Sequence record: OR167180
DNA from: Escherichia phage MIZ4
Direction: 5' to 3' (one strand)
Length of the DNA stretch: 64,000 nt
The translations under genes and the position numbers were made by a program. Positions 1 to 64,000 of this stretch are shown here, one piece after another (within the stretch, counting starts at the first letter, position 1; the number at the start of each line of letters is the position of its first letter). The notes beneath the pieces are model-generated. The model ran no database searches, had not been told where the DNA came from, and saw nothing but the letters and a program-made list of their open reading frames with translations.

Positions 1-14
1 TTTATGCAATAAAA

Positions 15-34
15 AAGCCGACACTAAGGTCGGC
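15..34 (-). terminator. hairpin agccgac/gtcggct followed by T-run on minus strand, downstream of CDS 43..351
   Basis: inverted repeat read directly; minus strand continues TTTTTATTG. Confidence 0.4.
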
Positions 35-42
35 TAATAAAA

Positions 43-351
43 TCATTTAGACAAATAATCATTCTGTGCAATCCGGTCGGCGTATGCTGGTGTTATGTCA
101 ATCGCCAGCACTTTAACGCGTGCTTTCTTGCGACCTGGGTTTTCTCGTAACCAGTGCTCATGACCGTGAACATTTTTATACTTTGATGCTGTTTCGAAAG
201 TACGGATCGGACCTGGGTAATCAGCGTAAAGGATCTCTAGATCTTCGGTGATGTAAAAATATACATCGTAATTGCTGTTCTCTAGCTTAAGCAGAGACTT
301 TCGGAACATTGGGAGATTTTCGCGGGTAAATTCAAAGATATTATCTTTCAT
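43..351 (-). CDS. small early protein, HxHW/LA(V/I)D(V/I) paralog family member 1 of 6
   Basis: ORF track; motif HGHEHW ... VLAIDI shared with 5 neighbouring ORFs. Confidence 0.55.
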   Translation of the reverse strand: MKDNIFEFTRENLPMFRKSLLKLENSNYDVYFYITEDLEILYADYPGPIRTFETASKYKNVHGHEHWLRENPGRKKARVKVLAIDITPAYADRIAQNDYLSK

Positions 352-377
352 AGTATTATCCTCAATAGTTGGATGAA

Positions 378-397
378 AAGGGGCGTTAACGCCCCCA
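378..397 (-). terminator. hairpin GGGGCGTTAACGCCCC followed by TTTTC on minus strand, downstream of CDS 402..689
   Basis: perfect palindrome read directly. Confidence 0.35.
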
Positions 398-401
398 TAT
401 A

Positions 402-689
402 TTAAAACAGTCCTTCCTGTACACCGTAGTAGAGTTCGTCGCTGATAATTTCATTAATGCGACGGTGTGTATATTCCTGATTTGCGAAGTTGTCAGCAAG
501 TTCTACTTTAGTTTCGCCGTCATGAGTCCATTTAGTGATAACTTTACCATCTGCAAATTTGAAGTTGAACTCTTTAGCTACTGCATCGCGTACCAGACGT
601 GCAAACTTATTGTTGCGGATTGCATTGTCGGTTTCGTGTGCAGCGTGAGCAAATTTGTTAACTTTCAGAGTGATAGTGATGTATGCCAT
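402..689 (-). CDS. hypothetical small early protein; paralog of CDS 3712..4023
   Basis: ORF track; shared segment R(L/E)VR(D/K)A(V/L)AKEFN. Confidence 0.5.
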   Translation of the reverse strand: MAYITITLKVNKFAHAAHETDNAIRNNKFARLVRDAVAKEFNFKFADGKVITKWTHDGETKVELADNFANQEYTHRRINEIISDELYYGVQEGLF

Positions 690-728
690 AATTTGATTCT
701 CCTAGTTAGAAAGTGTATCTCGTTTCGA

Positions 729-764
729 TGGGTGTATTATGCTATACACCCGATCCGTTGTCAA
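729..764 (-). promoter_or_regulatory. sigma70-like early promoter with palindrome (PeSL-like cassette)
   Basis: minus strand TTGACA (759-764), CATAAT (736-741); palindrome GGGTGTAT/ATACACCC 729-750; RBS and start of CDS 402..689 downstream. Confidence 0.5.
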
Positions 765-770
765 CACTTT

Positions 771-1064
771 TTATAAAATAATTTTTTGATATTTTTCTAT
801 GATGTTTGTGTAGGTCACATCAACCGCTAGCACCGTTGCTTCGAATCCACCGTTTAGCCAATGGCTATGATCATGATCGTGAAAGAAACCTAGACCAGTA
901 CGAAGACCTTCTTTATATTCGGCGCGTACATTCAGTTTGTCGTCGATAAACAGATAAAACCATGAATTTTTACTAGGATTGATGATACAACCTTTCAGAT
1001 TAGGGAGAATATCACGACTAAGAATAAACTTATCACCTACTTTGAACATAATATTAGTCCTCAC
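771..1064 (-). CDS. HxHW family paralog 2
   Basis: ORF track; FFHDHDHSHW ... VLAVDV. Confidence 0.55.
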   Translation of the reverse strand: MRTNIMFKVGDKFILSRDILPNLKGCIINPSKNSWFYLFIDDKLNVRAEYKEGLRTGLGFFHDHDHSHWLNGGFEATVLAVDVTYTNIIEKYQKIIL

Positions 1065-1374
1065 TTATAAGGTCAAACCAATTGTTTTTAGCATAATGCT
1101 TAATGCGTGCTTGATCTGCTTCCGCTGGTGATAGATTCCATGCAACCACTACAACTTCTGACGCATCGTCATCAGTTTCTGATACCCAATGATTGTGATT
1201 CATACAGTTATTTGCTATCGAGTGAGCAAATGATTTCATCACTGGAGACGTATAATCATAGTAACGGATTTTCAGATTTTCATCAACATACAAGTAGATC
1301 GTATACGGCTTATATTCAGTAACCAGTAACAGACAGTTACGCAATTCTGGGAAAATCTTTTTAGTTAATTTCAT
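1054..1374 (-). CDS. HxHW family paralog 3 (divergent C-terminal motif)
   Basis: ORF track; YLYVDENL ... NHNHW. Confidence 0.5.
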   Translation of the reverse strand: MKLTKKIFPELRNCLLLVTEYKPYTIYLYVDENLKIRYYDYTSPVMKSFAHSIANNCMNHNHWVSETDDDASEVVVVAWNLSPAEADQARIKHYAKNNWFDLISED

Positions 1375-1576
1375 ATTCTAGTTCTCCGTAATACACGGTA
1401 ATCCATTTTTCTTCATACTTTGTATCTTTCCAACACACAATCCCGTTTACTGTGCAATCTTTGGAATTGACGAATGATTCATATTGTTCCGCATCTTCCA
1501 TCATTTCATGAGCGGTCTTTTCATCGAATATATCGCAGATCGCTTTATATGCTCGATAATCTTTAAATTTGCTCAT
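1361..1576 (-). CDS. hypothetical small protein, tandem paralog of 1579..1788
   Basis: ORF track; both begin MSKFKDY(R/K)AY and share MMEDA, GIV(C/S)WK(D/E)T; start trimmed to the Met matching the paralog. Confidence 0.5.
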   Translation of the reverse strand: MSKFKDYRAYKAICDIFDEKTAHEMMEDAEQYESFVNSKDCTVNGIVCWKDTKYEEKWITVYYGELEYEIN

Positions 1577-1578
1577 AA

Positions 1579-1788
1579 TTAACACCACTCAAGAGTTTTT
1601 GAAAACACATCTATCCATTGTTGAGTATATGCGGTTTCTTTCCATGATACAATACCAGTCGAATAATGGTTTTTGTTTCCAGAAAAGGACGGGCATTTTG
1701 ATGCATCTTCCATCATCTTTTCGGCGAACTCTGGTTCGTATACTCGCAAGATCTGTTGATATGCTTTGTAGTCTTTAAATTTGCTCAT
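1579..1788 (-). CDS. hypothetical small protein, tandem paralog of 1361..1576
   Basis: ORF track. Confidence 0.5.
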   Translation of the reverse strand: MSKFKDYKAYQQILRVYEPEFAEKMMEDASKCPSFSGNKNHYSTGIVSWKETAYTQQWIDVFSKTLEWC

Positions 1789-2053
1789 AATCGTTAACTA
1801 CCTTATCAGCTTCTTTTATTGTTTTTACATCAACTGCGATAATACGTAAAGGTTCGTCGAATGTCCACCAATGATCGTGAATATCAGCTTGTGATTTATC
1901 ACCAAAGGAATCACGAATATCATTTTTACATTTATAGCTAATGTGACCGTTATAGTCAACATAAAGGTAATTATCGAAAATCGGCGTTTTTAAGATCATA
2001 CCGAAAAATCTTTCTTTGTGTGTCTTATCCAGCGTTGCAGTAATTCGCATCAT
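1775..2053 (-). CDS. HxHW family paralog 4
   Basis: ORF track; YLYVDYNG ... IHDHWW ... IIAVDV. Confidence 0.55.
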   Translation of the reverse strand: MMRITATLDKTHKERFFGMILKTPIFDNYLYVDYNGHISYKCKNDIRDSFGDKSQADIHDHWWTFDEPLRIIAVDVKTIKEADKVVNDYEQI

Positions 2054-2065
2054 AATATATTCCTC

Positions 2066-2245
2066 TTAGAAAGGGATGGTCATTTCTTGAGCTTGTACAT
2101 TCTCGTTAGGATTAAACTTCATCCAACCGATATTGTCTACCAGCATATGCACATTTTTATCATATCCTACGTGAGTAGTCAACACTAAATGTGCTTTGCC
2201 TTCAACGATGATTTCCATGTACTTCTGAACTTCGATAGATTTCAT
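2066..2245 (-). CDS. hypothetical small protein (59 aa), below ORF-track cutoff
   Basis: hand-translated minus-strand ORF MKSIEVQKYMEIIVEGKAHL...; GGAGA RBS upstream; sits directly downstream of promoter cassette 2272..2306. Confidence 0.4.
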   Translation of the reverse strand: MKSIEVQKYMEIIVEGKAHLVLTTHVGYDKNVHMLVDNIGWMKFNPNENVQAQEMTIPF

Positions 2246-2271
2246 TTTGATTCTCCGTTTGTTGTCTTGGT

Positions 2272-2306
2272 GGGAGTATCTTACTACTCCCTTTAATCAT
2301 TGTCAA
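2272..2306 (-). promoter_or_regulatory. early promoter with palindrome GGGAGTA-N6-TACTCCC
   Basis: minus strand TTGACA (2301-2306), N17, TAAGAT (2278-2283); palindrome spans the -10. Confidence 0.5.
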
Positions 2307-2309
2307 CGA

Positions 2310-2477
2310 TTATTTGTTAATTTCTGGTGCGTTGCTAGGATAGTAACCTTCTTTAACACCCAGATATTTTGCAACCATTCCGGTGATCTTCTGTGCTACT
2401 ACGATATCGAATTTCAGGTAGTCTTCACCGTGGTTTGCTACAATGTATGCTTCGCATTCTGCTTTAGTCTGGAACAT
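2310..2477 (-). CDS. hypothetical small protein (55 aa)
   Basis: ORF track 2310..2543 trimmed to internal ATG 2475-2477 with AGGAGA RBS; the track N-terminus reads through the promoter cassette. Confidence 0.45.
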   Translation of the reverse strand: MFQTKAECEAYIVANHGEDYLKFDIVVAQKITGMVAKYLGVKEGYYPSNAPEINK

Positions 2478-2511
2478 TTTTGATTCTCCTATATCTCGTT
2501 GGTATGTGTGT

Positions 2512-2540
2512 AGTATAGGGGATCGGTGATCCCCTGTCAA
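2512..2540 (-). promoter_or_regulatory. early promoter, spacer is the palindrome GGGGATCACCGATCCCC
   Basis: minus strand TTGACA (2535-2540), 17-nt palindromic spacer, TATACT (2512-2517). Confidence 0.55.
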
Positions 2541-2548
2541 CAACTTTT

Positions 2549-2857
2549 TTATTCTTCATCTTCATTTTTATCTTTATATGCGTACTTCATAAATTTGTCT
2601 GCTACTTTGTCCGCGTTTTCAGGTTCTACGTCTGACGCTAGGACAACAGCTAGTTCGGTTTTGTCGTTTCCATCATACCAATGATTATGAGTGTCGTTTT
2701 CTTCGATATAAAACGAATCATTTGGAGTTGTGCGACAATATACGTCTAAATTCCCATCGATATAAAAGATCCAATCCGAATACAAAATGATTGCTTTAGC
2801 CAGATTTTTATTGTCTCTTACAAAAGGTTCCGCGACAAATAGCTTAGTTTGTTCCAT
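2549..2857 (-). CDS. HxHW family paralog 5
   Basis: ORF track 2549..2914 trimmed to Met with GAGGA RBS; FYIDGNL ... THNHW ... LAVVLASDV. Confidence 0.5.
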   Translation of the reverse strand: MEQTKLFVAEPFVRDNKNLAKAIILYSDWIFYIDGNLDVYCRTTPNDSFYIEENDTHNHWYDGNDKTELAVVLASDVEPENADKVADKFMKYAYKDKNEDEE

Positions 2858-2873
2858 AATATTTTCCTCAAAA

Positions 2874-3065
2874 TTATACAGCTTCGTAAACTTCCCAATG
2901 TTCAGCGCCAACACGCTTAACGAAAAGGTTTTCTTTGATGTTATTCATAAACGCCTGGATGGATTTAATGCGGTTGGAAGGTTTCCAGTCTTCGTTGGCA
3001 TTGCGGCGATACATAATAACATTACCAGTTCGCTTATATTCAGCAACCATTTTAAGACCACACAT
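2874..3065 (-). CDS. hypothetical small protein (63 aa)
   Basis: ORF track; GAGGA RBS upstream. Confidence 0.45.
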   Translation of the reverse strand: MCGLKMVAEYKRTGNVIMYRRNANEDWKPSNRIKSIQAFMNNIKENLFVKRVGAEHWEVYEAV

Positions 3066-3122
3066 AATATTATCCTCAATTTGTGGGAGAGTATTACCCC
3101 TCCCAATGAATGTTATGTTATA

Positions 3123-3443
3123 TCACACAAAATGGCGTGTCAATGCTTCTTTTGCGGTTCCGCTAAGACTTTCGATCTCGCCTGGCATAACATCAACCGC
3201 CAGAACTTCTACAACATCCTCGGACCCTAACCAGTGAGTATGACCTTTGTAGAACTTGATAACCAGACTACCTTCCTCGTCCCATTTAACGCTATCGCTA
3301 GCCCACCACACATCACCGTCGATAAAGTTGATGTAAAGCACACTACGCCACATTGAATTAATTACTTTCAATACTGCGCCTTTCATCTCTTCCACGGTAT
3401 GGTCTTCCATTTTGAAGACCTCACCTACCCGAACTTTTGCCAT
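3123..3443 (-). CDS. HxHW family paralog 6
   Basis: ORF track; YINFIDGDV ... GHTHW ... VLAVDV. Confidence 0.55.
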   Translation of the reverse strand: MAKVRVGEVFKMEDHTVEEMKGAVLKVINSMWRSVLYINFIDGDVWWASDSVKWDEEGSLVIKFYKGHTHWLGSEDVVEVLAVDVMPGEIESLSGTAKEALTRHFV

Positions 3444-3460
3444 TTAGTCACCTCTCTTTA

Positions 3461-3640
3461 TTACATAACAATCACGCCAGCCGTTGAAAGTTGATGTTTC
3501 AACTGAGCATTTTCTGCTACCGTCAAATCAATGATTTCTTGTGACGCTGCAATCATATATCCATTGGTGATATTGTTTTGCATCAGTTCAATGGTTTCTT
3601 CGTTGTAGCGGATTTTAGCGATGATTTCGTTGAAGTTCAT
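3461..3640 (-). CDS. hypothetical small protein (59 aa)
   Basis: ORF track 3461..3706 trimmed to internal ATG 3638-3640 with AGGAGA RBS; track N-terminus lies in the promoter cassette. Confidence 0.45.
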   Translation of the reverse strand: MNFNEIIAKIRYNEETIELMQNNITNGYMIAASQEIIDLTVAENAQLKHQLSTAGVIVM

Positions 3641-3674
3641 GATTGATTCTCCTAGTTCGTTTCGGTATGTGTGT

Positions 3675-3703
3675 AGTATAGGGGATCGGTGATCCCCTGT
3701 CAA
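3675..3703 (-). promoter_or_regulatory. early promoter, palindromic spacer GGGGATCGGTGATCCCC
   Basis: identical to cassette 2512..2540. Confidence 0.55.
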
Positions 3704-3711
3704 CAACTTTT

Positions 3712-4023
3712 TTAAAGTTTTTCCATGATAACGGTCATAATTACATCTTCTGCGCGAGCGGTCAGATTATCAGCGTCAGGATGTGGGCGGTTGGTTGTTA
3801 CAGAGATAACACCGTTGCGCACTGGTTTGATATTGATATCAAGATGATCCGCGAAACGTTCGCCATTTACAGAATGAATTTTGGTGTTAAATTCTTTTGC
3901 CAGTGCCTTGCGAACTTCACGAATCAGGGTAGCGTTTTTCAGTTGGTTCTCCGCGCTCATGGTCTTCTGGGTGTTCATGGTTCCGTCGAAGTCAATCATT
4001 GGCAGCGTTACGATGTATTTCAT
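3712..4023 (-). CDS. hypothetical small early protein; paralog of 402..689
   Basis: ORF track. Confidence 0.5.
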   Translation of the reverse strand: MKYIVTLPMIDFDGTMNTQKTMSAENQLKNATLIREVRKALAKEFNTKIHSVNGERFADHLDINIKPVRNGVISVTTNRPHPDADNLTARAEDVIMTVIMEKL

Positions 4024-4069
4024 TTTTGATTCTCCGTTTAAGAAAGTGTGTTTCGTTTTGATGTGTGTA

Positions 4070-4098
4070 TTATAAGGGGATCACCGATCCCCTGTCAA
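4070..4098 (-). promoter_or_regulatory. early promoter, palindromic spacer (third copy of GGGGATC-N3-GATCCCC)
   Basis: minus TTGACA (4093-4098), palindrome 4076-4092, TTATAA (4070-4075). Confidence 0.5.
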
Positions 4099-4110
4099 CA
4101 ACTTTTTGGA

Positions 4111-4587
4111 TTATTTTTCTTGATGCTCGCGCTCATACTTTTCGAAATAAAATTCTACTGGCTGATCGTGGATTGAAAGCAAGCCAAAGCGTTTAGCCGC
4201 TCGCAATCCCATATTGCGCTGAATGTACTTCTGGAAGTTCTCTCGTATACACTTACGCCAGTATTCTAAGCCCATACAGCTTTTATAAAGATTGCATTGT
4301 ACACACGCCGGATTCATGTTATCAAGTATATCATGTTCCGGTTTATGCATTCCTACAACCTTATACTTCCACGATCCATCATCATTACGGGCAATTCGTC
4401 CATTTTCATCATAGACTACCTTTGAGCGTCGCAATACTGGTTTGATGTGGTCTGCGTGCCAGCGATCCCCTAGTTCCTCGCCACAATAGGCACAACGTCC
4501 ACCGTATTTCATTTTCAGGATCTGGCGTTGCTCTTTCTTTGACAATTTTTTAGGTTTAGGGGCTTTCGCCCCTTCATTATCACACAT
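4111..4587 (-). CDS. HNH endonuclease (free-standing, homing-endonuclease-like)
   Basis: ORF track; CAYCGEEL..HADHIKPV ... N..CVQCN..K His-Me finger pattern. Confidence 0.7.
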   Translation of the reverse strand: MCDNEGAKAPKPKKLSKKEQRQILKMKYGGRCAYCGEELGDRWHADHIKPVLRRSKVVYDENGRIARNDDGSWKYKVVGMHKPEHDILDNMNPACVQCNLYKSCMGLEYWRKCIRENFQKYIQRNMGLRAAKRFGLLSIHDQPVEFYFEKYEREHQEK

Positions 4588-6082
4588 CGAATACCTCTTT
4601 TACTGTATTTGCTGTGGTCTTGTCGTAGCGAATACGTTTGATGATTGGGAGAAATAAAGAGAACTCCGGTTCATCTTCTTTACGTGATTTGCTGCGAATG
4701 TACCCGTTGCATGTCATCTCAATGACTTTTCCAATCAGGTTATGACGGTCAGCCCATAACATTTCTCGGTCGAGTTCATTTCGACGATCGAACGGAATTA
4801 CACGTTCGATACCATCATCACCTTTTTCGGTTGTGGTGTCGGTTAATCCCGATCCGGTATTAGTCATCATTCGTCCGCACGCACTACGGACAGTAAAACC
4901 GCCTACCTTATTAGGATCTTTACTATGCGGATATACATCAACAATTTCCGCGTCGAAGTCAATAACTTCTTTAAATTTAACCTGATCTTTACTACGGCGA
5001 TCTTCAAATACACCATGTAAATTTTTAAGGATAATACCTTCTAAGCCCATGTTGACATAACGATGATATACTTCGCGAGCTTCATCGATATTGTTAACTA
5101 CGGTATTTTCGATTATCTGAACACGAGGATCGTTAAGTTCTTCAACAATCTGTTTTAGTTCTTCGAATCGATCTTTATATTGCTTCGTTGCTTTCTCGTT
5201 TCCGTAATACACATCACGGTCGATAACATCCCAGACAGTGTAAACAATACATTGGGCTTCTTCTTTTGGAATAGTTCCTTTCAGTGATTTGTTGAGGATA
5301 CCATTTCCGGTCTGACGATCTGCAACAACGGATTCTTTCACCGCTTCCGCTACTGGCGTTAATGGCATTTCCTCTTCTTCAAATATCCATGACAGAGTAC
5401 CATCATAAACGCTCTCAACGAAGTTCTGCGCTGGTGTTTGCGAAAGGGTAGGCATATATACCAATTCGCCATCTAGAACAATTCCACGGCCTCGTAGACG
5501 CTCTAAAACCGCAAACAAATCATCAAGCCCTTGATAGGTATTACCTGAACGGGTATAGATTGATAATGTTTCCCCGTCAATATCAGCCATACCACGAGCG
5601 CCATCGCTTTTAAGTTGTGCATACGCCGGATACTTGATATTAGCAATAGTCTTATCAGAACATGACGATGCCAGGTGGCACGGTTGCTGGGGGATCAGTT
5701 TCTTCCATACCTTGTTTGCAGTGGTAGCGGAACAACCGCATTCCAGGTCACGATTCAGGACCATCATTGCAACTTTAGCATCATCCTCTGACAAGCAAGT
5801 CAGAGTATCGGTAACTAGCTGTAATGCTGCGTTGCCAGTTACTTGACGCGTGGCAAGTTTATTTTTAAAGACCTGTAATGCACCGGATAAAGACAATACA
5901 GACGAATAACGCGATGGTTTATCGTATTTCTTTACGCCAAACGTAACCTGTTTGCAATATGCCAGATAAAAGCATTCTTTCAGCGTTTCATTGCTCGCGG
6001 ATTCTTTCAGAATCTTTTCTTTCAGCGATGTTTTGTCTGTTGCTGCAAGCTGATTAATGATATTAAGAATTGACATTTTCAC
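4580..6082 (-). CDS. 30: ATP-dependent DNA ligase
   Basis: ORF track; KSDGAR adenylation motif; collinear by eye with T4 gp30 (GLEGIILKN, KFKEVID, NTFEDVF-like C-terminus). Confidence 0.92.
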   Translation of the reverse strand: MKMSILNIINQLAATDKTSLKEKILKESASNETLKECFYLAYCKQVTFGVKKYDKPSRYSSVLSLSGALQVFKNKLATRQVTGNAALQLVTDTLTCLSEDDAKVAMMVLNRDLECGCSATTANKVWKKLIPQQPCHLASSCSDKTIANIKYPAYAQLKSDGARGMADIDGETLSIYTRSGNTYQGLDDLFAVLERLRGRGIVLDGELVYMPTLSQTPAQNFVESVYDGTLSWIFEEEEMPLTPVAEAVKESVVADRQTGNGILNKSLKGTIPKEEAQCIVYTVWDVIDRDVYYGNEKATKQYKDRFEELKQIVEELNDPRVQIIENTVVNNIDEAREVYHRYVNMGLEGIILKNLHGVFEDRRSKDQVKFKEVIDFDAEIVDVYPHSKDPNKVGGFTVRSACGRMMTNTGSGLTDTTTEKGDDGIERVIPFDRRNELDREMLWADRHNLIGKVIEMTCNGYIRSKSRKEDEPEFSLFLPIIKRIRYDKTTANTVKEVFDV

Positions 6083-6542
6083 CTCGTTTTGTTAAACGTT
6101 CACGAATATCATTGAGGATACTACAAAATTCCGATTCAGTCAATATAGTCTTTAACGGATCAGTTCCACCTATACTATGACGCAATTTCTTATTTCCGGT
6201 AGCGAGTAATGCTTTACAAAATTCTGGGTTATTCCGTGCCATCGTAACAAATGCCAGATGTACCAGTCTGTAATAATGCTCACTCATTCGATGAATCGGG
6301 CGACCCTGAAAATATAACATGTGATTCTCTATCTTTTCGGTCCTTCCGGTTCTTTTTGCTTTGCCACCGTGCATCAAAAAGATTTCTCTTTGCTTTTCTG
6401 GATTCTTGAATCTTAATCCCTGTAAAAATCCTTCTGTGCTGTTAATATCGCAACCAAATAGACGGAATGGTCTTTTATTGAAATTGCTCAATTCACCCGA
6501 TGGATAAGGTCCACCCGCATAGATATCAATTTCAGAAGTCAT
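6063..6542 (-). CDS. hypothetical protein, possibly NADAR (YbiA-like) domain
   Basis: ORF track; LSNF ... EGFLQGLRF pattern resembles NADAR core; weak. Confidence 0.35.
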   Translation of the reverse strand: MTSEIDIYAGGPYPSGELSNFNKRPFRLFGCDINSTEGFLQGLRFKNPEKQREIFLMHGGKAKRTGRTEKIENHMLYFQGRPIHRMSEHYYRLVHLAFVTMARNNPEFCKALLATGNKKLRHSIGGTDPLKTILTESEFCSILNDIRERLTKRGENVNS

Positions 6543-6696
6543 TGAAACTAATCTCGCTAATCAGAGAGAACGGATCATAATCGTCACTAGGAATATCGAT
6601 AGTAATCGAGTGAGGGTTTACCCATACACCAAACTGGTCTTCTTCGGTGAATACTTCTGTATGGATTTCGTGGATGTTTACATTCATAGTTTTCAT
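6532..6696 (-). CDS. hypothetical small protein (54 aa), below ORF-track cutoff
   Basis: hand-translated MKTMNVNIHEIHTEVFTEEDQFGVW...; RBS AGGAA; overlaps next start. Confidence 0.35.
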   Translation of the reverse strand: MKTMNVNIHEIHTEVFTEEDQFGVWVNPHSITIDIPSDDYDPFSLISEISFNDF

Positions 6697-6747
6697 AATA
6701 AAATTCCTTAATAATCAATAACTTACAAAATCATATAGCCAAAATAT

Positions 6748-6768
6748 AGGCGGGATTATTACCCGCCG
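6748..6768 (-). terminator. hairpin ggcggg/cccgcc then T-rich run on minus strand downstream of gene 31
   Basis: read directly. Confidence 0.45.
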
Positions 6769-6779
6769 TTTAAAAATCA

Positions 6780-7103
6780 TTAACCGTAAACTACCACAAT
6801 ATTCTGTTTGTGCGTTACAGTCCATTTCAGGTCGATCTCTTCTTCCTTCTTAACGCCGTTAATAACGTCTGGATGAGGAACTTTATTCATCTTTCCATGT
6901 GGCAGTAAAACAGTTTTACCCAGCAATTCTTTATCTACCGTCTCGCCAATATCAATAATCTTACCTACCAGCGGAATCTCACCCATAGTGCGCTTTTGCT
7001 CAATAATGATCCCCATAGAGCTTTTTACTTCGGTCCCTGCGCTTTCTGCTTTAGCTTCGATAATTACATAATCACCAAGTGCTTTAGGAGTTTTAACGGT
7101 CAT
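6780..7103 (-). CDS. 31: co-chaperonin (GroES-like) gp31
   Basis: ORF track; size and G(D/E)YV(I/L) ... VPHP pattern like T4 gp31; position next to cd. Confidence 0.75.
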   Translation of the reverse strand: MTVKTPKALGDYVIIEAKAESAGTEVKSSMGIIIEQKRTMGEIPLVGKIIDIGETVDKELLGKTVLLPHGKMNKVPHPDVINGVKKEEEIDLKWTVTHKQNIVVVYG

Positions 7104-7144
7104 AATTTTATTACCTCTTCAAATCAATACAGTTTAATGATGAA

Positions 7145-7465
7145 TTATTTATAAATTTCGACGATCTGCGCTGGAGTCAGCCCGTCTACATTAATCAGAC
7201 TATCAAGCCCAAAACTACGGAAACCTTCAACTGCAATTTCATATACTGGCAAAGATGTTTCTGATTCTTTACGCGGTTTTTCAACATTAGGAACTAACCA
7301 CTTTTCGTATGTTTCGAAAGGCATCAGTGCCGGATCTCGCGTGGCGATCATCTCGCGGACAGTACCATCTTTCTTAGTAAACTGCAAAGAGTAAGTACCG
7401 ACCGAAAACATTTTCTTTAGTGCTTCACGAAGTGCGATATTATCAATTTGTTCGGTCATTATCAA
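7145..7465 (-). CDS. hypothetical protein
   Basis: ORF track. Confidence 0.45.
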   Translation of the reverse strand: MIMTEQIDNIALREALKKMFSVGTYSLQFTKKDGTVREMIATRDPALMPFETYEKWLVPNVEKPRKESETSLPVYEIAVEGFRSFGLDSLINVDGLTPAQIVEIYK

Positions 7466-7958
7466 TACCCTTCAAATCAGTCAATAATGCTTTTGGAATA
7501 CGCGTAACCGTAATGTCGGCTTTATCCAAAATATCAGCCCAATCACGCCCACCATTTCGATCATATGTGTCGCAGTAATATATGTGTTTAATACCACTGT
7601 TTGCAATTGCTTTAGCGCAATCTGGACACGGTGAAGCAGTACACCACATACTAGCGCCTTCAATCGATACACCGCTACGGGCAGCAAACAAAATAGCATT
7701 TAATTCAGCGTGGATCTCGTTTTTCTGTGACCATGCACTATGCTCTGGTCGTTTTTCTGGGATCATTTTGCCGTCATCATCCAGCCAACCGCTTTTATGT
7801 GCATGACAGCTACAGTTTTCTTGCCCTGCTGGAGTGCCGTTAAATCCAGTAGAAATGATTCGCCCGTCTTTTTCGATCAGTGCGCCTACCTTCCACGAAA
7901 CACATTTAGAGTTCTTTGCTATTAGATAGGCGATCTGCATGTAAGTTTGTGACAACAT
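7443..7958 (-). CDS. cd: dCMP deaminase
   Basis: ORF track; HAE zinc-binding and PCxxC motifs (CSCHAHKSG ... HAELNAI ... ASPCPDCAKAI). Confidence 0.9.
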   Translation of the reverse strand: MLSQTYMQIAYLIAKNSKCVSWKVGALIEKDGRIISTGFNGTPAGQENCSCHAHKSGWLDDDGKMIPEKRPEHSAWSQKNEIHAELNAILFAARSGVSIEGASMWCTASPCPDCAKAIANSGIKHIYYCDTYDRNGGRDWADILDKADITVTRIPKALLTDLKGIDNDRTN

Positions 7959-7979
7959 AATATAATCCTCACATATTAA

Positions 7980-8183
7980 TTAACCGTATACGCGAAAGTA
8001 TTCTACTGATCCGTCGCTATACTGTTTTACATTGAATGTATTCACACCATGATTATTTCTCATGATGACATATACACTGCGACGTTCATCGCTAAACGGC
8101 ATAACTGGCGCGGGTTCAATGTCAACACTAAAACCACGTTTAGCAAGTGCTTCTCCTAATTGCTTGAGTTTATCGGTAAACAT
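7980..8183 (-). CDS. hypothetical small protein
   Basis: ORF track. Confidence 0.45.
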   Translation of the reverse strand: MFTDKLKQLGEALAKRGFSVDIEPAPVMPFSDERRSVYVIMRNNHGVNTFNVKQYSDGSVEYFRVYG

Positions 8184-9082
8184 TAAAAGTCTCCGTAGTT
8201 AACCTGAAAACATTCTACACCAATTGAGCGGTACATGTCAACCACTTGATCACGGTCATCTACCGCCAAAACAACATGATAACGCGGTGCAATTTCAGAG
8301 AAGAAAATCTCTTTCTTCACTTCATGATCAGGACGACGATCATTAGTTTCACGTTGAAAGTGATCACTAGGTTCAATACCCTGTTCACGCAGCCATTGCA
8401 GAGTATCTTCTTCGCAAACATCCTCACGCCCTGAGCATGTAATGATACGATAACCATTATCACGATACAGTTTAAGCATTTCGATCACTTGCGGACGCGG
8501 TTTATCTTCTTTGACCTTTGTCCAGTCAAACGGATGACGACCGCCCTTATCCGCTAATGTCCCATCAATATCAAAGATCACTGCCTTTGGCAGCATGGTA
8601 TTCGGTTTGTATACTTCTTGACCCATATATTCCTGCATCAGATAAAATTGGTTACGCAAATGAGAAAGTGGAATTGCTTTCTCGCCGCGATAGAAATTAC
8701 GTTTCTTTAGTGTCTCAAACGGTTCATTGAACACTTGTTCAGTATACACCGCGTTAAATTCTTTTGCAAGTTCTTTATAGAATACACGATGTTTTTCTTT
8801 CAGGTTAGTATCAGAGATAATGATACTTAATCCGCGTGATAGAGTCTCACGAGCAATCATTCTCTGAATAGACTCTACCAGCTTTTCTTTTTCCTTAGTA
8901 TACTTGTATTTCAAATGTGAGTCAACACCAAACAACATAAGACGAAGGTCATCACGATTCACATTACGATAATTACTAAACCGTTTACATGTCTCCATAG
9001 CCCATGTAGTTTTACCGGACCCAGAACAACCAACGGTTAAAATCACTTCACATTTCGGCATTATTTCTCCTTCGGTTTGCAC
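8183..9082 (-). CDS. pseT: polynucleotide 5'-kinase/3'-phosphatase
   Basis: ORF track; P-loop GCSGSGKTT; HAD motif FDIDGTLA; C-terminal VECFQV..GDF like T4 Pnk. Confidence 0.92.
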   Translation of the reverse strand: MQTEGEIMPKCEVILTVGCSGSGKTTWAMETCKRFSNYRNVNRDDLRLMLFGVDSHLKYKYTKEKEKLVESIQRMIARETLSRGLSIIISDTNLKEKHRVFYKELAKEFNAVYTEQVFNEPFETLKKRNFYRGEKAIPLSHLRNQFYLMQEYMGQEVYKPNTMLPKAVIFDIDGTLADKGGRHPFDWTKVKEDKPRPQVIEMLKLYRDNGYRIITCSGREDVCEEDTLQWLREQGIEPSDHFQRETNDRRPDHEVKKEIFFSEIAPRYHVVLAVDDRDQVVDMYRSIGVECFQVNYGDF

Positions 9083-9513
9083 CGTTCCTCATTAAGTTCT
9101 TTTCGATAATAACACATGATCAACTTACTTTCAAGTGTATATCTCTTAATATCCGCAAGCCAGACTCTGAATTTTTGGGAGTCCTCCCACGACATAGAAA
9201 CTCTAGGTTTACCGTCTATTGTATCCACTTTCAGGTCAATGTCAACTTTTTCTATTGGTGCTGGTAGTGGAGGATGTAATTTCGGTTCCTGTGAATAATG
9301 GTCCATTGTACACGAAGAAAGCGCAAATACAATAGGCACAGCGAAGACATGGATTATGGCGGTCTGAAAATTCTTATGTGCTTTCTTAAACATCCAGTGT
9401 ATCACGAAAATTGAAAACACCATCAGGATAATAATGCTTGCACCTATCCACAGATAATCAACCAGATTAAAATGGCTTATCTGCTCTTGTGTAGGCAATA
9501 TTTCTATGCTCAT
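9061..9513 (-). CDS. membrane protein; possible o-spanin-like lipoprotein if an internal start is used
   Basis: ORF track; hydrophobic segments, candidate lipobox ALSSC followed by Pro-rich stretch and conserved Cys. Confidence 0.4.
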   Translation of the reverse strand: MSIEILPTQEQISHFNLVDYLWIGASIIILMVFSIFVIHWMFKKAHKNFQTAIIHVFAVPIVFALSSCTMDHYSQEPKLHPPLPAPIEKVDIDLKVDTIDGKPRVSMSWEDSQKFRVWLADIKRYTLESKLIMCYYRKELNEERCKPKEK

Positions 9514-9833
9514 TTAGTAGCCTCCTTTAATTCTTCGGTAAACTCCTTAAATGAATCATTAAGCTGTTTCTCTACCAACTTGGGTTTTTGTGCTACTACG
9601 TAGCCTCGTGTAGCGTCTTTCATTGCTTTGTTTTGTTCTTCTGTAAACTTAGTTCTTATTCCGTACATCTCCTTTTGTAGTGAGTCTACGACCTTCATCT
9701 TTTCATCGGTCTTTTTCTTATACTCTGTAAATTCCTGATTCAGTCGATCTACCTCCTTTTTATTTTCCCACCACATATTGCCACCTACCCCCAGCAACGC
9801 AGATATGATAACAATGTATATCAGCTTTGACAT
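9510..9833 (-). CDS. membrane-anchored protein with charged helical periplasmic domain; i-spanin-like
   Basis: ORF track 9510..9884 trimmed to ATG 9831-9833 (track N-terminus overlaps terminator hairpin); N-terminal TM then K/E-rich region. Confidence 0.4.
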   Translation of the reverse strand: MSKLIYIVIISALLGVGGNMWWENKKEVDRLNQEFTEYKKKTDEKMKVVDSLQKEMYGIRTKFTEEQNKAMKDATRGYVVAQKPKLVEKQLNDSFKEFTEELKEATK

Positions 9834-9852
9834 ATTACCCCCAACGACAAAA

Positions 9853-9872
9853 GGCGGGGAACTAGCCCCGCT
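9853..9872 (-). terminator. hairpin then TTTTGTCG on minus strand downstream of gene 63
   Basis: read directly. Confidence 0.4.
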
Positions 9873-9877
9873 TATTA

Positions 9878-11047
9878 TTACCAATCAATCTTATCAGCCG
9901 GAATCAGTTTCTTATAATTCCGTAGATAGTAAGTTTTCATTGAATCCAGAATACGGTCATAATCAAGACCATCAAATGCAATCATCAGACACATGAAAAT
10001 ATATGCTTGTGCATCACCATGTTTACGCGATTCGATAGTCGCATTGGACGCATATGTCTTTCTGTCTTCTCCCGCGTGTGCGTTATAAAATTCTGTTGCT
10101 GTCGTAAAGGCATTGCGAAGAATAGACCTGAATGCTTCCTCGAATAGCTCGATTCGTTCCAGTGCTTCCGGTTCTCCTTCATATGCAGCACGCAAATCAT
10201 CGGTTTCGCTTTCTACGACATAGTAGATCAGGTTATTAGGAAACATCGATGTGTTTTTAATGTTATGCACACCAATATACCATTCACTCTTCACTTTGAA
10301 CAGTTGACCGTCTTTAGTGCGTGCAACAATTCCTTCGATACCTTCTGCGGTCCGAACTTCATCAAGAATATTGCTAAAACGCGCTGAATCAACCTGTAAC
10401 GCATTTACCAGATGAGGACGTAGGATTGAATCGGCGAATAGCATTTGATGCGGTACATACTCTCCTGTGACGTTATGGCGTACATTCAGAAGTGTTAGCG
10501 ACGGTTCAGAATATTCTACAACAATTCGGTTGCTGGGTGCTGTATATTCAAAGTTGAAAGTATAATCAGACCCAATATCAGCAATCTTAGCGCGTAGATC
10601 CGCATACTTCTCGGAATACAGAAGACCGTTTGCTCTCTCTGCCTGGCTTGAGTACAAGGCCGCTTTAGACTTCAACTGAACATAGCCGTTATCAATGTAT
10701 GTGCTTACTAGACTACCGTCCATTTTGTCCATGACCATTTCCACATCTTCCGGCTTAAAGCGAGCGCGATCATTCTCACCCAAATTAAAAAACTTCTCCA
10801 TAGGACGAGATGCAATGCGGACAGGTCGGTCTTTATCATCGATTTCAAACATGATCCCGCGACACTCTAACGCATCCGGTTTATTCCATATTTCCGGTTT
10901 GCTCAAGTACAGATAACTAAAAATGCGCATACGGGTTTGCATCGCCGTAATTTCATCTTTGTAATAGAACGTATCAGATCCGTCACATAGTGCCATCAGA
11001 TTTTTGAACAATGCTAAAACTTTTTTGTTGTTTTCTTTTGTTGACAT
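9878..11047 (-). CDS. rnlA: RNA ligase 1
   Basis: ORF track; collinear with T4 gp63 (ALECRGIMFE, VRIASRPMEKFFNL, DGSLVSTY adenylation lysine motif, RKTYA). Confidence 0.92.
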   Translation of the reverse strand: MSTKENNKKVLALFKNLMALCDGSDTFYYKDEITAMQTRMRIFSYLYLSKPEIWNKPDALECRGIMFEIDDKDRPVRIASRPMEKFFNLGENDRARFKPEDVEMVMDKMDGSLVSTYIDNGYVQLKSKAALYSSQAERANGLLYSEKYADLRAKIADIGSDYTFNFEYTAPSNRIVVEYSEPSLTLLNVRHNVTGEYVPHQMLFADSILRPHLVNALQVDSARFSNILDEVRTAEGIEGIVARTKDGQLFKVKSEWYIGVHNIKNTSMFPNNLIYYVVESETDDLRAAYEGEPEALERIELFEEAFRSILRNAFTTATEFYNAHAGEDRKTYASNATIESRKHGDAQAYIFMCLMIAFDGLDYDRILDSMKTYYLRNYKKLIPADKIDW

Positions 11048-11444
11048 AATTTGTGTTCCATTCTGGTTTAAATTTGGTGATCAAAACAGGTTCTTCGATA
11101 TCGGCAGTGCTTATAATATCCTTACCCGTTGGATTCTCAATATATAACTCAAAACACTGGCGGTAATAGAATGTTACTGTCTTACCTTCCTCTAGCGCAT
11201 TATGAATATTCTTACTCTTGCGAGTATCCGCTGTTGGTGTTTGTCTGTTAATGCTAGTCCGGTAATAATTGATCCGCTTTCTGAGATTGACAGTCTGACC
11301 AATGTATACCAGTTCATCATCAACCGCAATAGCGTAAAGAACATTTAAACGGTTTTTCTGAGGCGGTAGAATCACGTCACCATCTTTACACTCTAAACAT
11401 GAATATTTAACGAATCCATAGTTTTCTATTAGCTCATTAATCAT
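10983..11444 (-). CDS. denA: endonuclease II (GIY-YIG family)
   Basis: ORF track; VLYAIAVDDELVYIGQTVNLRKRINYYRT nearly identical in pattern to T4 EndoII. Confidence 0.9.
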   Translation of the reverse strand: MINELIENYGFVKYSCLECKDGDVILPPQKNRLNVLYAIAVDDELVYIGQTVNLRKRINYYRTSINRQTPTADTRKSKNIHNALEEGKTVTFYYRQCFELYIENPTGKDIISTADIEEPVLITKFKPEWNTNYVNKRKQQKSFSIVQKSDGTM

Positions 11445-11494
11445 TATCCTTTCCTCACGTCACAACAAAGGCGGGATTTCTCCCGCCCACCTTA

Positions 11495-11893
11495 TTAACT
11501 TTCCAGAATATCGCGAGCTTCGTTACGCTCCTTGATGATTTTCAGGACAAATTCCAGTTTTTCTTTGTTTAGTGTTCCGTTTTCCATTGCTTCTTTGACG
11601 GTAAACACTCCGCCACCTTGCCCGTATACAGTGACAGTGATTTCACCTAACATCGTGGTATGAAAACCGCCAATTTTCGGTGATTCGAAAGAAACAATTA
11701 CCTCGCGGACAGTATTACCGTCGTTGATTTCTGAGAGGGTAATGTCGTTTTTGTAGGCGGTTGCTTTAACCATACGGATCAGCATAGTCTGATCTGGGGA
11801 GATGGTCATTTTGTCCATTGCATGTTGCAATGCAGCGTAACCGAAAACTTTAACGAAGTCCAGAACGTCTTTGCGAGTTTGAAATTTAATCAT
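11495..11893 (-). CDS. hypothetical protein
   Basis: ORF track; AGGAG RBS. Confidence 0.5.
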   Translation of the reverse strand: MIKFQTRKDVLDFVKVFGYAALQHAMDKMTISPDQTMLIRMVKATAYKNDITLSEINDGNTVREVIVSFESPKIGGFHTTMLGEITVTVYGQGGGVFTVKEAMENGTLNKEKLEFVLKIIKERNEARDILES

Positions 11894-11920
11894 CTTGATA
11901 CTCCTTAGTTGTTTTGGTAT

Positions 11921-11955
11921 GGGAGTATCTTACTACTCCCGTGATATGCTGTCAA
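11921..11955 (-). promoter_or_regulatory. early promoter with palindrome GGGAGTA-N6-TACTCCC
   Basis: minus TTGACA (11950-11955), N17, TAAGAT (11927-11932). Confidence 0.5.
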
Positions 11956-11963
11956 CTGCTTTT

Positions 11964-12113
11964 TTATGCAACCGCAAACATCAACATTTGAACATTCTTG
12001 GCTGTCTGGCTTTCAAAGTTCTGACATTCTTTGATAATGTCCTCTACTTTCTCGCCGGAGATCTCCGCGTAAGTTTCGATTGCCATTTTCAGTACCGCGT
12101 CAAAGTTGCTCAT
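11964..12113 (-). CDS. hypothetical small protein (49 aa), below ORF-track cutoff
   Basis: hand-translated MSNFDAVLKMAIETYAEISGEKVEDIIKECQNFESQTAKNVQMLMFAVA; AAGGAG RBS. Confidence 0.4.
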   Translation of the reverse strand: MSNFDAVLKMAIETYAEISGEKVEDIIKECQNFESQTAKNVQMLMFAVA

Positions 12114-12140
12114 TTGATTCTCCTTAAAGTGTATTTCGTT

Positions 12141-12180
12141 TCGATGGGGGTATATTACTACCCCCGTTTCATGCTGTCAA
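12141..12180 (-). promoter_or_regulatory. early promoter with palindrome GGGGGTA-N6-TACCCCC
   Basis: minus TTGACA (12175-12180), N17, TAATAT (12152-12157). Confidence 0.5.
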
Positions 12181-12399
12181 CTACTTTTTAATGACAAGTT
12201 CGAATTTTGCTACCTTGCGTCCGCGTTTATTGAAAGCAACCCACGGACGGTTTTCAATGTAGAACAATTCTTCACCAATAATGAATACTGGCTGATTGTA
12301 AAGGCGACCCATCAGGTCACGCTGGCGAATGGTAGTAGATTCGTATACTTCGCCCACTACAAAGTGTTTGTTGATAGAGTCGGTGCAAGTAAATTTCAT
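12181..12399 (-). CDS. hypothetical small protein
   Basis: ORF track. Confidence 0.45.
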   Translation of the reverse strand: MKFTCTDSINKHFVVGEVYESTTIRQRDLMGRLYNQPVFIIGEELFYIENRPWVAFNKRGRKVAKFELVIKK

Positions 12400-12422
12400 T
12401 TTGATTCTCCTTTGTTTCGTTT

Positions 12423-12461
12423 AGATGGGAGTATCTTACTACCCCCGCTATTCAGTGTCAA
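12423..12461 (-). promoter_or_regulatory. early promoter with palindrome
   Basis: minus TTGACA (12456-12461), N17, TAAGAT (12433-12438). Confidence 0.5.
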
Positions 12462-12468
12462 CTACTTT

Positions 12469-12687
12469 TTACTTGTTGTATTCATTCCACCATTGAGTGA
12501 GCTTATCAATTATTTTTGTGTTTCTATCCAACTTATCCCACCGTTTTCGAGGGTTTATCAACCGGAATAGGTAAGGTGTACTTGTTAAGTGAACTCGGTC
12601 AATGTAGTGATTGATGTACTGCTTTTCAATTCTAATTTTCATCTTTTTACGATGAAAATATGCAATGACTTGTTCTTCTGTTTCCAT
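12469..12687 (-). CDS. hypothetical small protein
   Basis: ORF track. Confidence 0.45.
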   Translation of the reverse strand: METEEQVIAYFHRKKMKIRIEKQYINHYIDRVHLTSTPYLFRLINPRKRWDKLDRNTKIIDKLTQWWNEYNK

Positions 12688-12699
12688 ATGTTCCTCCGT

Positions 12700-12740
12700 T
12701 TCGATGTGCGTATTATGCTATGGTAAGATCCTATTGTCAA
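12700..12740 (-). promoter_or_regulatory. early promoter (TTGACA-N17-CATAAT)
   Basis: read directly on minus strand. Confidence 0.4.
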
Positions 12741-12750
12741 CACCCAATAA

Positions 12751-12777
12751 CAAAAAAGTCGCCACTATGGGCGACTT
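12751..12777 (-). terminator. rho-independent terminator: hairpin agtcgcc/ggcgact plus TTTTTT (minus strand)
   Basis: read directly; downstream of CDS 12788..13264. Confidence 0.55.
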
Positions 12778-12787
12778 TGAACAAACA

Positions 12788-13264
12788 TTAATCATGACCG
12801 TGATTTGCAATATCCGCTCGCGTCTTGTCTTTGTGATTTCCTACGTCAAAGACACGATAACCATTTTCACGAAGAACTTTAATCACTTCTGGGTTATCCT
12901 CAAAGACTCCGACAACTTCATCTTTATCAAAGGATTTAATTACCTCTAATTTGATGTGATAGTCTTTACGGGAATCGGTACGGCCTCTCATAAAGATTTT
13001 ATCAAAACACACCCCGTTAGAAATTAACCAATCAATTGTTTCCATGTAAGCATGTGAACTTCGTCCGGTTAGGATGTAAATCAAATGCCCGTTGTCGGAA
13101 AGAGCATTAATAACACGAATTACATCGTAAATGGGGGAATCTCCCCCACATGCCTTGTTATATTCGATCCATGACTCGACTTTATCAAGATTTTCGGTTG
13201 GCATCTTTGCTAGTCGATGCGTTGGATCTGTGATCGTAAAATCTAAATCGACAAAATATATCAT
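12788..13264 (-). CDS. HAD-superfamily phosphatase (putative nucleotidase)
   Basis: ORF track; DLDFT motif I, ILTGRS motif II, FEDNPE motif IV. Confidence 0.55.
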   Translation of the reverse strand: MIYFVDLDFTITDPTHRLAKMPTENLDKVESWIEYNKACGGDSPIYDVIRVINALSDNGHLIYILTGRSSHAYMETIDWLISNGVCFDKIFMRGRTDSRKDYHIKLEVIKSFDKDEVVGVFEDNPEVIKVLRENGYRVFDVGNHKDKTRADIANHGHD

Positions 13265-14421
13265 AGATATTTCCCGAATCGGTTGTAGTCGTCGTCTGTT
13301 AAATCGGTATTAACCTGAGATACCAGATACATAATCTCTACTTCCTGCGCTGCATTCTGTACTTCGTCAGAGTTCAACCATTTACGCATCCACGGTAACG
13401 GATGACGACGAACACTAAACGGGCTTTTCAGTCCGGCAGCACGCATACGGGAATCTGCCAGGTATTCTACATAGGTTTTCAGAATTTCCGGTGACAGGTT
13501 AGGAATTGCCCCCATTGCGAATAGGTGGTCTACCCATTCTTTTTCTTGCTCGACAACATCCAGAAAGATTTTCGTTGCTTCGCCTTCAAGTTCTTCCGCA
13601 ATCTGTTTCCACTCATCACCATCAACCCCCGTTTGCCATTGACGAATAATGTATTGTGTTCCTTTTAAGTGAAGTTGTTCATCACGCGCAATAAATTTCA
13701 TGATCTTCGCGTTACCTTCCAGTAAACCACGTTCGGCAAAGCTGAAAGTACATGCAAAGGACACATAAAAACGGATTGCTTCCAGTGCATTTACGCAGTG
13801 TGCACACAGATAAATCGAAGCCATCAGATCTCGTTTTGTATCTTCAAAAAATCTTCTTGCATCATCTAATGCTGTCTGGTCGTCTCGTTCTTCCCAATAG
13901 CGGAGATCTTCTTTTGCATTCTCATACTTACGAATCCAATAAAGAACATCATCATAATATTTCCCGATAGATTCCGCTCGCTTCATGATAGCAGGGTTAT
14001 CGATGATCTGGTCGAACTCACTAGCCGGATCAATGAAACAGTTACGCATAATGTGTGTATAGCTTCGGCTATGAATCGTTTCGCTGAATGTCCATGTTTG
14101 CAACCATGTATCGAGAGTTGGATCAGATACAATTGGACCAAATGCTGCGGACGGTGCGCGACCTTGAATAGAATCAAGTAATGTCTGATACTTCAAGTTT
14201 TCAGTAAAGAAACGCTTTTCAACGTCACCCATATTAAGATATTGAATGCGGTCGGTTGCAAGTGAAATTTCTTCTGGACGCCAGAAAAATGACAATTGCT
14301 TTTCGATCAGTTCTTCAAATACTTGATGACGCTGAATATCATAGCGAGCGATACCCAACCCACTACCCAGAAACATCGGTTCGTTCATAATATCAACATG
14401 TTCGCGGTTAAATACGCTCAT
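13261..14421 (-). CDS. nrdB: ribonucleotide reductase small subunit (class Ia beta)
   Basis: ORF track; uninterrupted 386-aa ORF, diiron ligand patterns (E..H pairs); adjacent to nrdA. Confidence 0.9.
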   Translation of the reverse strand: MSVFNREHVDIMNEPMFLGSGLGIARYDIQRHQVFEELIEKQLSFFWRPEEISLATDRIQYLNMGDVEKRFFTENLKYQTLLDSIQGRAPSAAFGPIVSDPTLDTWLQTWTFSETIHSRSYTHIMRNCFIDPASEFDQIIDNPAIMKRAESIGKYYDDVLYWIRKYENAKEDLRYWEERDDQTALDDARRFFEDTKRDLMASIYLCAHCVNALEAIRFYVSFACTFSFAERGLLEGNAKIMKFIARDEQLHLKGTQYIIRQWQTGVDGDEWKQIAEELEGEATKIFLDVVEQEKEWVDHLFAMGAIPNLSPEILKTYVEYLADSRMRAAGLKSPFSVRRHPLPWMRKWLNSDEVQNAAQEVEIMYLVSQVNTDLTDDDYNRFGKYL

Positions 14422-14436
14422 TAATTCACCTCACTA

Positions 14437-14604
14437 TCACTTTTTAACACAAAAGAACTTAGTATTTCTGTTTACTTCGCTATCCTGCTGCAATTCCTGC
14501 ACAGCTTCAAAACAATTTTGATGTGATGAAAACTCTACGCTGGTAACAGTTCCTTTATTATATACGCCTACGCTAACGGAAAGTAATAACCATAATGTAG
14601 TCAT
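14437..14604 (-). CDS. small secreted/membrane peptide, tandem paralog of 14604..14777
   Basis: hand-translated MTTLWLLLSVSVGVYNKGTVTSVEF...FFCVKK; below ORF-track cutoff. Confidence 0.35.
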   Translation of the reverse strand: MTTLWLLLSVSVGVYNKGTVTSVEFSSHQNCFEAVQELQQDSEVNRNTKFFCVKK

Positions 14605-14777
14605 TAGTTCACCTTTTGTTTTTCAACGCAATATAGATTCATAAAGCGTTTATTGTCTTCGCTGATAATCTCGCGAGCTTTAACGCAATCCTGCTTTGTT
14701 GCAAACTCAATGCTTGACATATTTCCGTAATTATACATTGAATTGCTTATTGCAATCAATAACCATACAGTAGCCAT
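14604..14777 (-). CDS. small secreted/membrane peptide, tandem paralog of 14437..14604
   Basis: hand-translated MATVWLLIAISNSMYNYGNMSSIEF...LYCVEK. Confidence 0.35.
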   Translation of the reverse strand: MATVWLLIAISNSMYNYGNMSSIEFATKQDCVKAREIISEDNKRFMNLYCVEKQKVN

Positions 14778-14944
14778 TATCCGACAACCTCAAAACATTT
14801 ATCATCAGGAAGAATCGCCCATTCTACACCGTATTCATCCTCGACGTAGTAGCAAGTCCCATCATGTCGAGCATCATATTCATCACCAACAACAAAGCTA
14901 TCAGCTAGTTCAAAATCTACAGCAACACATTTTAATTTGGTCAT
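14777..14944 (-). CDS. hypothetical small protein (55 aa)
   Basis: ORF track 14777..15007 trimmed to internal Met (MTKLKCVAVDF...); track N-terminus lies in promoter cassette. Confidence 0.4.
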   Translation of the reverse strand: MTKLKCVAVDFELADSFVVGDEYDARHDGTCYYVEDEYGVEWAILPDDKCFEVVG

Positions 14945-14969
14945 AATAAAATCCTCACTTGTTTTTGAT

Positions 14970-15004
14970 GGTTGTATTATAGCGGGGATTTCTCCCCGCG
15001 TCAA
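14970..15004 (-). promoter_or_regulatory. early promoter, palindromic spacer GCGGGGA-N4-TCCCCGC
   Basis: minus TTGACG (14999-15004), palindromic 17-nt spacer, TATAAT (14976-14981). Confidence 0.5.
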
Positions 15005-15012
15005 CACTTATT

Positions 15013-17256
15013 TTACAGCTTGCAAGATGAGCACTCGCTAGCGTCTTCCGTACCATCAGCACCATCACGCACGTTAGCGTAATACAGGGTTTTCAGACCG
15101 TAATGTTGAGCGAACAACATATCATCTAACACATCAGCAATATCGACCTTACCAGTCTTATAAGTGCTTGGATCATAGGATGTATTGGAACTAATCGCCT
15201 GATCTACAAACTTCTGCATGATCGCTGCCAGTGTCAGATAGGGCTTGTTACCTTTCTTGATCAGTGTCCAAAGCAGGTCAATAACATCAGCATTATTCTC
15301 TACGTTCGGAATAACCTGATTAAATTGTCCTTCTTTCGATCCTTTAACCGATACAATCCCGCGAGGCGGTTCAATACCGTTTGTGCTGTTAGACACCTGA
15401 GAAGATGACTCACAGGGCATCAGCGCCGAAAGCGTACTGTTACGAATGCCATATTTTTTCAGGTCTTCGCGCAGTTCTTCCCAATCCATCTCATACACCG
15501 GATCAACCAGTTCATCTACTGTCTTTTTGTACCAGTCGATAGGAAGTTCACCGCGACCATAGCGTGTTTCGTGCATCAGTTCGCAAGCACCCTTCTCTTT
15601 AGCCAGTCGCACACTAGCCTTAATCAGAGCATATTGCAAGCGTTCAAACGTTTTATGCGTAAACTCGTTAGCGTCTTCATATGTGAAGAAATTATCTGCT
15701 AGATATGATGCAAAGTTAGTAACACCAACACCCAGAGAGCGACGTTTTTTGGCTGTCAGAGCTTGTTCTACAGGATAATCCTGATAATCTAACAGGTTGT
15801 CAAGTGCACGCACCATAACCATAGCAATGCGTTCTACTTCTTCCATATTTTCGATATCGAAATTACCTAAAACATATGCTGCCAAAGTACATAGGCTAAT
15901 TTCTGAATCATCACGACCCATCGGTTTAGTAGGCAGTGCAATTTCACAACACAGGTTAGATTGTTTAATCGGTGCTACATTACGAATAAACGCCCCGTGA
16001 TTGTTCATGTTGTCTGTGAACGTTGGGTAGATTCGACCAGTGTTAAAACGTTCAATTGCCACCGCTAAAAACAGGTCTTCGGCTTTAACACGAGTTTTAC
16101 GAACACTCGGATCTTTTTCCAGTTTTTCGTAAAGCTGGCGGAAACCTTCCTCATCTCGGAAGTACAGATCCCACAACAAGCCACCCGCAACATCTGGACT
16201 AAACAGAGTAATGTAATCCCGTTTAAGGAATCGCTCTACCATCAGGTTATTAATCTGTACGCCGTAGTCAAGATGACGAATGCGGTTATCTTCCACGCCC
16301 TTATTGTTCTTTAACACAATCAGACTTTCAAACTCTAAATGCCACATTGGGTAATAGAGTGTCGCTGCCCCGCCACGAATACCGCCTTGTGAGCATGACT
16401 TAACGGCAGTCTGAAAATGTTTCCAGAATGGGATAACGCCAGTATGACGAACTTCACCATGCCCGATCTTAGATCCTTCCGCGCGAATCATACCAGCATT
16501 GATACCGATACCAGCACGCTTGCTAATATACTTGATGATTGCATTTGCTGTTTCGTTGATGCCCTGCAATGAGTCATCACTTTCAATCACCACACACGAA
16601 CTAAATTGGCGTGTTGGGGTACGCACACCTGCCATAATCGGAGTAGGCAGAGAGATTTGCTTATTCGCAACAGCATTATAAAAATCAATCACATGTTCAA
16701 GTCGATTTTCTGTCTCTTCTTGATGCAAGCACATACCGATCAGCATATACGCAAATTGCGGTGTTTCGATGATTTTCTTAGTGCTGCGATCCTGAACAAG
16801 ATATTTCTCTTTTAACTGCATCGCACCAGCATAGGTCATTTTAAAATCAAGTTTATGGTCGATGAATTTCTCCAGATATTCCACTTCTTCACGGGAATAC
16901 TTTTGCAGAATTTCACGATCATATTTTCCGGTTGCAATATTACGCTCAATATGGCTGTAAAAATCAATCGGTTGGAATTGACCGTATACTGATTTGCGAA
17001 GCGCGAACATTGCAAGGTTACTTGCTACATATTGATAATCGGGTGTTTCTACAGTAATGTTATCTGCTGCGACCTTAATCAATACTTTCTGGATATCATT
17101 GGTAGACATACCTTCTGTCAGAAGTGGTTCAACCATATCAAACAATTCATATGGATCAACGTTATGACCTTCGGCTGCCGCTTCCAGAATTTTCATTACT
17201 TTTTCTTTTTCAAACGGAACAGTCAGGCCGGAAGACTTAACAACATTTTTAATCAT
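15013..17256 (-). CDS. nrdA: ribonucleotide reductase large subunit (class Ia alpha)
   Basis: ORF track; N-terminal ATP-cone, catalytic-site patterns, C-terminal CxxC tail (ECSSCKL). Confidence 0.95.
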   Translation of the reverse strand: MIKNVVKSSGLTVPFEKEKVMKILEAAAEGHNVDPYELFDMVEPLLTEGMSTNDIQKVLIKVAADNITVETPDYQYVASNLAMFALRKSVYGQFQPIDFYSHIERNIATGKYDREILQKYSREEVEYLEKFIDHKLDFKMTYAGAMQLKEKYLVQDRSTKKIIETPQFAYMLIGMCLHQEETENRLEHVIDFYNAVANKQISLPTPIMAGVRTPTRQFSSCVVIESDDSLQGINETANAIIKYISKRAGIGINAGMIRAEGSKIGHGEVRHTGVIPFWKHFQTAVKSCSQGGIRGGAATLYYPMWHLEFESLIVLKNNKGVEDNRIRHLDYGVQINNLMVERFLKRDYITLFSPDVAGGLLWDLYFRDEEGFRQLYEKLEKDPSVRKTRVKAEDLFLAVAIERFNTGRIYPTFTDNMNNHGAFIRNVAPIKQSNLCCEIALPTKPMGRDDSEISLCTLAAYVLGNFDIENMEEVERIAMVMVRALDNLLDYQDYPVEQALTAKKRRSLGVGVTNFASYLADNFFTYEDANEFTHKTFERLQYALIKASVRLAKEKGACELMHETRYGRGELPIDWYKKTVDELVDPVYEMDWEELREDLKKYGIRNSTLSALMPCESSSQVSNSTNGIEPPRGIVSVKGSKEGQFNQVIPNVENNADVIDLLWTLIKKGNKPYLTLAAIMQKFVDQAISSNTSYDPSTYKTGKVDIADVLDDMLFAQHYGLKTLYYANVRDGADGTEDASECSSCKL

Positions 17257-17302
17257 ATTACCTCACTTCATATTTTAGCAGGAACAAGTTTATCCTCCAT
17301 AT

Positions 17303-17318
17303 TGGGGGCTTTCGCCCC
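17303..17318 (-). promoter_or_regulatory. intercistronic hairpin GGGGGC-GAAA-GCCCCC (minus-strand sense) between td and nrdA
   Basis: perfect 6-bp GC stem with GNRA loop; same hairpin occurs on plus strand at 29188..29203. Confidence 0.4.
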
Positions 17319-17324
17319 CTTTGT

Positions 17325-18557
17325 TTATACTGCCATTTGAGCTGTGATTGCTGGATGGCTTTGATAGTTGTGAATTTTAAAGTCTTTCGGAGTCTTTGTC
17401 AATACCTCATCTAAAGATTTAAATTCCGGCAACTCAATTGTTGGTTTATCAAACGGAACACGGCTTAACTGTTCCATAACTTGATCAAAATGGTTTTTGT
17501 AAATGTGAGTATCTCCACCAGAGAAAATCAGTTCTCCTACCTCAAGATCACACATTTTCGCTATGATGTGAGTTAACAGCGCATAGCTGGCAACATTAAA
17601 GGGCAAGCCCAAAAAGCTGTCTACGCTTCGCTGAAACCACATACAAGACAATTTACCTTCATTGACATAGAATTGCACGAAAGGATGACATACACCTAAT
17701 ACAGCATTATGTGTTCCTTGTACGTTCCATGAGTCAATAATGATCCGGCGATCCGTTGGATTGTTTTTAATTTGTTCAATCACGTTTTGTAACTGGTCTT
17801 CCCAAATCTTCGGGCGATAGACATATTCTTCATCGTCTTTAGTGCTCGATGTGTCTACGTCCATACTAGCAAAGATCGTGGTATCTGGTGCTAAAATATC
17901 CCCACCCAGATAATCACTATCAAGTAGATAACCGAAATAACCATCATCTACCCATTCCTGGAATCCCCACAAGCAATATGCATCATTAACAAAATTAGAT
18001 TGAGTCTTCCAGTGATCTGCTACTAAGAATTGATTATATTCAGAATCAAACTCTTCATAACGCATACCACGCCAGATAGCACATAAACGGTCTTCTGTTT
18101 CATTGGTTGGAGTAAAGTCTTCTACCCACGGGTGCTTAAATGTATGTGTATATTTGCTCTTAACGCGCTTAATTTTGATTTCACCGTGTGGATGAATCGG
18201 TTTGCGTCGCCACGCCATACCATACATATTGCCGACATTATAACCATTGAATCGCAAAGGATTCTTTTCTTTCATATCAAGACAGTTACCGCGCCAAATG
18301 TCGAAGGCTTCTTCGTCAAACTGTCCGCGTGTAATTTCCTGTAAGCGACGGCGGTCAAGTGATCCCTCCATAAACCATAGCAATTCGCCAATTACAGAGG
18401 CTGTAGCCATCTTTTTAGTTGTCAGTAATGGAAAACCCTTGCTTAAGTCAATTCGCATCTCTGCGCCGAATTTAGAGAGCGTACCTACCCCCGTGCGGTC
18501 TTCACGAGGCCAGCCATTATCAAGAACATCACGCAATAGTTTCAAATATTCTTTCAT
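17325..18557 (-). CDS. td: thymidylate synthase family protein with ~125-aa insertion in the small domain; no intron
   Basis: ORF track; DRTGVGT, catalytic CHPFVQFYV, RSVDSFLGLPFNVASYALLTH; insertion between YGMAWR and DQLQNV. Confidence 0.85.
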   Translation of the reverse strand: MKEYLKLLRDVLDNGWPREDRTGVGTLSKFGAEMRIDLSKGFPLLTTKKMATASVIGELLWFMEGSLDRRRLQEITRGQFDEEAFDIWRGNCLDMKEKNPLRFNGYNVGNMYGMAWRRKPIHPHGEIKIKRVKSKYTHTFKHPWVEDFTPTNETEDRLCAIWRGMRYEEFDSEYNQFLVADHWKTQSNFVNDAYCLWGFQEWVDDGYFGYLLDSDYLGGDILAPDTTIFASMDVDTSSTKDDEEYVYRPKIWEDQLQNVIEQIKNNPTDRRIIIDSWNVQGTHNAVLGVCHPFVQFYVNEGKLSCMWFQRSVDSFLGLPFNVASYALLTHIIAKMCDLEVGELIFSGGDTHIYKNHFDQVMEQLSRVPFDKPTIELPEFKSLDEVLTKTPKDFKIHNYQSHPAITAQMAV

Positions 18558-18798
18558 CCCACATCACCTTTTTCTTATTGATTGCTTTCTTACGCAGTTT
18601 TGCTACTGTCTCGTCAATATCGATAAAGACAACGCCACGGTCGAATATAGTAGCAGGTCTTGAGATATCGCTATTTTCTTGCACAGGAAGCCATGATGCG
18701 CTCGCTTCATCATAGAGATATTGTAAACCGTAATAATCTACGGCTACTGCGTAGTTTTCACTGGTAGCCGTCCATAATTGAATAATACCGACTTTCAT
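18529..18798 (-). CDS. hypothetical protein (89 aa)
   Basis: ORF track 18529..18825 trimmed to ATG 18796-18798. Confidence 0.4.
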   Translation of the reverse strand: MKVGIIQLWTATSENYAVAVDYYGLQYLYDEASASWLPVQENSDISRPATIFDRGVVFIDIDETVAKLRKKAINKKKVMWDERIFETIA

Positions 18799-18800
18799 TA

Positions 18801-18890
18801 TTGTTCCCGTCCGCAATGTAAGCACCGACTACCAGCAAACATCAAAGATTCACCACAATGTTTGCACTCATAATCTGTAAGAATTTTCAT
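18801..18890 (-). CDS. zinc-ribbon mini-protein (30 aa)
   Basis: hand-translated MKILTDYECKHCGESLMFAGSRCLHCGREQ; two CxxC pairs; below ORF-track cutoff. Confidence 0.3.
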
Positions 18891-18891
18891 G

Positions 18892-19473
18892 TTACGCCTT
18901 CTTACGTTCTAAAATTTGTTCGCTGATCAGGTAATTATCAAGGAAGTAATTATGTTCTTCTTTGGTTACAAAGTCAAAATACAATTCCTGAATCATTTCC
19001 TTAGAGATACCAACATCATATTCAAATGGATCGTTGATCCCTGAACGTTGAACATACGTTAACACAATACGGTCCGCAAAGTCAACCGCTTTTTCAATCA
19101 GGGAAGGTCCGCCAATAACGCTTACCAAACCTTGCAATTTCTCTATGACTTCTAATAATTCCTTCAATCCACCATCATTAGTAATCGCGGTATACACATC
19201 TGGTTGGTCGCCGTTTTTTGCTTTCGGTGCTGGCTTACTGGTATCGGTGCTAACAACCACATTCACACGACCTTCCAGTGCTTTAGGGAGACTTTCAAAG
19301 GTATTACGTCCCATTACAACCGCCGCAAGTTCAACATCTCCCATAGTGCGCATTTTAAAGTTTTCCATGTCCTTTTTAATTGGACGCCCCCAGGGTAAAC
19401 CGCCTTTAAAACCAAAAGCCCAATTTTCATCTGACATTTTAGTGTCACCAATAGCAAATACACATTGAATCAT
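18892..19473 (-). CDS. frd: dihydrofolate reductase
   Basis: ORF track; GGLPWGR and VVMGRNTFESLP motifs; 193 aa as in T4. Confidence 0.9.
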   Translation of the reverse strand: MIQCVFAIGDTKMSDENWAFGFKGGLPWGRPIKKDMENFKMRTMGDVELAAVVMGRNTFESLPKALEGRVNVVVSTDTSKPAPKAKNGDQPDVYTAITNDGGLKELLEVIEKLQGLVSVIGGPSLIEKAVDFADRIVLTYVQRSGINDPFEYDVGISKEMIQELYFDFVTKEEHNYFLDNYLISEQILERKKA

Positions 19474-19488
19474 AATATAAATCTCCCA

Positions 19489-19818
19489 TCAAATCAGTTT
19501 GAAATAGTTTTCGTTTACATTTTCTTCTGTGATTGCTGTCTTAAATTCTTGACCGTTATCCGGTGTGATGAAATAACGGTCAGAATAATCACGAAAACGT
19601 TTTAAGTGAGATACCCCAACATTAACACCATTTTCCCAAAAACGAAAGGTAATCATTTTTGGTTCATATCGATAGTCGCTGGTTAACACAGTACCATCCC
19701 CGCGACGGGCTTCATAAACCGTAATACATTCACGGTTAGCGGCTTTAAGGCATTCTTCAATAGTTCCGCACGAGATAATACTTACTTTTTCATCTACGAT
19801 TTGTTCTACAGTCCACAT
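19489..19818 (-). CDS. hypothetical protein
   Basis: ORF track 19489..19851 trimmed to ATG with GAGGA RBS. Confidence 0.45.
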   Translation of the reverse strand: MWTVEQIVDEKVSIISCGTIEECLKAANRECITVYEARRGDGTVLTSDYRYEPKMITFRFWENGVNVGVSHLKRFRDYSDRYFITPDNGQEFKTAITEENVNENYFKLI

Positions 19819-19840
19819 AATATAATCCTCTCTTTGTTTC

Positions 19841-19877
19841 GATATGTGCATTATACACTATTGCGTTACGCTGTCAA
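19841..19877 (-). promoter_or_regulatory. early promoter (TTGACA / TATAAT-like)
   Basis: read directly on minus strand. Confidence 0.4.
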
Positions 19878-20423
19878 CTCTTTTTCAAAAGATTTTACGA
19901 TATACATTAAATTTCTAATTTCGGACGGTGGGATTGTCTCTGTCCACCCGTCCGGCATAACTTTTTGCGATACGTGGTGTGTTTTATTACTAAGTTTTTG
20001 TCGAACAATACCCTCTAATTTTAGGGGTATGTTTCCATCTTTAGTTGTTAGCGTATGGAATATAAAGTGACGAACGGAAGACACGCTGGATTGCTGTTTC
20101 ATCCTTTCCTCGGCTTTTTTGTTGGTGATTCCGAACTTATACCCGACAATACAGCCCCAATTATCAACCAGTTTTTGTATATAAAAGGTTCCTGGTTTTC
20201 TTTTATCATAACCTCCTTTTTGAGTGGGACATTTCGGACACTGCATATCATCTAAAGATGCGACATATTTGCCATGAACGCAGCAATCCATACTTAGATT
20301 CTTTTCTCTTGCATTAATATACCCATTAATAAATCCATTGGATTTTACTTTTTCATTATGAGAACAAAATTCATCAATTCGTATATTTGCTGATATAACA
20401 TTTTTTCTTCTCATTCGTTCCAT
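19866..20423 (-). CDS. zinc-finger protein with T5orf172/GIY-YIG-like motif
   Basis: ORF track; Cys/His cluster N-terminally, then GTFYIQKL...GYKFGITNKKAEERM. Confidence 0.45.
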   Translation of the reverse strand: MERMRRKNVISANIRIDEFCSHNEKVKSNGFINGYINAREKNLSMDCCVHGKYVASLDDMQCPKCPTQKGGYDKRKPGTFYIQKLVDNWGCIVGYKFGITNKKAEERMKQQSSVSSVRHFIFHTLTTKDGNIPLKLEGIVRQKLSNKTHHVSQKVMPDGWTETIPPSEIRNLMYIVKSFEKELTA

Positions 20424-20701
20424 CCAACATTCTTGGCAACCACCTCCCCCATTTTTAAGTATATCGATCGTGGTTAATTTTTTGCTTGTGATTTGGATTT
20501 AATCCACAAGCAATTTTAATTTTAGATCGTACACCGGACCACTCATAGAATCCCAAATATATCATATCTCCGCTTTTTATTTTTGGTGAATTTAATGCTT
20601 CATTTCAATCTCAATTGGAGATTTTGAATTATAGTAATGGATATATTCTATATCTTTAGCAAATCTGGTGTTCATTTTGTCCTCCGTTGTTTCGATGTGT
20701 G

Positions 20702-20730
20702 TATTATACATTACCACATCAGCACGTCAA
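20702..20730 (-). promoter_or_regulatory. early promoter-like cassette (TTGACG) with no clear downstream gene
   Basis: read directly; only a 27-codon ORF follows. Confidence 0.3.
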
Positions 20731-20792
20731 CACCTTTTTCATAAAATTTTAGGCAATAAAAAAGCCTCCCCGAAGGGAGGCTATAAAATTCA

Positions 20793-21767
20793 TTACATCG
20801 CTAACAGAGAGTCCAGGTCATCCAGATCAGAAGCGGAGGAAGTACCGCCACCCAGGTCCAGAGATGCCATCAGGTCATCAGCGGAAGAATCTAACGCAGT
20901 GCTAGCTGCGTTAATACCAACTACAGTGCTAGCTGCGGTAGTACCAGCGTCGAATGCATTCATCTGTGCGTCAAAATCATCAAGCTGGCTGTTAATCGCT
21001 GCCGCAGCACTGGAAGCCGCAGCACCAGCTACCATAGAAACGCCCATAGTTTTCTTAAATTTGGTTTCCAGTTCATCGAACGGTTTAAACTGGCTAGGCG
21101 CTACAATCTCACTCAGATCAACCATGTTTTCCATCAGATATTTCTGATATGCTTCGTCTTCAATCTTCGGAAGCTGTGATTGCTGCATGAAACGAGAATC
21201 ATCATAGTTCTGGTGTTTATCAACCTTCTTAGCTTTCAGGAGGAAGTTAGCACCGGAGAACACACAAGTTACATCTACCGGAACTTCGCCCATGTCGGTA
21301 TTCACGTTCACCATTGCAACGATCTTATCATAAATTTTCTGACCGAAGCGGAATTTGAATACTTTACCTTCATTTTCTGGTGCTTGAGGATCTTTCAGTA
21401 CCAGAATGTTTGCGTAGTAAGACGCTTTACGCTTAATCAGTTGCCATTCGGTTTTATCGGTATTGTATAGGTCTTTTTCGTTAATATATTTGCACACAGG
21501 GCAAGAATCAAAATCACCGTGGGTGCTTGAGCAGTTTTCCCAATACCATTTGCCATTAACTTTGAAGGAATGGTTTACCAGTTTCACAATCGGCAGACCG
21601 TCTTCTGTCTTAGACGGCAGGAAGCGAATCAGGGCTTCACCGTTACCTGCTGCATCAGTCTTAATCTTCCACTCTTTCGGATCTTCTTTGGAGAAACCGT
21701 TGCCACCTTTCAGTGCGGCCAGTTGAGCTTGCAGTTTGGAGCTATCTTGACGACGAAACATGTTCAT
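20793..21767 (-). CDS. 32: single-stranded DNA-binding protein
   Basis: ORF track; ALIRFLPSK, zinc-binding H/C cluster ([16 protein letters not shown]), acidic C-terminus. Confidence 0.93.
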
Positions 21768-21827
21768 AATTATACCTCTTTATACATTAACTATTGATTA
21801 ATTTACGTTTTATACTATATCAGATAC

Positions 21828-22424
21828 TTAATTGCTTGTCAATACTTTATCAATTATATCTAACAGTTTTGGCTTTCTATTTTCAAATTCTAACATCTCT
21901 TCGGGAGAAATGTCAACTACTTCTGTTTTGTTGAAAAAGTTTGGGTCTATAGCATCAGCAACAAAGTTTCTCGCAAGTGCTGCCGCTTTCTCATGAACAT
22001 ATATTCCCAAATATATCAACTTCTTTCTTTCGACCTGAATATTGGCAACATATTTACCATCTCGTTTATAAAGACTAACACCGATATATTCAGACGATCG
22101 ACCTTTCTGTTTACCCATATTTCTTGAGTTTTGTTGCTCGTTCGCATCTCTCAAGTTTTCAATCCGATTATCTGTTATAATTCGGTTAACATGGTCAACG
22201 TATTTTGGCATGTATCCATGATGCATAAAGAAAATTATTCTATGCTCTTTATGATGTTTACCATCGATACACACCAATCTGTATCCATGACTAGGATTAA
22301 CTCCACCCGCTCTAGATCCGACTTTATGCTTTCTGTTTGTCGATATCTTGCGAATCAGCTTACCGTTATCATATTTAAAGAGTTCATGACAACGAGCATA
22401 CAATTCAGGATCATATGTTTTCAC
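21828..22424 (-). CDS. HNH (HNH_3-type) + AP2-domain homing endonuclease
   Basis: ORF track; GYRLVCIDGKHHKEHRIIF...VDHVNRIITDNRIENLR; AP2-like SEYIGVSLYKRDGKYVANI; sits between 32 and 59. Confidence 0.7.
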   Translation of the reverse strand: MKTYDPELYARCHELFKYDNGKLIRKISTNRKHKVGSRAGGVNPSHGYRLVCIDGKHHKEHRIIFFMHHGYMPKYVDHVNRIITDNRIENLRDANEQQNSRNMGKQKGRSSEYIGVSLYKRDGKYVANIQVERKKLIYLGIYVHEKAAALARNFVADAIDPNFFNKTEVVDISPEEMLEFENRKPKLLDIIDKVLTSN

Positions 22425-23088
22425 CTTTTAACCTCGATATTTCTTTACACTCTTTAACTACTTTAACAAATAATGCTCTTGCTTTTGCGGCGTCAATAAC
22501 AAGTAGTTTCTTGTACGCCTTCATTTTAACACTATAAGTTTGCCAAATCAAGTCTTTGGCTACCTTGTCGTGTTCGTCGATTATATTTAGAAAGCTATCT
22601 AACAACATAAACGACTCAAACGATATAATCCGATTTTGCAGTAGTTTAAAGATACCGCTAGTTTCGGTTGCAGGATTATATGTAATTAGCTCTTTAAGAG
22701 TAACCCCGCGTTTCTCGGAGAAGTATACCAGACTTTTAATGTCATCGTCAAATCTTGTTGCTGCATCGGTTATCTTTCCTATGTATTCCATATAAAAGCC
22801 GTATGCGTCAACATCAGTGATTTCCCCTACCCATGCATCGGTATTAGCTGCCAGATTGCTTAGGAATAGGAAGTATAGTTCTCTTAGATTGTACTTTTCC
22901 GCTAATTTTGCGAAATAATACTTATCTCTGCGTTTATTGAATGCGGCATCAGACAACCGCATCCTCCAATTGTATTTTACGCAATCATAACGCCCGTTCA
23001 TATGAGCTTTCATCATGCAATATAACATATACACAGATTTAGCATTAATTCGCATATCTGGATCTGGAGGAAGACGGTTTCTGATCAT
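22411..23088 (-). CDS. 59: helicase loader
   Basis: ORF track; collinear with T4 gp59 (SVYMLYCMMKAHMNGRYDCVKYNW, ISFESFMLLDSFLNIIDEHD). Confidence 0.92.
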   Translation of the reverse strand: MIRNRLPPDPDMRINAKSVYMLYCMMKAHMNGRYDCVKYNWRMRLSDAAFNKRRDKYYFAKLAEKYNLRELYFLFLSNLAANTDAWVGEITDVDAYGFYMEYIGKITDAATRFDDDIKSLVYFSEKRGVTLKELITYNPATETSGIFKLLQNRIISFESFMLLDSFLNIIDEHDKVAKDLIWQTYSVKMKAYKKLLVIDAAKARALFVKVVKECKEISRLKGENI

Positions 23089-23097
23089 ACATACCCC

Positions 23098-23367
23098 TTA
23101 AATATCGAGAGTGTTGGTCGGTTCGTCGATCACTCCCTTCCTGAGCGTTCTATTTACTATACATTCTTGTGTGATCTTGTCAATAATGGACACCGGAATA
23201 TACTTCTGATAGTGACCATATTCTATAGAGTTTTCCTCTACAAACTGAGTTGTCGCTTCAAGATAAGTCAATCCCTCTTCAACAACCAGTTTTTCGATTG
23301 CAAGACCGTTTGCTGTTTTGTTCGCGGCTTTTACCGCATGTTCATTAAGCATTGAACACCCGATCAT
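23098..23367 (-). CDS. 33: late transcription accessory protein gp33 (synteny-based)
   Basis: ORF track; position between 59 and dsbA. Confidence 0.5.
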   Translation of the reverse strand: MIGCSMLNEHAVKAANKTANGLAIEKLVVEEGLTYLEATTQFVEENSIEYGHYQKYIPVSIIDKITQECIVNRTLRKGVIDEPTNTLDI

Positions 23368-23620
23368 AGAGTTCTACCGCTTCATCGCGTTCTGCTTCGA
23401 AGGTTTCGCGCTGTTGCTGGTGATACAGTTTAAACAGAATGCCCCACATTTTACCATCTACGCCTAATTCTTCTTTAGCACGCTGCTTGATCTCTTTGAT
23501 CTTATCGCCATATGCTTCTTGAATGGTTTTCTGATCGCTGGCTTCTTTAATCAGTTGTGCCAGGGTATTTCCGTGCACTGCTTCGTCAAATACTACTTTT
23601 TCTTTTTTCTGTTCAGTCAT
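23345..23620 (-). CDS. dsbA: dsDNA-binding protein DsbA (synteny-based)
   Basis: ORF track; size and position. Confidence 0.5.
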   Translation of the reverse strand: MTEQKKEKVVFDEAVHGNTLAQLIKEASDQKTIQEAYGDKIKEIKQRAKEELGVDGKMWGILFKLYHQQQRETFEAERDEAVELYDRVFNA

Positions 23621-23624
23621 AATA

Positions 23625-24221
23625 TTAACCCTCTTTCGTCATTAATTGAAAACCACGTTCAGCTTTTGAGATTTCGCTAGGACGTAAATCGTCACCCACA
23701 TATTCTAGCATCATTTCTCGTATAATGTCAAGTGCTTTTTCATCACCTGATTTTAACTCGAACTCAAGTTCATAGTGAGCATCTCCCATGACTTCGCCGA
23801 CTTTGCAATAATAGAAAGTGTCTTTGCACATTTCCACTATAGCACCCTCAAGGTCAAGTGTCAATGACTTGCGGTATGTCATTACTTGCAATAAAGGAAC
23901 GATAAGGTCGGAGTTTACGCCTAGACTATCAACATAGTGATAGAAATCATCCATTGTTGAAAAGGTAATTTCTTCTCGGTTGAATAGTCCAGATTCACTA
24001 TCACCTATTTTGACCATGATCAATGATCTATTAACGTCAAGTCGAGCATAAATTCCTTTTCGACGCAGTGCATGATCTTCGGTATCATAATAAAATTCGT
24101 GTTTTATAATGTTATCACGGTCTACGATATTATAACCGTCATACATTGCCACCCACAAATCACAGATGGTTTCGACGCCAATTTGTGAGTGTGCATAGTA
24201 TTTTAATTCAAGTTCTTTCAT
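23625..24221 (-). CDS. CYTH-like (triphosphate tunnel metalloenzyme / class IV adenylate cyclase-like) protein
   Basis: ORF track; N-terminal ELELKY (ExExK) and C-terminal YELEFELK strands with intervening conserved R/E. Confidence 0.5.
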   Translation of the reverse strand: MKELELKYYAHSQIGVETICDLWVAMYDGYNIVDRDNIIKHEFYYDTEDHALRRKGIYARLDVNRSLIMVKIGDSESGLFNREEITFSTMDDFYHYVDSLGVNSDLIVPLLQVMTYRKSLTLDLEGAIVEMCKDTFYYCKVGEVMGDAHYELEFELKSGDEKALDIIREMMLEYVGDDLRPSEISKAERGFQLMTKEG

Positions 24222-24231
24222 GTGTCAACCC

Positions 24232-25179
24232 TTAGAACTCACCAATTTTCTGCAACATTTTAACTAACGCATTTGTTACAAAATAGTTATAAATTTTACC
24301 GCGTGGTGCTGGTTTAGATTTTTCCCATGACTCCAGAATCTGATTCTGAATATCATCTGGGATGTAATCGAAATCAATAAGTTCGCGGTTTTCGTCAAAT
24401 CGTCGTGCTTCTTCCTCTGTCATCAAAGACTTTGGGTCTTCGGCATCGAAAATTTGCTCTAACCATTTGGTTGCAACTGGTTTAGCTCGTTCCCCTTCCA
24501 GTCGAGAGATAATGAAATCACTACGACACTTGACAGAAGCCACACCGTCTTTTGCGTCACCCTTAACACATTTTACCATAAGGTCTTTGTAAGGGCTACC
24601 ATATTTGCATTTCTTCCATGCTTTCTGTACTGGCGCCCACTGTTTCACGTTTTTGTATTTGTGCAACTGTGTGTAGTCACCATCACCTGAGTTGATCAGC
24701 ACCTGGCGACCTTCGACAGAAAACTTTTTAGTTAATACAGCGATTATATCATCTGCTTCAACTTTGTCAACCTTAATAACGTGATAAGGCATGTTCTCTT
24801 TAAACTCTTCGGTGATCTTATTGATCGCAGCAAAGATCATCTCCCAATCACGAGGATCTGCGTCTCGCTTTTCCTTACGGTTGCGTTTATAGTAAGGGGC
24901 GATATCACGTCGCCAGTAACCTTTGCTTGAATCAAAAGCAAGTACCGTAATAGGGTATTGCTCTTTGAATTTTGTCATATTATAACGCATGGTGTCAAGG
25001 ATAAGATGACGGATCATGCCTTCATTAATAGGATCTTCCGGTTTAAAGGTATGCGAGATAGTAGCAATCATAAGCTGCGACATATCAATCAAATGCACAC
25101 CTTCCGGCAGTTTATCTTCTGGATCATCGAAGAAATCATTAAGTGTAGCGGTAGTTTTTGTAAACGGGTTATACGTCAT
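24232..25179 (-). CDS. rnh: RNase H (5'-3' exonuclease, FEN family)
   Basis: ORF track; collinear with T4 RNase H (VKVDKVEADDIIAVL, INSGDGDYTQLHKY, ASVKCRSDF). Confidence 0.92.
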   Translation of the reverse strand: MTYNPFTKTTATLNDFFDDPEDKLPEGVHLIDMSQLMIATISHTFKPEDPINEGMIRHLILDTMRYNMTKFKEQYPITVLAFDSSKGYWRRDIAPYYKRNRKEKRDADPRDWEMIFAAINKITEEFKENMPYHVIKVDKVEADDIIAVLTKKFSVEGRQVLINSGDGDYTQLHKYKNVKQWAPVQKAWKKCKYGSPYKDLMVKCVKGDAKDGVASVKCRSDFIISRLEGERAKPVATKWLEQIFDAEDPKSLMTEEEARRFDENRELIDFDYIPDDIQNQILESWEKSKPAPRGKIYNYFVTNALVKMLQKIGEF

Positions 25180-25181
25180 AA

Positions 25182-25367
25182 TTAAGTTCTCTCCACTCTC
25201 ACAACAACATATTCGCCAAACGAGTTAGATACTTCACGATCATACCCGTATTTCTCCATAACTCGCAGAATTGCATTGTTTAATTCGGCGCGGAAATAAT
25301 TGTAATCCTTATCAGGGATTCTGTCAACTACCCATTTTGCACCGTCTGACAAATCAACTTTAACCAT
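25182..25367 (-). CDS. hypothetical small protein
   Basis: ORF track. Confidence 0.4.
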   Translation of the reverse strand: MVKVDLSDGAKWVVDRIPDKDYNYFRAELNNAILRVMEKYGYDREVSNSFGEYVVVRVERT

Positions 25368-25405
25368 AATATATCATCCTCTTTTGTTTCTATCAAGCCT
25401 TATTT

Positions 25406-25413
25406 TATAAATA
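25406..25413 (+). promoter_or_regulatory. T4-type late promoter TATAAATA upstream of gene 34
   Basis: exact TATAAATA 29 nt upstream of the gene 34 ATG; AAGGAG RBS follows. Confidence 0.7.
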
Positions 25414-25441
25414 TGAACATACTATAAAAGGAGACCCAATA

Positions 25442-28400
25442 ATGGCAGATTTTTCTCAACATTTCAAGGCCACATTTGGCTTTGACGCTGGTAATGAAAA
25501 GGTCGTCAATGTAGCATACGCAGATAAAAACACATCAACGGATGCGGTCAACGTTGAATTTTTCAATTACCATAATGGTATTACTCAGTATGACACAACT
25601 CGCGGTTATGATCAATACGGCACTACAATCTATCAAAACCGTCCGTATTATGCAAAAGAAGATATCGCAAAACCAGCAGGTGACTTTGACCCGACTAAAT
25701 GGCAAGCACTGCGCACGGACCCACGTTGGGATTATGTTGCAGCAACTTCCGGCGATACTCCTTTAAAGTCCGGTGATTATATCGCAGCGGACTGTCAGTT
25801 TGCAAACTTGACATTCTCAATGCCTACTAATCCTGTAGAGGGCGACACTATAACAGTAAAAGATATCGGTGGCAAGTGCGGTGTTAATGAGTTATCGTTC
25901 CTTTCGGTTGGTCATGAGTTCTATCATAATGGTGTGGTAAACAACCGCAAATGGTACTGTACTACCCCTTATGCAATGAACTACTTCATTTTTGTTCGCA
26001 ATCGCTGGCACGTTTACCAGACGGGAACGGAGCCACGCGGGGTATATGCACAACCATCTATCGACCCGATCCAGATGCAAAACGGTGATCAGGTATTCCG
26101 CCGTAGTTCTTTGGGTAACATTGTTTTGATGCTTCCTAAGTTTGCTAATAACGGTGATATGATCCAGACTACCGATCTTGACGGATTGACTGCAACCAAC
26201 CATGTTACGGTAAAAGTGCATGAAGGTGCGCAAGAACAATCGATCGGTACTTTCGGGGTAAAAGAAATTGTTGGTAAGCGTAGCGGTCATGGTGTATTCA
26301 TATTTGACAAACCGGAAAACTTATGGCGTTTGTGGGATGGTGATCAGTCTGTTCGCTTGAATCCTATCATTAGTGATACTCAATTATCCCCTAATAGCTA
26401 TGTTGCAGTATTTGGTGATCGTGATGTTACCTTGACTTTACCGACCAATGTCGAGCCGGGTGATCGCATTCAAGTTTCTATGCAGTATATGCACGGAAAC
26501 CAGACTTGCCGAATCATTACCTCAGAAGAGGATACAAAAATCCTTATGCAGAAAAACATGGTTCAGTTTCCTAAGCGTAGCGAGTACCCATTCAATGGGA
26601 CCGATACATGGATGGGAGTGTCTGAATTGTCTTTCAACGCTGCAAATGATTATGTACCTTATCTGGAGTTCTCTTATTCAGAAGGTGATGATGGTAAGAA
26701 ATACTGGTTGGTGGCACATGCTTACCCGATTGTAGAACGAGTAGATCCGACTCGTAAAGATCGTGTTGGTGTAATTGCACTGGCTACCCAGGATGAAACA
26801 AACAAAAACCATGAAGATAATCCTAGCGACGAAGTTGCGGTGACTCCAAAGGTTCTGGCTAATAAAACAGCCAACGAAACTCGACGCGGTATTGCTCGCA
26901 TTGCAACTCAAGCGGAAACGCATCAAGATACTGGTTCCAACTTCCTGGATGATGTTATCGTTACGCCTAAAAAGTTAAATGACTGTGTTGCTACCGAAGC
27001 CCGTCGTGGTGTGATGGAAATTGCAACCCAGCGCGAAACCAATGAAGGTTTAGACGATACCCGCGCTATTACTCCTAAGAAATTAGAAGAACGTCGCGCT
27101 TCCGAAGACCTCGCTGGTATTGCTGAAATTGTTCAGGTCGGCGGTAGTGCTGCCGCTCGACGTGGCGAAGCTGGTACAGGGATCTATAACATCAATGACC
27201 ATGCTAAAATTGTTACGCCAAAAAACATCAACGAAGTCAAGGCGACCGAAACTTCCCGTGGTGTTGGCTATCTGGCAACTGACGCGGAAGTGCAAGGGGC
27301 TACAGAATCAACCCCGCAAGATGCTTTACTAATCACGACTCGCACGCTAACGAAACGTACTGCTACCGAATCGCGCACTGGTATCGCTGAAATTGCAACT
27401 CAGGAAGAAACAAACTTAGGTCAAAGTGATAACCATATCATCACGCCCAAAAAGCTGCATACTCGCCGCGCAACGGAAACTTTACACGGTTTAGCAGAAA
27501 TTGCAACTCAGCCGGAATTTGACTCAGGTCTTGACGATGCTCGCATTTCTACCCCATTGAAGATTAAAACCTTCTTTGAGAATGCACAGCGTTTGAAAGT
27601 AGATCCGACTCAGGGGCTTAACCTTACTGGTGATTTGTGGCAAGGTATCATGATCCGCGGTCTGGACGCAACCGAAGACACAAAAGGTGTCGCTAAAGTT
27701 GCTACTACTCAGCTTACTGACGCTGGTCAAGATGATACTACAATCATCACGCCTAAAAAGCTGCAAGGCAAAAAGGCAACCGAAGGTAAAGAAGGTATTA
27801 TCCGAGTTGGTACTCAAGCCGAAACCGTGGCTGGTGCACTGGCTAATGTAGCAATTTCTCCGAAGAACTTCAAATATGTTGTTCAGACAGAGGATACATG
27901 GAAAGCAACCGAAGCGCGTCGTGGATTCTTGAAAGTTGCTACTCAGGAAAACTGTTTTGTTGGTGATAATCTGCAAGGTTCTACTCAAGAACTAGGAAAC
28001 TACCAGCATGACGGAATTGCTGTTACCCCGAAAGGATTAAACTATGCACTTGCTAATTTCTTACCTAAGATGGCAACCGCTCAGAATAGTTTGAAATTGG
28101 GTAACGTAGAGGCCGCTAAATGGGCGCGTAGAGACATTGACCAGACCATAGAGAGCAATTACACGTTTAATAAAAACGTTAACGTGAAGGGCGATTTGGG
28201 GTGCTTAAAATCTGGTTCCTTTGAAACTCTGTTTGTGACTAAGAACTCTACTGATGTTCCGAGTAATGGTCATTTGGTGTTGGGTGAGCGTGGAGTTGAC
28301 GGTCACACCGGAATTACTCTACATGGCACAACCGCATCGGAAGGCATGAAAAACTCGTGGTCTATTATCGTTGGTGGTACTGGAACAGCGCAAGTTGTTG

Positions 28401-29182
28401 ATAGTGATGCTATCGCTTTCGGTCAAATCAATGATGGTGGAGTCGTCGAGCATTACGCCTTTGCTATGGAACACAATGGCGACGCGACAGCATATAGAGA
28501 CTTTATTGCAGGTCGTAACCTGTATGCGAAACAAGGCGGTTTATACATTGTTGACCAGTCTAATCCGGCAATGACTCGTTCCCCAGATGGTATGCTGAAT
28601 ATCGGTCACGGTGGAAGTGTTAACATCAAGGCAGGTAATCAAACGTTAACTACAGAGATCGCCGGACAGAAATATCAGATCGTACACGCAGGAAACGCTG
28701 ACGAAGTTCTTAACCGTCAGTTTGTTAAGAATGCTGGCGATACAATGGTCGGTAAGCTGACTATGGATAATGCGCCTATTGTTTCTGTTAAGCATGAAGC
28801 TAGCGCGGCAACCGCTCCGGCAATCGGTAACATCGGTTTCTGGAATATGCGAGTTACTACCCAGAACATCAAAGAAACTTATCCAGAGAAGAAAAACGGT
28901 ACTCTGATGCAATGGGGTACTGACGCGGACGGGCTTACCCAGCTTTGGTCCCCTGATGGTACTCATAAACATTATATCCGTTCCGGTACTGGTGGTCAAT
29001 GGACCGCATGGGGTGAAATTTACACCAAACAGAATAAGCCTACCGCTCAGGAAATCGGGGCAGTAGTTGCAGAAGGTGGTTTAATGAACTCTATGACGGT
29101 TCGTGATTGGATCAAAGTTGGTAATGTTAAAATCATCGCCAATAATCTGACTCGTACCGTAGACTTTATCTGGGAAGACTAA
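25442..29182 (+). CDS. 34: long tail fibre proximal subunit
   Basis: ORF track; 1246 aa, internal TPKKL...ATE..RG(I/V)AEIATQ repeats; position after rnh. Confidence 0.88.
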   Translation: MADFSQHFKATFGFDAGNEKVVNVAYADKNTSTDAVNVEFFNYHNGITQYDTTRGYDQYGTTIYQNRPYYAKEDIAKPAGDFDPTKWQALRTDPRWDYVAATSGDTPLKSGDYIAADCQFANLTFSMPTNPVEGDTITVKDIGGKCGVNELSFLSVGHEFYHNGVVNNRKWYCTTPYAMNYFIFVRNRWHVYQTGTEPRGVYAQPSIDPIQMQNGDQVFRRSSLGNIVLMLPKFANNGDMIQTTDLDGLTATNHVTVKVHEGAQEQSIGTFGVKEIVGKRSGHGVFIFDKPENLWRLWDGDQSVRLNPIISDTQLSPNSYVAVFGDRDVTLTLPTNVEPGDRIQVSMQYMHGNQTCRIITSEEDTKILMQKNMVQFPKRSEYPFNGTDTWMGVSELSFNAANDYVPYLEFSYSEGDDGKKYWLVAHAYPIVERVDPTRKDRVGVIALATQDETNKNHEDNPSDEVAVTPKVLANKTANETRRGIARIATQAETHQDTGSNFLDDVIVTPKKLNDCVATEARRGVMEIATQRETNEGLDDTRAITPKKLEERRASEDLAGIAEIVQVGGSAAARRGEAGTGIYNINDHAKIVTPKNINEVKATETSRGVGYLATDAEVQGATESTPQDALLITTRTLTKRTATESRTGIAEIATQEETNLGQSDNHIITPKKLHTRRATETLHGLAEIATQPEFDSGLDDARISTPLKIKTFFENAQRLKVDPTQGLNLTGDLWQGIMIRGLDATEDTKGVAKVATTQLTDAGQDDTTIITPKKLQGKKATEGKEGIIRVGTQAETVAGALANVAISPKNFKYVVQTEDTWKATEARRGFLKVATQENCFVGDNLQGSTQELGNYQHDGIAVTPKGLNYALANFLPKMATAQNSLKLGNVEAAKWARRDIDQTIESNYTFNKNVNVKGDLGCLKSGSFETLFVTKNSTDVPSNGHLVLGERGVDGHTGITLHGTTASEGMKNSWSIIVGGTGTAQVVDSDAIAFGQINDGGVVEHYAFAMEHNGDATAYRDFIAGRNLYAKQGGLYIVDQSNPAMTRSPDGMLNIGHGGSVNIKAGNQTLTTEIAGQKYQIVHAGNADEVLNRQFVKNAGDTMVGKLTMDNAPIVSVKHEASAATAPAIGNIGFWNMRVTTQNIKETYPEKKNGTLMQWGTDADGLTQLWSPDGTHKHYIRSGTGGQWTAWGEIYTKQNKPTAQEIGAVVAEGGLMNSMTVRDWIKVGNVKIIANNLTRTVDFIWED
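26830..28050 (+). repeat. tandem degenerate ~40-aa repeats inside gene 34
   Basis: about 10 iterations of (I/V)TPKKL-x-ATE-x-RG-x-(A/V)-(E/K)-(I/V)-AT-Q-(E/A)-ET read from the translation. Confidence 0.6.
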
Positions 29183-29187
29183 TTAAA

Positions 29188-29203
29188 GGGGGGCGAAAGC
29201 CCC
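29188..29203 (+). promoter_or_regulatory. hairpin GGGGGC-GAAA-GCCCCC between genes 34 and 35
   Basis: read directly; identical to minus-strand hairpin at 17303..17318. Confidence 0.4.
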
Positions 29204-29216
29204 CTATGGGGTTATT

Positions 29217-30356
29217 ATGACACAAGAGATAGAATTACGCAACACTGGAATTAGGTTTGCGCATTTCGACGAAGACTCTGCGACATTTACCAGCATTTCA
29301 GAAAACAACTCTGTGATGTATAAGCTGGAAGTGCGCGGATCTAATGCGGATTCTTCCAAACCAGCAAGGATTAGATTTAATGGAGTGGAGATCGTCGGGA
29401 CTGGCTATGAGACTGGTCTAAACTTTAAAGTTTTTACTCCAACTGGACAATTGCACGAAGAAAAGGTATTCTATGGTCGTGGTGCTGTTTTGGCAATGCG
29501 TGATTATCTTTCTTTATTGAATGGTGATTATATCATTGCGATAGCAACGCATGGAGAATTGTTTGCAGACCCGGTAAGTGATGATATATTTTCTAAGCTG
29601 GGATCTGTATCATTCCCGAATCACATTTTGTTACAGCAAATGCCTCGTGTGTCCTATGCTGCAATTTATTCTACTAAAATGGGTAAAATTGTGTGCGAAG
29701 GGATGCAAGCAACGCACGGGGAAGGACAAGATTCGTCTATACAAATTGAGAAAGTTTATGATACTATAGACGATCTTGCAATAACAGGAACACCACAACG
29801 ATTTTTAGATTATCCGGTTGAATATGTTAGCGAAGATGCCGAACATTTCGAGCTAATACAATGGCCTCATGATGAGATCAGCGCACCACTTGAATATTTT
29901 AACATAAAGGCAGGTGACAAACTATCAATATCCTTTGAATTGTTCCGTGATAGTGCCGCAGCCGAAGCCAACGTAACAGCGCGTTTCTATCACAACTACT
30001 TCACTGATGGACAATATCAAACTGGCGTTCGTTATAATGCCAGCCAGAAAGATCAATGGGAAAAGTTTGAAGCCGTCTATACCGTACCGGAAGGAGTTGA
30101 TAGTGTTACCACTGGTTGTATCAGATATCCAACCAACTCCAATGAAGGTGTTGTTAAGGTTAGAAACATACTAATAACGCCGATCAGTGGAGTCGTCAAA
30201 ACTACTGGTCCTACTTCCTTTGGTGTTAACGGTGTTAGAACAACTCACATTCAGGATAACGGTGATTTTACTAACCCTGTAATGAGTCTTCTTAAATTAC
30301 CTAGAGACAATAAACATATCACATCCAACAACTTTAAAGAGTTCGATGTTGATTAA
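29217..30356 (+). CDS. 35: long tail fibre hinge protein (synteny-based)
   Basis: ORF track; 379 aa; position. Confidence 0.6.
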   Translation: MTQEIELRNTGIRFAHFDEDSATFTSISENNSVMYKLEVRGSNADSSKPARIRFNGVEIVGTGYETGLNFKVFTPTGQLHEEKVFYGRGAVLAMRDYLSLLNGDYIIAIATHGELFADPVSDDIFSKLGSVSFPNHILLQQMPRVSYAAIYSTKMGKIVCEGMQATHGEGQDSSIQIEKVYDTIDDLAITGTPQRFLDYPVEYVSEDAEHFELIQWPHDEISAPLEYFNIKAGDKLSISFELFRDSAAAEANVTARFYHNYFTDGQYQTGVRYNASQKDQWEKFEAVYTVPEGVDSVTTGCIRYPTNSNEGVVKVRNILITPISGVVKTTGPTSFGVNGVRTTHIQDNGDFTNPVMSLLKLPRDNKHITSNNFKEFDVD

Positions 30357-30367
30357 CATTTTTAACA

Positions 30368-30405
30368 AGCCGATCCTCGTGGTCGGCTTTATTTTTATAC
30401 AGTTG
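30368..30405 (+). terminator. rho-independent terminator: hairpin aagccgatc/ggtcggctt plus TATTTTTAT
   Basis: read directly. Confidence 0.55.
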
Positions 30406-30517
30406 GTTAAAACATAACCAAAACGAAGAAAGATCTTTAGAATAATAGAAAATTTGTTTCGGTTAAAAAGTAGTCAGTGCCTACGGCACGTCGCAAAGCG
30501 ATATTTTGTTAACATTC

Positions 30518-30525
30518 TATAAATA
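30518..30525 (+). promoter_or_regulatory. T4-type late promoter TATAAATA upstream of gene 36
   Basis: exact TATAAATA 34 nt upstream of the ATG. Confidence 0.65.
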
Positions 30526-30558
30526 CTCGGAACTATAACTAATTTTTGAGGTTACTTT

Positions 30559-32049
30559 ATGGCAGATTTGAAACATGGATCTACTGTAGGCGGATCTCCC
30601 ATTTGGACGCAAGGAAACTTGACGATCCAGCCAGCGGGTGATCAGCTTTTCTACAAAGGTCATAAAATCTATACCGCTTTTGATAAACCTTCGGCTGCCG
30701 ATTTTGATGCTGTTAGTGCATCCGAAGGCGGGACATTTCAGAAACTGGTCCATTTTGAAGAAGGTTTAAGCGTAGGTAGCGCATCCGGTGGAGAAACCAA
30801 AAAGAACGGGATCTTTAAAGGAAATAGTGATGCGGCTAACTTTGATGGTGTAAGTTGGGGTTTGCATTCGTGGAAATCTATTGGTTTTGTTAATGCTCGT
30901 GATGATGTTATCATGGCTTATATTGACACTACCACAGGTGATTTTAAAACTAAAGGGACCATCGAAGGGACAACCATTAAAGACACTGGTCAACGCGTCT
31001 ATAGCCCTGTTAATAAGCCGACAAACAATGATTTGGATTTGGTTTCCAGACAAGGCGATACAATCACCGGAACTTATAATTTAAACACGGTTAATTTTAA
31101 ATTGTCGGTTGATTCTAAGCTGGTTGCGAGGGATCGGGATTTTATTACTTTCGATGCTGAAAACATTTATTATGGAAACGTTCTTGATACTTTAGTATTT
31201 CGTAGCAAGAACGAGCCTAAAATTTTTGTTAACGGTAGTGAAGGTAATTTTTATCATACCAACAACAAGCCTACTAAAGCCGACGTAGGATTGGGTAATG
31301 TCACCAATGACGCGCAAGTTAAGCGTGCTGGTGACATTATGGAAGGTAATTTGCAAGCGCCCAAAATGCTTGTGACAACCGATCCATCTGGACCTAATGA
31401 TCTGGTTAGATTGAGCTACTTTGAGAAAAAAGCAATGGTAGCTAGTCCAACTATCATTGGAAATGTTGATTGGAATACCCTTATTAATCGCGGTATGTTC
31501 AGTGTGGAGAATGCCGAAGCCGGACAAAATAAACCATCTGATAGCTATTATAACGGTGTTTTGATGGTATATCGACCGGAAGATGCGGTTGGTACTGTTC
31601 GAGTTGTTCAGGTCTATTACCCTGAATCAATTAATCATCCTGTTTGCTGGCGTTCTTGTTCCGGTAACTCGTGGACCGCATGGAACTATGTAGATCACCG
31701 TAAATTGGCTGATGCTCGCTATGTTAATGTGACTGGCGATACCATGACTGGGGCGTTGACGGTTCCTGCTGCGAACGGCGTTCATACCACAGAAGCTAAC
31801 TATAATGGTGATAATTGCTACGCTGGACTTAATAGCTTAAATGGTACAGCAATGATTCATCGTGTTAGTGATATTAAAGCGCACGAGAAACTAGGAATCA
31901 CACATGATTCTAAAATTATTTTCGTTAAATCCCGTGACAATACTCAAGATACAGACACTTTCGAAATATACCACGAAGGACATAAACCAACTCCTGATGA
32001 GGTTGGCGCGGTTCCGCTCAATGCGGTAATTGATTTTGGTACTTTCTAA
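30559..32049 (+). CDS. 36: long tail fibre protein (gp36 position; 496 aa)
   Basis: ORF track; position between 35 and 37. Confidence 0.55.
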   Translation: MADLKHGSTVGGSPIWTQGNLTIQPAGDQLFYKGHKIYTAFDKPSAADFDAVSASEGGTFQKLVHFEEGLSVGSASGGETKKNGIFKGNSDAANFDGVSWGLHSWKSIGFVNARDDVIMAYIDTTTGDFKTKGTIEGTTIKDTGQRVYSPVNKPTNNDLDLVSRQGDTITGTYNLNTVNFKLSVDSKLVARDRDFITFDAENIYYGNVLDTLVFRSKNEPKIFVNGSEGNFYHTNNKPTKADVGLGNVTNDAQVKRAGDIMEGNLQAPKMLVTTDPSGPNDLVRLSYFEKKAMVASPTIIGNVDWNTLINRGMFSVENAEAGQNKPSDSYYNGVLMVYRPEDAVGTVRVVQVYYPESINHPVCWRSCSGNSWTAWNYVDHRKLADARYVNVTGDTMTGALTVPAANGVHTTEANYNGDNCYAGLNSLNGTAMIHRVSDIKAHEKLGITHDSKIIFVKSRDNTQDTDTFEIYHEGHKPTPDEVGAVPLNAVIDFGTF

Positions 32050-32054
32050 TATTA

Positions 32055-32078
32055 GCGGGGATTCTCCCCGCTTTTCTA
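32055..32078 (+). terminator. hairpin gcgggga-ttc-tccccgc plus TTTT
   Basis: read directly. Confidence 0.5.
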
Positions 32079-32117
32079 AATAATATTATTCTAATAACCG
32101 TTTAAGGATTTTATAAA

Positions 32118-34886
32118 ATGGCAGATTTAAACAGAATCCAGTTTAAACGCACTAGCGCAGCCGGACGTAAACCGGATGCTGGTACGATGAATCCGGGAGA
32201 GTTGGCAATTAACTTAGCAGACCAATATCTGCTTACAAAAAATGATGGTGGGCAAATTGTTAATTTAAGTTGCCCACCAGTTTATGACAAGAGCGTTAAT
32301 GTAAAAGGTCGTGTGGTTGCAGATGACCTTATGTGGAGTAATACCGCAAACTATTTCGATGACCCAACCGCACGAAATCTTGATAAATTTGGGGCATTTC
32401 GTACTAATGATATGGATGGTCATCTAGCACTTGCTTTGCATATTCCCCATCCTAGCGGTATAAATCATGCTCGTGGGTTTGATTTTACTTATGGTTCTAA
32501 CGTTGTTCCTACTGTAAAAACCTATGGTTATAACGCTGATGGTGTATTGGCATATTCATATCGCATGTATCACGAAGGTGATAAGCCTAGTCCGTCAGAA
32601 TTAAATGTGTACAGCAAACAAGAAGTAGATCGGATGTTCCAGAAGACACTTGATTTTGGAATTGAGTCCGGTTGGTTTAAAATCGCTACAGTATATCTAC
32701 CACAACAATATGGGCGTAGTGCTAAAATTAGATTGGTTGGTGGTAATGGTTATAATGTAGGACAGACCGGGCAAGCTAATATTATTGAATTGGTTCTGCG
32801 TAGCGGGAATGGAAATCCGGTTGGTGTTGTGTTTAACGCTTATATGACCATCTGGTATATAGACCAGAAGTTTTGTGCTATTCCTACTGGTGGTGACTCT
32901 TATGATATATACGGTAGCTATTCCGGTCATAGTGGATTTGTGTTGGCTGAATACCAGACTAGCCCTGATGTTAACCTGACTTTATATGATAAACCACAAT
33001 TTATAGGAAGTCAATTACCGGAAGCTGAAACAAAGTTCGATGCTTATACAATCACTTCATTTAGTAATTATCGCAACCGCGGGACATTAAATTTTGGTGC
33101 TAATTCTCAAGGCCAATATGACATTGAGCATTTGAACGAACAACCGACAAATGCTAAAAAGATGTTGCGTCGCTTCCGTAGTTGTGCTCCTGCCACTATC
33201 TGGCATGAGACAGTTGATGATAACTCATATCGTCTTGCTACTGGATACGAAGATACAAATCAGGAATTATTGCTTTCGGCTGTAACCGGGTTACATGTCA
33301 AGAGATTAACATTGGATGGCGGTGTTGGTAATGCCGGTATTGACATTCGTCGAGGACCAAACGAAGCAAGCCATTTTAATTTCATGGACTATCGCACTGG
33401 ACAAGATGTTCGTAATGGCTGGTTTGGCTTCGGTGATGGTCAGACCAAAGATTTTATTTGGTGGAACGATAACGGTCAAAACTCGATAAACCTGATTGAA
33501 GATGGTGAATTGCATATTACTGGAGGTAAAGGGCAGAAAATTGTAATGAATAGCGAAGTTGCATTATCCGAAAATGCTCGTTTGGCTGTCAAAGGCGGTA
33601 ACTATGGTTTGATTTTACGCAATGATGGTTCTGGTTTCCATATTCTTACTACCAACTTAAAAGATTCTTTTGGTAGTTGGAATAATCGCAGACCATTCAG
33701 TTATGATTTTGCGGACGGTGGATTATATTTAGGTGGTACTGAAACCGCTCGTTGTTTGCATCTTGGAATTGATGGTAGCACTCGTCTTGAAGACAACCTG
33801 TTCTTTAAAGCTGGTTCTCGTCAATCTATGGACTATATGGAACTCGTCCATTGGGGGGCAAGCAATACAGGTCGAAATAACGTTTTAAGTCTTCGTGACT
33901 CAAAAGGATTTTTAGCAGAATTTGAACGATTGGGTGATAATACCATTAAAAACACCTTCTTCGGGAAACTGAAAGTTAATCGTGGTTCTGACGCTATTAC
34001 CATTAATGCCGAAACGGGAGATTCGTCGGTATATTTGTTGGGTACGTGTGCCGATAATAACAACTGGTATATCGGTAAAGGTGGTGCGGATAATGGATTA
34101 GCGTTCTATAGTTATGCTACTAATGCTGCTGTAAACATTACAAACGGAGGGGATATCGCACTAAGTCCAAAAGGCATCGAAATGACTCATGTCAATAACG
34201 TTCGATTCTATGTTCATGGTGAACGTTGGACTGCTAGCCAATCTGGAGGTTGGAACGACCAATGGGGATTAGAAGCGCCGATATTTGTTGACCACGGCTA
34301 TGTTGGACCAGACAGTTATTATCCGATTATCAAAGGAAGAAGTTTAATCACCAATCAAGGATATACAACTGCCGTTGATCTTGGTATTCGTCGTGTCCCT
34401 AACAATTGGGGGCAAGCAATTATTCGTGTTGGATCTGCGGAGGCATCGCCAGCGGCTGGTCACCCTCAAGCTGTATTCGAGTTCCATCATGATGGTACTT
34501 TCTATTCTCCTGGTAATGGTAACTTTAACGATGTTTATATTCGTTCTGATGATCGTCTTAAGATTAATAAAGAAGAGTTAGAATATGGAGCACTTGAAAA
34601 AGTATGCCGTCTGAAAGTTTATACTTACGATAAAGTTAAGTCTATTAAAGACCGTAGTGTTATTAAACGTGAAGCTGGTATTATTGCTCAGGATCTTGAA
34701 AAAGAACTACCGGAAGCTGTATCTAAAGTTGAAGTTGATGGATCTGATGTTCTGACAATTTCTAACTCGGCAGTGAATGCTCTTTTAATTAAGGCTATTC
34801 AGGAAATGAGTGAAGAAATTAAAGAATTGAAAACTCCTTTCTTTACTAAAATTGCTCGCAAAATTAGTAAATATTTTAAATTCTAA
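32118..34886 (+). CDS. 37: long tail fibre distal subunit with C-terminal intramolecular-chaperone-like domain
   Basis: ORF track; C-terminal RSDDRLK ... GIIAQDLEKELPEAV resembles self-cleaving chaperone domains of fibre/spike proteins. Confidence 0.75.
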   Translation: MADLNRIQFKRTSAAGRKPDAGTMNPGELAINLADQYLLTKNDGGQIVNLSCPPVYDKSVNVKGRVVADDLMWSNTANYFDDPTARNLDKFGAFRTNDMDGHLALALHIPHPSGINHARGFDFTYGSNVVPTVKTYGYNADGVLAYSYRMYHEGDKPSPSELNVYSKQEVDRMFQKTLDFGIESGWFKIATVYLPQQYGRSAKIRLVGGNGYNVGQTGQANIIELVLRSGNGNPVGVVFNAYMTIWYIDQKFCAIPTGGDSYDIYGSYSGHSGFVLAEYQTSPDVNLTLYDKPQFIGSQLPEAETKFDAYTITSFSNYRNRGTLNFGANSQGQYDIEHLNEQPTNAKKMLRRFRSCAPATIWHETVDDNSYRLATGYEDTNQELLLSAVTGLHVKRLTLDGGVGNAGIDIRRGPNEASHFNFMDYRTGQDVRNGWFGFGDGQTKDFIWWNDNGQNSINLIEDGELHITGGKGQKIVMNSEVALSENARLAVKGGNYGLILRNDGSGFHILTTNLKDSFGSWNNRRPFSYDFADGGLYLGGTETARCLHLGIDGSTRLEDNLFFKAGSRQSMDYMELVHWGASNTGRNNVLSLRDSKGFLAEFERLGDNTIKNTFFGKLKVNRGSDAITINAETGDSSVYLLGTCADNNNWYIGKGGADNGLAFYSYATNAAVNITNGGDIALSPKGIEMTHVNNVRFYVHGERWTASQSGGWNDQWGLEAPIFVDHGYVGPDSYYPIIKGRSLITNQGYTTAVDLGIRRVPNNWGQAIIRVGSAEASPAAGHPQAVFEFHHDGTFYSPGNGNFNDVYIRSDDRLKINKEELEYGALEKVCRLKVYTYDKVKSIKDRSVIKREAGIIAQDLEKELPEAVSKVEVDGSDVLTISNSAVNALLIKAIQEMSEEIKELKTPFFTKIARKISKYFKF

Positions 34887-34894
34887 CAACAAGG

Positions 34895-34912
34895 GGGCAA
34901 CGCCCCCTTTGG
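34895..34912 (+). promoter_or_regulatory. hairpin GGGGGC-AACG-CCCCC between 37 and 38
   Basis: read directly. Confidence 0.35.
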
Positions 34913-34922
34913 AGTATAAATT

Positions 34923-35705
34923 ATGGCAGTAGTTGGTGTTCCTGGTTGGATTGGAAGTTCAGCCGCAAATGAAACAGGGCAACGATGGATGAGTCAAGCG
35001 GCTGGTCAACTAAGATTGGGTGTTCCTTGCTGGATGAGTCAATTTTCAGGTCGCTCGCGAGAAATTATTCATACACTTGGTGCAGACCATAACTTCAATG
35101 GTCAGTGGTTCCGTGATAGATGCTTTGAGGCAGGTAGTACACCTATAGTGTTTAATATTACAGGTGATTTAGTATCATATTCTAAAGATGTTCCTTTATT
35201 CTTCATGTACGGGGATACACCAAATGAATATGTTCAGTTGAATATACATGGCGTAACGATGTATGGTCGTGGCGGGAATGGCGGTAGCAATGGTCCTGGA
35301 TCAGCCGGGGGGCATTGTATTCAAAATGATATTGGTGGGAGGCTAAGAATTAATAATGGCGGTGCTATCGCTGGCGGCGGTGGCGGTGGCGGTGGCGGGT
35401 ATTATTCTCCTTTTTCACAAATGAGATTAACCTTTGGCGGTGGCGGTGGGCGTCCGTTTGGTGCGCCCGGCGGATCTATTGATATGCAATCAGGCGCAAC
35501 TGCTGGTACTCTTTATGCGCCCGGATCGGGGTCCGTGAACGGTATCTATAATGGCGGAAGCGGTGGTGAGGTAGGCGCCGCAGGAGGTAGATGTAATATT
35601 CGTGGTCAAGGATCTGAATATAATGGCGGCGATTCTGGATATGCTGTTATAGGGTCTTCTCCAACGTGGCAAAATCGCGGAGCTATTTACGGACCGGCTG
35701 TTTAG
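34923..35705 (+). CDS. 38: tail fibre adhesin, T2-type gp38 with glycine-rich motifs
   Basis: ORF track; several poly-Gly motifs ([26 protein letters not shown]) separated by variable segments. Confidence 0.8.
35374..35459 (+). repeat. GGC/GGT trinucleotide tracts encoding poly-Gly in gene 38
   Basis: ggcggcggtggcggtggcggtggcggg and ggcggtggcggtggg read directly. Confidence 0.7.
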
Positions 35706-35769
35706 ATGTAATTATAAAAAGAATTAAGGAAAACTCCCACGGAAGGGGAACTACTAAGGAGAAACGGCT

Positions 35770-36009
35770 ATGGTCTATAATATCGTCATTGGTGCTTTGT
35801 CTAATTTCGGAATGAAACTATTGTCAAAGTTAATTAGTGAAAAGATGCTCACTAAAATTTTCTTCTATTGCGCTCGTCGTCTTGCGGCTTATACCAATAC
35901 GCCAATTGATGATCGTTTTGTGGAAGAACTTTATAAGGAGTTTAATAAAGATCAGTCAGAAGATAGTAACGAGCAAGATAAACCTAGTGATAGTCAAGTA
36001 CCTAAATAA
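35770..36009 (+). CDS. hypothetical small protein between adhesin and holin
   Basis: ORF track; strong AAGGAG RBS; hydrophobic N-terminal half, acidic C-terminus. Confidence 0.5.
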   Translation: MVYNIVIGALSNFGMKLLSKLISEKMLTKIFFYCARRLAAYTNTPIDDRFVEELYKEFNKDQSEDSNEQDKPSDSQVPK

Positions 36010-36042
36010 GAGTACACTGTCATAGTTATCTTAGGGCATTAT

Positions 36043-36699
36043 ATGCAAGTTTCTGAAAAAGGGAAAGACTTTGCTATCTCAAATGTCCTGCGCGCTATTT
36101 TCACAACTAAAAGCACGGAGTTGCTCGTACTTCGTGTTTTTGCTGCCGTCGTGTTGTCCATATTAGCATTTGTCGTTTATAGTAAAAACGAGTTATTTGC
36201 GCTTTATAAAGAGACTCGTTATGAGACTTATGCTCACGTTCTCCAGGTAGAGAAAGACCGCAATTTTGATAATGCAGCACAGGAGCAGTTACAGATAGTT
36301 CATGTGTCGGCTGATGCCGATTTTTCTGCTGTTTTTAGTTTTCGTCCGAAAAACCTAAACTATTTTGTTGATTTGGTGGCATATGAAGGAAAGTTACCGC
36401 ATACAATCGATGAAAAAAATTTAGGCGGATTCCCTATCAATAAAACGAGTGAAGAATATCGTAGGCATCTTTTAGGTAAATCCTATTTTACCGATAAAGA
36501 TTTCCAGTATATTCCATCAAGAGAAAAGAAATTAGAGAGTATCGATATAGGGGTTATGTATTCTTGTCCTATATTCAATCTCGACAATGTCTATTCTGGT
36601 AGTATCTCCATTGCATGGAAGAATAAACCGGATATTGACATTGAGAATTTAGATACTCTTTGCAATCAATCTGCCAGAATCCTCGGAAGGATTAGATAA
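36043..36699 (+). CDS. t: holin
   Basis: ORF track; 218 aa, N-terminal TM, EQLQIVH(V/I)S..ADFSAV(F/Y)SFRPKNLNYFVD nearly identical to T4 T. Confidence 0.93.
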   Translation: MQVSEKGKDFAISNVLRAIFTTKSTELLVLRVFAAVVLSILAFVVYSKNELFALYKETRYETYAHVLQVEKDRNFDNAAQEQLQIVHVSADADFSAVFSFRPKNLNYFVDLVAYEGKLPHTIDEKNLGGFPINKTSEEYRRHLLGKSYFTDKDFQYIPSREKKLESIDIGVMYSCPIFNLDNVYSGSISIAWKNKPDIDIENLDTLCNQSARILGRIR

Positions 36700-36704
36700 C
36701 TTAA

Positions 36705-36740
36705 AGGGGAAGCCTTTCGGCCTCCCCTTCTTTTTTATTG
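36705..36740. terminator. bidirectional terminator between convergent genes: aggggaagcc-tttc-ggcctcccct with flanking T-runs
   Basis: read directly. Confidence 0.6.
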
Positions 36741-36983
36741 GCGCATAGAAGCCCCTGAATCACATTTTGACGCTGTATGATGAAAACATGTAGCGTACCA
36801 GTCATCGGCTTGTTTGTCTTCGTCAGAGAACGCATAATTTCGTTGTATACCGTTTTCTACTTTGACCAGTGCAATAGCTGTTTCTGGAAGATCAATCAAT
36901 CGGACAAAATCACCATCTTCCCACTCTACACGAGCAATATCATAACCCATCTCAAAATATACAATCGCTTGTTCTAATTTCAT
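36735..36983 (-). CDS. hypothetical small protein
   Basis: ORF track. Confidence 0.45.
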   Translation of the reverse strand: MKLEQAIVYFEMGYDIARVEWEDGDFVRLIDLPETAIALVKVENGIQRNYAFSDEDKQADDWYATCFHHTASKCDSGASMRQ

Positions 36984-37312
36984 TCTGGAAACTTCCCGTA
37001 AATGTTCTCTGCCAACATACGCGCATCGCTAATGATATCTTTCATGCTATGACCGTAGTGTTCAGTCATTGAGTTGACACAATCAACAAAGAAATTATAA
37101 CGGCGACGGTTTAAGATTTCTTCTCTGTTATAGTTTTCATACTTGACGGTCGAGTGTGCTTTCTCGATTGCCTTAATCGCTATATTGACTTCATTAATAA
37201 TGGTTTTAGCATTATATGCGCCACGACGGATCAGGATATTTGTCAATTCTCTTGCAATATCTTGCAATTCTTCATATTCATGTTCAAACATAATCAACCT
37301 CTCAAAATACAA
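36980..37312 (-). CDS. hypothetical protein
   Basis: ORF track. Confidence 0.45.
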   Translation of the reverse strand: MYFERLIMFEHEYEELQDIARELTNILIRRGAYNAKTIINEVNIAIKAIEKAHSTVKYENYNREEILNRRRYNFFVDCVNSMTEHYGHSMKDIISDARMLAENIYGKFPE

Positions 37313-37315
37313 TCC

Positions 37316-37660
37316 TTACAGATGAAAACCCGTTACGATCACCGCATCGATCATACCGCTAGGGATAAACGGTTCACCCTCTTTTATCTCAACTTTGAAT
37401 TGATGCCATTTCGCTAATACTTCTTCCGGTACACCCAGCGATTCGGCGTCTGCTTTAGTTTCATCCATAATCCAGCTAGGCTGCATGAGAGCATAGTTTA
37501 CATAGTCCATTTCTGGGGTCATGTCATCAATGTTAATATATTTGCAGTTGACGCGTTTCAGAATTTCAAATTCTTTATCATCAACCTGTACCATGTACAA
37601 TTCGGTAGTTTCTGGAATCAGTTCCCATACAATCAGTACATTTTTCATAATTAGCCTCAC
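37316..37660 (-). CDS. hypothetical protein
   Basis: ORF track. Confidence 0.45.
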   Translation of the reverse strand: MRLIMKNVLIVWELIPETTELYMVQVDDKEFEILKRVNCKYINIDDMTPEMDYVNYALMQPSWIMDETKADAESLGVPEEVLAKWHQFKVEIKEGEPFIPSGMIDAVIVTGFHL

Positions 37661-38025
37661 TTAACAAAGATTTTCTTTAATGCTTTCAGGATAGTTGCTT
37701 CCGGTGATTCTTCCGGTGGAGGAAGCAATTCTACCACTTCCTCTTCCAACTCGATATAGTCTACCAGATATTCTACATAGAATGCAAGTGCTTCCATGAA
37801 ATTAGATGCTACATCCGATTCACCACAAGCGCCTACATGCATTGTATAAACATCACTGCGATCAAGTTTGTGGATGCTTCCCAGATAGTTTCGGTTATAC
37901 CAGACTTCCCACACTTTCAGCTTTCCGGTTTTGGTTGCTGTTTTATAATCGGTTTCGTAATGATGCAATTGACGTTGCAAATCATTGATAATAACACATT
38001 TTTCGTAATTGTTTTGAATTTCCAT
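37657..38025 (-). CDS. hypothetical protein
   Basis: ORF track. Confidence 0.45.
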   Translation of the reverse strand: MEIQNNYEKCVIINDLQRQLHHYETDYKTATKTGKLKVWEVWYNRNYLGSIHKLDRSDVYTMHVGACGESDVASNFMEALAFYVEYLVDYIELEEEVVELLPPPEESPEATILKALKKIFVK

Positions 38026-38035
38026 GATGTAATCC

Positions 38036-38227
38036 TCACTTATCGTTAAGAAGTTCTAAAACTTTCTGTCGTACTTTGTCAATATTAGTTGATTCAAAAA
38101 CTGTACGGTATCCCCAGCTTTGACCGTATGATCGCGAGCAATCCCCATATCCCCATTGTTCAACCTGATAGTATTCAAGGAATGGGTGCTGCCGAACTAT
38201 GATACCATCGCGATTAAAAATTACCAT
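38036..38227 (-). CDS. hypothetical small protein
   Basis: ORF track. Confidence 0.4.
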   Translation of the reverse strand: MVIFNRDGIIVRQHPFLEYYQVEQWGYGDCSRSYGQSWGYRTVFESTNIDKVRQKVLELLNDK

Positions 38228-38250
38228 AATATAATCCTCACGTCAACAAC

Positions 38251-38538
38251 TTATTTTCGGTTGTGGTCACGATATGTTTTAAAATATCCCTCGTACCACG
38301 GTAAAACATCTGGATTTTTACCACTATACAGACCTTTAACCATCATGTCAATAAGGCCATCTGGTGTTTGATAGTTTCCAGCTTTTATAAGCTCTCTGAT
38401 TAAAATCTCTCTGTATATGTCTTTCGGATCTTCGTAATCAACTTGTATTGTGGTTGTGGTCTCATTCAATTTGGTTTCTGGAGTATCTCGCATTGCATCC
38501 CACCAATCTTTTGTGATCTTCATGTTATTGAATTGCAT
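38251..38538 (-). CDS. hypothetical protein
   Basis: ORF track. Confidence 0.45.
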   Translation of the reverse strand: MQFNNMKITKDWWDAMRDTPETKLNETTTTIQVDYEDPKDIYREILIRELIKAGNYQTPDGLIDMMVKGLYSGKNPDVLPWYEGYFKTYRDHNRK

Positions 38539-38549
38539 AATTTAACCTC

Positions 38550-39308
38550 TTACTTGCACACGTATTGATCTACATCAATTGCGCCACCGAATGTAGGATG
38601 ACGTTTTTCAAATCGAATCGTTCCGTCGTTTGGTTCGAAAACGGAGTATTCATATAGATCTTTCTTGCCAACATTCTTATAAAACCCGCCTTTAGTCATA
38701 ACGGTTTCTTGTACGTTTGCTTTGTGTACGTTGTATTCGTCAATGTATACAAAATCAACCATCTTCCCATTTTTAATGGTTACTTTAAGATCTCCTGGTT
38801 GGTTTCCATATTTTGCATACAGTGGAGCTTCTTTAATTTTGGTGGAAATTCCATCTTTCATACTCCACTCATAACGAACGGTGCATTGATAGGTAAAAGT
38901 TTCGACCTTCGGTTCTTCCACCACTTTTTCTTCCTGTTTCGGTTGTTCTTCTTCAACCTTCGCAGAAGTCTCTGAATCGCTTTCTGACGCGGTTTCTTCT
39001 TTAGGTAATACATTCATCAAGTTTTGGATTTGAGCGTTGTATACAGCCTCCAGTGGCTGAATCTGCCCGATATTGATCATTGTATCACGAACAGTTTTAT
39101 TCCAGTTGCGTTGCTCTTGTTTAAGAGACGGATCAATCTTAACAGCCTTAACATATACTTCATGAAGTTTCGAATCCAGTGCGGAGATTGACTCATTAGC
39201 ACAAATAAACTTCTCTGATTTGGTAGTGGCTTTAGCGCAATCAAAGGACGCAGCATTAGCACCGAAAGCAGTAGCGGAAAGAACGATAGCAGCGATAATG
39301 TTTTTCAT
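38550..39308 (-). CDS. secreted protein with LprI-like (DUF1311) N-terminal domain, acidic linker and C-terminal domain
   Basis: ORF track; signal peptide MKNIIAAIVLSATAFGANA; SFDCAKATTKSEKFICANESISALDSKLHEVY; E/K/S-rich linker. Confidence 0.55.
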   Translation of the reverse strand: MKNIIAAIVLSATAFGANAASFDCAKATTKSEKFICANESISALDSKLHEVYVKAVKIDPSLKQEQRNWNKTVRDTMINIGQIQPLEAVYNAQIQNLMNVLPKEETASESDSETSAKVEEEQPKQEEKVVEEPKVETFTYQCTVRYEWSMKDGISTKIKEAPLYAKYGNQPGDLKVTIKNGKMVDFVYIDEYNVHKANVQETVMTKGGFYKNVGKKDLYEYSVFEPNDGTIRFEKRHPTFGGAIDVDQYVCK

Positions 39309-39337
39309 AATATATTCCTCAATGTTTTGTCTTGATG

Positions 39338-39371
39338 GGAGTATCTTACTACTCCCTTAATCCGGTGTCAA
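39338..39371 (-). promoter_or_regulatory. early promoter with palindrome GGGAGTA-N6-TACTCCC
   Basis: minus TTGACA (39366-39371), N17, TAAGAT (39343-39348). Confidence 0.5.
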
Positions 39372-39378
39372 CTACTTT

Positions 39379-39591
39379 TTAATTTTTACCCGCTCGTGCA
39401 TTAATACGCATTTTCTGCATAGCCATGATCTGGTTTACTGCTTCTTCTTTACGTTCTTGCGTGATAACGTGACTAGATTCAGCAAACTCTCCCGCAACTT
39501 CTTCGACGATCTCGCGAACTTGAGAACGTCCAAAGATGCGGTTTCCTTCGTAGCTCATAAATTCAGTCACTACTTGCTCAATAGATTTCAT
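39379..39591 (-). CDS. hypothetical small protein
   Basis: ORF track. Confidence 0.45.
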   Translation of the reverse strand: MKSIEQVVTEFMSYEGNRIFGRSQVREIVEEVAGEFAESSHVITQERKEEAVNQIMAMQKMRINARAGKN

Positions 39592-39617
39592 GTGATTCTC
39601 CTTCTTTCGTTTCGGTG

Positions 39618-39653
39618 TGGGAGTATGTTAATACTCCCATTTCTTTACGTCAA
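39618..39653 (-). promoter_or_regulatory. early promoter with palindrome GGGAGTAT-N4-ATACTCCC
   Basis: minus TTGACG (39648-39653); palindrome 39618-39637. Confidence 0.45.
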
Positions 39654-39660
39654 CCAGTTT

Positions 39661-39903
39661 TTAGAAATTTTTCGCTTCTTCTTCGGTCATCATCACCGCG
39701 CATTCGTGCATAACTTTGAAAACCGGGTCAATCATATCGAATGCTTCGCGGGACAGTTTACGAGAAGCGATTTTGATTGCTTCAACGTCTTCTACTACAG
39801 GAACAAAAACAGTTTTCAGTTCGTCGAGCATGGCAGCTTCTTTTTCATTCAGGAAGATTCCAGCGTCGTACAATGCAACTTCGATAACATTAACTTTAAC
39901 CAT
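39661..39903 (-). CDS. hypothetical small protein (80 aa)
   Basis: ORF track 39661..39966 trimmed to Met with GGAGG RBS. Confidence 0.45.
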   Translation of the reverse strand: MVKVNVIEVALYDAGIFLNEKEAAMLDELKTVFVPVVEDVEAIKIASRKLSREAFDMIDPVFKVMHECAVMMTEEEAKNF

Positions 39904-39927
39904 TTTTATTTCCTCCAGTTCGTTTCG

Positions 39928-39966
39928 GTATGGGAGTATAATACTACCGATGACCTTTGGCGTCAA
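39928..39966 (-). promoter_or_regulatory. early promoter (TTGACG) with partial palindrome
   Basis: read directly. Confidence 0.4.
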
Positions 39967-40167
39967 CTAGTTTTTGTTATTTTCGTGAAAATTTTTAGTC
40001 GCCTCATGTGCTTTTCGCTGGGCTTCTTGTTGTGCTTGCTGGCGTGCTGCCTCTTGTGAAGCCATAACGGAAGCATTTGCAGCAGTTACAGCCGCTACCA
40101 TCGCTGCGGTATTAGCATTTACAGTACATGCACTAGCCAGCAAAGCAATTGCAATCATTTTCTTCAT
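39967..40167 (-). CDS. small secreted Ala/Gln-rich protein
   Basis: ORF track; signal peptide MKKMIAIALLASACTVNA. Confidence 0.5.
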   Translation of the reverse strand: MKKMIAIALLASACTVNANTAAMVAAVTAANASVMASQEAARQQAQQEAQRKAHEATKNFHENNKN

Positions 40168-40334
40168 AGTTTCCCCTTTAGGTTATTTTCGACCTTCATC
40201 CATTCCGCGTATTCTTGTGCGGCTACTTTCGGATCTAGTCCGTCTTCGTACATTGCATCAAGTAATTCTTTGTCGGTGGGCTTATATCCTAGATAAGCCT
40301 CCACCCGATTTTTCCAAATTTTATACCAGTTCAT
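40164..40334 (-). CDS. hypothetical small protein (56 aa)
   Basis: ORF track 40164..40403 trimmed to internal Met to avoid overlap. Confidence 0.35.
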   Translation of the reverse strand: MNWYKIWKNRVEAYLGYKPTDKELLDAMYEDGLDPKVAAQEYAEWMKVENNLKGKL

Positions 40335-40338
40335 ATTA

Positions 40339-40611
40339 TCACCAATCAAGAGCGCGTGTCTCTGCGTCTTCCCATGCTTGATCCATAACAGCCTTGAAAA
40401 CATATTCTAAAGTATCATCTTTAGAGAATCCGAAGACCTTAGACGGGATATCTTCAATTGCTACTCCAGCAACTTCTGCATTACGCGCTTGGCAATAATG
40501 CAACTCTAAGTTATCGAGATAGCGACCGCCTAATTTCTCCATATCATCCCAGCATTTCCAGTAACCTACTTTATTTGCAATTGCTAACACTTTGCTGTTT
40601 TCGTTGCACAT
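40339..40611 (-). CDS. hypothetical protein (90 aa)
   Basis: ORF track 40339..40674 trimmed to ATG 40609-40611; track N-terminus lies in promoter cassette. Confidence 0.45.
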   Translation of the reverse strand: MCNENSKVLAIANKVGYWKCWDDMEKLGGRYLDNLELHYCQARNAEVAGVAIEDIPSKVFGFSKDDTLEYVFKAVMDQAWEDAETRALDW

Positions 40612-40630
40612 CTTTGATTCTCCTTTTGTT

Positions 40631-40670
40631 TGGTATGTGTGTATTATGCGAGGCTGGATTCGTGAAGTCA
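40631..40670 (-). promoter_or_regulatory. early promoter (TTGACT-N17-CATAAT)
   Basis: read directly. Confidence 0.4.
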
Positions 40671-40721
40671 ACAACTTTTTAAAATAAAAAAGCCGACCAC
40701 AAGGATCGGCTTAATAATCAG

Positions 40722-41117
40722 TTACTTACTAAATTTCTTTTTGGCTTCGTCTACCGCATGAGATGCCAGTACCGCAGCCGCATGTGCACTTTTATCTGTG
40801 TTGCAGAGAACGCCCAGATAAACATCACGCCAAAGTTTAATCATCTCGTAGATCATATCAATATCATTTTCTTGTTTGTTGGCGATGCTATTCGTTGTTA
40901 TCTGGTAAGGTAACGGCTTAATCTGTACTGGTTCCGCCATAGGGCTAATCGGTTGCGGATCAGTCATAATAGGTGCTGTTGTGGGTGGTGTTTTCCATAC
41001 GCCATTATTCCACGGTTTAATCGTTGTATCGTAAAGTTTATAAGGATTTTTGTCTGGGTCAACCATCCAGGCATGATGAGTACCCAAACCATTTGAAGTA
41101 ATGCGTCGTTCAGTCAT
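40722..41117 (-). CDS. hypothetical protein
   Basis: ORF track. Confidence 0.45.
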   Translation of the reverse strand: MTERRITSNGLGTHHAWMVDPDKNPYKLYDTTIKPWNNGVWKTPPTTAPIMTDPQPISPMAEPVQIKPLPYQITTNSIANKQENDIDMIYEMIKLWRDVYLGVLCNTDKSAHAAAVLASHAVDEAKKKFSK

Positions 41118-41319
41118 ACTTTCCCTCCAAAAATTCTTTCATCAAATAGTCTATCGTTGCTCTGTGTTCTGGTGTGTTTGTTATCTCTGCTAACTTGTTC
41201 AGAGATTCAATAGTGATCCGGTTGGCTTCTTCCATAGTCTCAACGACCATTGGTACAATCTTTTTATTGTTGTACACGAAAGCCACATAACCGCCTTCTG
41301 GATATTCTTTCATAATCAA
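41110..41319 (-). CDS. hypothetical small protein
   Basis: ORF track. Confidence 0.45.
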   Translation of the reverse strand: MIMKEYPEGGYVAFVYNNKKIVPMVVETMEEANRITIESLNKLAEITNTPEHRATIDYLMKEFLEGKYD

Positions 41320-42695
41320 CCCTTCTTAAGTTCTTTAAGATCTTTCTTATATTCCTTCATTGCGGTCGTCTTTGTCCAATACTCATATTCACTATGATGT
41401 TTATCGGCATCTTTGACCAGTCGATCATACTCTTCTTGAGTAACGCTATACAATGGCATAGAAACTAGCTTATCGGCGTATGGACGCAGTTTTTCATGTC
41501 CATTGATGGATTGCATTACCTCGGCCTTTTTCTTGCCCTGTAGCTCGATTTCGCCCTTAATTACGCGATCGATAAATTCAGCTTTAGCCATTGCATAATT
41601 GTATGCTTCCAGCGTTTCCGCTTGCATCAATTCAATTCGTTTATCTACATACCCTAATCGGATTTCGACGAATCGACGGATCAGATCGCTCGCTTTCTCG
41701 AATACTTCTACTAAACCACGTTCATTAACCACTACGATATTCTGGGCTACTAACTGTGTTAGTTTAAAATCCTTCATGATTTGCTCATGTCGAGCGGATT
41801 CATCTTCGCTTTTGAAATAATCGCGTTTCAGTGTTACTTCAAATCTGAATCCATCCTTAGAGCAACGGTCATTATACGATACAATCAGATCTTTTTCTTC
41901 CAGTGCATCCAGTACCGCTACATATTCTTCACGGTCGAACTTATAAGGAACTTCTGATATTGTCAGCTTAGTCTTGCCGTTTAGTTCATATGTACCCTCA
42001 AGAATCACACCATCGCGGTCATCACGAGGGATAACTTTACCCGTGAATTTCGGGAATTGAACACTAGGTTCTTTATCCAGTTTTCCGGCGAGTGCTAGCT
42101 CTGTGCATTCAATAAGGCTTTCCAGTGAATGCGGTAAAATGTCAGTTTTATACCCTGTAGCAATACCACTAATACCATTAGCCAATACCATTGGCACAAC
42201 TGGCAAGTAGAACGCTGGCGGGATGTGTTCCAGATCTTCGTGCTTAGGTGCGCAATTCATATCTTTATAGATTTTAAAGAAGTTTTCATGCACACGAGCA
42301 AAAATATAACGTGCTGCACCTGCTTTCTGGACTAAACGCGATCCGAAGTTACCTTGACCGTCAAGCAGTGGAGTATTATTGCTCCATGTATTCGCCATGA
42401 GTGATCCGGCTTCTACGGCATTAGTTTCCCCGTGGTGATACCCCAACTCAGCGACACCAGATCCAATATCTGCCATCTTACGGAATTTCTTACGGTCGCC
42501 TTTACTCTTTTGCAAAGCACATTCCATAACAAAGCGTTGCACTGGTTTAAGCCCATCCACTAATTGAGGAATCCCGCGTTCCTCGGCAGAATAGATCGCA
42601 TATTCCTTAGCTTCATTATGTACAATGCTTTCAAGGCTGCGGTAAGTAAATGTGTTTACAATTTGACTAATTTTATCCATCTTCACCTCATACAC
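41316..42695 (-). CDS. 52: DNA topoisomerase II medium subunit (GyrA-like)
   Basis: ORF track; GLKPVQRFVM N-terminal motif; 459 aa. Confidence 0.9.
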   Translation of the reverse strand: MYEVKMDKISQIVNTFTYRSLESIVHNEAKEYAIYSAEERGIPQLVDGLKPVQRFVMECALQKSKGDRKKFRKMADIGSGVAELGYHHGETNAVEAGSLMANTWSNNTPLLDGQGNFGSRLVQKAGAARYIFARVHENFFKIYKDMNCAPKHEDLEHIPPAFYLPVVPMVLANGISGIATGYKTDILPHSLESLIECTELALAGKLDKEPSVQFPKFTGKVIPRDDRDGVILEGTYELNGKTKLTISEVPYKFDREEYVAVLDALEEKDLIVSYNDRCSKDGFRFEVTLKRDYFKSEDESARHEQIMKDFKLTQLVAQNIVVVNERGLVEVFEKASDLIRRFVEIRLGYVDKRIELMQAETLEAYNYAMAKAEFIDRVIKGEIELQGKKKAEVMQSINGHEKLRPYADKLVSMPLYSVTQEEYDRLVKDADKHHSEYEYWTKTTAMKEYKKDLKELKKG

Positions 42696-43050
42696 GCTTA
42701 CAAATCACATTCTTTACTTTATCAGATTTATCAGCCCAATCCAATAGCCATTTTAACGGAAGGATTGACACAATAAACGGGGCAGCAATCAAAGCAAACA
42801 TGATACACCTGATAATCAGGAAAACGCAAGTGACAAAACTAGCGATAGAGATCCCGACAAAACAAAATACCATAGAAAACAGAGTAATGATATAGAAAGG
42901 CCAGAATACCCACTCCCGCATCTTAACGCCTTTGTATTCTCTGAATTGCTTAAAATCTACAAACAACTCTCGGATAGACGCGTACAGGACCGAAAAATCA
43001 TCTTTCATTGCTCTGAATGAGCAATCTTCTATTTTAGAATGACCTAGCAT
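42688..43050 (-). CDS. integral membrane protein
   Basis: ORF track; three hydrophobic helices. Confidence 0.5.
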   Translation of the reverse strand: MLGHSKIEDCSFRAMKDDFSVLYASIRELFVDFKQFREYKGVKMREWVFWPFYIITLFSMVFCFVGISIASFVTCVFLIIRCIMFALIAAPFIVSILPLKWLLDWADKSDKVKNVICKRV

Positions 43051-43052
43051 TA

Positions 43053-43346
43053 TTAACCGCCTTTAACCATTGATACCGGAATTGTTTTCTGATTTGTGTA
43101 TAATTGGCCTACTTCAATTTTTTCTTGAATCACCACGACGTTACAATATCCACTGTCTTTAAGTTTTCTGATAATAACTCGCTTTTGTTCGTCGGTGATA
43201 GGATTGACTGTTCTCACCAATTCACCGCAAATAATAGCACCATCTTTACAATTACCAGTAACTTTCATGCTACGACCGTGAACAACAACCGCATCACCGT
43301 AAATCACATTTTCGTCGTCGTATTTGGTAATAACCGTGACCGTCAT
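43053..43346 (-). CDS. hypothetical protein
   Basis: ORF track. Confidence 0.45.
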   Translation of the reverse strand: MTVTVITKYDDENVIYGDAVVVHGRSMKVTGNCKDGAIICGELVRTVNPITDEQKRVIIRKLKDSGYCNVVVIQEKIEVGQLYTNQKTIPVSMVKGG

Positions 43347-43391
43347 AATGTATTCCCTCTAAGAAAGGCCGCGCAAAGCGGCCTATGTTGA

Positions 43392-43718
43392 TTATTGTTC
43401 TACAGTATAGCCGTTGTTTTCAAGCCATGCAATAACAATCTTTTCGCCAATTTCATCGAGCATTTCATCAGCGCCATATTCTTTAATGAAAGTCGATGGA
43501 TCATTATTGCTTACTACGTGCTGGATCACAACATGTTCAGGAATTGCGTCTAGCAGTTCGCTATGATCATACTCATTAACGATATCTTCAACACTAACAT
43601 TATTAACCAAATCAACATCATCCATAGTCACAGTAACGCGACCGGACGGACGCAATGAATATTGGCTACTTTCAACTTCAACATGTGCACTTTCGCAAGT
43701 AACTTTCATATCAACCAT
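43392..43718 (-). CDS. hypothetical acidic protein
   Basis: ORF track. Confidence 0.45.
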   Translation of the reverse strand: MVDMKVTCESAHVEVESSQYSLRPSGRVTVTMDDVDLVNNVSVEDIVNEYDHSELLDAIPEHVVIQHVVSNNDPSTFIKEYGADEMLDEIGEKIVIAWLENNGYTVEQ

Positions 43719-43732
43719 AATTAATTCCTCTG

Positions 43733-44734
43733 TTAGTAATGGCTAAAACCTTCGGTTACATCTTCAACCACATAGTAACGATGACAGCGCATTTTGGCAT
43801 TCGCATAATCTTTCGGGATACTTACAACGTGACGCGGATCAACTTTACATTTAATGATTCGGCCTCGTCCACCGCCATAGTGCGGAATATAGTGTTTCGC
43901 TGCAACGTGGAGTCCATTAGAGCAAGTGCGATCATCATCTGGGTCCACGTCTTTACGCTTCATTTTAACCGTGCGCCCTGGGCTATTATCAAACGTATGC
44001 GTAAAGAAATCTTTATAATCAACATCAACACGTTTCCATGCATAGAAACAACCATCTTCCCCGATCTCAATGTCGTTGTGCTCTAAGAAGTCAAATAGAC
44101 GATCTACCGCCTTACGGCTAGGGTTTTTCTTGCACTTCTCAAAGAAGTTCAGATAGTGCGTATATGGCTTATTCTCTTTAATCGACTCCACAACTCGACG
44201 AGTCAGATTATTATCAAGAACAATATTATGATAATACACAATACCATTTTCGATACGGAAAGCGCCGTGATAATATACTTCAACCGCTTTCTTAATGTCA
44301 ATCAGCGTAATAGCTTTGATGAAATCATTATGTTTAATCACTTCCAGTGCTTCATTAAAGTTAACATGCGACGGATCAGCAGTATAAACAATGTCACCAC
44401 ATGTAATAGTAATAAACTTAGTTGAGGCTATTGCTACGATTTTTGAGGAAGTAGTCACGGGCTTTTTTGCGCGTTCACCTCCTTTTCCTTTACTGGTTTT
44501 ACGGCGTGCTTTACGTTTTTCTAGTGCCTTGCGACCTTCCGCTACTGCGTCTTTCTGAATCAGTAATACACGGGAAGCAGTACGACGAGATACCCCAAAT
44601 GCTGCCGCAAGTGCTTCGCGGGTAGTAAACTTACCTTCGCCCCACTGTTTAGCCAGTTTGATTTGTTTTTCAGAATCCAGGCATTGAACGTTACGGTCAG
44701 AGACGGTGATTTTTGCTTTAGTCATAGTATTCAT
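43733..44734 (-). CDS. rIIB: rIIB protein
   Basis: ORF track; collinear with T4 rIIB (VSRLFDFLEHNDIEI.EDG.FYAWK, FDNSPG..VKM.R, CSNGLHV, YEVVEDVTE). Confidence 0.92.
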   Translation of the reverse strand: MNTMTKAKITVSDRNVQCLDSEKQIKLAKQWGEGKFTTREALAAAFGVSRRTASRVLLIQKDAVAEGRKALEKRKARRKTSKGKGGERAKKPVTTSSKIVAIASTKFITITCGDIVYTADPSHVNFNEALEVIKHNDFIKAITLIDIKKAVEVYYHGAFRIENGIVYYHNIVLDNNLTRRVVESIKENKPYTHYLNFFEKCKKNPSRKAVDRLFDFLEHNDIEIGEDGCFYAWKRVDVDYKDFFTHTFDNSPGRTVKMKRKDVDPDDDRTCSNGLHVAAKHYIPHYGGGRGRIIKCKVDPRHVVSIPKDYANAKMRCHRYYVVEDVTEGFSHY

Positions 44735-44787
44735 TCCTCTATTAGTTGGGCGACTATCGCCGCCCGATTCACATCATTATACCAGAA

Positions 44788-44919
44788 TTATTTTGCTTCT
44801 ACAACCTTGCGGATTGTGCGGTCTGATACATTATAGATTCGTGCCAGTTCGCCTTTAGTCAAGCCGCGAGCGTATTGTTTACGGATGGTTTCTTTCTGGA
44901 TAGCGGTCAGTTTAGTCAT
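44788..44919 (-). CDS. stand-alone HTH mini-protein (43 aa) resembling the rIIB N-terminus
   Basis: hand-translated MTKLTAIQKETIRKQYARGLTKGELARIYNVSDRTIRKVVEAK; GAGGTGA RBS; below ORF-track cutoff. Confidence 0.5.
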   Translation of the reverse strand: MTKLTAIQKETIRKQYARGLTKGELARIYNVSDRTIRKVVEAK

Positions 44920-44930
44920 AATATCACCTC

Positions 44931-47039
44931 TTAAAATTTAACATTCTTAACCAGTTTCATAAAGTCTTGTGCGCGTTTGTCGTTATGCAGAATACGATAC
45001 CAGTTATCTACAATATCATACAGTAACGGGCTATTCTCTTTAAACTTCGCACAAACTGCTTTAATTCGTTCGTTTGCTGCCGTGAATTTTTCATCACAGA
45101 TCTTTTTAGTTTCTTCGTCCATAATCCAACGAGTATGAAGGAGTAACTTGGAAACCTCTTTATTATAATGACGACCGTACAGTCTGTCAATAAATTCTGG
45201 AACACAGCGTTCTAGTTCATCGTCATGAAACAACATAGTGATCACACCCAGATATTCGCCATACCCCAGATGATTGGTCTTAACCTTCTTAGCCAGACCA
45301 GCCAGCTTACCGCGAACAAATTCTAGCGCACATTCCAATTGTTCGTCAACGAGATATTTTTGTGTCTCGTTACGAGTAATAATATACTTTGTTACCCCGA
45401 AGTAGTCAAGCGCCGTGTGTAATGTATTTTCACTATAGATCGATTTACGACTACGGCTTTCGAATGCATCACCTACGCGGAACATGTGCAAGCCGGATAA
45501 CTCGCGAATCTCTGCCGATTTCATGTGATGGCTGGTTTTATGCCAACTGTCACCAATCTTTTCCATAATATACACGTTAGGCAGCTTAGGAGTCGCTTCA
45601 CGTTGTGTGCGCTCGGTCTTCTCCGGTTTAACTGCTTTAGCACGCAGATCATCGGCCTCAGACACTTTAATCACGGTCATTTCAGAATCATCATAATACT
45701 GTTTGATGTACTCGAAAGTCTCCATATGTTTTTCGTTGCGCTGACGGAACACAAGTACCTTTTTATTGATGCCGTATTCCTGGACCATACCGTTAAGAGT
45801 CAGTGCACGCAGTTTCGGTTTATCGGTATCATCAATAAGACACGTAATATCTTCTTTATGCATCCATACAAAATGCGTAATGTTGTATTGACTGCTAACG
45901 AAAGCAGGGCGCAATTTACTGATTGTGTGACGAGTACGATACAGAGTATACACCTGACCTTCTACGTCATTAGGCGAATCTTTACCCGCATTCACAAACT
46001 TATTATAGATTGCTACCGGATCATCCCACTTCCCGATCTTACCCATCTTGCTAATAATATTGCGTTGAGTCGATGAATACTCGCTCATAAATTGCGCAAG
46101 TTTACGCTCTGTTTTAATGTTGGCGATCTTTTCTTTAACCTTTTCCAACATCATTTCATTGATTTCTGCAATACGTTTTTCGATGTTTGCTTTAGTCTCA
46201 ATTGACAAGTGAACTTCTTCACGCGATGGCATCAGGTCCAGATCACCCAACTCAAAATTAATGTAAATGGTCTGGTGCTGGCGGTTTACAGCTTCTAACC
46301 ATGTTCCGCGAACATATTCATACGGGATCGGATACTGAATCTTACCCATGATTGCATATACTACCCAGGAATCGTTATCACGCCCATTACACACATAATA
46401 ATTATCAAAGCTAGGGAAATAATTAATTTCGATTGCATTGATATTAGGTTTATGTTCCCCAAAATGACGCAGTACAAATTGCGCTTCTCGATGCCATGTC
46501 TGAATATCTTTTTCTTTCACCGGAATAGTGATTTTCAGACCATTGTCTTCATAGGTCGGTTCGTCGAAAATCTGCACCATTTTCGGCATCGAGTTTTGCA
46601 CAAATGCCGTAAAGCCATAAGCGCGACCATTGTAATAGTTTACGATTGTAAAGGTGTCGGTATAGCTATAAGCAGACTTCGCACCCAAACCAAAAGACCC
46701 GATATAGTCATTAGTCTGGTCTTTTGTTGATTCAAAGTAAACCGTAAACAGTTGTTCTAATTCTTTCTTAGACGGAATACCAGTACCATAATCACGCACA
46801 GAAAAATACGGTTCGATTGCAGTCGGTAAATGAATATCAAACGGACGATCTAAGGTTCCGGCTTCTTTGTGAGTGTCGGTAGCATTGCACGAATACTCAC
46901 GGACGCAAGCACGCTCACAATATTGATAAGTGTTCTTAGAAAGCACCATAAAAGCCTTGCTACTTGCTTTCAGTGAAAAATCAACCGCACCGCTCAAGTC
47001 ACTGCCAAATACTTCTTCATTATCAATATGCATTTTCAT
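44931..47039 (-). CDS. rIIA: rIIA protein
   Basis: ORF track; 702 aa, GHKL-like ATPase N-terminus; position adjacent to rIIB. Confidence 0.88.
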   Translation of the reverse strand: MKMHIDNEEVFGSDLSGAVDFSLKASSKAFMVLSKNTYQYCERACVREYSCNATDTHKEAGTLDRPFDIHLPTAIEPYFSVRDYGTGIPSKKELEQLFTVYFESTKDQTNDYIGSFGLGAKSAYSYTDTFTIVNYYNGRAYGFTAFVQNSMPKMVQIFDEPTYEDNGLKITIPVKEKDIQTWHREAQFVLRHFGEHKPNINAIEINYFPSFDNYYVCNGRDNDSWVVYAIMGKIQYPIPYEYVRGTWLEAVNRQHQTIYINFELGDLDLMPSREEVHLSIETKANIEKRIAEINEMMLEKVKEKIANIKTERKLAQFMSEYSSTQRNIISKMGKIGKWDDPVAIYNKFVNAGKDSPNDVEGQVYTLYRTRHTISKLRPAFVSSQYNITHFVWMHKEDITCLIDDTDKPKLRALTLNGMVQEYGINKKVLVFRQRNEKHMETFEYIKQYYDDSEMTVIKVSEADDLRAKAVKPEKTERTQREATPKLPNVYIMEKIGDSWHKTSHHMKSAEIRELSGLHMFRVGDAFESRSRKSIYSENTLHTALDYFGVTKYIITRNETQKYLVDEQLECALEFVRGKLAGLAKKVKTNHLGYGEYLGVITMLFHDDELERCVPEFIDRLYGRHYNKEVSKLLLHTRWIMDEETKKICDEKFTAANERIKAVCAKFKENSPLLYDIVDNWYRILHNDKRAQDFMKLVKNVKF

Positions 47040-47053
47040 AATATAATCCTCAC

Positions 47054-47311
47054 TTAATTAAAATCTTCTTTGTCCATCTCTGCGTAGATTACATCCCACG
47101 CCCATAAATCAATAAACGCATTATATGTCACGGTGCAATCGTTGTCAATCACTTCTTTCGCATATTTCTTGATGTTTTCGTAGGAAACTTGCGGGTCAAT
47201 TTTGTGTTTACGAAGGTGCGCATATTCATATCTCAGACATTTCATAAATAGGTCCATCGATTTCTTTTCTCGATGACACTTGGCGATCATAAAATCAAAA
47301 CTTCGACTCAT
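47054..47311 (-). CDS. hypothetical protein
   Basis: ORF track. Confidence 0.45.
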   Translation of the reverse strand: MSRSFDFMIAKCHREKKSMDLFMKCLRYEYAHLRKHKIDPQVSYENIKKYAKEVIDNDCTVTYNAFIDLWAWDVIYAEMDKEDFN

Positions 47312-47322
47312 TTTTCTACTCC

Positions 47323-47517
47323 TTATACATTTTCAATTACCCATTGCAGATGGGCTTCTGCGTCAACCAGTTCAGCGCGGCTTTTCTCTAAGCACTTGCT
47401 GTATTCTTTACGTTCCCACTCGGCAATTTCGTTTTTCAGGACTTCTTCATAGTAAGCAATTACGCCTTTCAGGTCTGAAACTTTACGGCTTGCCAATTCG
47501 ATGTAATGGTTACGCAT
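47323..47517 (-). CDS. hypothetical small protein
   Basis: ORF track. Confidence 0.4.
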   Translation of the reverse strand: MRNHYIELASRKVSDLKGVIAYYEEVLKNEIAEWERKEYSKCLEKSRAELVDAEAHLQWVIENV

Positions 47518-47704
47518 TTTGATTCTCCTTTGTTACTAGATAACGAATTTGGTCTTGCATTGCGATCAGTTCCCAGCGTGCTACTTTCATCATGGAAACT
47601 GACTCTTTGAACATAATATTAGCTTTTTCCTTCTCCCCTGTCAAGTAGATTTCTGCAATTTTTTCACAAAATTTTTGAGTTTCTTCATTCTTAAACGGTT
47701 TCAT
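47510..47704 (-). CDS. hypothetical small protein
   Basis: ORF track 47510..47713 begins at TTG; trimmed to first ATG. Confidence 0.4.
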   Translation of the reverse strand: MKPFKNEETQKFCEKIAEIYLTGEKEKANIMFKESVSMMKVARWELIAMQDQIRYLVTKENQNA

Positions 47705-47729
47705 ATAAGTCAACCTTTTGTTTTCGATG

Positions 47730-47764
47730 GGGACATTATGATATATCCCCGATCCAGTGTCAAC
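47730..47764 (-). promoter_or_regulatory. early promoter with palindrome GGGGA...TCCCC
   Basis: minus TTGACA (47759-47764). Confidence 0.4.
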
Positions 47765-47770
47765 AGATTT

Positions 47771-48070
47771 TTAATCTTTTTTCAGTGCATCCATTACTCG
47801 CTCTGCGATCAGTTCTCGTAAGCACTGATAACCATGATATTTGATGGCAATGTCACGCAGATCATTAACCAGTTCCCGTACTTCATGGTCTTTCAGATCG
47901 TCTCTGTATTTCGATTTAACCGTGTCTTTAGGTGGATTGCGGATAACCTGAAAACCTTGTTCTGCAATCACTGCGGCTTCGCGCTGGCGTTCATGTTGTA
48001 CTGTATTTTTGATCAGGTCTGCTTCCATGAACTTTGCCATACTCATCATCATGTTATTCTTTTTGCTCAT
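47771..48070 (-). CDS. hypothetical protein (99 aa)
   Basis: ORF track 47771..48151 trimmed to Met with GAGGA RBS. Confidence 0.45.
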   Translation of the reverse strand: MSKKNNMMMSMAKFMEADLIKNTVQHERQREAAVIAEQGFQVIRNPPKDTVKSKYRDDLKDHEVRELVNDLRDIAIKYHGYQCLRELIAERVMDALKKD

Positions 48071-48104
48071 TATTAAATCCTCATAAAAGAAAAGGGAGAC
48101 TCCC

Positions 48105-48132
48105 ATTATAGAGAATCTCCCTTGTCTGTCAA
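48105..48132 (-). promoter_or_regulatory. early promoter TTGACA-N16-TATAAT
   Basis: both hexamers are exact consensus on the minus strand. Confidence 0.55.
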
Positions 48133-48135
48133 GTG

Positions 48136-49959
48136 TTATGATTGCATCCAAATTTTGCGCTGATCTGCATCTTCACTATAGAGCAAATCGAATAGCTCTT
48201 TATAGTTTTCCGGTAACGTGATGATCTCCATGACAGGATCGTTGATCACGCGATGATAGTCTGATTCTGTGAGCGATGCTAAACCTTTGATATATCGAAT
48301 GTTGTAACCTTTGATATTATCTCGGTCGTTCTCGAAATCTTCTAGGTCATAATACCATCGAACATCATCACCTTTCTTTGGTTCAGCAATGATAATAGGT
48401 GTTTTGATAAACCGGATTCGTCCATCTTCGAACAATTCAGGCCAACGTGCAAAGAAAGAGATCAGACTAGGTTTAATAGACCCGATCCCGTCAGTATCAG
48501 CGTCGGTCATAATCGCAATATTTTTGTATTGCATAACTTCCAATGCATCAACACCAAATTGCAAGCCAGTGATCGCCATGATGTTAAAAATTTCGGCGTT
48601 CTTAACGATCTTTGCCTCCGGTTGTTCCCACGTTGTAAGAGTTTTGCCTCGCAACGGGAAACCTCCATGTAAATCTTGATCGCGTACAGAGATCAGATAG
48701 TTGATCGCGGAATCACCTTCCGTCAAAAACAGGGTAGTTTCTGCGTCAGTTCCAATAAGGTTAGCTTTAACGTGTTTTGCCACCTTAGCCCGTTTCGCTG
48801 CCTTTGCTGCCTTAGTCGCTGCCGCTTTATCTGCTGCCTCTTTGCGTGCCAGGACTACAGCAATAATAGGCATGATAATGTTTTCTTTCTTAGCAATGAC
48901 TTTAGCCAGCTTTTTAAAATCAAGATCAATATGACGCTTGATATCACCAGTTGGATTAGTCAATCGTTCTTTTGTCTGTGAATCAAAACGGAGGTTTGGC
49001 AATTCACGAACAATAAGAATACAGGTCAATCCAGACTTAACCGCAGCTTTAGTAACATCAACCTTATATTCTTTCTTGATTCGTTTTACAATCTCTTCAC
49101 AAAGATCATCTGTCACATAATCAACGTGTGTTCCCCCGTTTTTGGTAAACAGACCATTAGCAAAGGATACTGATTTAAAACCTTCTCCCTCGACCGCAGG
49201 AACTAGGGCAAGTGAAAAGTTTTTATCTTCAATGACAAACGGATCATCATTGTATAGTTTAGCATAATCCTTGAACTTGCTGGTTATCTTTTTTCCATTA
49301 AACTTAAACGTGATCTTAGGAAAGATTACACTTAAGGAATACATACGGTCACAAATTACATCTGAAATTTCTTGTGACATGATCATACCTTCAAAATGAT
49401 CGAAATCGGGGCAGAACGTAACCTTAGTTCCTTTCAGTTTTGACGGCTTAGATGACCAGCTAATATTTTCTGCACCATTGGTACATTGAACGGTCAGTTC
49501 ATTCTCTCCGTCACACGTCACACCAGTAAACCAGGACGAGAAAAATGATGTGAGCGCGCTTCCGATCCCATTCATACCCATAGTAACACGATTTGTATCA
49601 TCAAAGTTAGACCCTGCTTTAGCTCGTGTCCATGCAGCAACTGGTTGTGGAATCTGTTTCCCTTCTGGCGTCGTAACAATATGTTGCGGAATACCGCGAC
49701 CATTATCTGTTACTGACACAATGTTATCTTTTATATCCACACTAATAACATTAGCGTACTCAAAATTAGTGCGGATCGCCTCGTCTACAGAATTGTCGAT
49801 AATTTCATCAATAATTTTAACTAGACCGGGAACGTATGAAACTTTGGTCCATTTTCCAAATAGGAAACGATTGTGTGATTCATAAGTCGTTGACCCGATG
49901 TACATTGAAGGTCTCTTAAGACAGTGAGCGCGATCATCCAACAGCAAAAATTCAGACAT
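48136..49959 (-). CDS. 39: DNA topoisomerase II large subunit (GyrB-like), single 607-aa ORF covering T4 39 plus 60
   Basis: ORF track; Bergerat ATPase VTDNGRGIP, Toprim; length fits a fused 39/60. Confidence 0.9.
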   Translation of the reverse strand: MSEFLLLDDRAHCLKRPSMYIGSTTYESHNRFLFGKWTKVSYVPGLVKIIDEIIDNSVDEAIRTNFEYANVISVDIKDNIVSVTDNGRGIPQHIVTTPEGKQIPQPVAAWTRAKAGSNFDDTNRVTMGMNGIGSALTSFFSSWFTGVTCDGENELTVQCTNGAENISWSSKPSKLKGTKVTFCPDFDHFEGMIMSQEISDVICDRMYSLSVIFPKITFKFNGKKITSKFKDYAKLYNDDPFVIEDKNFSLALVPAVEGEGFKSVSFANGLFTKNGGTHVDYVTDDLCEEIVKRIKKEYKVDVTKAAVKSGLTCILIVRELPNLRFDSQTKERLTNPTGDIKRHIDLDFKKLAKVIAKKENIIMPIIAVVLARKEAADKAAATKAAKAAKRAKVAKHVKANLIGTDAETTLFLTEGDSAINYLISVRDQDLHGGFPLRGKTLTTWEQPEAKIVKNAEIFNIMAITGLQFGVDALEVMQYKNIAIMTDADTDGIGSIKPSLISFFARWPELFEDGRIRFIKTPIIIAEPKKGDDVRWYYDLEDFENDRDNIKGYNIRYIKGLASLTESDYHRVINDPVMEIITLPENYKELFDLLYSEDADQRKIWMQS

Positions 49960-49965
49960 ATTATA

Positions 49966-50799
49966 TCATTCTCCGTCAGTTCGTTTCAGATATTCCAATG
50001 CCGCATATAATCTCTGAGGATCGTCTTTGAACATCCCTAATCCGGCATTACATTTTCCACAAAGAACACCTCTTATCTTACCAGTCTTATGATTATGGTC
50101 AAGATGTTTCCACTTTTGGCGTTTTCTCACGCCGCATCGTTCATTTATGAATTTTACACCGCATATCTCGCAATTGTCAACTCTGCCTAAAATTTCTAAC
50201 GCTTCTCTTTTTGATATTTTTATACCATTTTCGGCATGATGATATGGCCTATCTAGTTCTCGCTCTCGCTTCTCAAACAATCGACACTCATCAGAACAAT
50301 ACTTTTGAGATACGTTTATTGCAACAAATGGTTTACCACATTTAGCGCATTCTCGTTCAATCTTTATGTTTTGTGCTTGGTCCAACGATGCGCAACGAGA
50401 ACAGCAAAATTTATGATATCCTTTAGAGTATGTATGATAATTTACAGGATTTGGGCATCTTGCACATTTAACTATTCCTGTTATTCCGTGGCGCAATCTA
50501 TAAACAGCCTCGTTATATGGTTGTTGATTTCTGAGACCTCCATTACAGAACTTAAACTCATTCCTTATAATCTGAAATTCCGCAGGATACAATTTTTCCA
50601 TTTCTGGAATTTTATTTTCTTTAAAAAGATTTGAGTTTAGTCTATTTCCGCTTTTCGCCTCCAGAACATCAACAATAAACTTTTTGATGTTCACTTTTTC
50701 TCTCCAATACATAACATAACCATAACTTACTGCAACCGCCACAAAGACGGCTGCAACAATCATATTAAAAATTGAGTGATTGTCAAGTATATGACTCAT
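49966..50799 (-). CDS. membrane-anchored protein with zinc ribbons and endonuclease VII-like His-Cys box
   Basis: ORF track; N-terminal TM; C-terminal KHLDHNHKTGKIRGVLCGKCNAGLGMF resembles T4 endo VII catalytic motif. Confidence 0.55.
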   Translation of the reverse strand: MSHILDNHSIFNMIVAAVFVAVAVSYGYVMYWREKVNIKKFIVDVLEAKSGNRLNSNLFKENKIPEMEKLYPAEFQIIRNEFKFCNGGLRNQQPYNEAVYRLRHGITGIVKCARCPNPVNYHTYSKGYHKFCCSRCASLDQAQNIKIERECAKCGKPFVAINVSQKYCSDECRLFEKRERELDRPYHHAENGIKISKREALEILGRVDNCEICGVKFINERCGVRKRQKWKHLDHNHKTGKIRGVLCGKCNAGLGMFKDDPQRLYAALEYLKRTDGE

Positions 50800-50969
50800 G
50801 ACACGCGCACATTTTTATCATAGTACCCGCCATTAATCCCGCGCGGGGCAGTTAATCCCTGTTTGCATTCTTTACCACATTCAGGGCATTCTGCCTTTTC
50901 ACGCTCGGAAATTTTGCGGATTTTCTGAAATTGACCGTGTTCTTCACAAGAATAATCGTATAATGGCAT
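50796..50969 (-). CDS. zinc-ribbon protein (FmdB-like)
   Basis: ORF track 50796..51050 trimmed to MPLYDYSCEEHGQF...CPECG. Confidence 0.45.
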   Translation of the reverse strand: MPLYDYSCEEHGQFQKIRKISEREKAECPECGKECKQGLTAPRGINGGYYDKNVRVS

Positions 50970-50970
50970 A

Positions 50971-51639
50971 TTATCCCCTTTGTTTCTTAACTGAATTTGG
51001 ATCTGGATTTTCTGGTAGGTCTTCCAGACCCATAGCATAACGTTGTGCATAGATTAGCATAAGAATATCGCGAGCGCAATCATGAATTGCATCATGTGCG
51101 ATAAAACCATCTAGCGTACCCATTGGTAACGGACACTCACACATCCCGCGATGCATCAATGTACGCTCAATGGCGGTGCGAACATCTCGGATATTCCAGA
51201 ATCGCACAGGTTCAAGGCTGAACGTCTCTCGTGTATTGTGTGCACGGCGGATCATATCAACTAGTAACGGAATATCAAACGCATTACCGCGTGACCACAA
51301 TACGGATTTAACCGGATCTACTCCTACGGCTTCACAGAATGCGTTAAAACGCGCTAAACCTTCTTTAGTTGATACTTCCGTACCATTTGTGATTAATTGC
51401 TTTCTCATGCCTTCTGAGGCGGTATTCTTCCACCATTCAACCACACCATGATCAAACACCCTTACACCTTTCTGGGAAGGAATATCAAATTTTACCAGAA
51501 AGGAATTGTCAACCAGTTCTTTAAATGTAGGTGGATTGTGCGGATCTTCTTTAAATCCGATTGCCGCCATATTGATATCCGCCCCATCAGGCGGATAACC
51601 TAAACTTTCAAAGTCAATCATTAAATCCACTGGAAGCAT
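50971..51639 (-). CDS. dexA: exonuclease A (DEDDh 3'-5' exonuclease)
   Basis: ORF track 50971..51711 trimmed to Met with GGAGG RBS; collinear with T4 DexA (IDFE..G, VEWWKN, LEPVRFWNIRDVRT, TLDGF.AHD.IHDCA.DI, RYAMGLED). Confidence 0.88.
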   Translation of the reverse strand: MLPVDLMIDFESLGYPPDGADINMAAIGFKEDPHNPPTFKELVDNSFLVKFDIPSQKGVRVFDHGVVEWWKNTASEGMRKQLITNGTEVSTKEGLARFNAFCEAVGVDPVKSVLWSRGNAFDIPLLVDMIRRAHNTRETFSLEPVRFWNIRDVRTAIERTLMHRGMCECPLPMGTLDGFIAHDAIHDCARDILMLIYAQRYAMGLEDLPENPDPNSVKKQRG

Positions 51640-51640
51640 T

Positions 51641-51883
51641 TTAAATATCCTCCGCGATATGCCGGAACAACTCCAGATCGTTTTTATCCAGAATGAAACC
51701 GCTACAATCAATAATCCCGTTACCGTAATTATCGGTTAACAGTCGTTCCGTTGCCATGTATGCGCGTACTTTGTTGTTAAAATTCATTACATGTTGTGCA
51801 TAGTCACAATGAATCTTTTGACGGTTCCACGCGACAATTGATTGTAGATGTATTACATTAGCCACATTATTAATAACAACCAT
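51641..51883 (-). CDS. hypothetical small protein
   Basis: ORF track. Confidence 0.4.
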   Translation of the reverse strand: MVVINNVANVIHLQSIVAWNRQKIHCDYAQHVMNFNNKVRAYMATERLLTDNYGNGIIDCSGFILDKNDLELFRHIAEDI

Positions 51884-51884
51884 A

Positions 51885-52052
51885 TCAAAACCCTCGCTTA
51901 GTGAAATATTCGATCATTTTATTGATACATTCAGCTTCACTGTCGCCGGATACGTTCCATCCATAATGACCCCAACTAAAACACATGGTAACAGTTCCAT
52001 TGTGACGGCGTACCGTCACATCATCAAATTCTGGGATACTTCGCATAATCAT
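51885..52052 (-). CDS. hypothetical small protein (55 aa), below ORF-track cutoff
   Basis: hand-translated MIMRSIPEFDDVTVRRHNGTVTMCFSWGHYGWNV...; GAGGAA RBS. Confidence 0.35.
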   Translation of the reverse strand: MIMRSIPEFDDVTVRRHNGTVTMCFSWGHYGWNVSGDSEAECINKMIEYFTKRGF

Positions 52053-52062
52053 AATAATTTCC

Positions 52063-53454
52063 TCAAATATAGTCTACTCGATACCGCGCACGGGTAACAC
52101 CCACATATAATAACTGCATTGCCAATTCAAAGTCAACATTGTCTGTACACATGCAAGGAGTATACAGGAACACGCGGTCTACGCTGATCCCTTGTGACTT
52201 ATGAATGGTGCAAGCTGGTAATGCTTTTACATTCAAGAACATACGCTTCATCGTCCAGAATGAATCCCAATCTGGTTTAAATTTTGGATTCTCTTTCTTC
52301 ATTTCGCGATATTGTCCGGCGACCGTATTCAGATAGATAGAGAAAATGTTCTTCTGACGTTGTTCTGTCAGAATGTTGATTTCTACCAAATCCGGTTTAT
52401 CTGTAGTGATTCCGACTGCATCTAAACCTACTTTCTGATTTAGGATTTCTTTGTCTTCGTCATCATCGACGCTTTCCACTTTCAGAGTATATCCTAAAAC
52501 TGGTTGCGGATCTACCCCCGTGCAACGTAATGTAAATTCACGCGGGATGACCTCTTTAACTCGGATCATCTCACCATTGTTAAAAATAACATTGGGAATC
52601 TTCTTCCCGCGTTCATCTCGCAGATATTCGATCAATGGTTCCTGAGTAACCAGAATTTCATCTACAATCACTGGTTCATCGGTGTTATAAACGCGCTTAC
52701 GTACAATTTCATTGAGTTTTTCGACGCTCTTGTTAGTGTAGGCCAGAATACGGTTTTCTAGAAGGTCTTCCGGCGTTTTAACGGTTTCGAAATAATGCTT
52801 CATAAACTCCGGCAGAGTTGAGCTATGGAATACACCCTCGTTACCGCACTGCTTTTCGAATACCCATTTACCGTTACGGACAGCGGTCGCCACATCAATT
52901 ATTGGTGCATTGGACCGTTTAATCTCTGTGAGTTCTACATTCTGGAATCTTTCATCGGTGAAGAAAGGAGAGATCGACGTTGCACCGCTCGGATCAACTG
53001 GTCGTAACTGGTGCGGATCGCCAACTGCAATAACAACAATTCGACCGTTGATACTCTTCATGAGAATATCAAATAGTTTCTTATCGACCATACTCGCTTC
53101 ATCCACAATGATGATCTGAACATCATCTAGCTTAGGAGTATCTTTTTGTTCAAATACTTGAGTATCTTCATAGTTGGTCGGGTTTAGTCGCAGTAGTGCA
53201 TGTAAAGTAAATGCTTGACGACCTACCGCTTTACTCAAAACTTTTTTAGCCTGGTGTGTAGGCGTTGCCAAAACCACACCAGTTACACCACGGCGGACCA
53301 TTTCCTGAACAATGAATTTCATCATTGCGGTTTTACCAGTACCCGCCGCACCCCGGACAGTTGTATGCTTCTTTTGTTCAATGCGTTTCATTAGAACATC
53401 AAAAGCATGTTTTTGCCCGTCTGTTAACATATCGAAAGTTAATACTCTGCTCAT
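52063..53454 (-). CDS. dda: Dda DNA helicase (SF1)
   Basis: ORF track; Walker A GAAGTGKT; collinear with T4 Dda (LTEIKRSNAPIIDVAT.VRNGKW, LLYVGVTR). Confidence 0.92.
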   Translation of the reverse strand: MSRVLTFDMLTDGQKHAFDVLMKRIEQKKHTTVRGAAGTGKTAMMKFIVQEMVRRGVTGVVLATPTHQAKKVLSKAVGRQAFTLHALLRLNPTNYEDTQVFEQKDTPKLDDVQIIIVDEASMVDKKLFDILMKSINGRIVVIAVGDPHQLRPVDPSGATSISPFFTDERFQNVELTEIKRSNAPIIDVATAVRNGKWVFEKQCGNEGVFHSSTLPEFMKHYFETVKTPEDLLENRILAYTNKSVEKLNEIVRKRVYNTDEPVIVDEILVTQEPLIEYLRDERGKKIPNVIFNNGEMIRVKEVIPREFTLRCTGVDPQPVLGYTLKVESVDDDEDKEILNQKVGLDAVGITTDKPDLVEINILTEQRQKNIFSIYLNTVAGQYREMKKENPKFKPDWDSFWTMKRMFLNVKALPACTIHKSQGISVDRVFLYTPCMCTDNVDFELAMQLLYVGVTRARYRVDYI

Positions 53455-53768
53455 TATCCTAAAATCCTCACCTTGCGAACACAGATAGTATTGAGTTCTC
53501 GCCGTACCCGTTCTTTTTCATATTCAGGAATTTTGTATTCTATACCATCCCGAACAATTTCAGAAGACCGGATTATACCAAATTTTCTTTTAGGCACAAC
53601 CTTGTATTTCGGTTCACCTGCTAATAGACTCTCACAATAATCTATCTGATCACACATTGACGCTAACGCAGCATCATGTGTTTCGCAAGTTAGGACGCGA
53701 CCTTTCGCGTCCACTGAGTATTGAAAGAATCCGTCTTTATCACGATAACATACAGCAAATACATGCAT
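53454..53768 (-). CDS. hypothetical protein
   Basis: ORF track. Confidence 0.45.
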   Translation of the reverse strand: MHVFAVCYRDKDGFFQYSVDAKGRVLTCETHDAALASMCDQIDYCESLLAGEPKYKVVPKRKFGIIRSSEIVRDGIEYKIPEYEKERVRRELNTICVRKVRILG

Positions 53769-54523
53769 TATAAACCTACCTTCGCTTTCATCAATTCAAT
53801 CCACGACGCATCAATCGGAAGCCCGTATTTCACGCGTTCTTTTTGTGCTGGCGTTAAGTTCTCATACTTAGAAAGAGATTCAATCAAAACGCTGGTATAT
53901 TTTAGCACGATTTCGGTATTGTTTGCAATAGCCTTAAGTTTTTCTTCTTTCTTGTTGATTTCGCTAAGGGCTTGCTTGAGATCTGCAATTTTCTGATAAC
54001 GTTCTTCCATACGGAAGAGAGTATTTTTAATCGCTCGCTCGGCTGCCTCTGCTTTCTCCGGTTCGTTGTGCTTTTTGTGGCGCTCGATTGCTAATTTCTT
54101 TTCTTCGATTGCCAGTTCCTGATTTTTGATTCGATTCTCGTTAAGTTCGATCCACTCGATGTACTTCGCACGTAGGGCAATTTCATCATCAGAAAGTTTA
54201 CCGTTAGTTCCTAGTTCCTGGATCTCTTTAAGAGATTCGATAGTGTGATTGCCACGGAAAGAATTATATTTCAGTTTAACCGGAATTACATTGCCATCAA
54301 CATATCCCAGATTGCAATCAATGCGCTCTAAGGATAGTCCATCATCACCTTCACCGAAAGCCTCACCGGAATAGGCGCAATGAGTCTGTCGGTAAATGTT
54401 ACGCACAGTGACTAAGCTCATAGAGAAGTCTTTGTTGCGACGTGAAGCACCAGCCATGATAGAGTTCAGCCGGAAAACAACCAGCGCCAATTCTTCGTTA
54501 GATTTAAAAGCAAACAGTTTCAT
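53768..54523 (-). CDS. hypothetical protein with coiled-coil C-terminus (T4 srd position)
   Basis: ORF track; position downstream of dda; E/K-rich heptad-like C-terminal half. Confidence 0.4.
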   Translation of the reverse strand: MKLFAFKSNEELALVVFRLNSIMAGASRRNKDFSMSLVTVRNIYRQTHCAYSGEAFGEGDDGLSLERIDCNLGYVDGNVIPVKLKYNSFRGNHTIESLKEIQELGTNGKLSDDEIALRAKYIEWIELNENRIKNQELAIEEKKLAIERHKKHNEPEKAEAAERAIKNTLFRMEERYQKIADLKQALSEINKKEEKLKAIANNTEIVLKYTSVLIESLSKYENLTPAQKERVKYGLPIDASWIELMKAKVGL

Positions 54524-54540
54524 AATTGATTCTCCTTAGT

Positions 54541-54581
54541 TGGCATGTGTGTATTATTGTCTATCTGGTTTGTGCTGTCAA
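54541..54581 (-). promoter_or_regulatory. early promoter (TTGACA)
   Basis: read directly. Confidence 0.4.
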
Positions 54582-54584
54582 CAC

Positions 54585-55088
54585 TTAAATTAAAGAAAAT
54601 TTGTAAATCTCTATCAGATCGCCATTACACGCGTAAACTTCCTCGATCTCATCAAGGATCATGGTCGTCCCTGTCTTGTATATGCACTCGCGCTCATCTG
54701 CCAACATAGCATACAAAGACAGTCGAGTAGTCGGATTGTCATACTCTTTAGACACCACTCGGTCAATAGCATGTTCGTAATAATTCATGCAAGGCTTGGT
54801 AGGTTTTATTGCAATAATCTTTCCTGTTGCATAAACATCGGTTGCAAAGTCCTCTGCTGTTGATTGCAGTGGCGTAAAGCTCATAGGACGCTCTACAACG
54901 AAAGAATCACCTACAATTAAGGTATCCAGCTTACGACCTTCTCTTTTGCTCACACCGCGATACAAGGCTTCATGATGCACTAACCGCTCAGTCTTTTCAA
55001 TCAATCCATTAAGGATCGACATATCGATATTTTCTTTAGAGTTCATCACCTCATCAATGATGTTAAGTTCTTCTGGTGTAAATTGCAT
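54585..55088 (-). CDS. hypothetical protein; possible mono-ADP-ribosyltransferase (T4 modA/modB position)
   Basis: ORF track; candidate R (LYRG), S-T and ExE (DERE) motifs; weak. Confidence 0.3.
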   Translation of the reverse strand: MQFTPEELNIIDEVMNSKENIDMSILNGLIEKTERLVHHEALYRGVSKREGRKLDTLIVGDSFVVERPMSFTPLQSTAEDFATDVYATGKIIAIKPTKPCMNYYEHAIDRVVSKEYDNPTTRLSLYAMLADERECIYKTGTTMILDEIEEVYACNGDLIEIYKFSLI

Positions 55089-55121
55089 AATAAAAAAGCC
55101 TCCAATCTTTCGATGGGAGGC

Positions 55122-55150
55122 ATAATAAAACCATTATAGAGTAGTGTCAA
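55122..55150 (-). promoter_or_regulatory. early promoter (TTGACA-N17-TATTAT) followed by GCCTCC/GGAGGC hairpin
   Basis: read directly. Confidence 0.4.
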
Positions 55151-55157
55151 CTAATTT

Positions 55158-55682
55158 TTAGTAGCCGCGTTCTTGACGGGCGAAGTTTTCAGCATTTTTC
55201 AGATAGTACAGAATAAAGAGTTCTTGAGCGTCAATACCCAGCGGGATCATCTTTGACAGAATGAAGTGGATCGCGTCCACAAATTCAAATTTCACTTCAA
55301 GCTGATCTTCTGGTGACAGTTCAGAGAATTTACGCGCTCGCGCTTCTCCGTGGTTCTTTTTCCACATTTTCCAGATTGCACTTGCATCTTTACCATTGGA
55401 CATTCCACCCAGCGATGTGTAAAGCTCTCGTGTTTCGTCTGCGATAGCGTCATCCATCCGTTGCATCCAATCCAGCATTTCACCGCAAGTCTCTAGCTTA
55501 GTTGGATTTGGGACCCAATCAAATTTTTCGGATAATGCAACCTGCAAACCAGTTTGCATTTCGAGCATCACCTGAAACGGATCTTTACCTTCTGCAATCG
55601 CGTGATGATATGCGGCGATAGCCGCGTTAATATCTTTTTCGTTAACCAGACCAGCACAAGAATTAAATTCTGACATATTCAC
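55158..55682 (-). CDS. 56: dCTPase/dUTPase-like nucleotide pyrophosphatase
   Basis: ORF track; collinear with T4 gp56 (EKDPFQVMLEMQ, KLET.GE.LDWM, EMSPEDQLE.KFE.VD, LYYLKN.ENFARQ.RGY). Confidence 0.9.
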   Translation of the reverse strand: MNMSEFNSCAGLVNEKDINAAIAAYHHAIAEGKDPFQVMLEMQTGLQVALSEKFDWVPNPTKLETCGEMLDWMQRMDDAIADETRELYTSLGGMSNGKDASAIWKMWKKNHGEARARKFSELSPEDQLEVKFEFVDAIHFILSKMIPLGIDAQELFILYYLKNAENFARQERGY

Positions 55683-55690
55683 CTCATTAA

Positions 55691-56719
55691 TTAAAATTTA
55701 CAATATTTCATAAACCGCATTTTAGCCATCAGACCTTGTACGGTGTTCTCTTTGATGTATTCCATGATCTGGTCGCGTGTAGCGCCCTCGTCCTGAATCA
55801 TGGCGTTAACGTCTTTAGAATGCCACGGGCAACGATCCCACAATACAATCTTTTCCCCTGCATTGATAAACTTTTCCAGTCGGTGCATTGTATCGGCAGA
55901 CCGTGGTTCCGCATCAAGTACAAACACTCGCTGGTCTGGGAAAGGGATTTCATCTAATCCCAAAGTACCGCCAGTAATTGCACACCCGTTATCAATAAAC
56001 AATGAATCGATCGGACCTTCTAAGAAATACACTGGTTTACTCGGATCGGCGCGTTCAAGACCATAGACCTTACTCGCTAACTCATGAGTTTTAATCGTCA
56101 TATATTTGGTCTTTCCGTAATCCTTTCTCAATGCTCGCCCCTGAATGGATTCTATCTTGTTCTCGCGGTTAAAGATAGGAATCACTAAACGCGGTTCAGG
56201 TTGTGGATTCTTGAAAGTATCAGCCTTAATGTGATTTGCTACCTTTTGCCATTCTCTCGTGAAATACAGAAGATCCCATTTATCGTGAGGGATGCAACGA
56301 TCACTGACATACTTTATTATAGGATGATTAGCCGGAAGAGTATCTAATCTCTCGCAGAAAGGCAATGTTTGCACTTTCTTAATCTCCGGCTTTTCTACCT
56401 TTTTCAGTGGCTTGAACGTGGTGTTCTTGTGGTCGCCTTGTTCCTTCCGTCGTTCCATAAGCCATTCCCTGAATAGGTCCGGCTTATACTGTTTGAGAAA
56501 TTCACCTAACGGCTGATTGTAGTTACAGTTGAAACAGCCGCAACGCAAACTATCCTTATAGGTATAGATACGGAATCGCGCTTGAGTATGATTTTTCTTT
56601 GAGTCACCGCAGATCGGACAACTACAGACCAGCGTAAATGAACTAGTATGCAACCGTTTAAAATTTCGTTCGCCGTATATGGCTTTTTCCGCTATTTCAT
56701 AATCTGCGTAGTAAATCAT
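55691..56719 (-). CDS. 61: DNA primase
   Basis: ORF track; N-terminal zinc ribbon CSCPICGDSKKNHTQAR...CGCFNCNY; 342 aa. Confidence 0.9.
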   Translation of the reverse strand: MIYYADYEIAEKAIYGERNFKRLHTSSFTLVCSCPICGDSKKNHTQARFRIYTYKDSLRCGCFNCNYNQPLGEFLKQYKPDLFREWLMERRKEQGDHKNTTFKPLKKVEKPEIKKVQTLPFCERLDTLPANHPIIKYVSDRCIPHDKWDLLYFTREWQKVANHIKADTFKNPQPEPRLVIPIFNRENKIESIQGRALRKDYGKTKYMTIKTHELASKVYGLERADPSKPVYFLEGPIDSLFIDNGCAITGGTLGLDEIPFPDQRVFVLDAEPRSADTMHRLEKFINAGEKIVLWDRCPWHSKDVNAMIQDEGATRDQIMEYIKENTVQGLMAKMRFMKYCKF

Positions 56720-56728
56720 AATAACCTC

Positions 56729-56932
56729 TTATAGCTCAAATTTCATGAAAGTTCCTACACTTTCATTTTCATTCTCTCCGTTTTCATCTAAGCCAAATTT
56801 GTAGACACTACCATCTGGCGATGTGTAAGAGAATACACGAAAACGTCCTACTGGGTCAAGTTCTGTAAATTCATATTCTTTTCCGGCTTCAAAAAGTGCA
56901 TATGTGCTTTTAAGACATTTCATCGTAATCAT
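56729..56932 (-). CDS. hypothetical small protein
   Basis: ORF track. Confidence 0.4.
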   Translation of the reverse strand: MITMKCLKSTYALFEAGKEYEFTELDPVGRFRVFSYTSPDGSVYKFGLDENGENENESVGTFMKFEL

Positions 56933-57252
56933 TTAAGCGCCACCGACAACAGAATGAGAACTACACCAACATACATTGTGATCTCGGATAACTTTTCTGT
57001 TTTTGTTTTGTGTCCAGATAATCCGAAAACAACAACACCGATAATAGCGGACAGCAAGCCAACGATAAACATGATGATACTAAGCACCGTCTTTCTCCTT
57101 TTTGCGTTTTTCTTTACCCGCTACACTAGGTCCACGATTGGTAATAGATCCGCTCGTTTCACCTGCTGCGATCTTCTCAGGATTGCCGCCAGCATCGCCA
57201 GCGGTCATATCTTCTTTGAGTTTATTTTCTTCAACAAACTGTTTAAATCCAA

Positions 57253-57630
57253 TCATAGAATAATCTCTTTCAGTAAGTCAACAATCTGGTCTTTCGTCAG
57301 TTTATCCTGATTCTCTACAATCTTGATAACACAAGCATTAACATCTTTTCGAGTCACGCGGGAGATCGTTTTAATACGATGAAACGGTTCGTAGAAATAT
57401 ACTGCTTCATTATAGAGAGCGGATACTTTACGACGCATTTGATCTTTATCTGACAAGAAAACAAGTGCTGTTTTATGACCTTCTACACCCGCCACGTTAT
57501 ATAGTTCAGCAACACCCCAGCGACCTTCCGGTTCAATCATTCCGGCGTGTTTACCGTCGATAAAAATAAGAATATCTCCGTTGAATGCGGTTTTGAATGC
57601 TACATCTTCCGGCGTAATCATATTTTTCAT
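57253..57630 (-). CDS. hypothetical protein
   Basis: ORF track. Confidence 0.45.
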   Translation of the reverse strand: MKNMITPEDVAFKTAFNGDILIFIDGKHAGMIEPEGRWGVAELYNVAGVEGHKTALVFLSDKDQMRRKVSALYNEAVYFYEPFHRIKTISRVTRKDVNACVIKIVENQDKLTKDQIVDLLKEIIL

Positions 57631-57660
57631 AATATAGTCTCCTTAGAGTTTCATTATAGA

Positions 57661-58296
57661 TCAAGCGAATGTAGAAAGCAAATGTTTTGTTTCTTTCAGT
57701 TGTCGTTCAAGATCTTTGCGTTTCTCTTTAAGTTGCATTTTAGCATTATTTCGCTGTTTTTCAACATCTTTATCAATGCTCTTATTCCAGTTATCAATAT
57801 CAGAATAAGTTGGCATACCCAATTCTAGACCTAATGCGGTTGGATACAGGGTAACAGTCCATAAACCGCTAATCTTCTTAAATAGGTCTGGGTGTAGTGT
57901 ACTATCTACATCTTCCGGTGTCAACTCTTTTTCTTCTTTCGGTGGTGGGATCTCGTCATATGGTTCCAGTGCATTTACTTTAATATCAGATACCTCATCA
58001 AAGAATCCGCGTACATCCGCAGGAAATACACAAGCAATTTCCCAACCGTGATCACGCAGAGAAGTAATATTTTTCACTCCCCCACCATGTGTGATGATTG
58101 ATGTGACATTGCCATCGAGGTCCACCGAATTTACGAGAAATGGCTTATCGTCTGTCAGATCATTATAAAACTGTGCTTCGGCTGTAGTCATCTCCAGAAA
58201 CAGATCTCGGATCGGACGACCATCAGGTGCGTTACCTTCCTTGAGAGTATAAAAGCGACTTACGATCCATTTTGGCGGTAAAGCATTAGCGATCAT
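57661..58296 (-). CDS. hypothetical protein
   Basis: ORF track. Confidence 0.45.
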   Translation of the reverse strand: MIANALPPKWIVSRFYTLKEGNAPDGRPIRDLFLEMTTAEAQFYNDLTDDKPFLVNSVDLDGNVTSIITHGGGVKNITSLRDHGWEIACVFPADVRGFFDEVSDIKVNALEPYDEIPPPKEEKELTPEDVDSTLHPDLFKKISGLWTVTLYPTALGLELGMPTYSDIDNWNKSIDKDVEKQRNNAKMQLKEKRKDLERQLKETKHLLSTFA

Positions 58297-58346
58297 GTTA
58301 TATCTCCTATCAAATCATTCACCAGCGCCCCGCAGGGCGCGTTTTA

Positions 58347-59759
58347 TTAGAAAGTCATGTTATTTGCTAGCTCGTCGAGTTTTTCTCGTTTCTCGGCTTG
58401 CTGTGCGCTTTGTGGTTTAACTTGTGCATTCTCCTGATCTGCGATCTGGTTTGGTACTTCATACCAACGCTGATTGCCTTTCTTCACACCAACGTTAAAC
58501 CGTGAATAATAGTTCTTATCACCGTAACGAGACTTGATCTGCTTCATGAGTTGGACGCCCATTTTAGCCAGGTCTTCGGTTTCGATAACACCCAACATAA
58601 AGTCGGCAGTAGCCGGAAGACCTGCTGATTCAGCGGTATCACTCATGTTAAGGTCGGAAGCATCCCAACCCGCGCGGGTAGTCTGTGCCGCAGTCCAACC
58701 AACAACATCCCACTTAACAAAAAATCCTCGCAGTTCTTCCGCAATCGCCTTAACTAGTGTGTAACTATTTTCAGAGTATACACGCAAGCGAGACGATGCG
58801 CAAATCCCAAGATAGTCAACAATCACAACATCAGGTTTAAACTGTTTCTTGAGTCGCAATTCATTCATTAACGCCTCAAAGTGATTGGAGTTCGCGCCAC
58901 CAGTCGGATACTGCTTGATCATCAATTTTCCAACCGGACGATCTCCGATCTTCTTATTCTTAACACGCTTCATGCGTGCGGAATATTCCGCAAAAGAAAC
59001 ATTACCATTATCCAATTCATCTAATGTAATGTCAAGCAAGTTTGCGTCGATACGTTTGGCTACGACATGCTCTGCCATCTCCATTGAGATATACAATACA
59101 TCATAACCACATTCCATATAATCCGCAGCAAGAGAACACAATCCAAGCGATTTACCAACGTTTACACCAGCAAGCAACACATTTAGCGTTTTTCTTTCCG
59201 CCCCTCCTTTCGTGATTTTATTCAACATCGGCAGCTTAAACGGGATCTTATTCGCCTTAGTCTGATATAGCAAGAATCGTTTTTCAAAGTCATTAAACCA
59301 GTCATGACCTACATCAGAATCAAACGTAATGGATAGTGCTTCCTGCATGATCTCAGGAATAGCACCCTCACTAGGCAATTTCTTATTCTGTTTCTCTTTT
59401 GGTAGTTGTGCGTTCGCCTGAATCTCTAGCGCCCGTGACATTGCATTGTACATAGCACGGTCACGAATAAATTTTTCGGTTTCCTTCATTAACCAATCAA
59501 GGTCTTCCGGTGTATTCTCAAGCGAATCAAGAAGAGTTTTAGCCCCTTCATATGTTGTCTGATTGCCTCTCTCCTTGTCTAAAGCAATCTGTAATGCAGT
59601 TGGCGTAGGAATATTGGAATATTCGTCTACGTGCTTTTTAATCAGCTTATAAATCAGTTTTTCTTCGTCTTCGGTGAAGTAGTCCGCTTTAAGGTGAGGC
59701 CATACATTCGTAAAGAATGCGCCATTGTAAATCAACTGTGAAAAGATAGTTTTAATCAT
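58347..59759 (-). CDS. 41: replicative DNA helicase (DnaB-like)
   Basis: ORF track; Walker A AGVNVGKS; 470 aa. Confidence 0.92.
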   Translation of the reverse strand: MIKTIFSQLIYNGAFFTNVWPHLKADYFTEDEEKLIYKLIKKHVDEYSNIPTPTALQIALDKERGNQTTYEGAKTLLDSLENTPEDLDWLMKETEKFIRDRAMYNAMSRALEIQANAQLPKEKQNKKLPSEGAIPEIMQEALSITFDSDVGHDWFNDFEKRFLLYQTKANKIPFKLPMLNKITKGGAERKTLNVLLAGVNVGKSLGLCSLAADYMECGYDVLYISMEMAEHVVAKRIDANLLDITLDELDNGNVSFAEYSARMKRVKNKKIGDRPVGKLMIKQYPTGGANSNHFEALMNELRLKKQFKPDVVIVDYLGICASSRLRVYSENSYTLVKAIAEELRGFFVKWDVVGWTAAQTTRAGWDASDLNMSDTAESAGLPATADFMLGVIETEDLAKMGVQLMKQIKSRYGDKNYYSRFNVGVKKGNQRWYEVPNQIADQENAQVKPQSAQQAEKREKLDELANNMTF

Positions 59760-60073
59760 ACATAGCCCCCAACTACACGCATAACAAAGGTCTTGAGTTT
59801 ATACCAGAAAGTTTCTTTTTTCAACTTTTCTTCTGCTTCTTTGATTTGCGCGGTTAACGCCTTAATGACGTGTGGATATACCACATCACGATCTGACGGC
59901 GTGGAGTAGTCGACCACAATACCTTTAGTGTCTGGATCGTATTCAACATTATGAATATAGACAATATGATGTTCTCCCTCTTCATCAACAATTATCAATT
60001 CCTGAATAACTGTCTTCATTGCTTCTTGAATCAAGCTGTGTGCTTCTTCTAAACTTGTTGGTTTCTTATCCAT
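59756..60073 (-). CDS. 40: gp40 (synteny-based)
   Basis: ORF track; between uvsX and 41. Confidence 0.5.
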   Translation of the reverse strand: MDKKPTSLEEAHSLIQEAMKTVIQELIIVDEEGEHHIVYIHNVEYDPDTKGIVVDYSTPSDRDVVYPHVIKALTAQIKEAEEKLKKETFWYKLKTFVMRVVGGYV

Positions 60074-60095
60074 AATATAATCCTCTCTAGATATG

Positions 60096-60115
60096 AAAAA
60101 GGGGCACGTAGCCCC
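60096..60115 (-). terminator. hairpin GGGGC-tacgt-GCCCC plus TTTTT on minus strand downstream of uvsX
   Basis: read directly. Confidence 0.5.
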
Positions 60116-60128
60116 TTTACTACCATTG

Positions 60129-61199
60129 TTATGCTAACATATCTTCGATTTCTTTGTCAACTGCTTCGTCGCTGATCACTTGCCCCAGCTTATAATGATC
60201 GTTGATTGCTTCGTTAAACTTATCGTTTGTCAGAAGTGGTTTCCAGAACTCAATGCTATTGGTTTCTTTAGCACGGAACTTGCGTTCTTCTGTTTCCATC
60301 TCTCCGGTCTCGGTATTTAGGATTGAACGAGAATACCAGCCGTTTGACGGTTTCACTACCCAGCCTAACTCTACAGCCAATTCCAGCAAGCCGGAATAAG
60401 GATCGATGCCACCGCTAAATGTTACGCTAATCGGGAACTTCGATTTTTCTTTAACGGTTCGTGATTTTTCCGCATTCAGGATAAAATCATAACCAGTAAT
60501 TTCGGTTCCTTCTTTCTGCTGACGACGACCAATAATGAAAACTTCATTGGCTGAATACATCGCGCCCGTACCGCCGGACATAACGGTCTTACTAAACATT
60601 TCTTGCGTTTCGTAAGTGTGGTTAATAGCGATGCACGGGATATCATTCATAGTCAGATACGGCGTAACCATACGGAACAAGCCTTTAAGTGCTTTCGCTC
60701 GCGTCATATCCTGTGCGGATTTCTCATTAATCGCGTCTTCAACTTCTTTTTTACTTGCCAAGTTACCGATTGAGTCAATAAAGATGATCACTTTATCTTC
60801 ACGGGTAATTTGCTCAAGCTGGTTCATGATTTCAAATTTAAGTTCTTCGATGTTCTTGATTGGAACATGCACTACGCGATCAGGATCTACGCCCATAGAT
60901 TCCAGATAAGCGGGCGTAATACCGAACTCAGAATCAAAGAACAAACAAGCCGCATCGGGATTCTGTTTCATGTATGCACTAACACAAGTTAATCCCATGT
61001 TTGATTTAAAGTGCTTAGACGGACCAGCAAAGAAAATCAGACCAGATTGAAAGCCTTTTTTAAGATCACCGGAAAACGCAATATTCAGCATCGGGATCTT
61101 AGTGCGAGTATTTGTTTTTTCGTTAAAGAAGCTGGATTTAGACAGTACCGCAGTAGTTTTCAGGGTAGAGTTCTTTTTCAGTTTTTCCAGTACAGACAT
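60129..61199 (-). CDS. uvsX: recombinase UvsX (RecA-like)
   Basis: ORF track; collinear with T4 UvsX (KIPM.NIA.SG, GPSK.FKSN, NHTYETQEMFSKTVM.GGTG). Confidence 0.93.
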   Translation of the reverse strand: MSVLEKLKKNSTLKTTAVLSKSSFFNEKTNTRTKIPMLNIAFSGDLKKGFQSGLIFFAGPSKHFKSNMGLTCVSAYMKQNPDAACLFFDSEFGITPAYLESMGVDPDRVVHVPIKNIEELKFEIMNQLEQITREDKVIIFIDSIGNLASKKEVEDAINEKSAQDMTRAKALKGLFRMVTPYLTMNDIPCIAINHTYETQEMFSKTVMSGGTGAMYSANEVFIIGRRQQKEGTEITGYDFILNAEKSRTVKEKSKFPISVTFSGGIDPYSGLLELAVELGWVVKPSNGWYSRSILNTETGEMETEERKFRAKETNSIEFWKPLLTNDKFNEAINDHYKLGQVISDEAVDKEIEDMLA

Positions 61200-61210
61200 T
61201 ATTAATACCT

Positions 61211-61438
61211 CTATTCAGTTAATCCGTAATACTTTAATTGCTTCATTGTTATTCGACCTTTGTAGTGCTCTTGAATTAACTTTTTCATCGCATCAACATC
61301 GATCGTCACAAATACTTCGTTGCTGTGATTTCCGTGAACTTTCTTGAAATGCTCTATGCCTTCCTCACGTTCACGTTTAATCTTTTCAATGTCTCTCATA
61401 ATATATTTCTCACGTTGGCGGGTATCGTCACCCAACAC
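61211..61438 (-). CDS. hypothetical small protein
   Basis: ORF track. Confidence 0.4.
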   Translation of the reverse strand: MLGDDTRQREKYIMRDIEKIKREREEGIEHFKKVHGNHSNEVFVTIDVDAMKKLIQEHYKGRITMKQLKYYGLTE

Positions 61439-61460
61439 CCGCCATTATACACACTTTATC

Positions 61461-62939
61461 TTAAATGTCAAACAGGTCAGTCAGAGATGCCACTTTTTCA
61501 TATTGCAGCTTTGCAGCCGTGGTAATGTTCTCCAGTGGTTTGACGAAAGTCTTATTAAACAACAAAGGCCAGTCCAACCACTTCAACACCTCTGATTCAA
61601 TTTCTGGCGGAATACGAGTACCAGACAACCAACCAAAACAGATTTCACCAAACGGATTTCGATCTTTCAGCGGTACAATCATAACCTTCTCGCCCTCACG
61701 AATCGGATCTAGTCCGAATTTTCGAGCATTACGATTATAACACAATACACTCTTAACCGCATACGGACAACCCTTAATCGGATACCCGTTTGAATCGCTG
61801 TATTTCTGTAGGTTGTTTGCAGATGATACCGCAGCAACATCAAGATAGTCAAGTTTTCTAAATTCTTGCTCAAAAATACCGTAGTATTCCTGCAATGAAT
61901 CTTCACCTTCCTGCAACATACGGCGAATACATTCTTTCAGTGATTTCTGACATGCTTTAGGGGTGGAGCTACGTTGCGTTTCCAAGCCCATGATTTTTAG
62001 CTTAGGTTCAGCAAAGCGCGTTCCTTCCATATCCCAAACATTAAGAGCATACCGCTTTTTACCAGTCCAGAATCCACCGATACCCGCAGATTTCAACGGA
62101 GGACCAGCAATTGCCTCTCGGTCCATAAACATCAAGTGCTCATAGTTGTTCATGTACTCGCATAACTCGCGATATCCCTTGTCGATAATAGGTTCCATTC
62201 GATGTTTACCGAAATTATCAAGGAAGTCAACAAGTTTTTCGGTATCGTCGAAACGGTCTTCCCCGCCAACCTTATCAATAACATTGTTAACCAGCACATA
62301 AACGGAGTCAGTATCACAATAACGAACATATGCAAAATCAGTCGTTCCGCAAAGCTCGTTTAAGTATTCGTTAATCTTACGCTCAATCCACTGAATTGCA
62401 AGCTGACCGAACAGTGTGATCGCACTAGCGTTACGGAGATCATAAAAACGGAATTTAGGATTCCCCAACGCACCATAAAGGGAGTTGATCAAAACTTTTC
62501 GAGAAAGCTGGTTTGTATTGCACAAGATCGACTCGTCTTTACATTCTTCCAGCAATTTCTCTAAGGCATCTTTACTTAATTCAGAAAGCATCGATTTAAA
62601 CGCTTCATCAAAGTCGTGACGCACTTCAACGCTATAGCTAATGGTTCCCCCATAAACATGATTTTCATCGTGTAGAATCGCTTTACATAGTTCAGCATTG
62701 CGATCACATGCCAACATCATGTTTTTGTACTGCTTACGCTGATCGAATACCTTTTTAATCTCAATCGGTACGATACCATGAATATCTTTTCGATACATCC
62801 ATCCGTTAGGCGAGCAAGAATACTCATCACTAGGACGCGGTGCAGTTTTATTGATATACTCGTGCATCGGTGCAGCATCAAAAGATCCAGCGATTGTTTC
62901 AGGCGAAATATTAACCTGACGGATGATTGATGGATACCA
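61461..62939 (-). CDS. 43: DNA polymerase gp43, 3' exon (C-terminal ~490 aa); 5' exon lies beyond the window
   Basis: ORF track 61461..62867 extended in frame to the stop at 62940-62942; YPSIIRQVNISPETI (motif A), YCDTDS (motif C), KKRYALNVWDMEGTR. Confidence 0.85.
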   Translation of the reverse strand, partial: WYPSIIRQVNISPETIAGSFDAAPMHEYINKTAPRPSDEYSCSPNGWMYRKDIHGIVPIEIKKVFDQRKQYKNMMLACDRNAELCKAILHDENHVYGGTISYSVEVRHDFDEAFKSMLSELSKDALEKLLEECKDESILCNTNQLSRKVLINSLYGALGNPKFRFYDLRNASAITLFGQLAIQWIERKINEYLNELCGTTDFAYVRYCDTDSVYVLVNNVIDKVGGEDRFDDTEKLVDFLDNFGKHRMEPIIDKGYRELCEYMNNYEHLMFMDREAIAGPPLKSAGIGGFWTGKKRYALNVWDMEGTRFAEPKLKIMGLETQRSSTPKACQKSLKECIRRMLQEGEDSLQEYYGIFEQEFRKLDYLDVAAVSSANNLQKYSDSNGYPIKGCPYAVKSVLCYNRNARKFGLDPIREGEKVMIVPLKDRNPFGEICFGWLSGTRIPPEIESEVLKWLDWPLLFNKTFVKPLENITTAAKLQYEKVASLTDLFDI

Positions 62940-64000
62940 TTATGTTCAGCGCGGTTCGCTACTCCCGCGCCCGTTCTCTTGCGAACTGCTACATGTCACC
63001 ATGTAGATCAGACTATATCACATTCTCATAGAGAATCCTGCCATTTCGAATCGCTTGATTCTACTCTACTCGGTTCGTTACCCTTTCGATAGTCGTTGAA
63101 CAACTGCATCTTTAAGCTCATTTTGATCAAACGGTGTTCTCTTACAGTACCCGCTATAATTCTTGGCAAAAGGTTTCTTCTTACCAAAGATCTCTTTTCC
63201 TGAATTATGTGCTTCAACAAGAAAATTCACCATTTCATCAAATGTGAAACTTGTAAATTTAGCATAAGTTTCATTACGTTTTGACATTATTTTACTCATA
63301 ACTTCCGGTCGTTTAGACGCTGAATTTTCGCGCTTCTCGCCAGCATTAAATGATACTAACTCACCGGAAACATATCTAGGATCATCACAACTAACTCTAA
63401 ACCGATTTCCTTCCTTATCCTTAACGATAACAGTATTCTTTAGCTTTTCTGCCATAGAATCAAGACCTTTTCGTATAGTGTCCTCATCAGCCCCGAAATA
63501 TTTCTTTCCGCTCATATCGGTTCTGGCTTTTCCGGTCTTGTTTTCGGATATTTTCAGTCTAACTTCCTCTCGCTTGGCTGGGTTATTGTCTCCAGCGAAT
63601 GCATCTTTGGTTAACGCCTTCACTTTATCGTCATAAGATCCTCTAGAGATGAAAGCATATGCTCTCTTGCATTCACCGTTATTGAATATTAAGCACAATA
63701 ACCGATGCGCCTCGACGTGGTCTTCAAACTTAAGCCTAACAAGATTCCATTTATCTAACCGATATTCAGGGAACATTGACTTCGGGCATATATGATGCAC
63801 CTCGGAATATTCTTCACCCTGATACGGATTAGACACCAGTTTAATGTAGTCGTTTAATGCTTCCTCGTTATGTATTTCGTACTTTCTTAAAATGTCTTTC
63901 ATCTCGCGCCTCCAATGTATATCAATATTTATATACATTATAAGACACGTTAGCTCAAAATGCAACTGCTGCTGATTGTCTCCTTAGAGATTTCCCAGCA
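62940..64000 (-). mobile_element. intron-like insertion (probable group I intron, 3' part) in gene 43 carrying an HNH endonuclease ORF
   Basis: in-frame stop inside Pol-B motif A, ~140-nt structured noncoding segment, endonuclease ORF, no 5' exon before window end. Confidence 0.6.
63078..63902 (-). CDS. HNH homing endonuclease with NUMOD-like repeats (intron-encoded)
   Basis: ORF track 63078..63965 trimmed to ATG with GGAGG RBS; EVHHICPKSMFPEY...WNLVRLKFEDHVEAH; GDNNPAKREEVRLKISE and NSASKRPEVMSKIMSK. Confidence 0.7.
   Translation of the reverse strand: MKDILRKYEIHNEEALNDYIKLVSNPYQGEEYSEVHHICPKSMFPEYRLDKWNLVRLKFEDHVEAHRLLCLIFNNGECKRAYAFISRGSYDDKVKALTKDAFAGDNNPAKREEVRLKISENKTGKARTDMSGKKYFGADEDTIRKGLDSMAEKLKNTVIVKDKEGNRFRVSCDDPRYVSGELVSFNAGEKRENSASKRPEVMSKIMSKRNETYAKFTSFTFDEMVNFLVEAHNSGKEIFGKKKPFAKNYSGYCKRTPFDQNELKDAVVQRLSKG

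Follow-up and report, generated by a model that had tools for sequence, protein, structure and literature searches.

Gene 43 of Escherichia phage MIZ4, an RB49-like coliphage, encodes the DNA polymerase and is interrupted within its catalytic motif A by a 1114-nt insertion, very probably a mobile, phage IA2-type group I intron that is a sister of the nrdB intron of T-even phages. The insertion was analyzed in a 64,000-nt stretch of the phage genome (sequence record OR167180, hereafter the window), where it lies on the minus strand and extends from position 62938 to about 64051, i.e. past the window end. A preliminary description of this DNA had proposed a group I intron with a homing-type endonuclease, and this reading is supported by the homology of the core to proven phage introns, by covariation, and by restoration of the polymerase open reading frame (ORF). 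The element is real, but it is an ordinary mobile intron and leaves the current understanding of phage introns unchanged. It is also less novel than the preliminary description had implied, since the intron itself has been known, with a truncated endonuclease gene, from phage JSE, a relative of RB49, in whose gene 43 a "putative group I intron" was flagged in a review (Petrov et al., Virol J 2010, PMC2993671). The form with an intact endonuclease gene is new, and our literature searches found no paper on it.

Position of the insertion in gene 43

The window is 100% identical to the genome of phage MIZ5 (Krischvirus) across their 4601-nt overlap. As judged from this public record, the window stops 51 nt before the intron is complete and includes none of exon 1, as the preliminary description had anticipated for the 5′ splice site and exon 1; helices P1, P2 and half of P3 were thus taken from MIZ5. 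The boundaries of the insertion were set by alignment with the intronless gene of phage RB49 and with JSE. Comparison with the uninterrupted RB49 gene revealed that the insertion separates the second from the third base of the Leu codon in D-L-T-S-L|Y-P-S (DxxSL|YPS). The break had earlier been located at the S-L of motif A, and both this place and the in-frame TAA (62940-62942) are correct, but it does not fall between codons, the Leu codon itself being split as CT|G. The gp43 frame is indeed open upstream of the first ATG (62865-62867) of the C-terminal ORF (61461-62867, minus strand), where it reads WYPSIIRQVNISPETIAGSFDAAP, and no ATG, GTG or TTG occurs between the TAA and this ATG. Positions 62868-62937 differ from RB49 at three sites, all of them synonymous, and this part of exon 2 is therefore translated, which would require splicing. 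When the insertion was excised in silico (exon 1 of MIZ5 joined to exon 2 of the window), the resulting ORF was colinear with RB49 gp43 and identical to it at 888 of 893 positions without gaps (stop included; 892 residues); the predicted spliced exon junction is …ACTTCCCT|GTATCC…. The earlier remark that T4 carries no intron at this motif A position was right. An intein was rejected, as the exon 1 frame ends two codons into the insertion (…SLN*) and the TAA precedes exon 2.

An interrupted polymerase gene might also arise without any splicing, if gene 43 had been divided by a free-standing endonuclease gene, its two cistrons being translated separately and their products assembling into an enzyme. 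This arrangement has precedents in Aeromonas phages 44RR and 25 (43A/43B) and in nrdA/mobE of phage Aeh1, and T4 relatives with a split gp43 are on record (PMC2988022). Moreover, two "DNA polymerase" coding sequences (CDSs) flank the endonuclease gene in GenBank, and related metagenomic phages show an extra 43A/43B split further downstream. However, the downstream piece has no Shine-Dalgarno sequence before its first ATG, and a start at this ATG (62867) would remove YPSIIRQVNISPETIAGSFDAAP with the motif A tyrosine, in a stretch that is conserved and shows synonymous changes only; 24 conserved codons including YPSII would then go untranslated. Furthermore, a complete, covariation-backed group I core (see below) lies between the two polymerase pieces, and its exact excision restores the frame. 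We thus regard a split polymerase as highly improbable in MIZ4.

Architecture of the group I core

The core of the intron is of the group IA2 type; a U·G pair marks the 5′ splice site, the helices run from P2 to P9.2, and the last base is a G (Table 1). A search with the Rfam group I covariance model RF00028, a check that had been proposed with the preliminary description, matched the window with E = 3.4e-6 (32.8 bits) and the short JSE copy with E = 1.5e-9 (42.9 bits), both scores lying below the Rfam gathering threshold of 50 bits. As a control for this model, the proven ORF-bearing nrdB intron of phage RB3 gave no match at E <= 0.01, and an ORF-less phage intron scored 80.1 bits. In the Rfam alignment of the window alone, the 5′ half was misaligned, since the window end truncates P1-P3 and P6 is interrupted by the ORF; the fold was analyzed on the JSE copy and with a hand-built structure on ORF-less cores. 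The segments GUUCAACGACUA and GAUAUAGUCU agree with the Rfam consensus. The core is 69-74% identical to that of the RB3/T4 nrdB intron (81% over 95 nt by blastn), and at least 120 stretches of viral contigs contain the exact 19-mer around the P7 5′ strand. Covariation was assessed with homologous introns located at the same site in the polymerase genes of Ackermannviridae: over 62 pairs, 96.6% of cells were paired, compared with 34-47% when the partner columns were slid, and 25 of the 62 pairs showed compensatory changes versus 1-4 in the slid controls. Since the MAFFT alignment placed the 5′ exon one base out of register, P1 was judged by eye and not counted.

The 5′ splice site, …UCCCU|AAACUGAUAUGGGG, is seen in MIZ5 and JSE 51 nt past the window end. 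P1 is formed by CCCU/GGGG with the U·G pair at the splice site, UCCCU/GGGG being kept in all 10 homologues examined, and P10 by GAUAU/GUAUC. The terminal G expected near the TAA was found at 62938, the 3′ splice site lying between this final base of the intron and G62937, with which the Leu codon ends. Upstream of the TAA there is, as had been noted, a noncoding stretch of about 135 nt without an ORF (62943-63077), and the two hairpins singled out within it are both genuine, one being P9 and the other P9.2. Pairing between P9.1 and the loop of P9.2 (GUUCGC/GCGAAC) was rejected as a pseudoknot, as a 0-nt loop would result, and is considered an alternative pairing only.

Table 1. Features of the interrupted gene 43 in the window
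Feature	Position	Strand	Basis or remark
Exon 2, DNA polymerase gene 43	61461..62937	-	G62937 completes the Leu codon of S-L-Y-P-S; stop codon 61461-61463
Group I (IA2-type) intron, part in the window	62938..64000	-	RF00028, covariation, RB49/JSE boundaries; P1, P2 and P3 5′ strand outside
Intron 3′ end AACAUAAUG, omega G at 62938, contains TAA 62940-62942	62938..62946	-	GAACA(U/C)AA..G in RB3 nrdB and all homologues
P9.2 hairpin GGCGCGG/CCGCGCU, conserved UAGCGA loop	62948..62971	-	compensatory changes in 4/7 pairs; G-to-A mismatch in JSE
P9.1 hairpin GUUC/GAAC	62973..62986	-	compensatory changes in 2/4 pairs
P9 hairpin, 7-bp stem, GUGA tetraloop	62989..63006	-	compensatory changes in 4/7 pairs; 100% of cells paired
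P7 3′ strand AUAGUC within GAUAUAGUCU	63011..63016	-	invariant in all homologues; matches Rfam consensus
P8 hairpin	63022..63036	-	compensatory changes in 2/6 pairs; 100% of cells paired
P3 3′ strand GGCAGG	63037..63042	-	partner CCUGCU at ~64005-64010, outside the window; compensatory changes in 3/6 pairs (CCUGCU/GGCAGG vs CUCUCU/GGAGAG)
P7.2 hairpin GAAUC AAGC GAUUC	63048..63061	-	compensatory changes in 2/5 pairs
HNH-type endonuclease gene (predicted), 274 aa, in P6 loop	63078..63902	-	ATG 6 nt after GGAGG
P7 5′ strand GACUAU within conserved GUUCAACGACUAUCGAAAG	63089..63094	-	overlaps final endonuclease codons; Rfam, covariation
P6 3′ strand AUGCAGUUGU, within endonuclease ORF	63100..63109	-	partner 63960-63969; 3 basal pairs kept, one C-G to A-U change
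Hairpin pairing Shine-Dalgarno GGAGG (63909-63913) with upstream GUCUU	63905..63949	-	centroid -18.6 kcal/mol, z = -3.15
T4-type late-promoter-like box TATAAATA	63926..63933	-	32 nt upstream of endonuclease ATG
Candidate operator UUUGAGCUAACGUGUCUUAU, resembles exon junction/homing-site sequence	63940..63959	-	colinear similarity in most lineages
P6 5′ strand GCAGUUGCAU	63960..63969	-	pairs with 63100-63109
P4 (63995-64000), P5 (63979-63990), P4′ (63970-63975)	63970..64000	-	Rfam consensus; P4 invariant, one compensatory change in P5

The endonuclease gene and its upstream region

The loop of P6 contains an ORF whose last codons, specifying the C-terminus VVQRLSKG, are at the same time the P6′/J6-7/P7 segment of the ribozyme. 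The HNH motif reported previously for this ORF is present as E34-x-H36-H37…N53…H62-x3-H66. Across 38 homologues, with identities down to 26%, no variation occurs at E34, H36, H37, P40, H62 or H66, and the conservation of N53 is at least 90%. The predicted structure shows a beta-beta-alpha arrangement at residues 33-73 (pLDDT 88.7; beta 33-37, beta 54-58 and alpha 59-73 with a pLDDT of about 95), and the protein matches PHROG 12434, "HNH endonuclease", with E = 5.7e-131. No match was obtained in Pfam, NCBIfam or the PDB by phmmer and profile search. The two NUMOD3-like repeats of the preliminary description, NNPAKREEVRLKIS and NSASKRPEVMSKIM, are recognizable by sequence, the Pfam NUMOD3 score (E = 0.3) being below threshold; one of the 38 homologues scored 2e-4. 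The catalytic motif aligns with the I-TevIII motif NLxxLxxxEHxxxH, and homology to I-TevIII beyond this motif was not detectable (BLASTP E = 0.81). The HNH motif and the location in the P6 loop support the prediction that the ORF encodes an HNH homing endonuclease.

Upstream of this gene, the late-promoter-like box TATAAATA is placed in the loop and 5′ arm of the hairpin that buries the Shine-Dalgarno sequence. Taken by itself, the box is no more frequent than chance would give (4 sites in the window vs 5.5 expected). A late-promoter-like box is, though, kept at 27-38 nt in all Straboviridae homologues, with CTAAATAC in Ackermannviridae, and equivalent hairpins occur in every homologous lineage although their sequences differ. 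In JSE, the box is mutated to TATAGATA and the endonuclease gene is dead. The promoter region with the candidate operator was compared with the homing-site sequence in two ways: the gapped comparison across lineages gave a joint P of ~0.001 against control exon windows, while in MIZ4 alone the ungapped 20-mer matched at 13 of 20 positions, which was equaled by 120 of 300 shuffles and is not significant. The likeness of this segment to the homing site, and with it the operator function, is thus suggestive only.

Taken together, these features led us to propose the following course of events. The early or middle gene 43 pre-mRNA would fold into P1-P9.2, as its structure suggests, whereupon an external guanosine would attack after the exon U that forms the U·G pair with the guide GGGG. 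G62938, at the intron terminus, would then dock and the exons would be ligated, CT|G yielding Leu and hence a full-length polymerase. In read-through transcripts, the Shine-Dalgarno sequence of the endonuclease gene would be hidden in the hairpin, whereas transcripts starting at TATAAATA would lack the 5′ arm of this hairpin and the endonuclease would therefore probably be made late, a mode of expression that is established for I-TevI. We infer that, when related phages co-infect, their intronless alleles of gene 43 would be cut or nicked by the enzyme close to the motif A site, and that repair from the intron-bearing copy would spread the intron together with a short flanking exon tract.

Distribution, mobility and comparison with known introns

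Among 67 matching phage records, 11 contain the full element, JSE (2 records) contains a 464-nt copy with a 650-nt deletion of the endonuclease gene between AAGAAT repeats, and most of the others contain the exon only. The notion of an assembly or annotation artefact, or of a dead polymerase pseudogene, finds nothing in its favor except the interrupted ORF itself; it is already contradicted by independent genomes and can practically be dismissed, since the same structure recurs in 11 independently sequenced viable isolates and in JSE, and homologous forms are present in other genera and families.

The endonuclease ORF is intact in all 11 full copies (98.5-100% identity), and the intron is distributed patchily among genomes that are ~98% identical. 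Its exon flank shows six synonymous differences within 11 nt 5′ of the insertion site; this flank is absent from all intronless Krischvirus alleles, and there is therefore no sign of precise intron loss. At the same nucleotide position, polB of Ackermannviridae contains a homologous intron with its endonuclease, and so does the gene of other T4-like phages. Endonuclease divergence follows that of the host gene (57% vs 53% and 35% vs 27% identity), which would also fit long vertical residence instead of frequent transfer. The intron might accordingly splice and be inherited vertically in a Krischvirus sub-lineage while its endonuclease no longer drives homing, being an inactive passenger, a nickase with another role, or a protein kept only since its 3′ end doubles as ribozyme core. 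Besides the parallel divergence, this view could draw on the decay of the gene in JSE, where the intron stayed, and on the lack of a match to a curated HNH model. Nevertheless, it seems to us rather unlikely, given the intact ORF in every full copy, the invariance of the catalytic residues across the 38 homologues, the conservation of promoter box and hairpin, which are degraded only in JSE, the patchy distribution, and the cluster of synonymous changes that adjoins the site and looks co-converted. A mobile intron remains the preferred reading.

More tentatively, a single lineage of intron and endonuclease may target the same PolB motif A nucleotide in Straboviridae and Ackermannviridae, its HNH enzyme reading ~20-25 bp across the FDL(T/N)SL|YP coding sequence and also binding a mimic of this site that overlaps its own late promoter, resulting in autorepression in the manner of I-TevI. 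This joint reading is possible, but we hold it to be doubtful as a whole; if it applied, the element could be a weapon against intronless co-infecting phages besides being a selfish element.

The finding bears on annotation, as "DNA polymerase" is entered as 2-3 CDSs plus a hypothetical protein in about a dozen genomes of Krischvirus and in many of Ackermannviridae, where one spliced gene and an intron-encoded endonuclease would be the better annotation. A homing-cycle series is available at one site within one genus, namely intact (MIZ4 window), decayed (JSE) and empty (RB49), and the Leu codon beside the PolB motif A tyrosine has repeatedly been targeted by mobile introns in different phage families. 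Neither a curated profile nor a characterized member exists for the endonuclease family, which could provide a practical new long-site nuclease.

The closest known system is the gene 43 intron of JSE, which belongs to the same genus, sits at the same nucleotide position and has a core ~99% identical to that of the window; the 2010 review mentioned it without position, structure or experiment. The JSE copy differs in the 650 nt missing from its endonuclease gene, in carrying TATAGATA for TATAAATA, and in the P9.2 mismatch, whereas the form in the window is intact. The "putative intron" with I-LimII that interrupts PolB in Dickeya phage LIMEstone1 and in further Ackermannviridae (PMC3296691) shares the insertion point (DLNSL|YPH), has a core 71-75% identical, and encodes a 34-39% identical endonuclease in the same loop with the same overlap onto P7. 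However, it resides in another virus family, in a host polymerase whose exon 1 is ~27% identical, its P7.1 and P9.1 are larger, and the Ackermannviridae polymerase genes have the box CTAAATAC and a second intron further downstream. The gene 43 group I intron 25.g43B with seg43(25) of Aeromonas phage 25/phiAS4 (Petrov, Ratnayaka & Karam 2010) has a core 71% identical over 117 nt, but was rejected as a same-site relative, as it is inserted in motif B (KILINSLYGA|) and not in motif A; furthermore, it contains no ORF, its host gene is also split into 43A/43B, and its mobilization is attributed to a free-standing gene of the GIY-YIG type. The nrdB intron of T-even phages, with I-TevIII (T4; intact in RB3), shares the IA2-type core at the identity given above, the location of the ORF in the P6 loop, P9.1 and P9.2, the 3′ end GAACAUAA(U/C)G, a late promoter within a hairpin upstream of the ORF, and an HNH-type endonuclease. 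It differs in host gene and insertion site, and the two endonucleases have the catalytic motif alone in common. Finally, a late promoter combined with a hairpin is a design known from I-TevI as well as from I-TevII and from I-TevIII (PMC2988022). In the td intron with I-TevI, a GIY-YIG enzyme, the Shine-Dalgarno sequence is released from the hairpin in late transcripts only; the MIZ4 element, as far as can be predicted from its sequence, would be regulated in the same way and may also share a homing-site-like operator.

Interruption of gene 43

The terminal 1.6 kb of the window (62400-64000, minus strand) showed 100% identity to Escherichia phage MIZ5 (OR167181; Krischvirus, RB49 group) and 98-99.9% identity to ten other isolates, including Cognac, ECD7, G2494, JEP8, G5211, ELT4, kvi, PTE-Eco09 and JK32. 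Since MIZ5 was 100% identical to the window across the entire 4601-nt overlap, its record (L001; window coordinate = 67001 − L001 coordinate) was used as a stand-in for the sequence past the window edge. The neighbouring genes formed the usual T4-type replication set (44, 62, regA, 43, uvsX, 40, 41). The preliminary description had reported that the frame of the C-terminal polymerase ORF runs 5' of its first ATG up to an in-frame stop codon, next to a noncoding stretch with two hairpins and a further ORF, and all of these items were found in the sequence. The frame continues as WYPSIIRQVNISPETIAGSFDAAP, no in-frame ATG, GTG or TTG lies between the TAA and the first ATG, both hairpins are present, and about 135 nt without an ORF are followed by an ORF preceded by GGAGG.

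The gp43 sequence of RB49, which has no intron (…AGC TTT GAC TTA ACA AGT CTG TAT CCA TCA…), was compared with the same region of MIZ5 (…AGC TTT GAC CTT ACT TCC CT/AAACTGATATGGGG … AACATAATG/G TAT CCA TCA…; slashes mark the boundaries), which delimited an insertion past the second base of the Leu codon in motif A, D-L-T-S-L/Y-P-S. In this comparison with an uninterrupted gene 43, proposed earlier as a check, the joined exons gave a 2679-nt ORF equal in length to RB49 gene 43 and identical to it at 888 of 893 positions, without gaps. The 70 nt of exon 2 located 5' of the first ATG differed from RB49 at three positions, and because all three changes are synonymous, they point to selection on this stretch at the protein level, which can be understood only if exon 1 and this stretch are joined.

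Window coordinates of features in and around the gene 43 insertion
Feature	Position	Strand	Remark
C-terminal polymerase ORF	61461-62867	(-)	
Insertion	64051-62938		1114 nt; L001 2950-4063; boundaries from RB49
In-frame TAA	62940-62942		
P9.2 hairpin, one pair broken in JSE	62948-62971		L002 (JSE record) 3400-3410
GUUCGC and GCGAAC	62948-62986		P9.1 start and P9.2 loop
Endonuclease ORF	63078-63902		274 aa
AAGAAT repeats	63159-63164, 63809-63814		flank the JSE deletion
Hairpin holding the box	63905-63949	(-)	centroid −18.6 kcal/mol, z = −3.15
TATAAATA box, late-promoter-like	63926-63933	(-)	32 nt 5' of endonuclease ATG; L002 3068-3075
P4 segment at window start	63995-64000		

Intron core and splice sites

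A group I covariance-model search, also suggested in advance, matched RF00028 to the window (32.8 bits, E = 3.4e-6) and, end to end, to the shorter copy of JSE, an RB49 relative (42.9 bits, E = 1.5e-9), both below the curated cut-off of 50 bits. As controls, the RB3 nrdB intron, which is experimentally established and carries an ORF, gave no match to RF00028 at E <= 0.01, whereas an ORF-less intron from a Vibrio phage polymerase gene scored 80 bits; it therefore appears to be large loop inserts in general, rather than this intron in particular, that score poorly against the threshold. Covariation was analyzed in an alignment of ORF-less cores, with pairs written out for P2-P6, P7, P7.2, P8, P9, P9.1 and P9.2. 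Standard pairs filled 96.6% of 496 cells, compared with 34-47% when the 3' partners were slid by 1-3 columns, compensatory double changes were present in 25 of 62 pairs (1-4 in the slid controls), and the observed covariation score was equalled by none of 500 shuffles. All pairs of P2 covaried, together with three or four pairs each in P3, P9 and P9.2, while P4 and P7 were invariant and hence uninformative.

The 5' splice site follows the U paired to the first G of GGGG (P1 CCCU/GGGG), an arrangement that every homologue keeps; covariation links the base preceding GGGG to the first base of the intron (A-U, U-A), and GAUAU possibly forms P10 with the exon 2 start GUAUC. The last intron base is the anticipated terminal G. 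The 5' splice site had correctly been placed beyond the window, which begins at P4 and lacks P1, P2 and the 5' strand of P3. The Rfam match, the covariation, the splice sites and the restored ORF bear out the group I interpretation and argue that the gene 43 element is a group I intron, for which splicing is predicted; its build is that of classical T-even introns. We also noted perfect complementarity between GUUCGC, with which P9.1 begins, and GCGAAC of the P9.2 loop; LIMEstone1 has a weaker counterpart (GUUCG/CGAGC), and so does the Vibrio phage (GUCG/CGAC). These segments may pair as an alternative fold or as a tertiary contact; a complete pseudoknot appears to be precluded on steric grounds.

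The endonuclease gene and its upstream region

The endonuclease ORF is located in the P6 loop. It matched PHROG 12434 'HNH endonuclease' (E = 5.7e-131) and PHROG 655, its N-terminal 70-120 residues corresponded in tblastn to Mob-like endonucleases of T-even and Acinetobacter phages, and Pfam, NCBIfam and PDB sequence searches yielded no match. The HNH motif noticed earlier was confirmed in 38 homologues drawn from a large protein collection (26-77% identity), in which E34, H36, H37, P40, H62, H66 and L69 were invariant and N53 nearly so. Of the NUMOD-like assignment, the two repeats stood, being visible as NUMOD3-like, with scores below threshold. The final codons of the ORF (V-V-Q-R-L-S-K-G) coincide with P6', J6/7 and P7 (GUUGUUCAACGACUAUCGAAAGGG), and the C-terminus is the most conserved part apart from the catalytic motif, as expected if it is constrained by RNA. 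At least 120 stretches of viral contigs, often several per contig, contained the exact 19-mer GTTCAACGACTATCGAAAG (P6'/J6-7/P7), which can conveniently serve to flag phage introns of this class.

The late-promoter-like octamer was not more frequent in the window than expected by chance. In all Straboviridae homologues it precedes the endonuclease ATG by 27-38 nt, the Ackermannviridae version being CTAAATAC. The hairpin holding it pairs the Shine-Dalgarno GGAGG to GUCUU in its lower stem, and each lineage has an equivalent hairpin built from different sequence. A transcript begun just 3' of the box would be devoid of the hairpin 5' arm. Most lineages show, at or 5' of the box, a stretch colinearly similar to the spliced exon junction (in L135, TCATTT-GACGTGACATCCCTGTAT aligns with TCTTTTAGACGTAACTAGGCTGTAT); the joint excess over control windows of the same exon had P ~0.001, with lineages that are not independent, and in this phage taken alone the similarity was not significant against control windows. 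This is a hint of a candidate operator at the box, recalling the I-TevI operator.

JSE (two records) has a copy of this intron in which 650 nt of the ORF are deleted, the missing segment being flanked by two AAGAAT repeats. Its box is mutated to TATAGATA, and a G-to-A change breaks a P9.2 pair; both are minor signs of decay alongside the loss of the endonuclease gene.

Distribution and relation to known introns

The full element was present in 11 of 67 phage records matching the query, most others matching the exon only. The 11 nt directly 5' of the insertion include six differences from RB49, all synonymous, and these changes produce the UCCCU pairing with the guide sequence. Such a flank was found in no intronless Krischvirus allele and looks like co-converted donor exon sequence. 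Homologous introns occupy the identical PolB position in Ackermannviridae (Dickeya phage LIMEstone1, 'I-LimII' locus; Salmonella phages maane, SeF6a, CRW-SP2 and LPST94; Vibrio phage 1.244.A) and, among other T4-like phages, in Pectobacterium phage POP12 and three metagenomic contigs (endonucleases 53-65% identical). Endonuclease divergence roughly tracks that of the host polymerase; therefore, each clade seems to have long kept its own lineage.

L138 (8596-15297; ENA ERZ27260095 k141_49174, a 154-kb T4-like contig), L133 and L134 share the motif A intron and its endonuclease; in all three, gene 43 ends about 100 codons past the start of exon 2 (…NTELLKSLI, then stop). The PolB C-terminal half (390 aa, PF00136) restarts about 2.8 kb downstream in L138, after five small ORFs and a NUMOD3-like gene on the opposite strand, and was not seen within 2.5 kb downstream in L133 and L134. 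L138 thus has a 43A/43B split roughly where Aeromonas phages 44RR and 25 have theirs, but with a large gene insertion. A further group I intron, ending …AAUAAAAAUG/UUUGCUUCGCUAUACCCAUCU, interrupts PolB motif A four codons upstream (D/FASLYPSL) of the gene 43 intron site in L033 (1-330; IMGVR_UViG_3300031555_003522, 207 kb; also L030-L034); this contig is unusually intron-rich, with at least six stretches carrying the conserved P7 19-mer. Ackermannviridae polymerase genes contain a second interruption further downstream (LIMEstone1, L004 4911-5753; Vibrio phage 1.244.A, L005 5116-6250), which contains an opposite-strand endonuclease gene (I-LimIII) in the former and includes an intron core (L005 5991-6250, RF00028 80.1 bits) with two more ORFs before it in the latter.

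A 'putative group I intron' was flagged in JSE gene 43 by Petrov et al. 2010 (PMC2993671), and the LIMEstone1 paper (PMC3296691) gives I-LimII, located in the polymerase gene, as a putative intron endonuclease; our literature search found no paper on the intact form, its structure or the site shared across families. We regard the MIZ4/MIZ5 element as the intact-endonuclease version of the intron already flagged in the sister phage JSE. The original observation was real and, as judged from sequence, rightly interpreted, with splicing, expression timing and cleavage specificity as predictions.

Aeromonas phage 25 also has a characterised gene 43 intron, but its insertion site is in motif B, not at the motif A site described here. 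The RB3/T4 nrdB intron shares with the gene 43 intron its helix order, P9.1/P9.2 and the GAACAUAA(U/C)G end, with core identities of 69% (5' part) and 74% (3' part), and the I-TevIII motif aligns with the intron ORF pattern E-x-H-H…N…H-x3-H. A promoter-in-hairpin design is experimentally established for I-TevI and has been put forward for I-TevII, I-TevIII and Aeh1 mobE (PMC2988022), and its anatomy suggests that the regulatory layout of the gene 43 intron resembles the I-TevI design.
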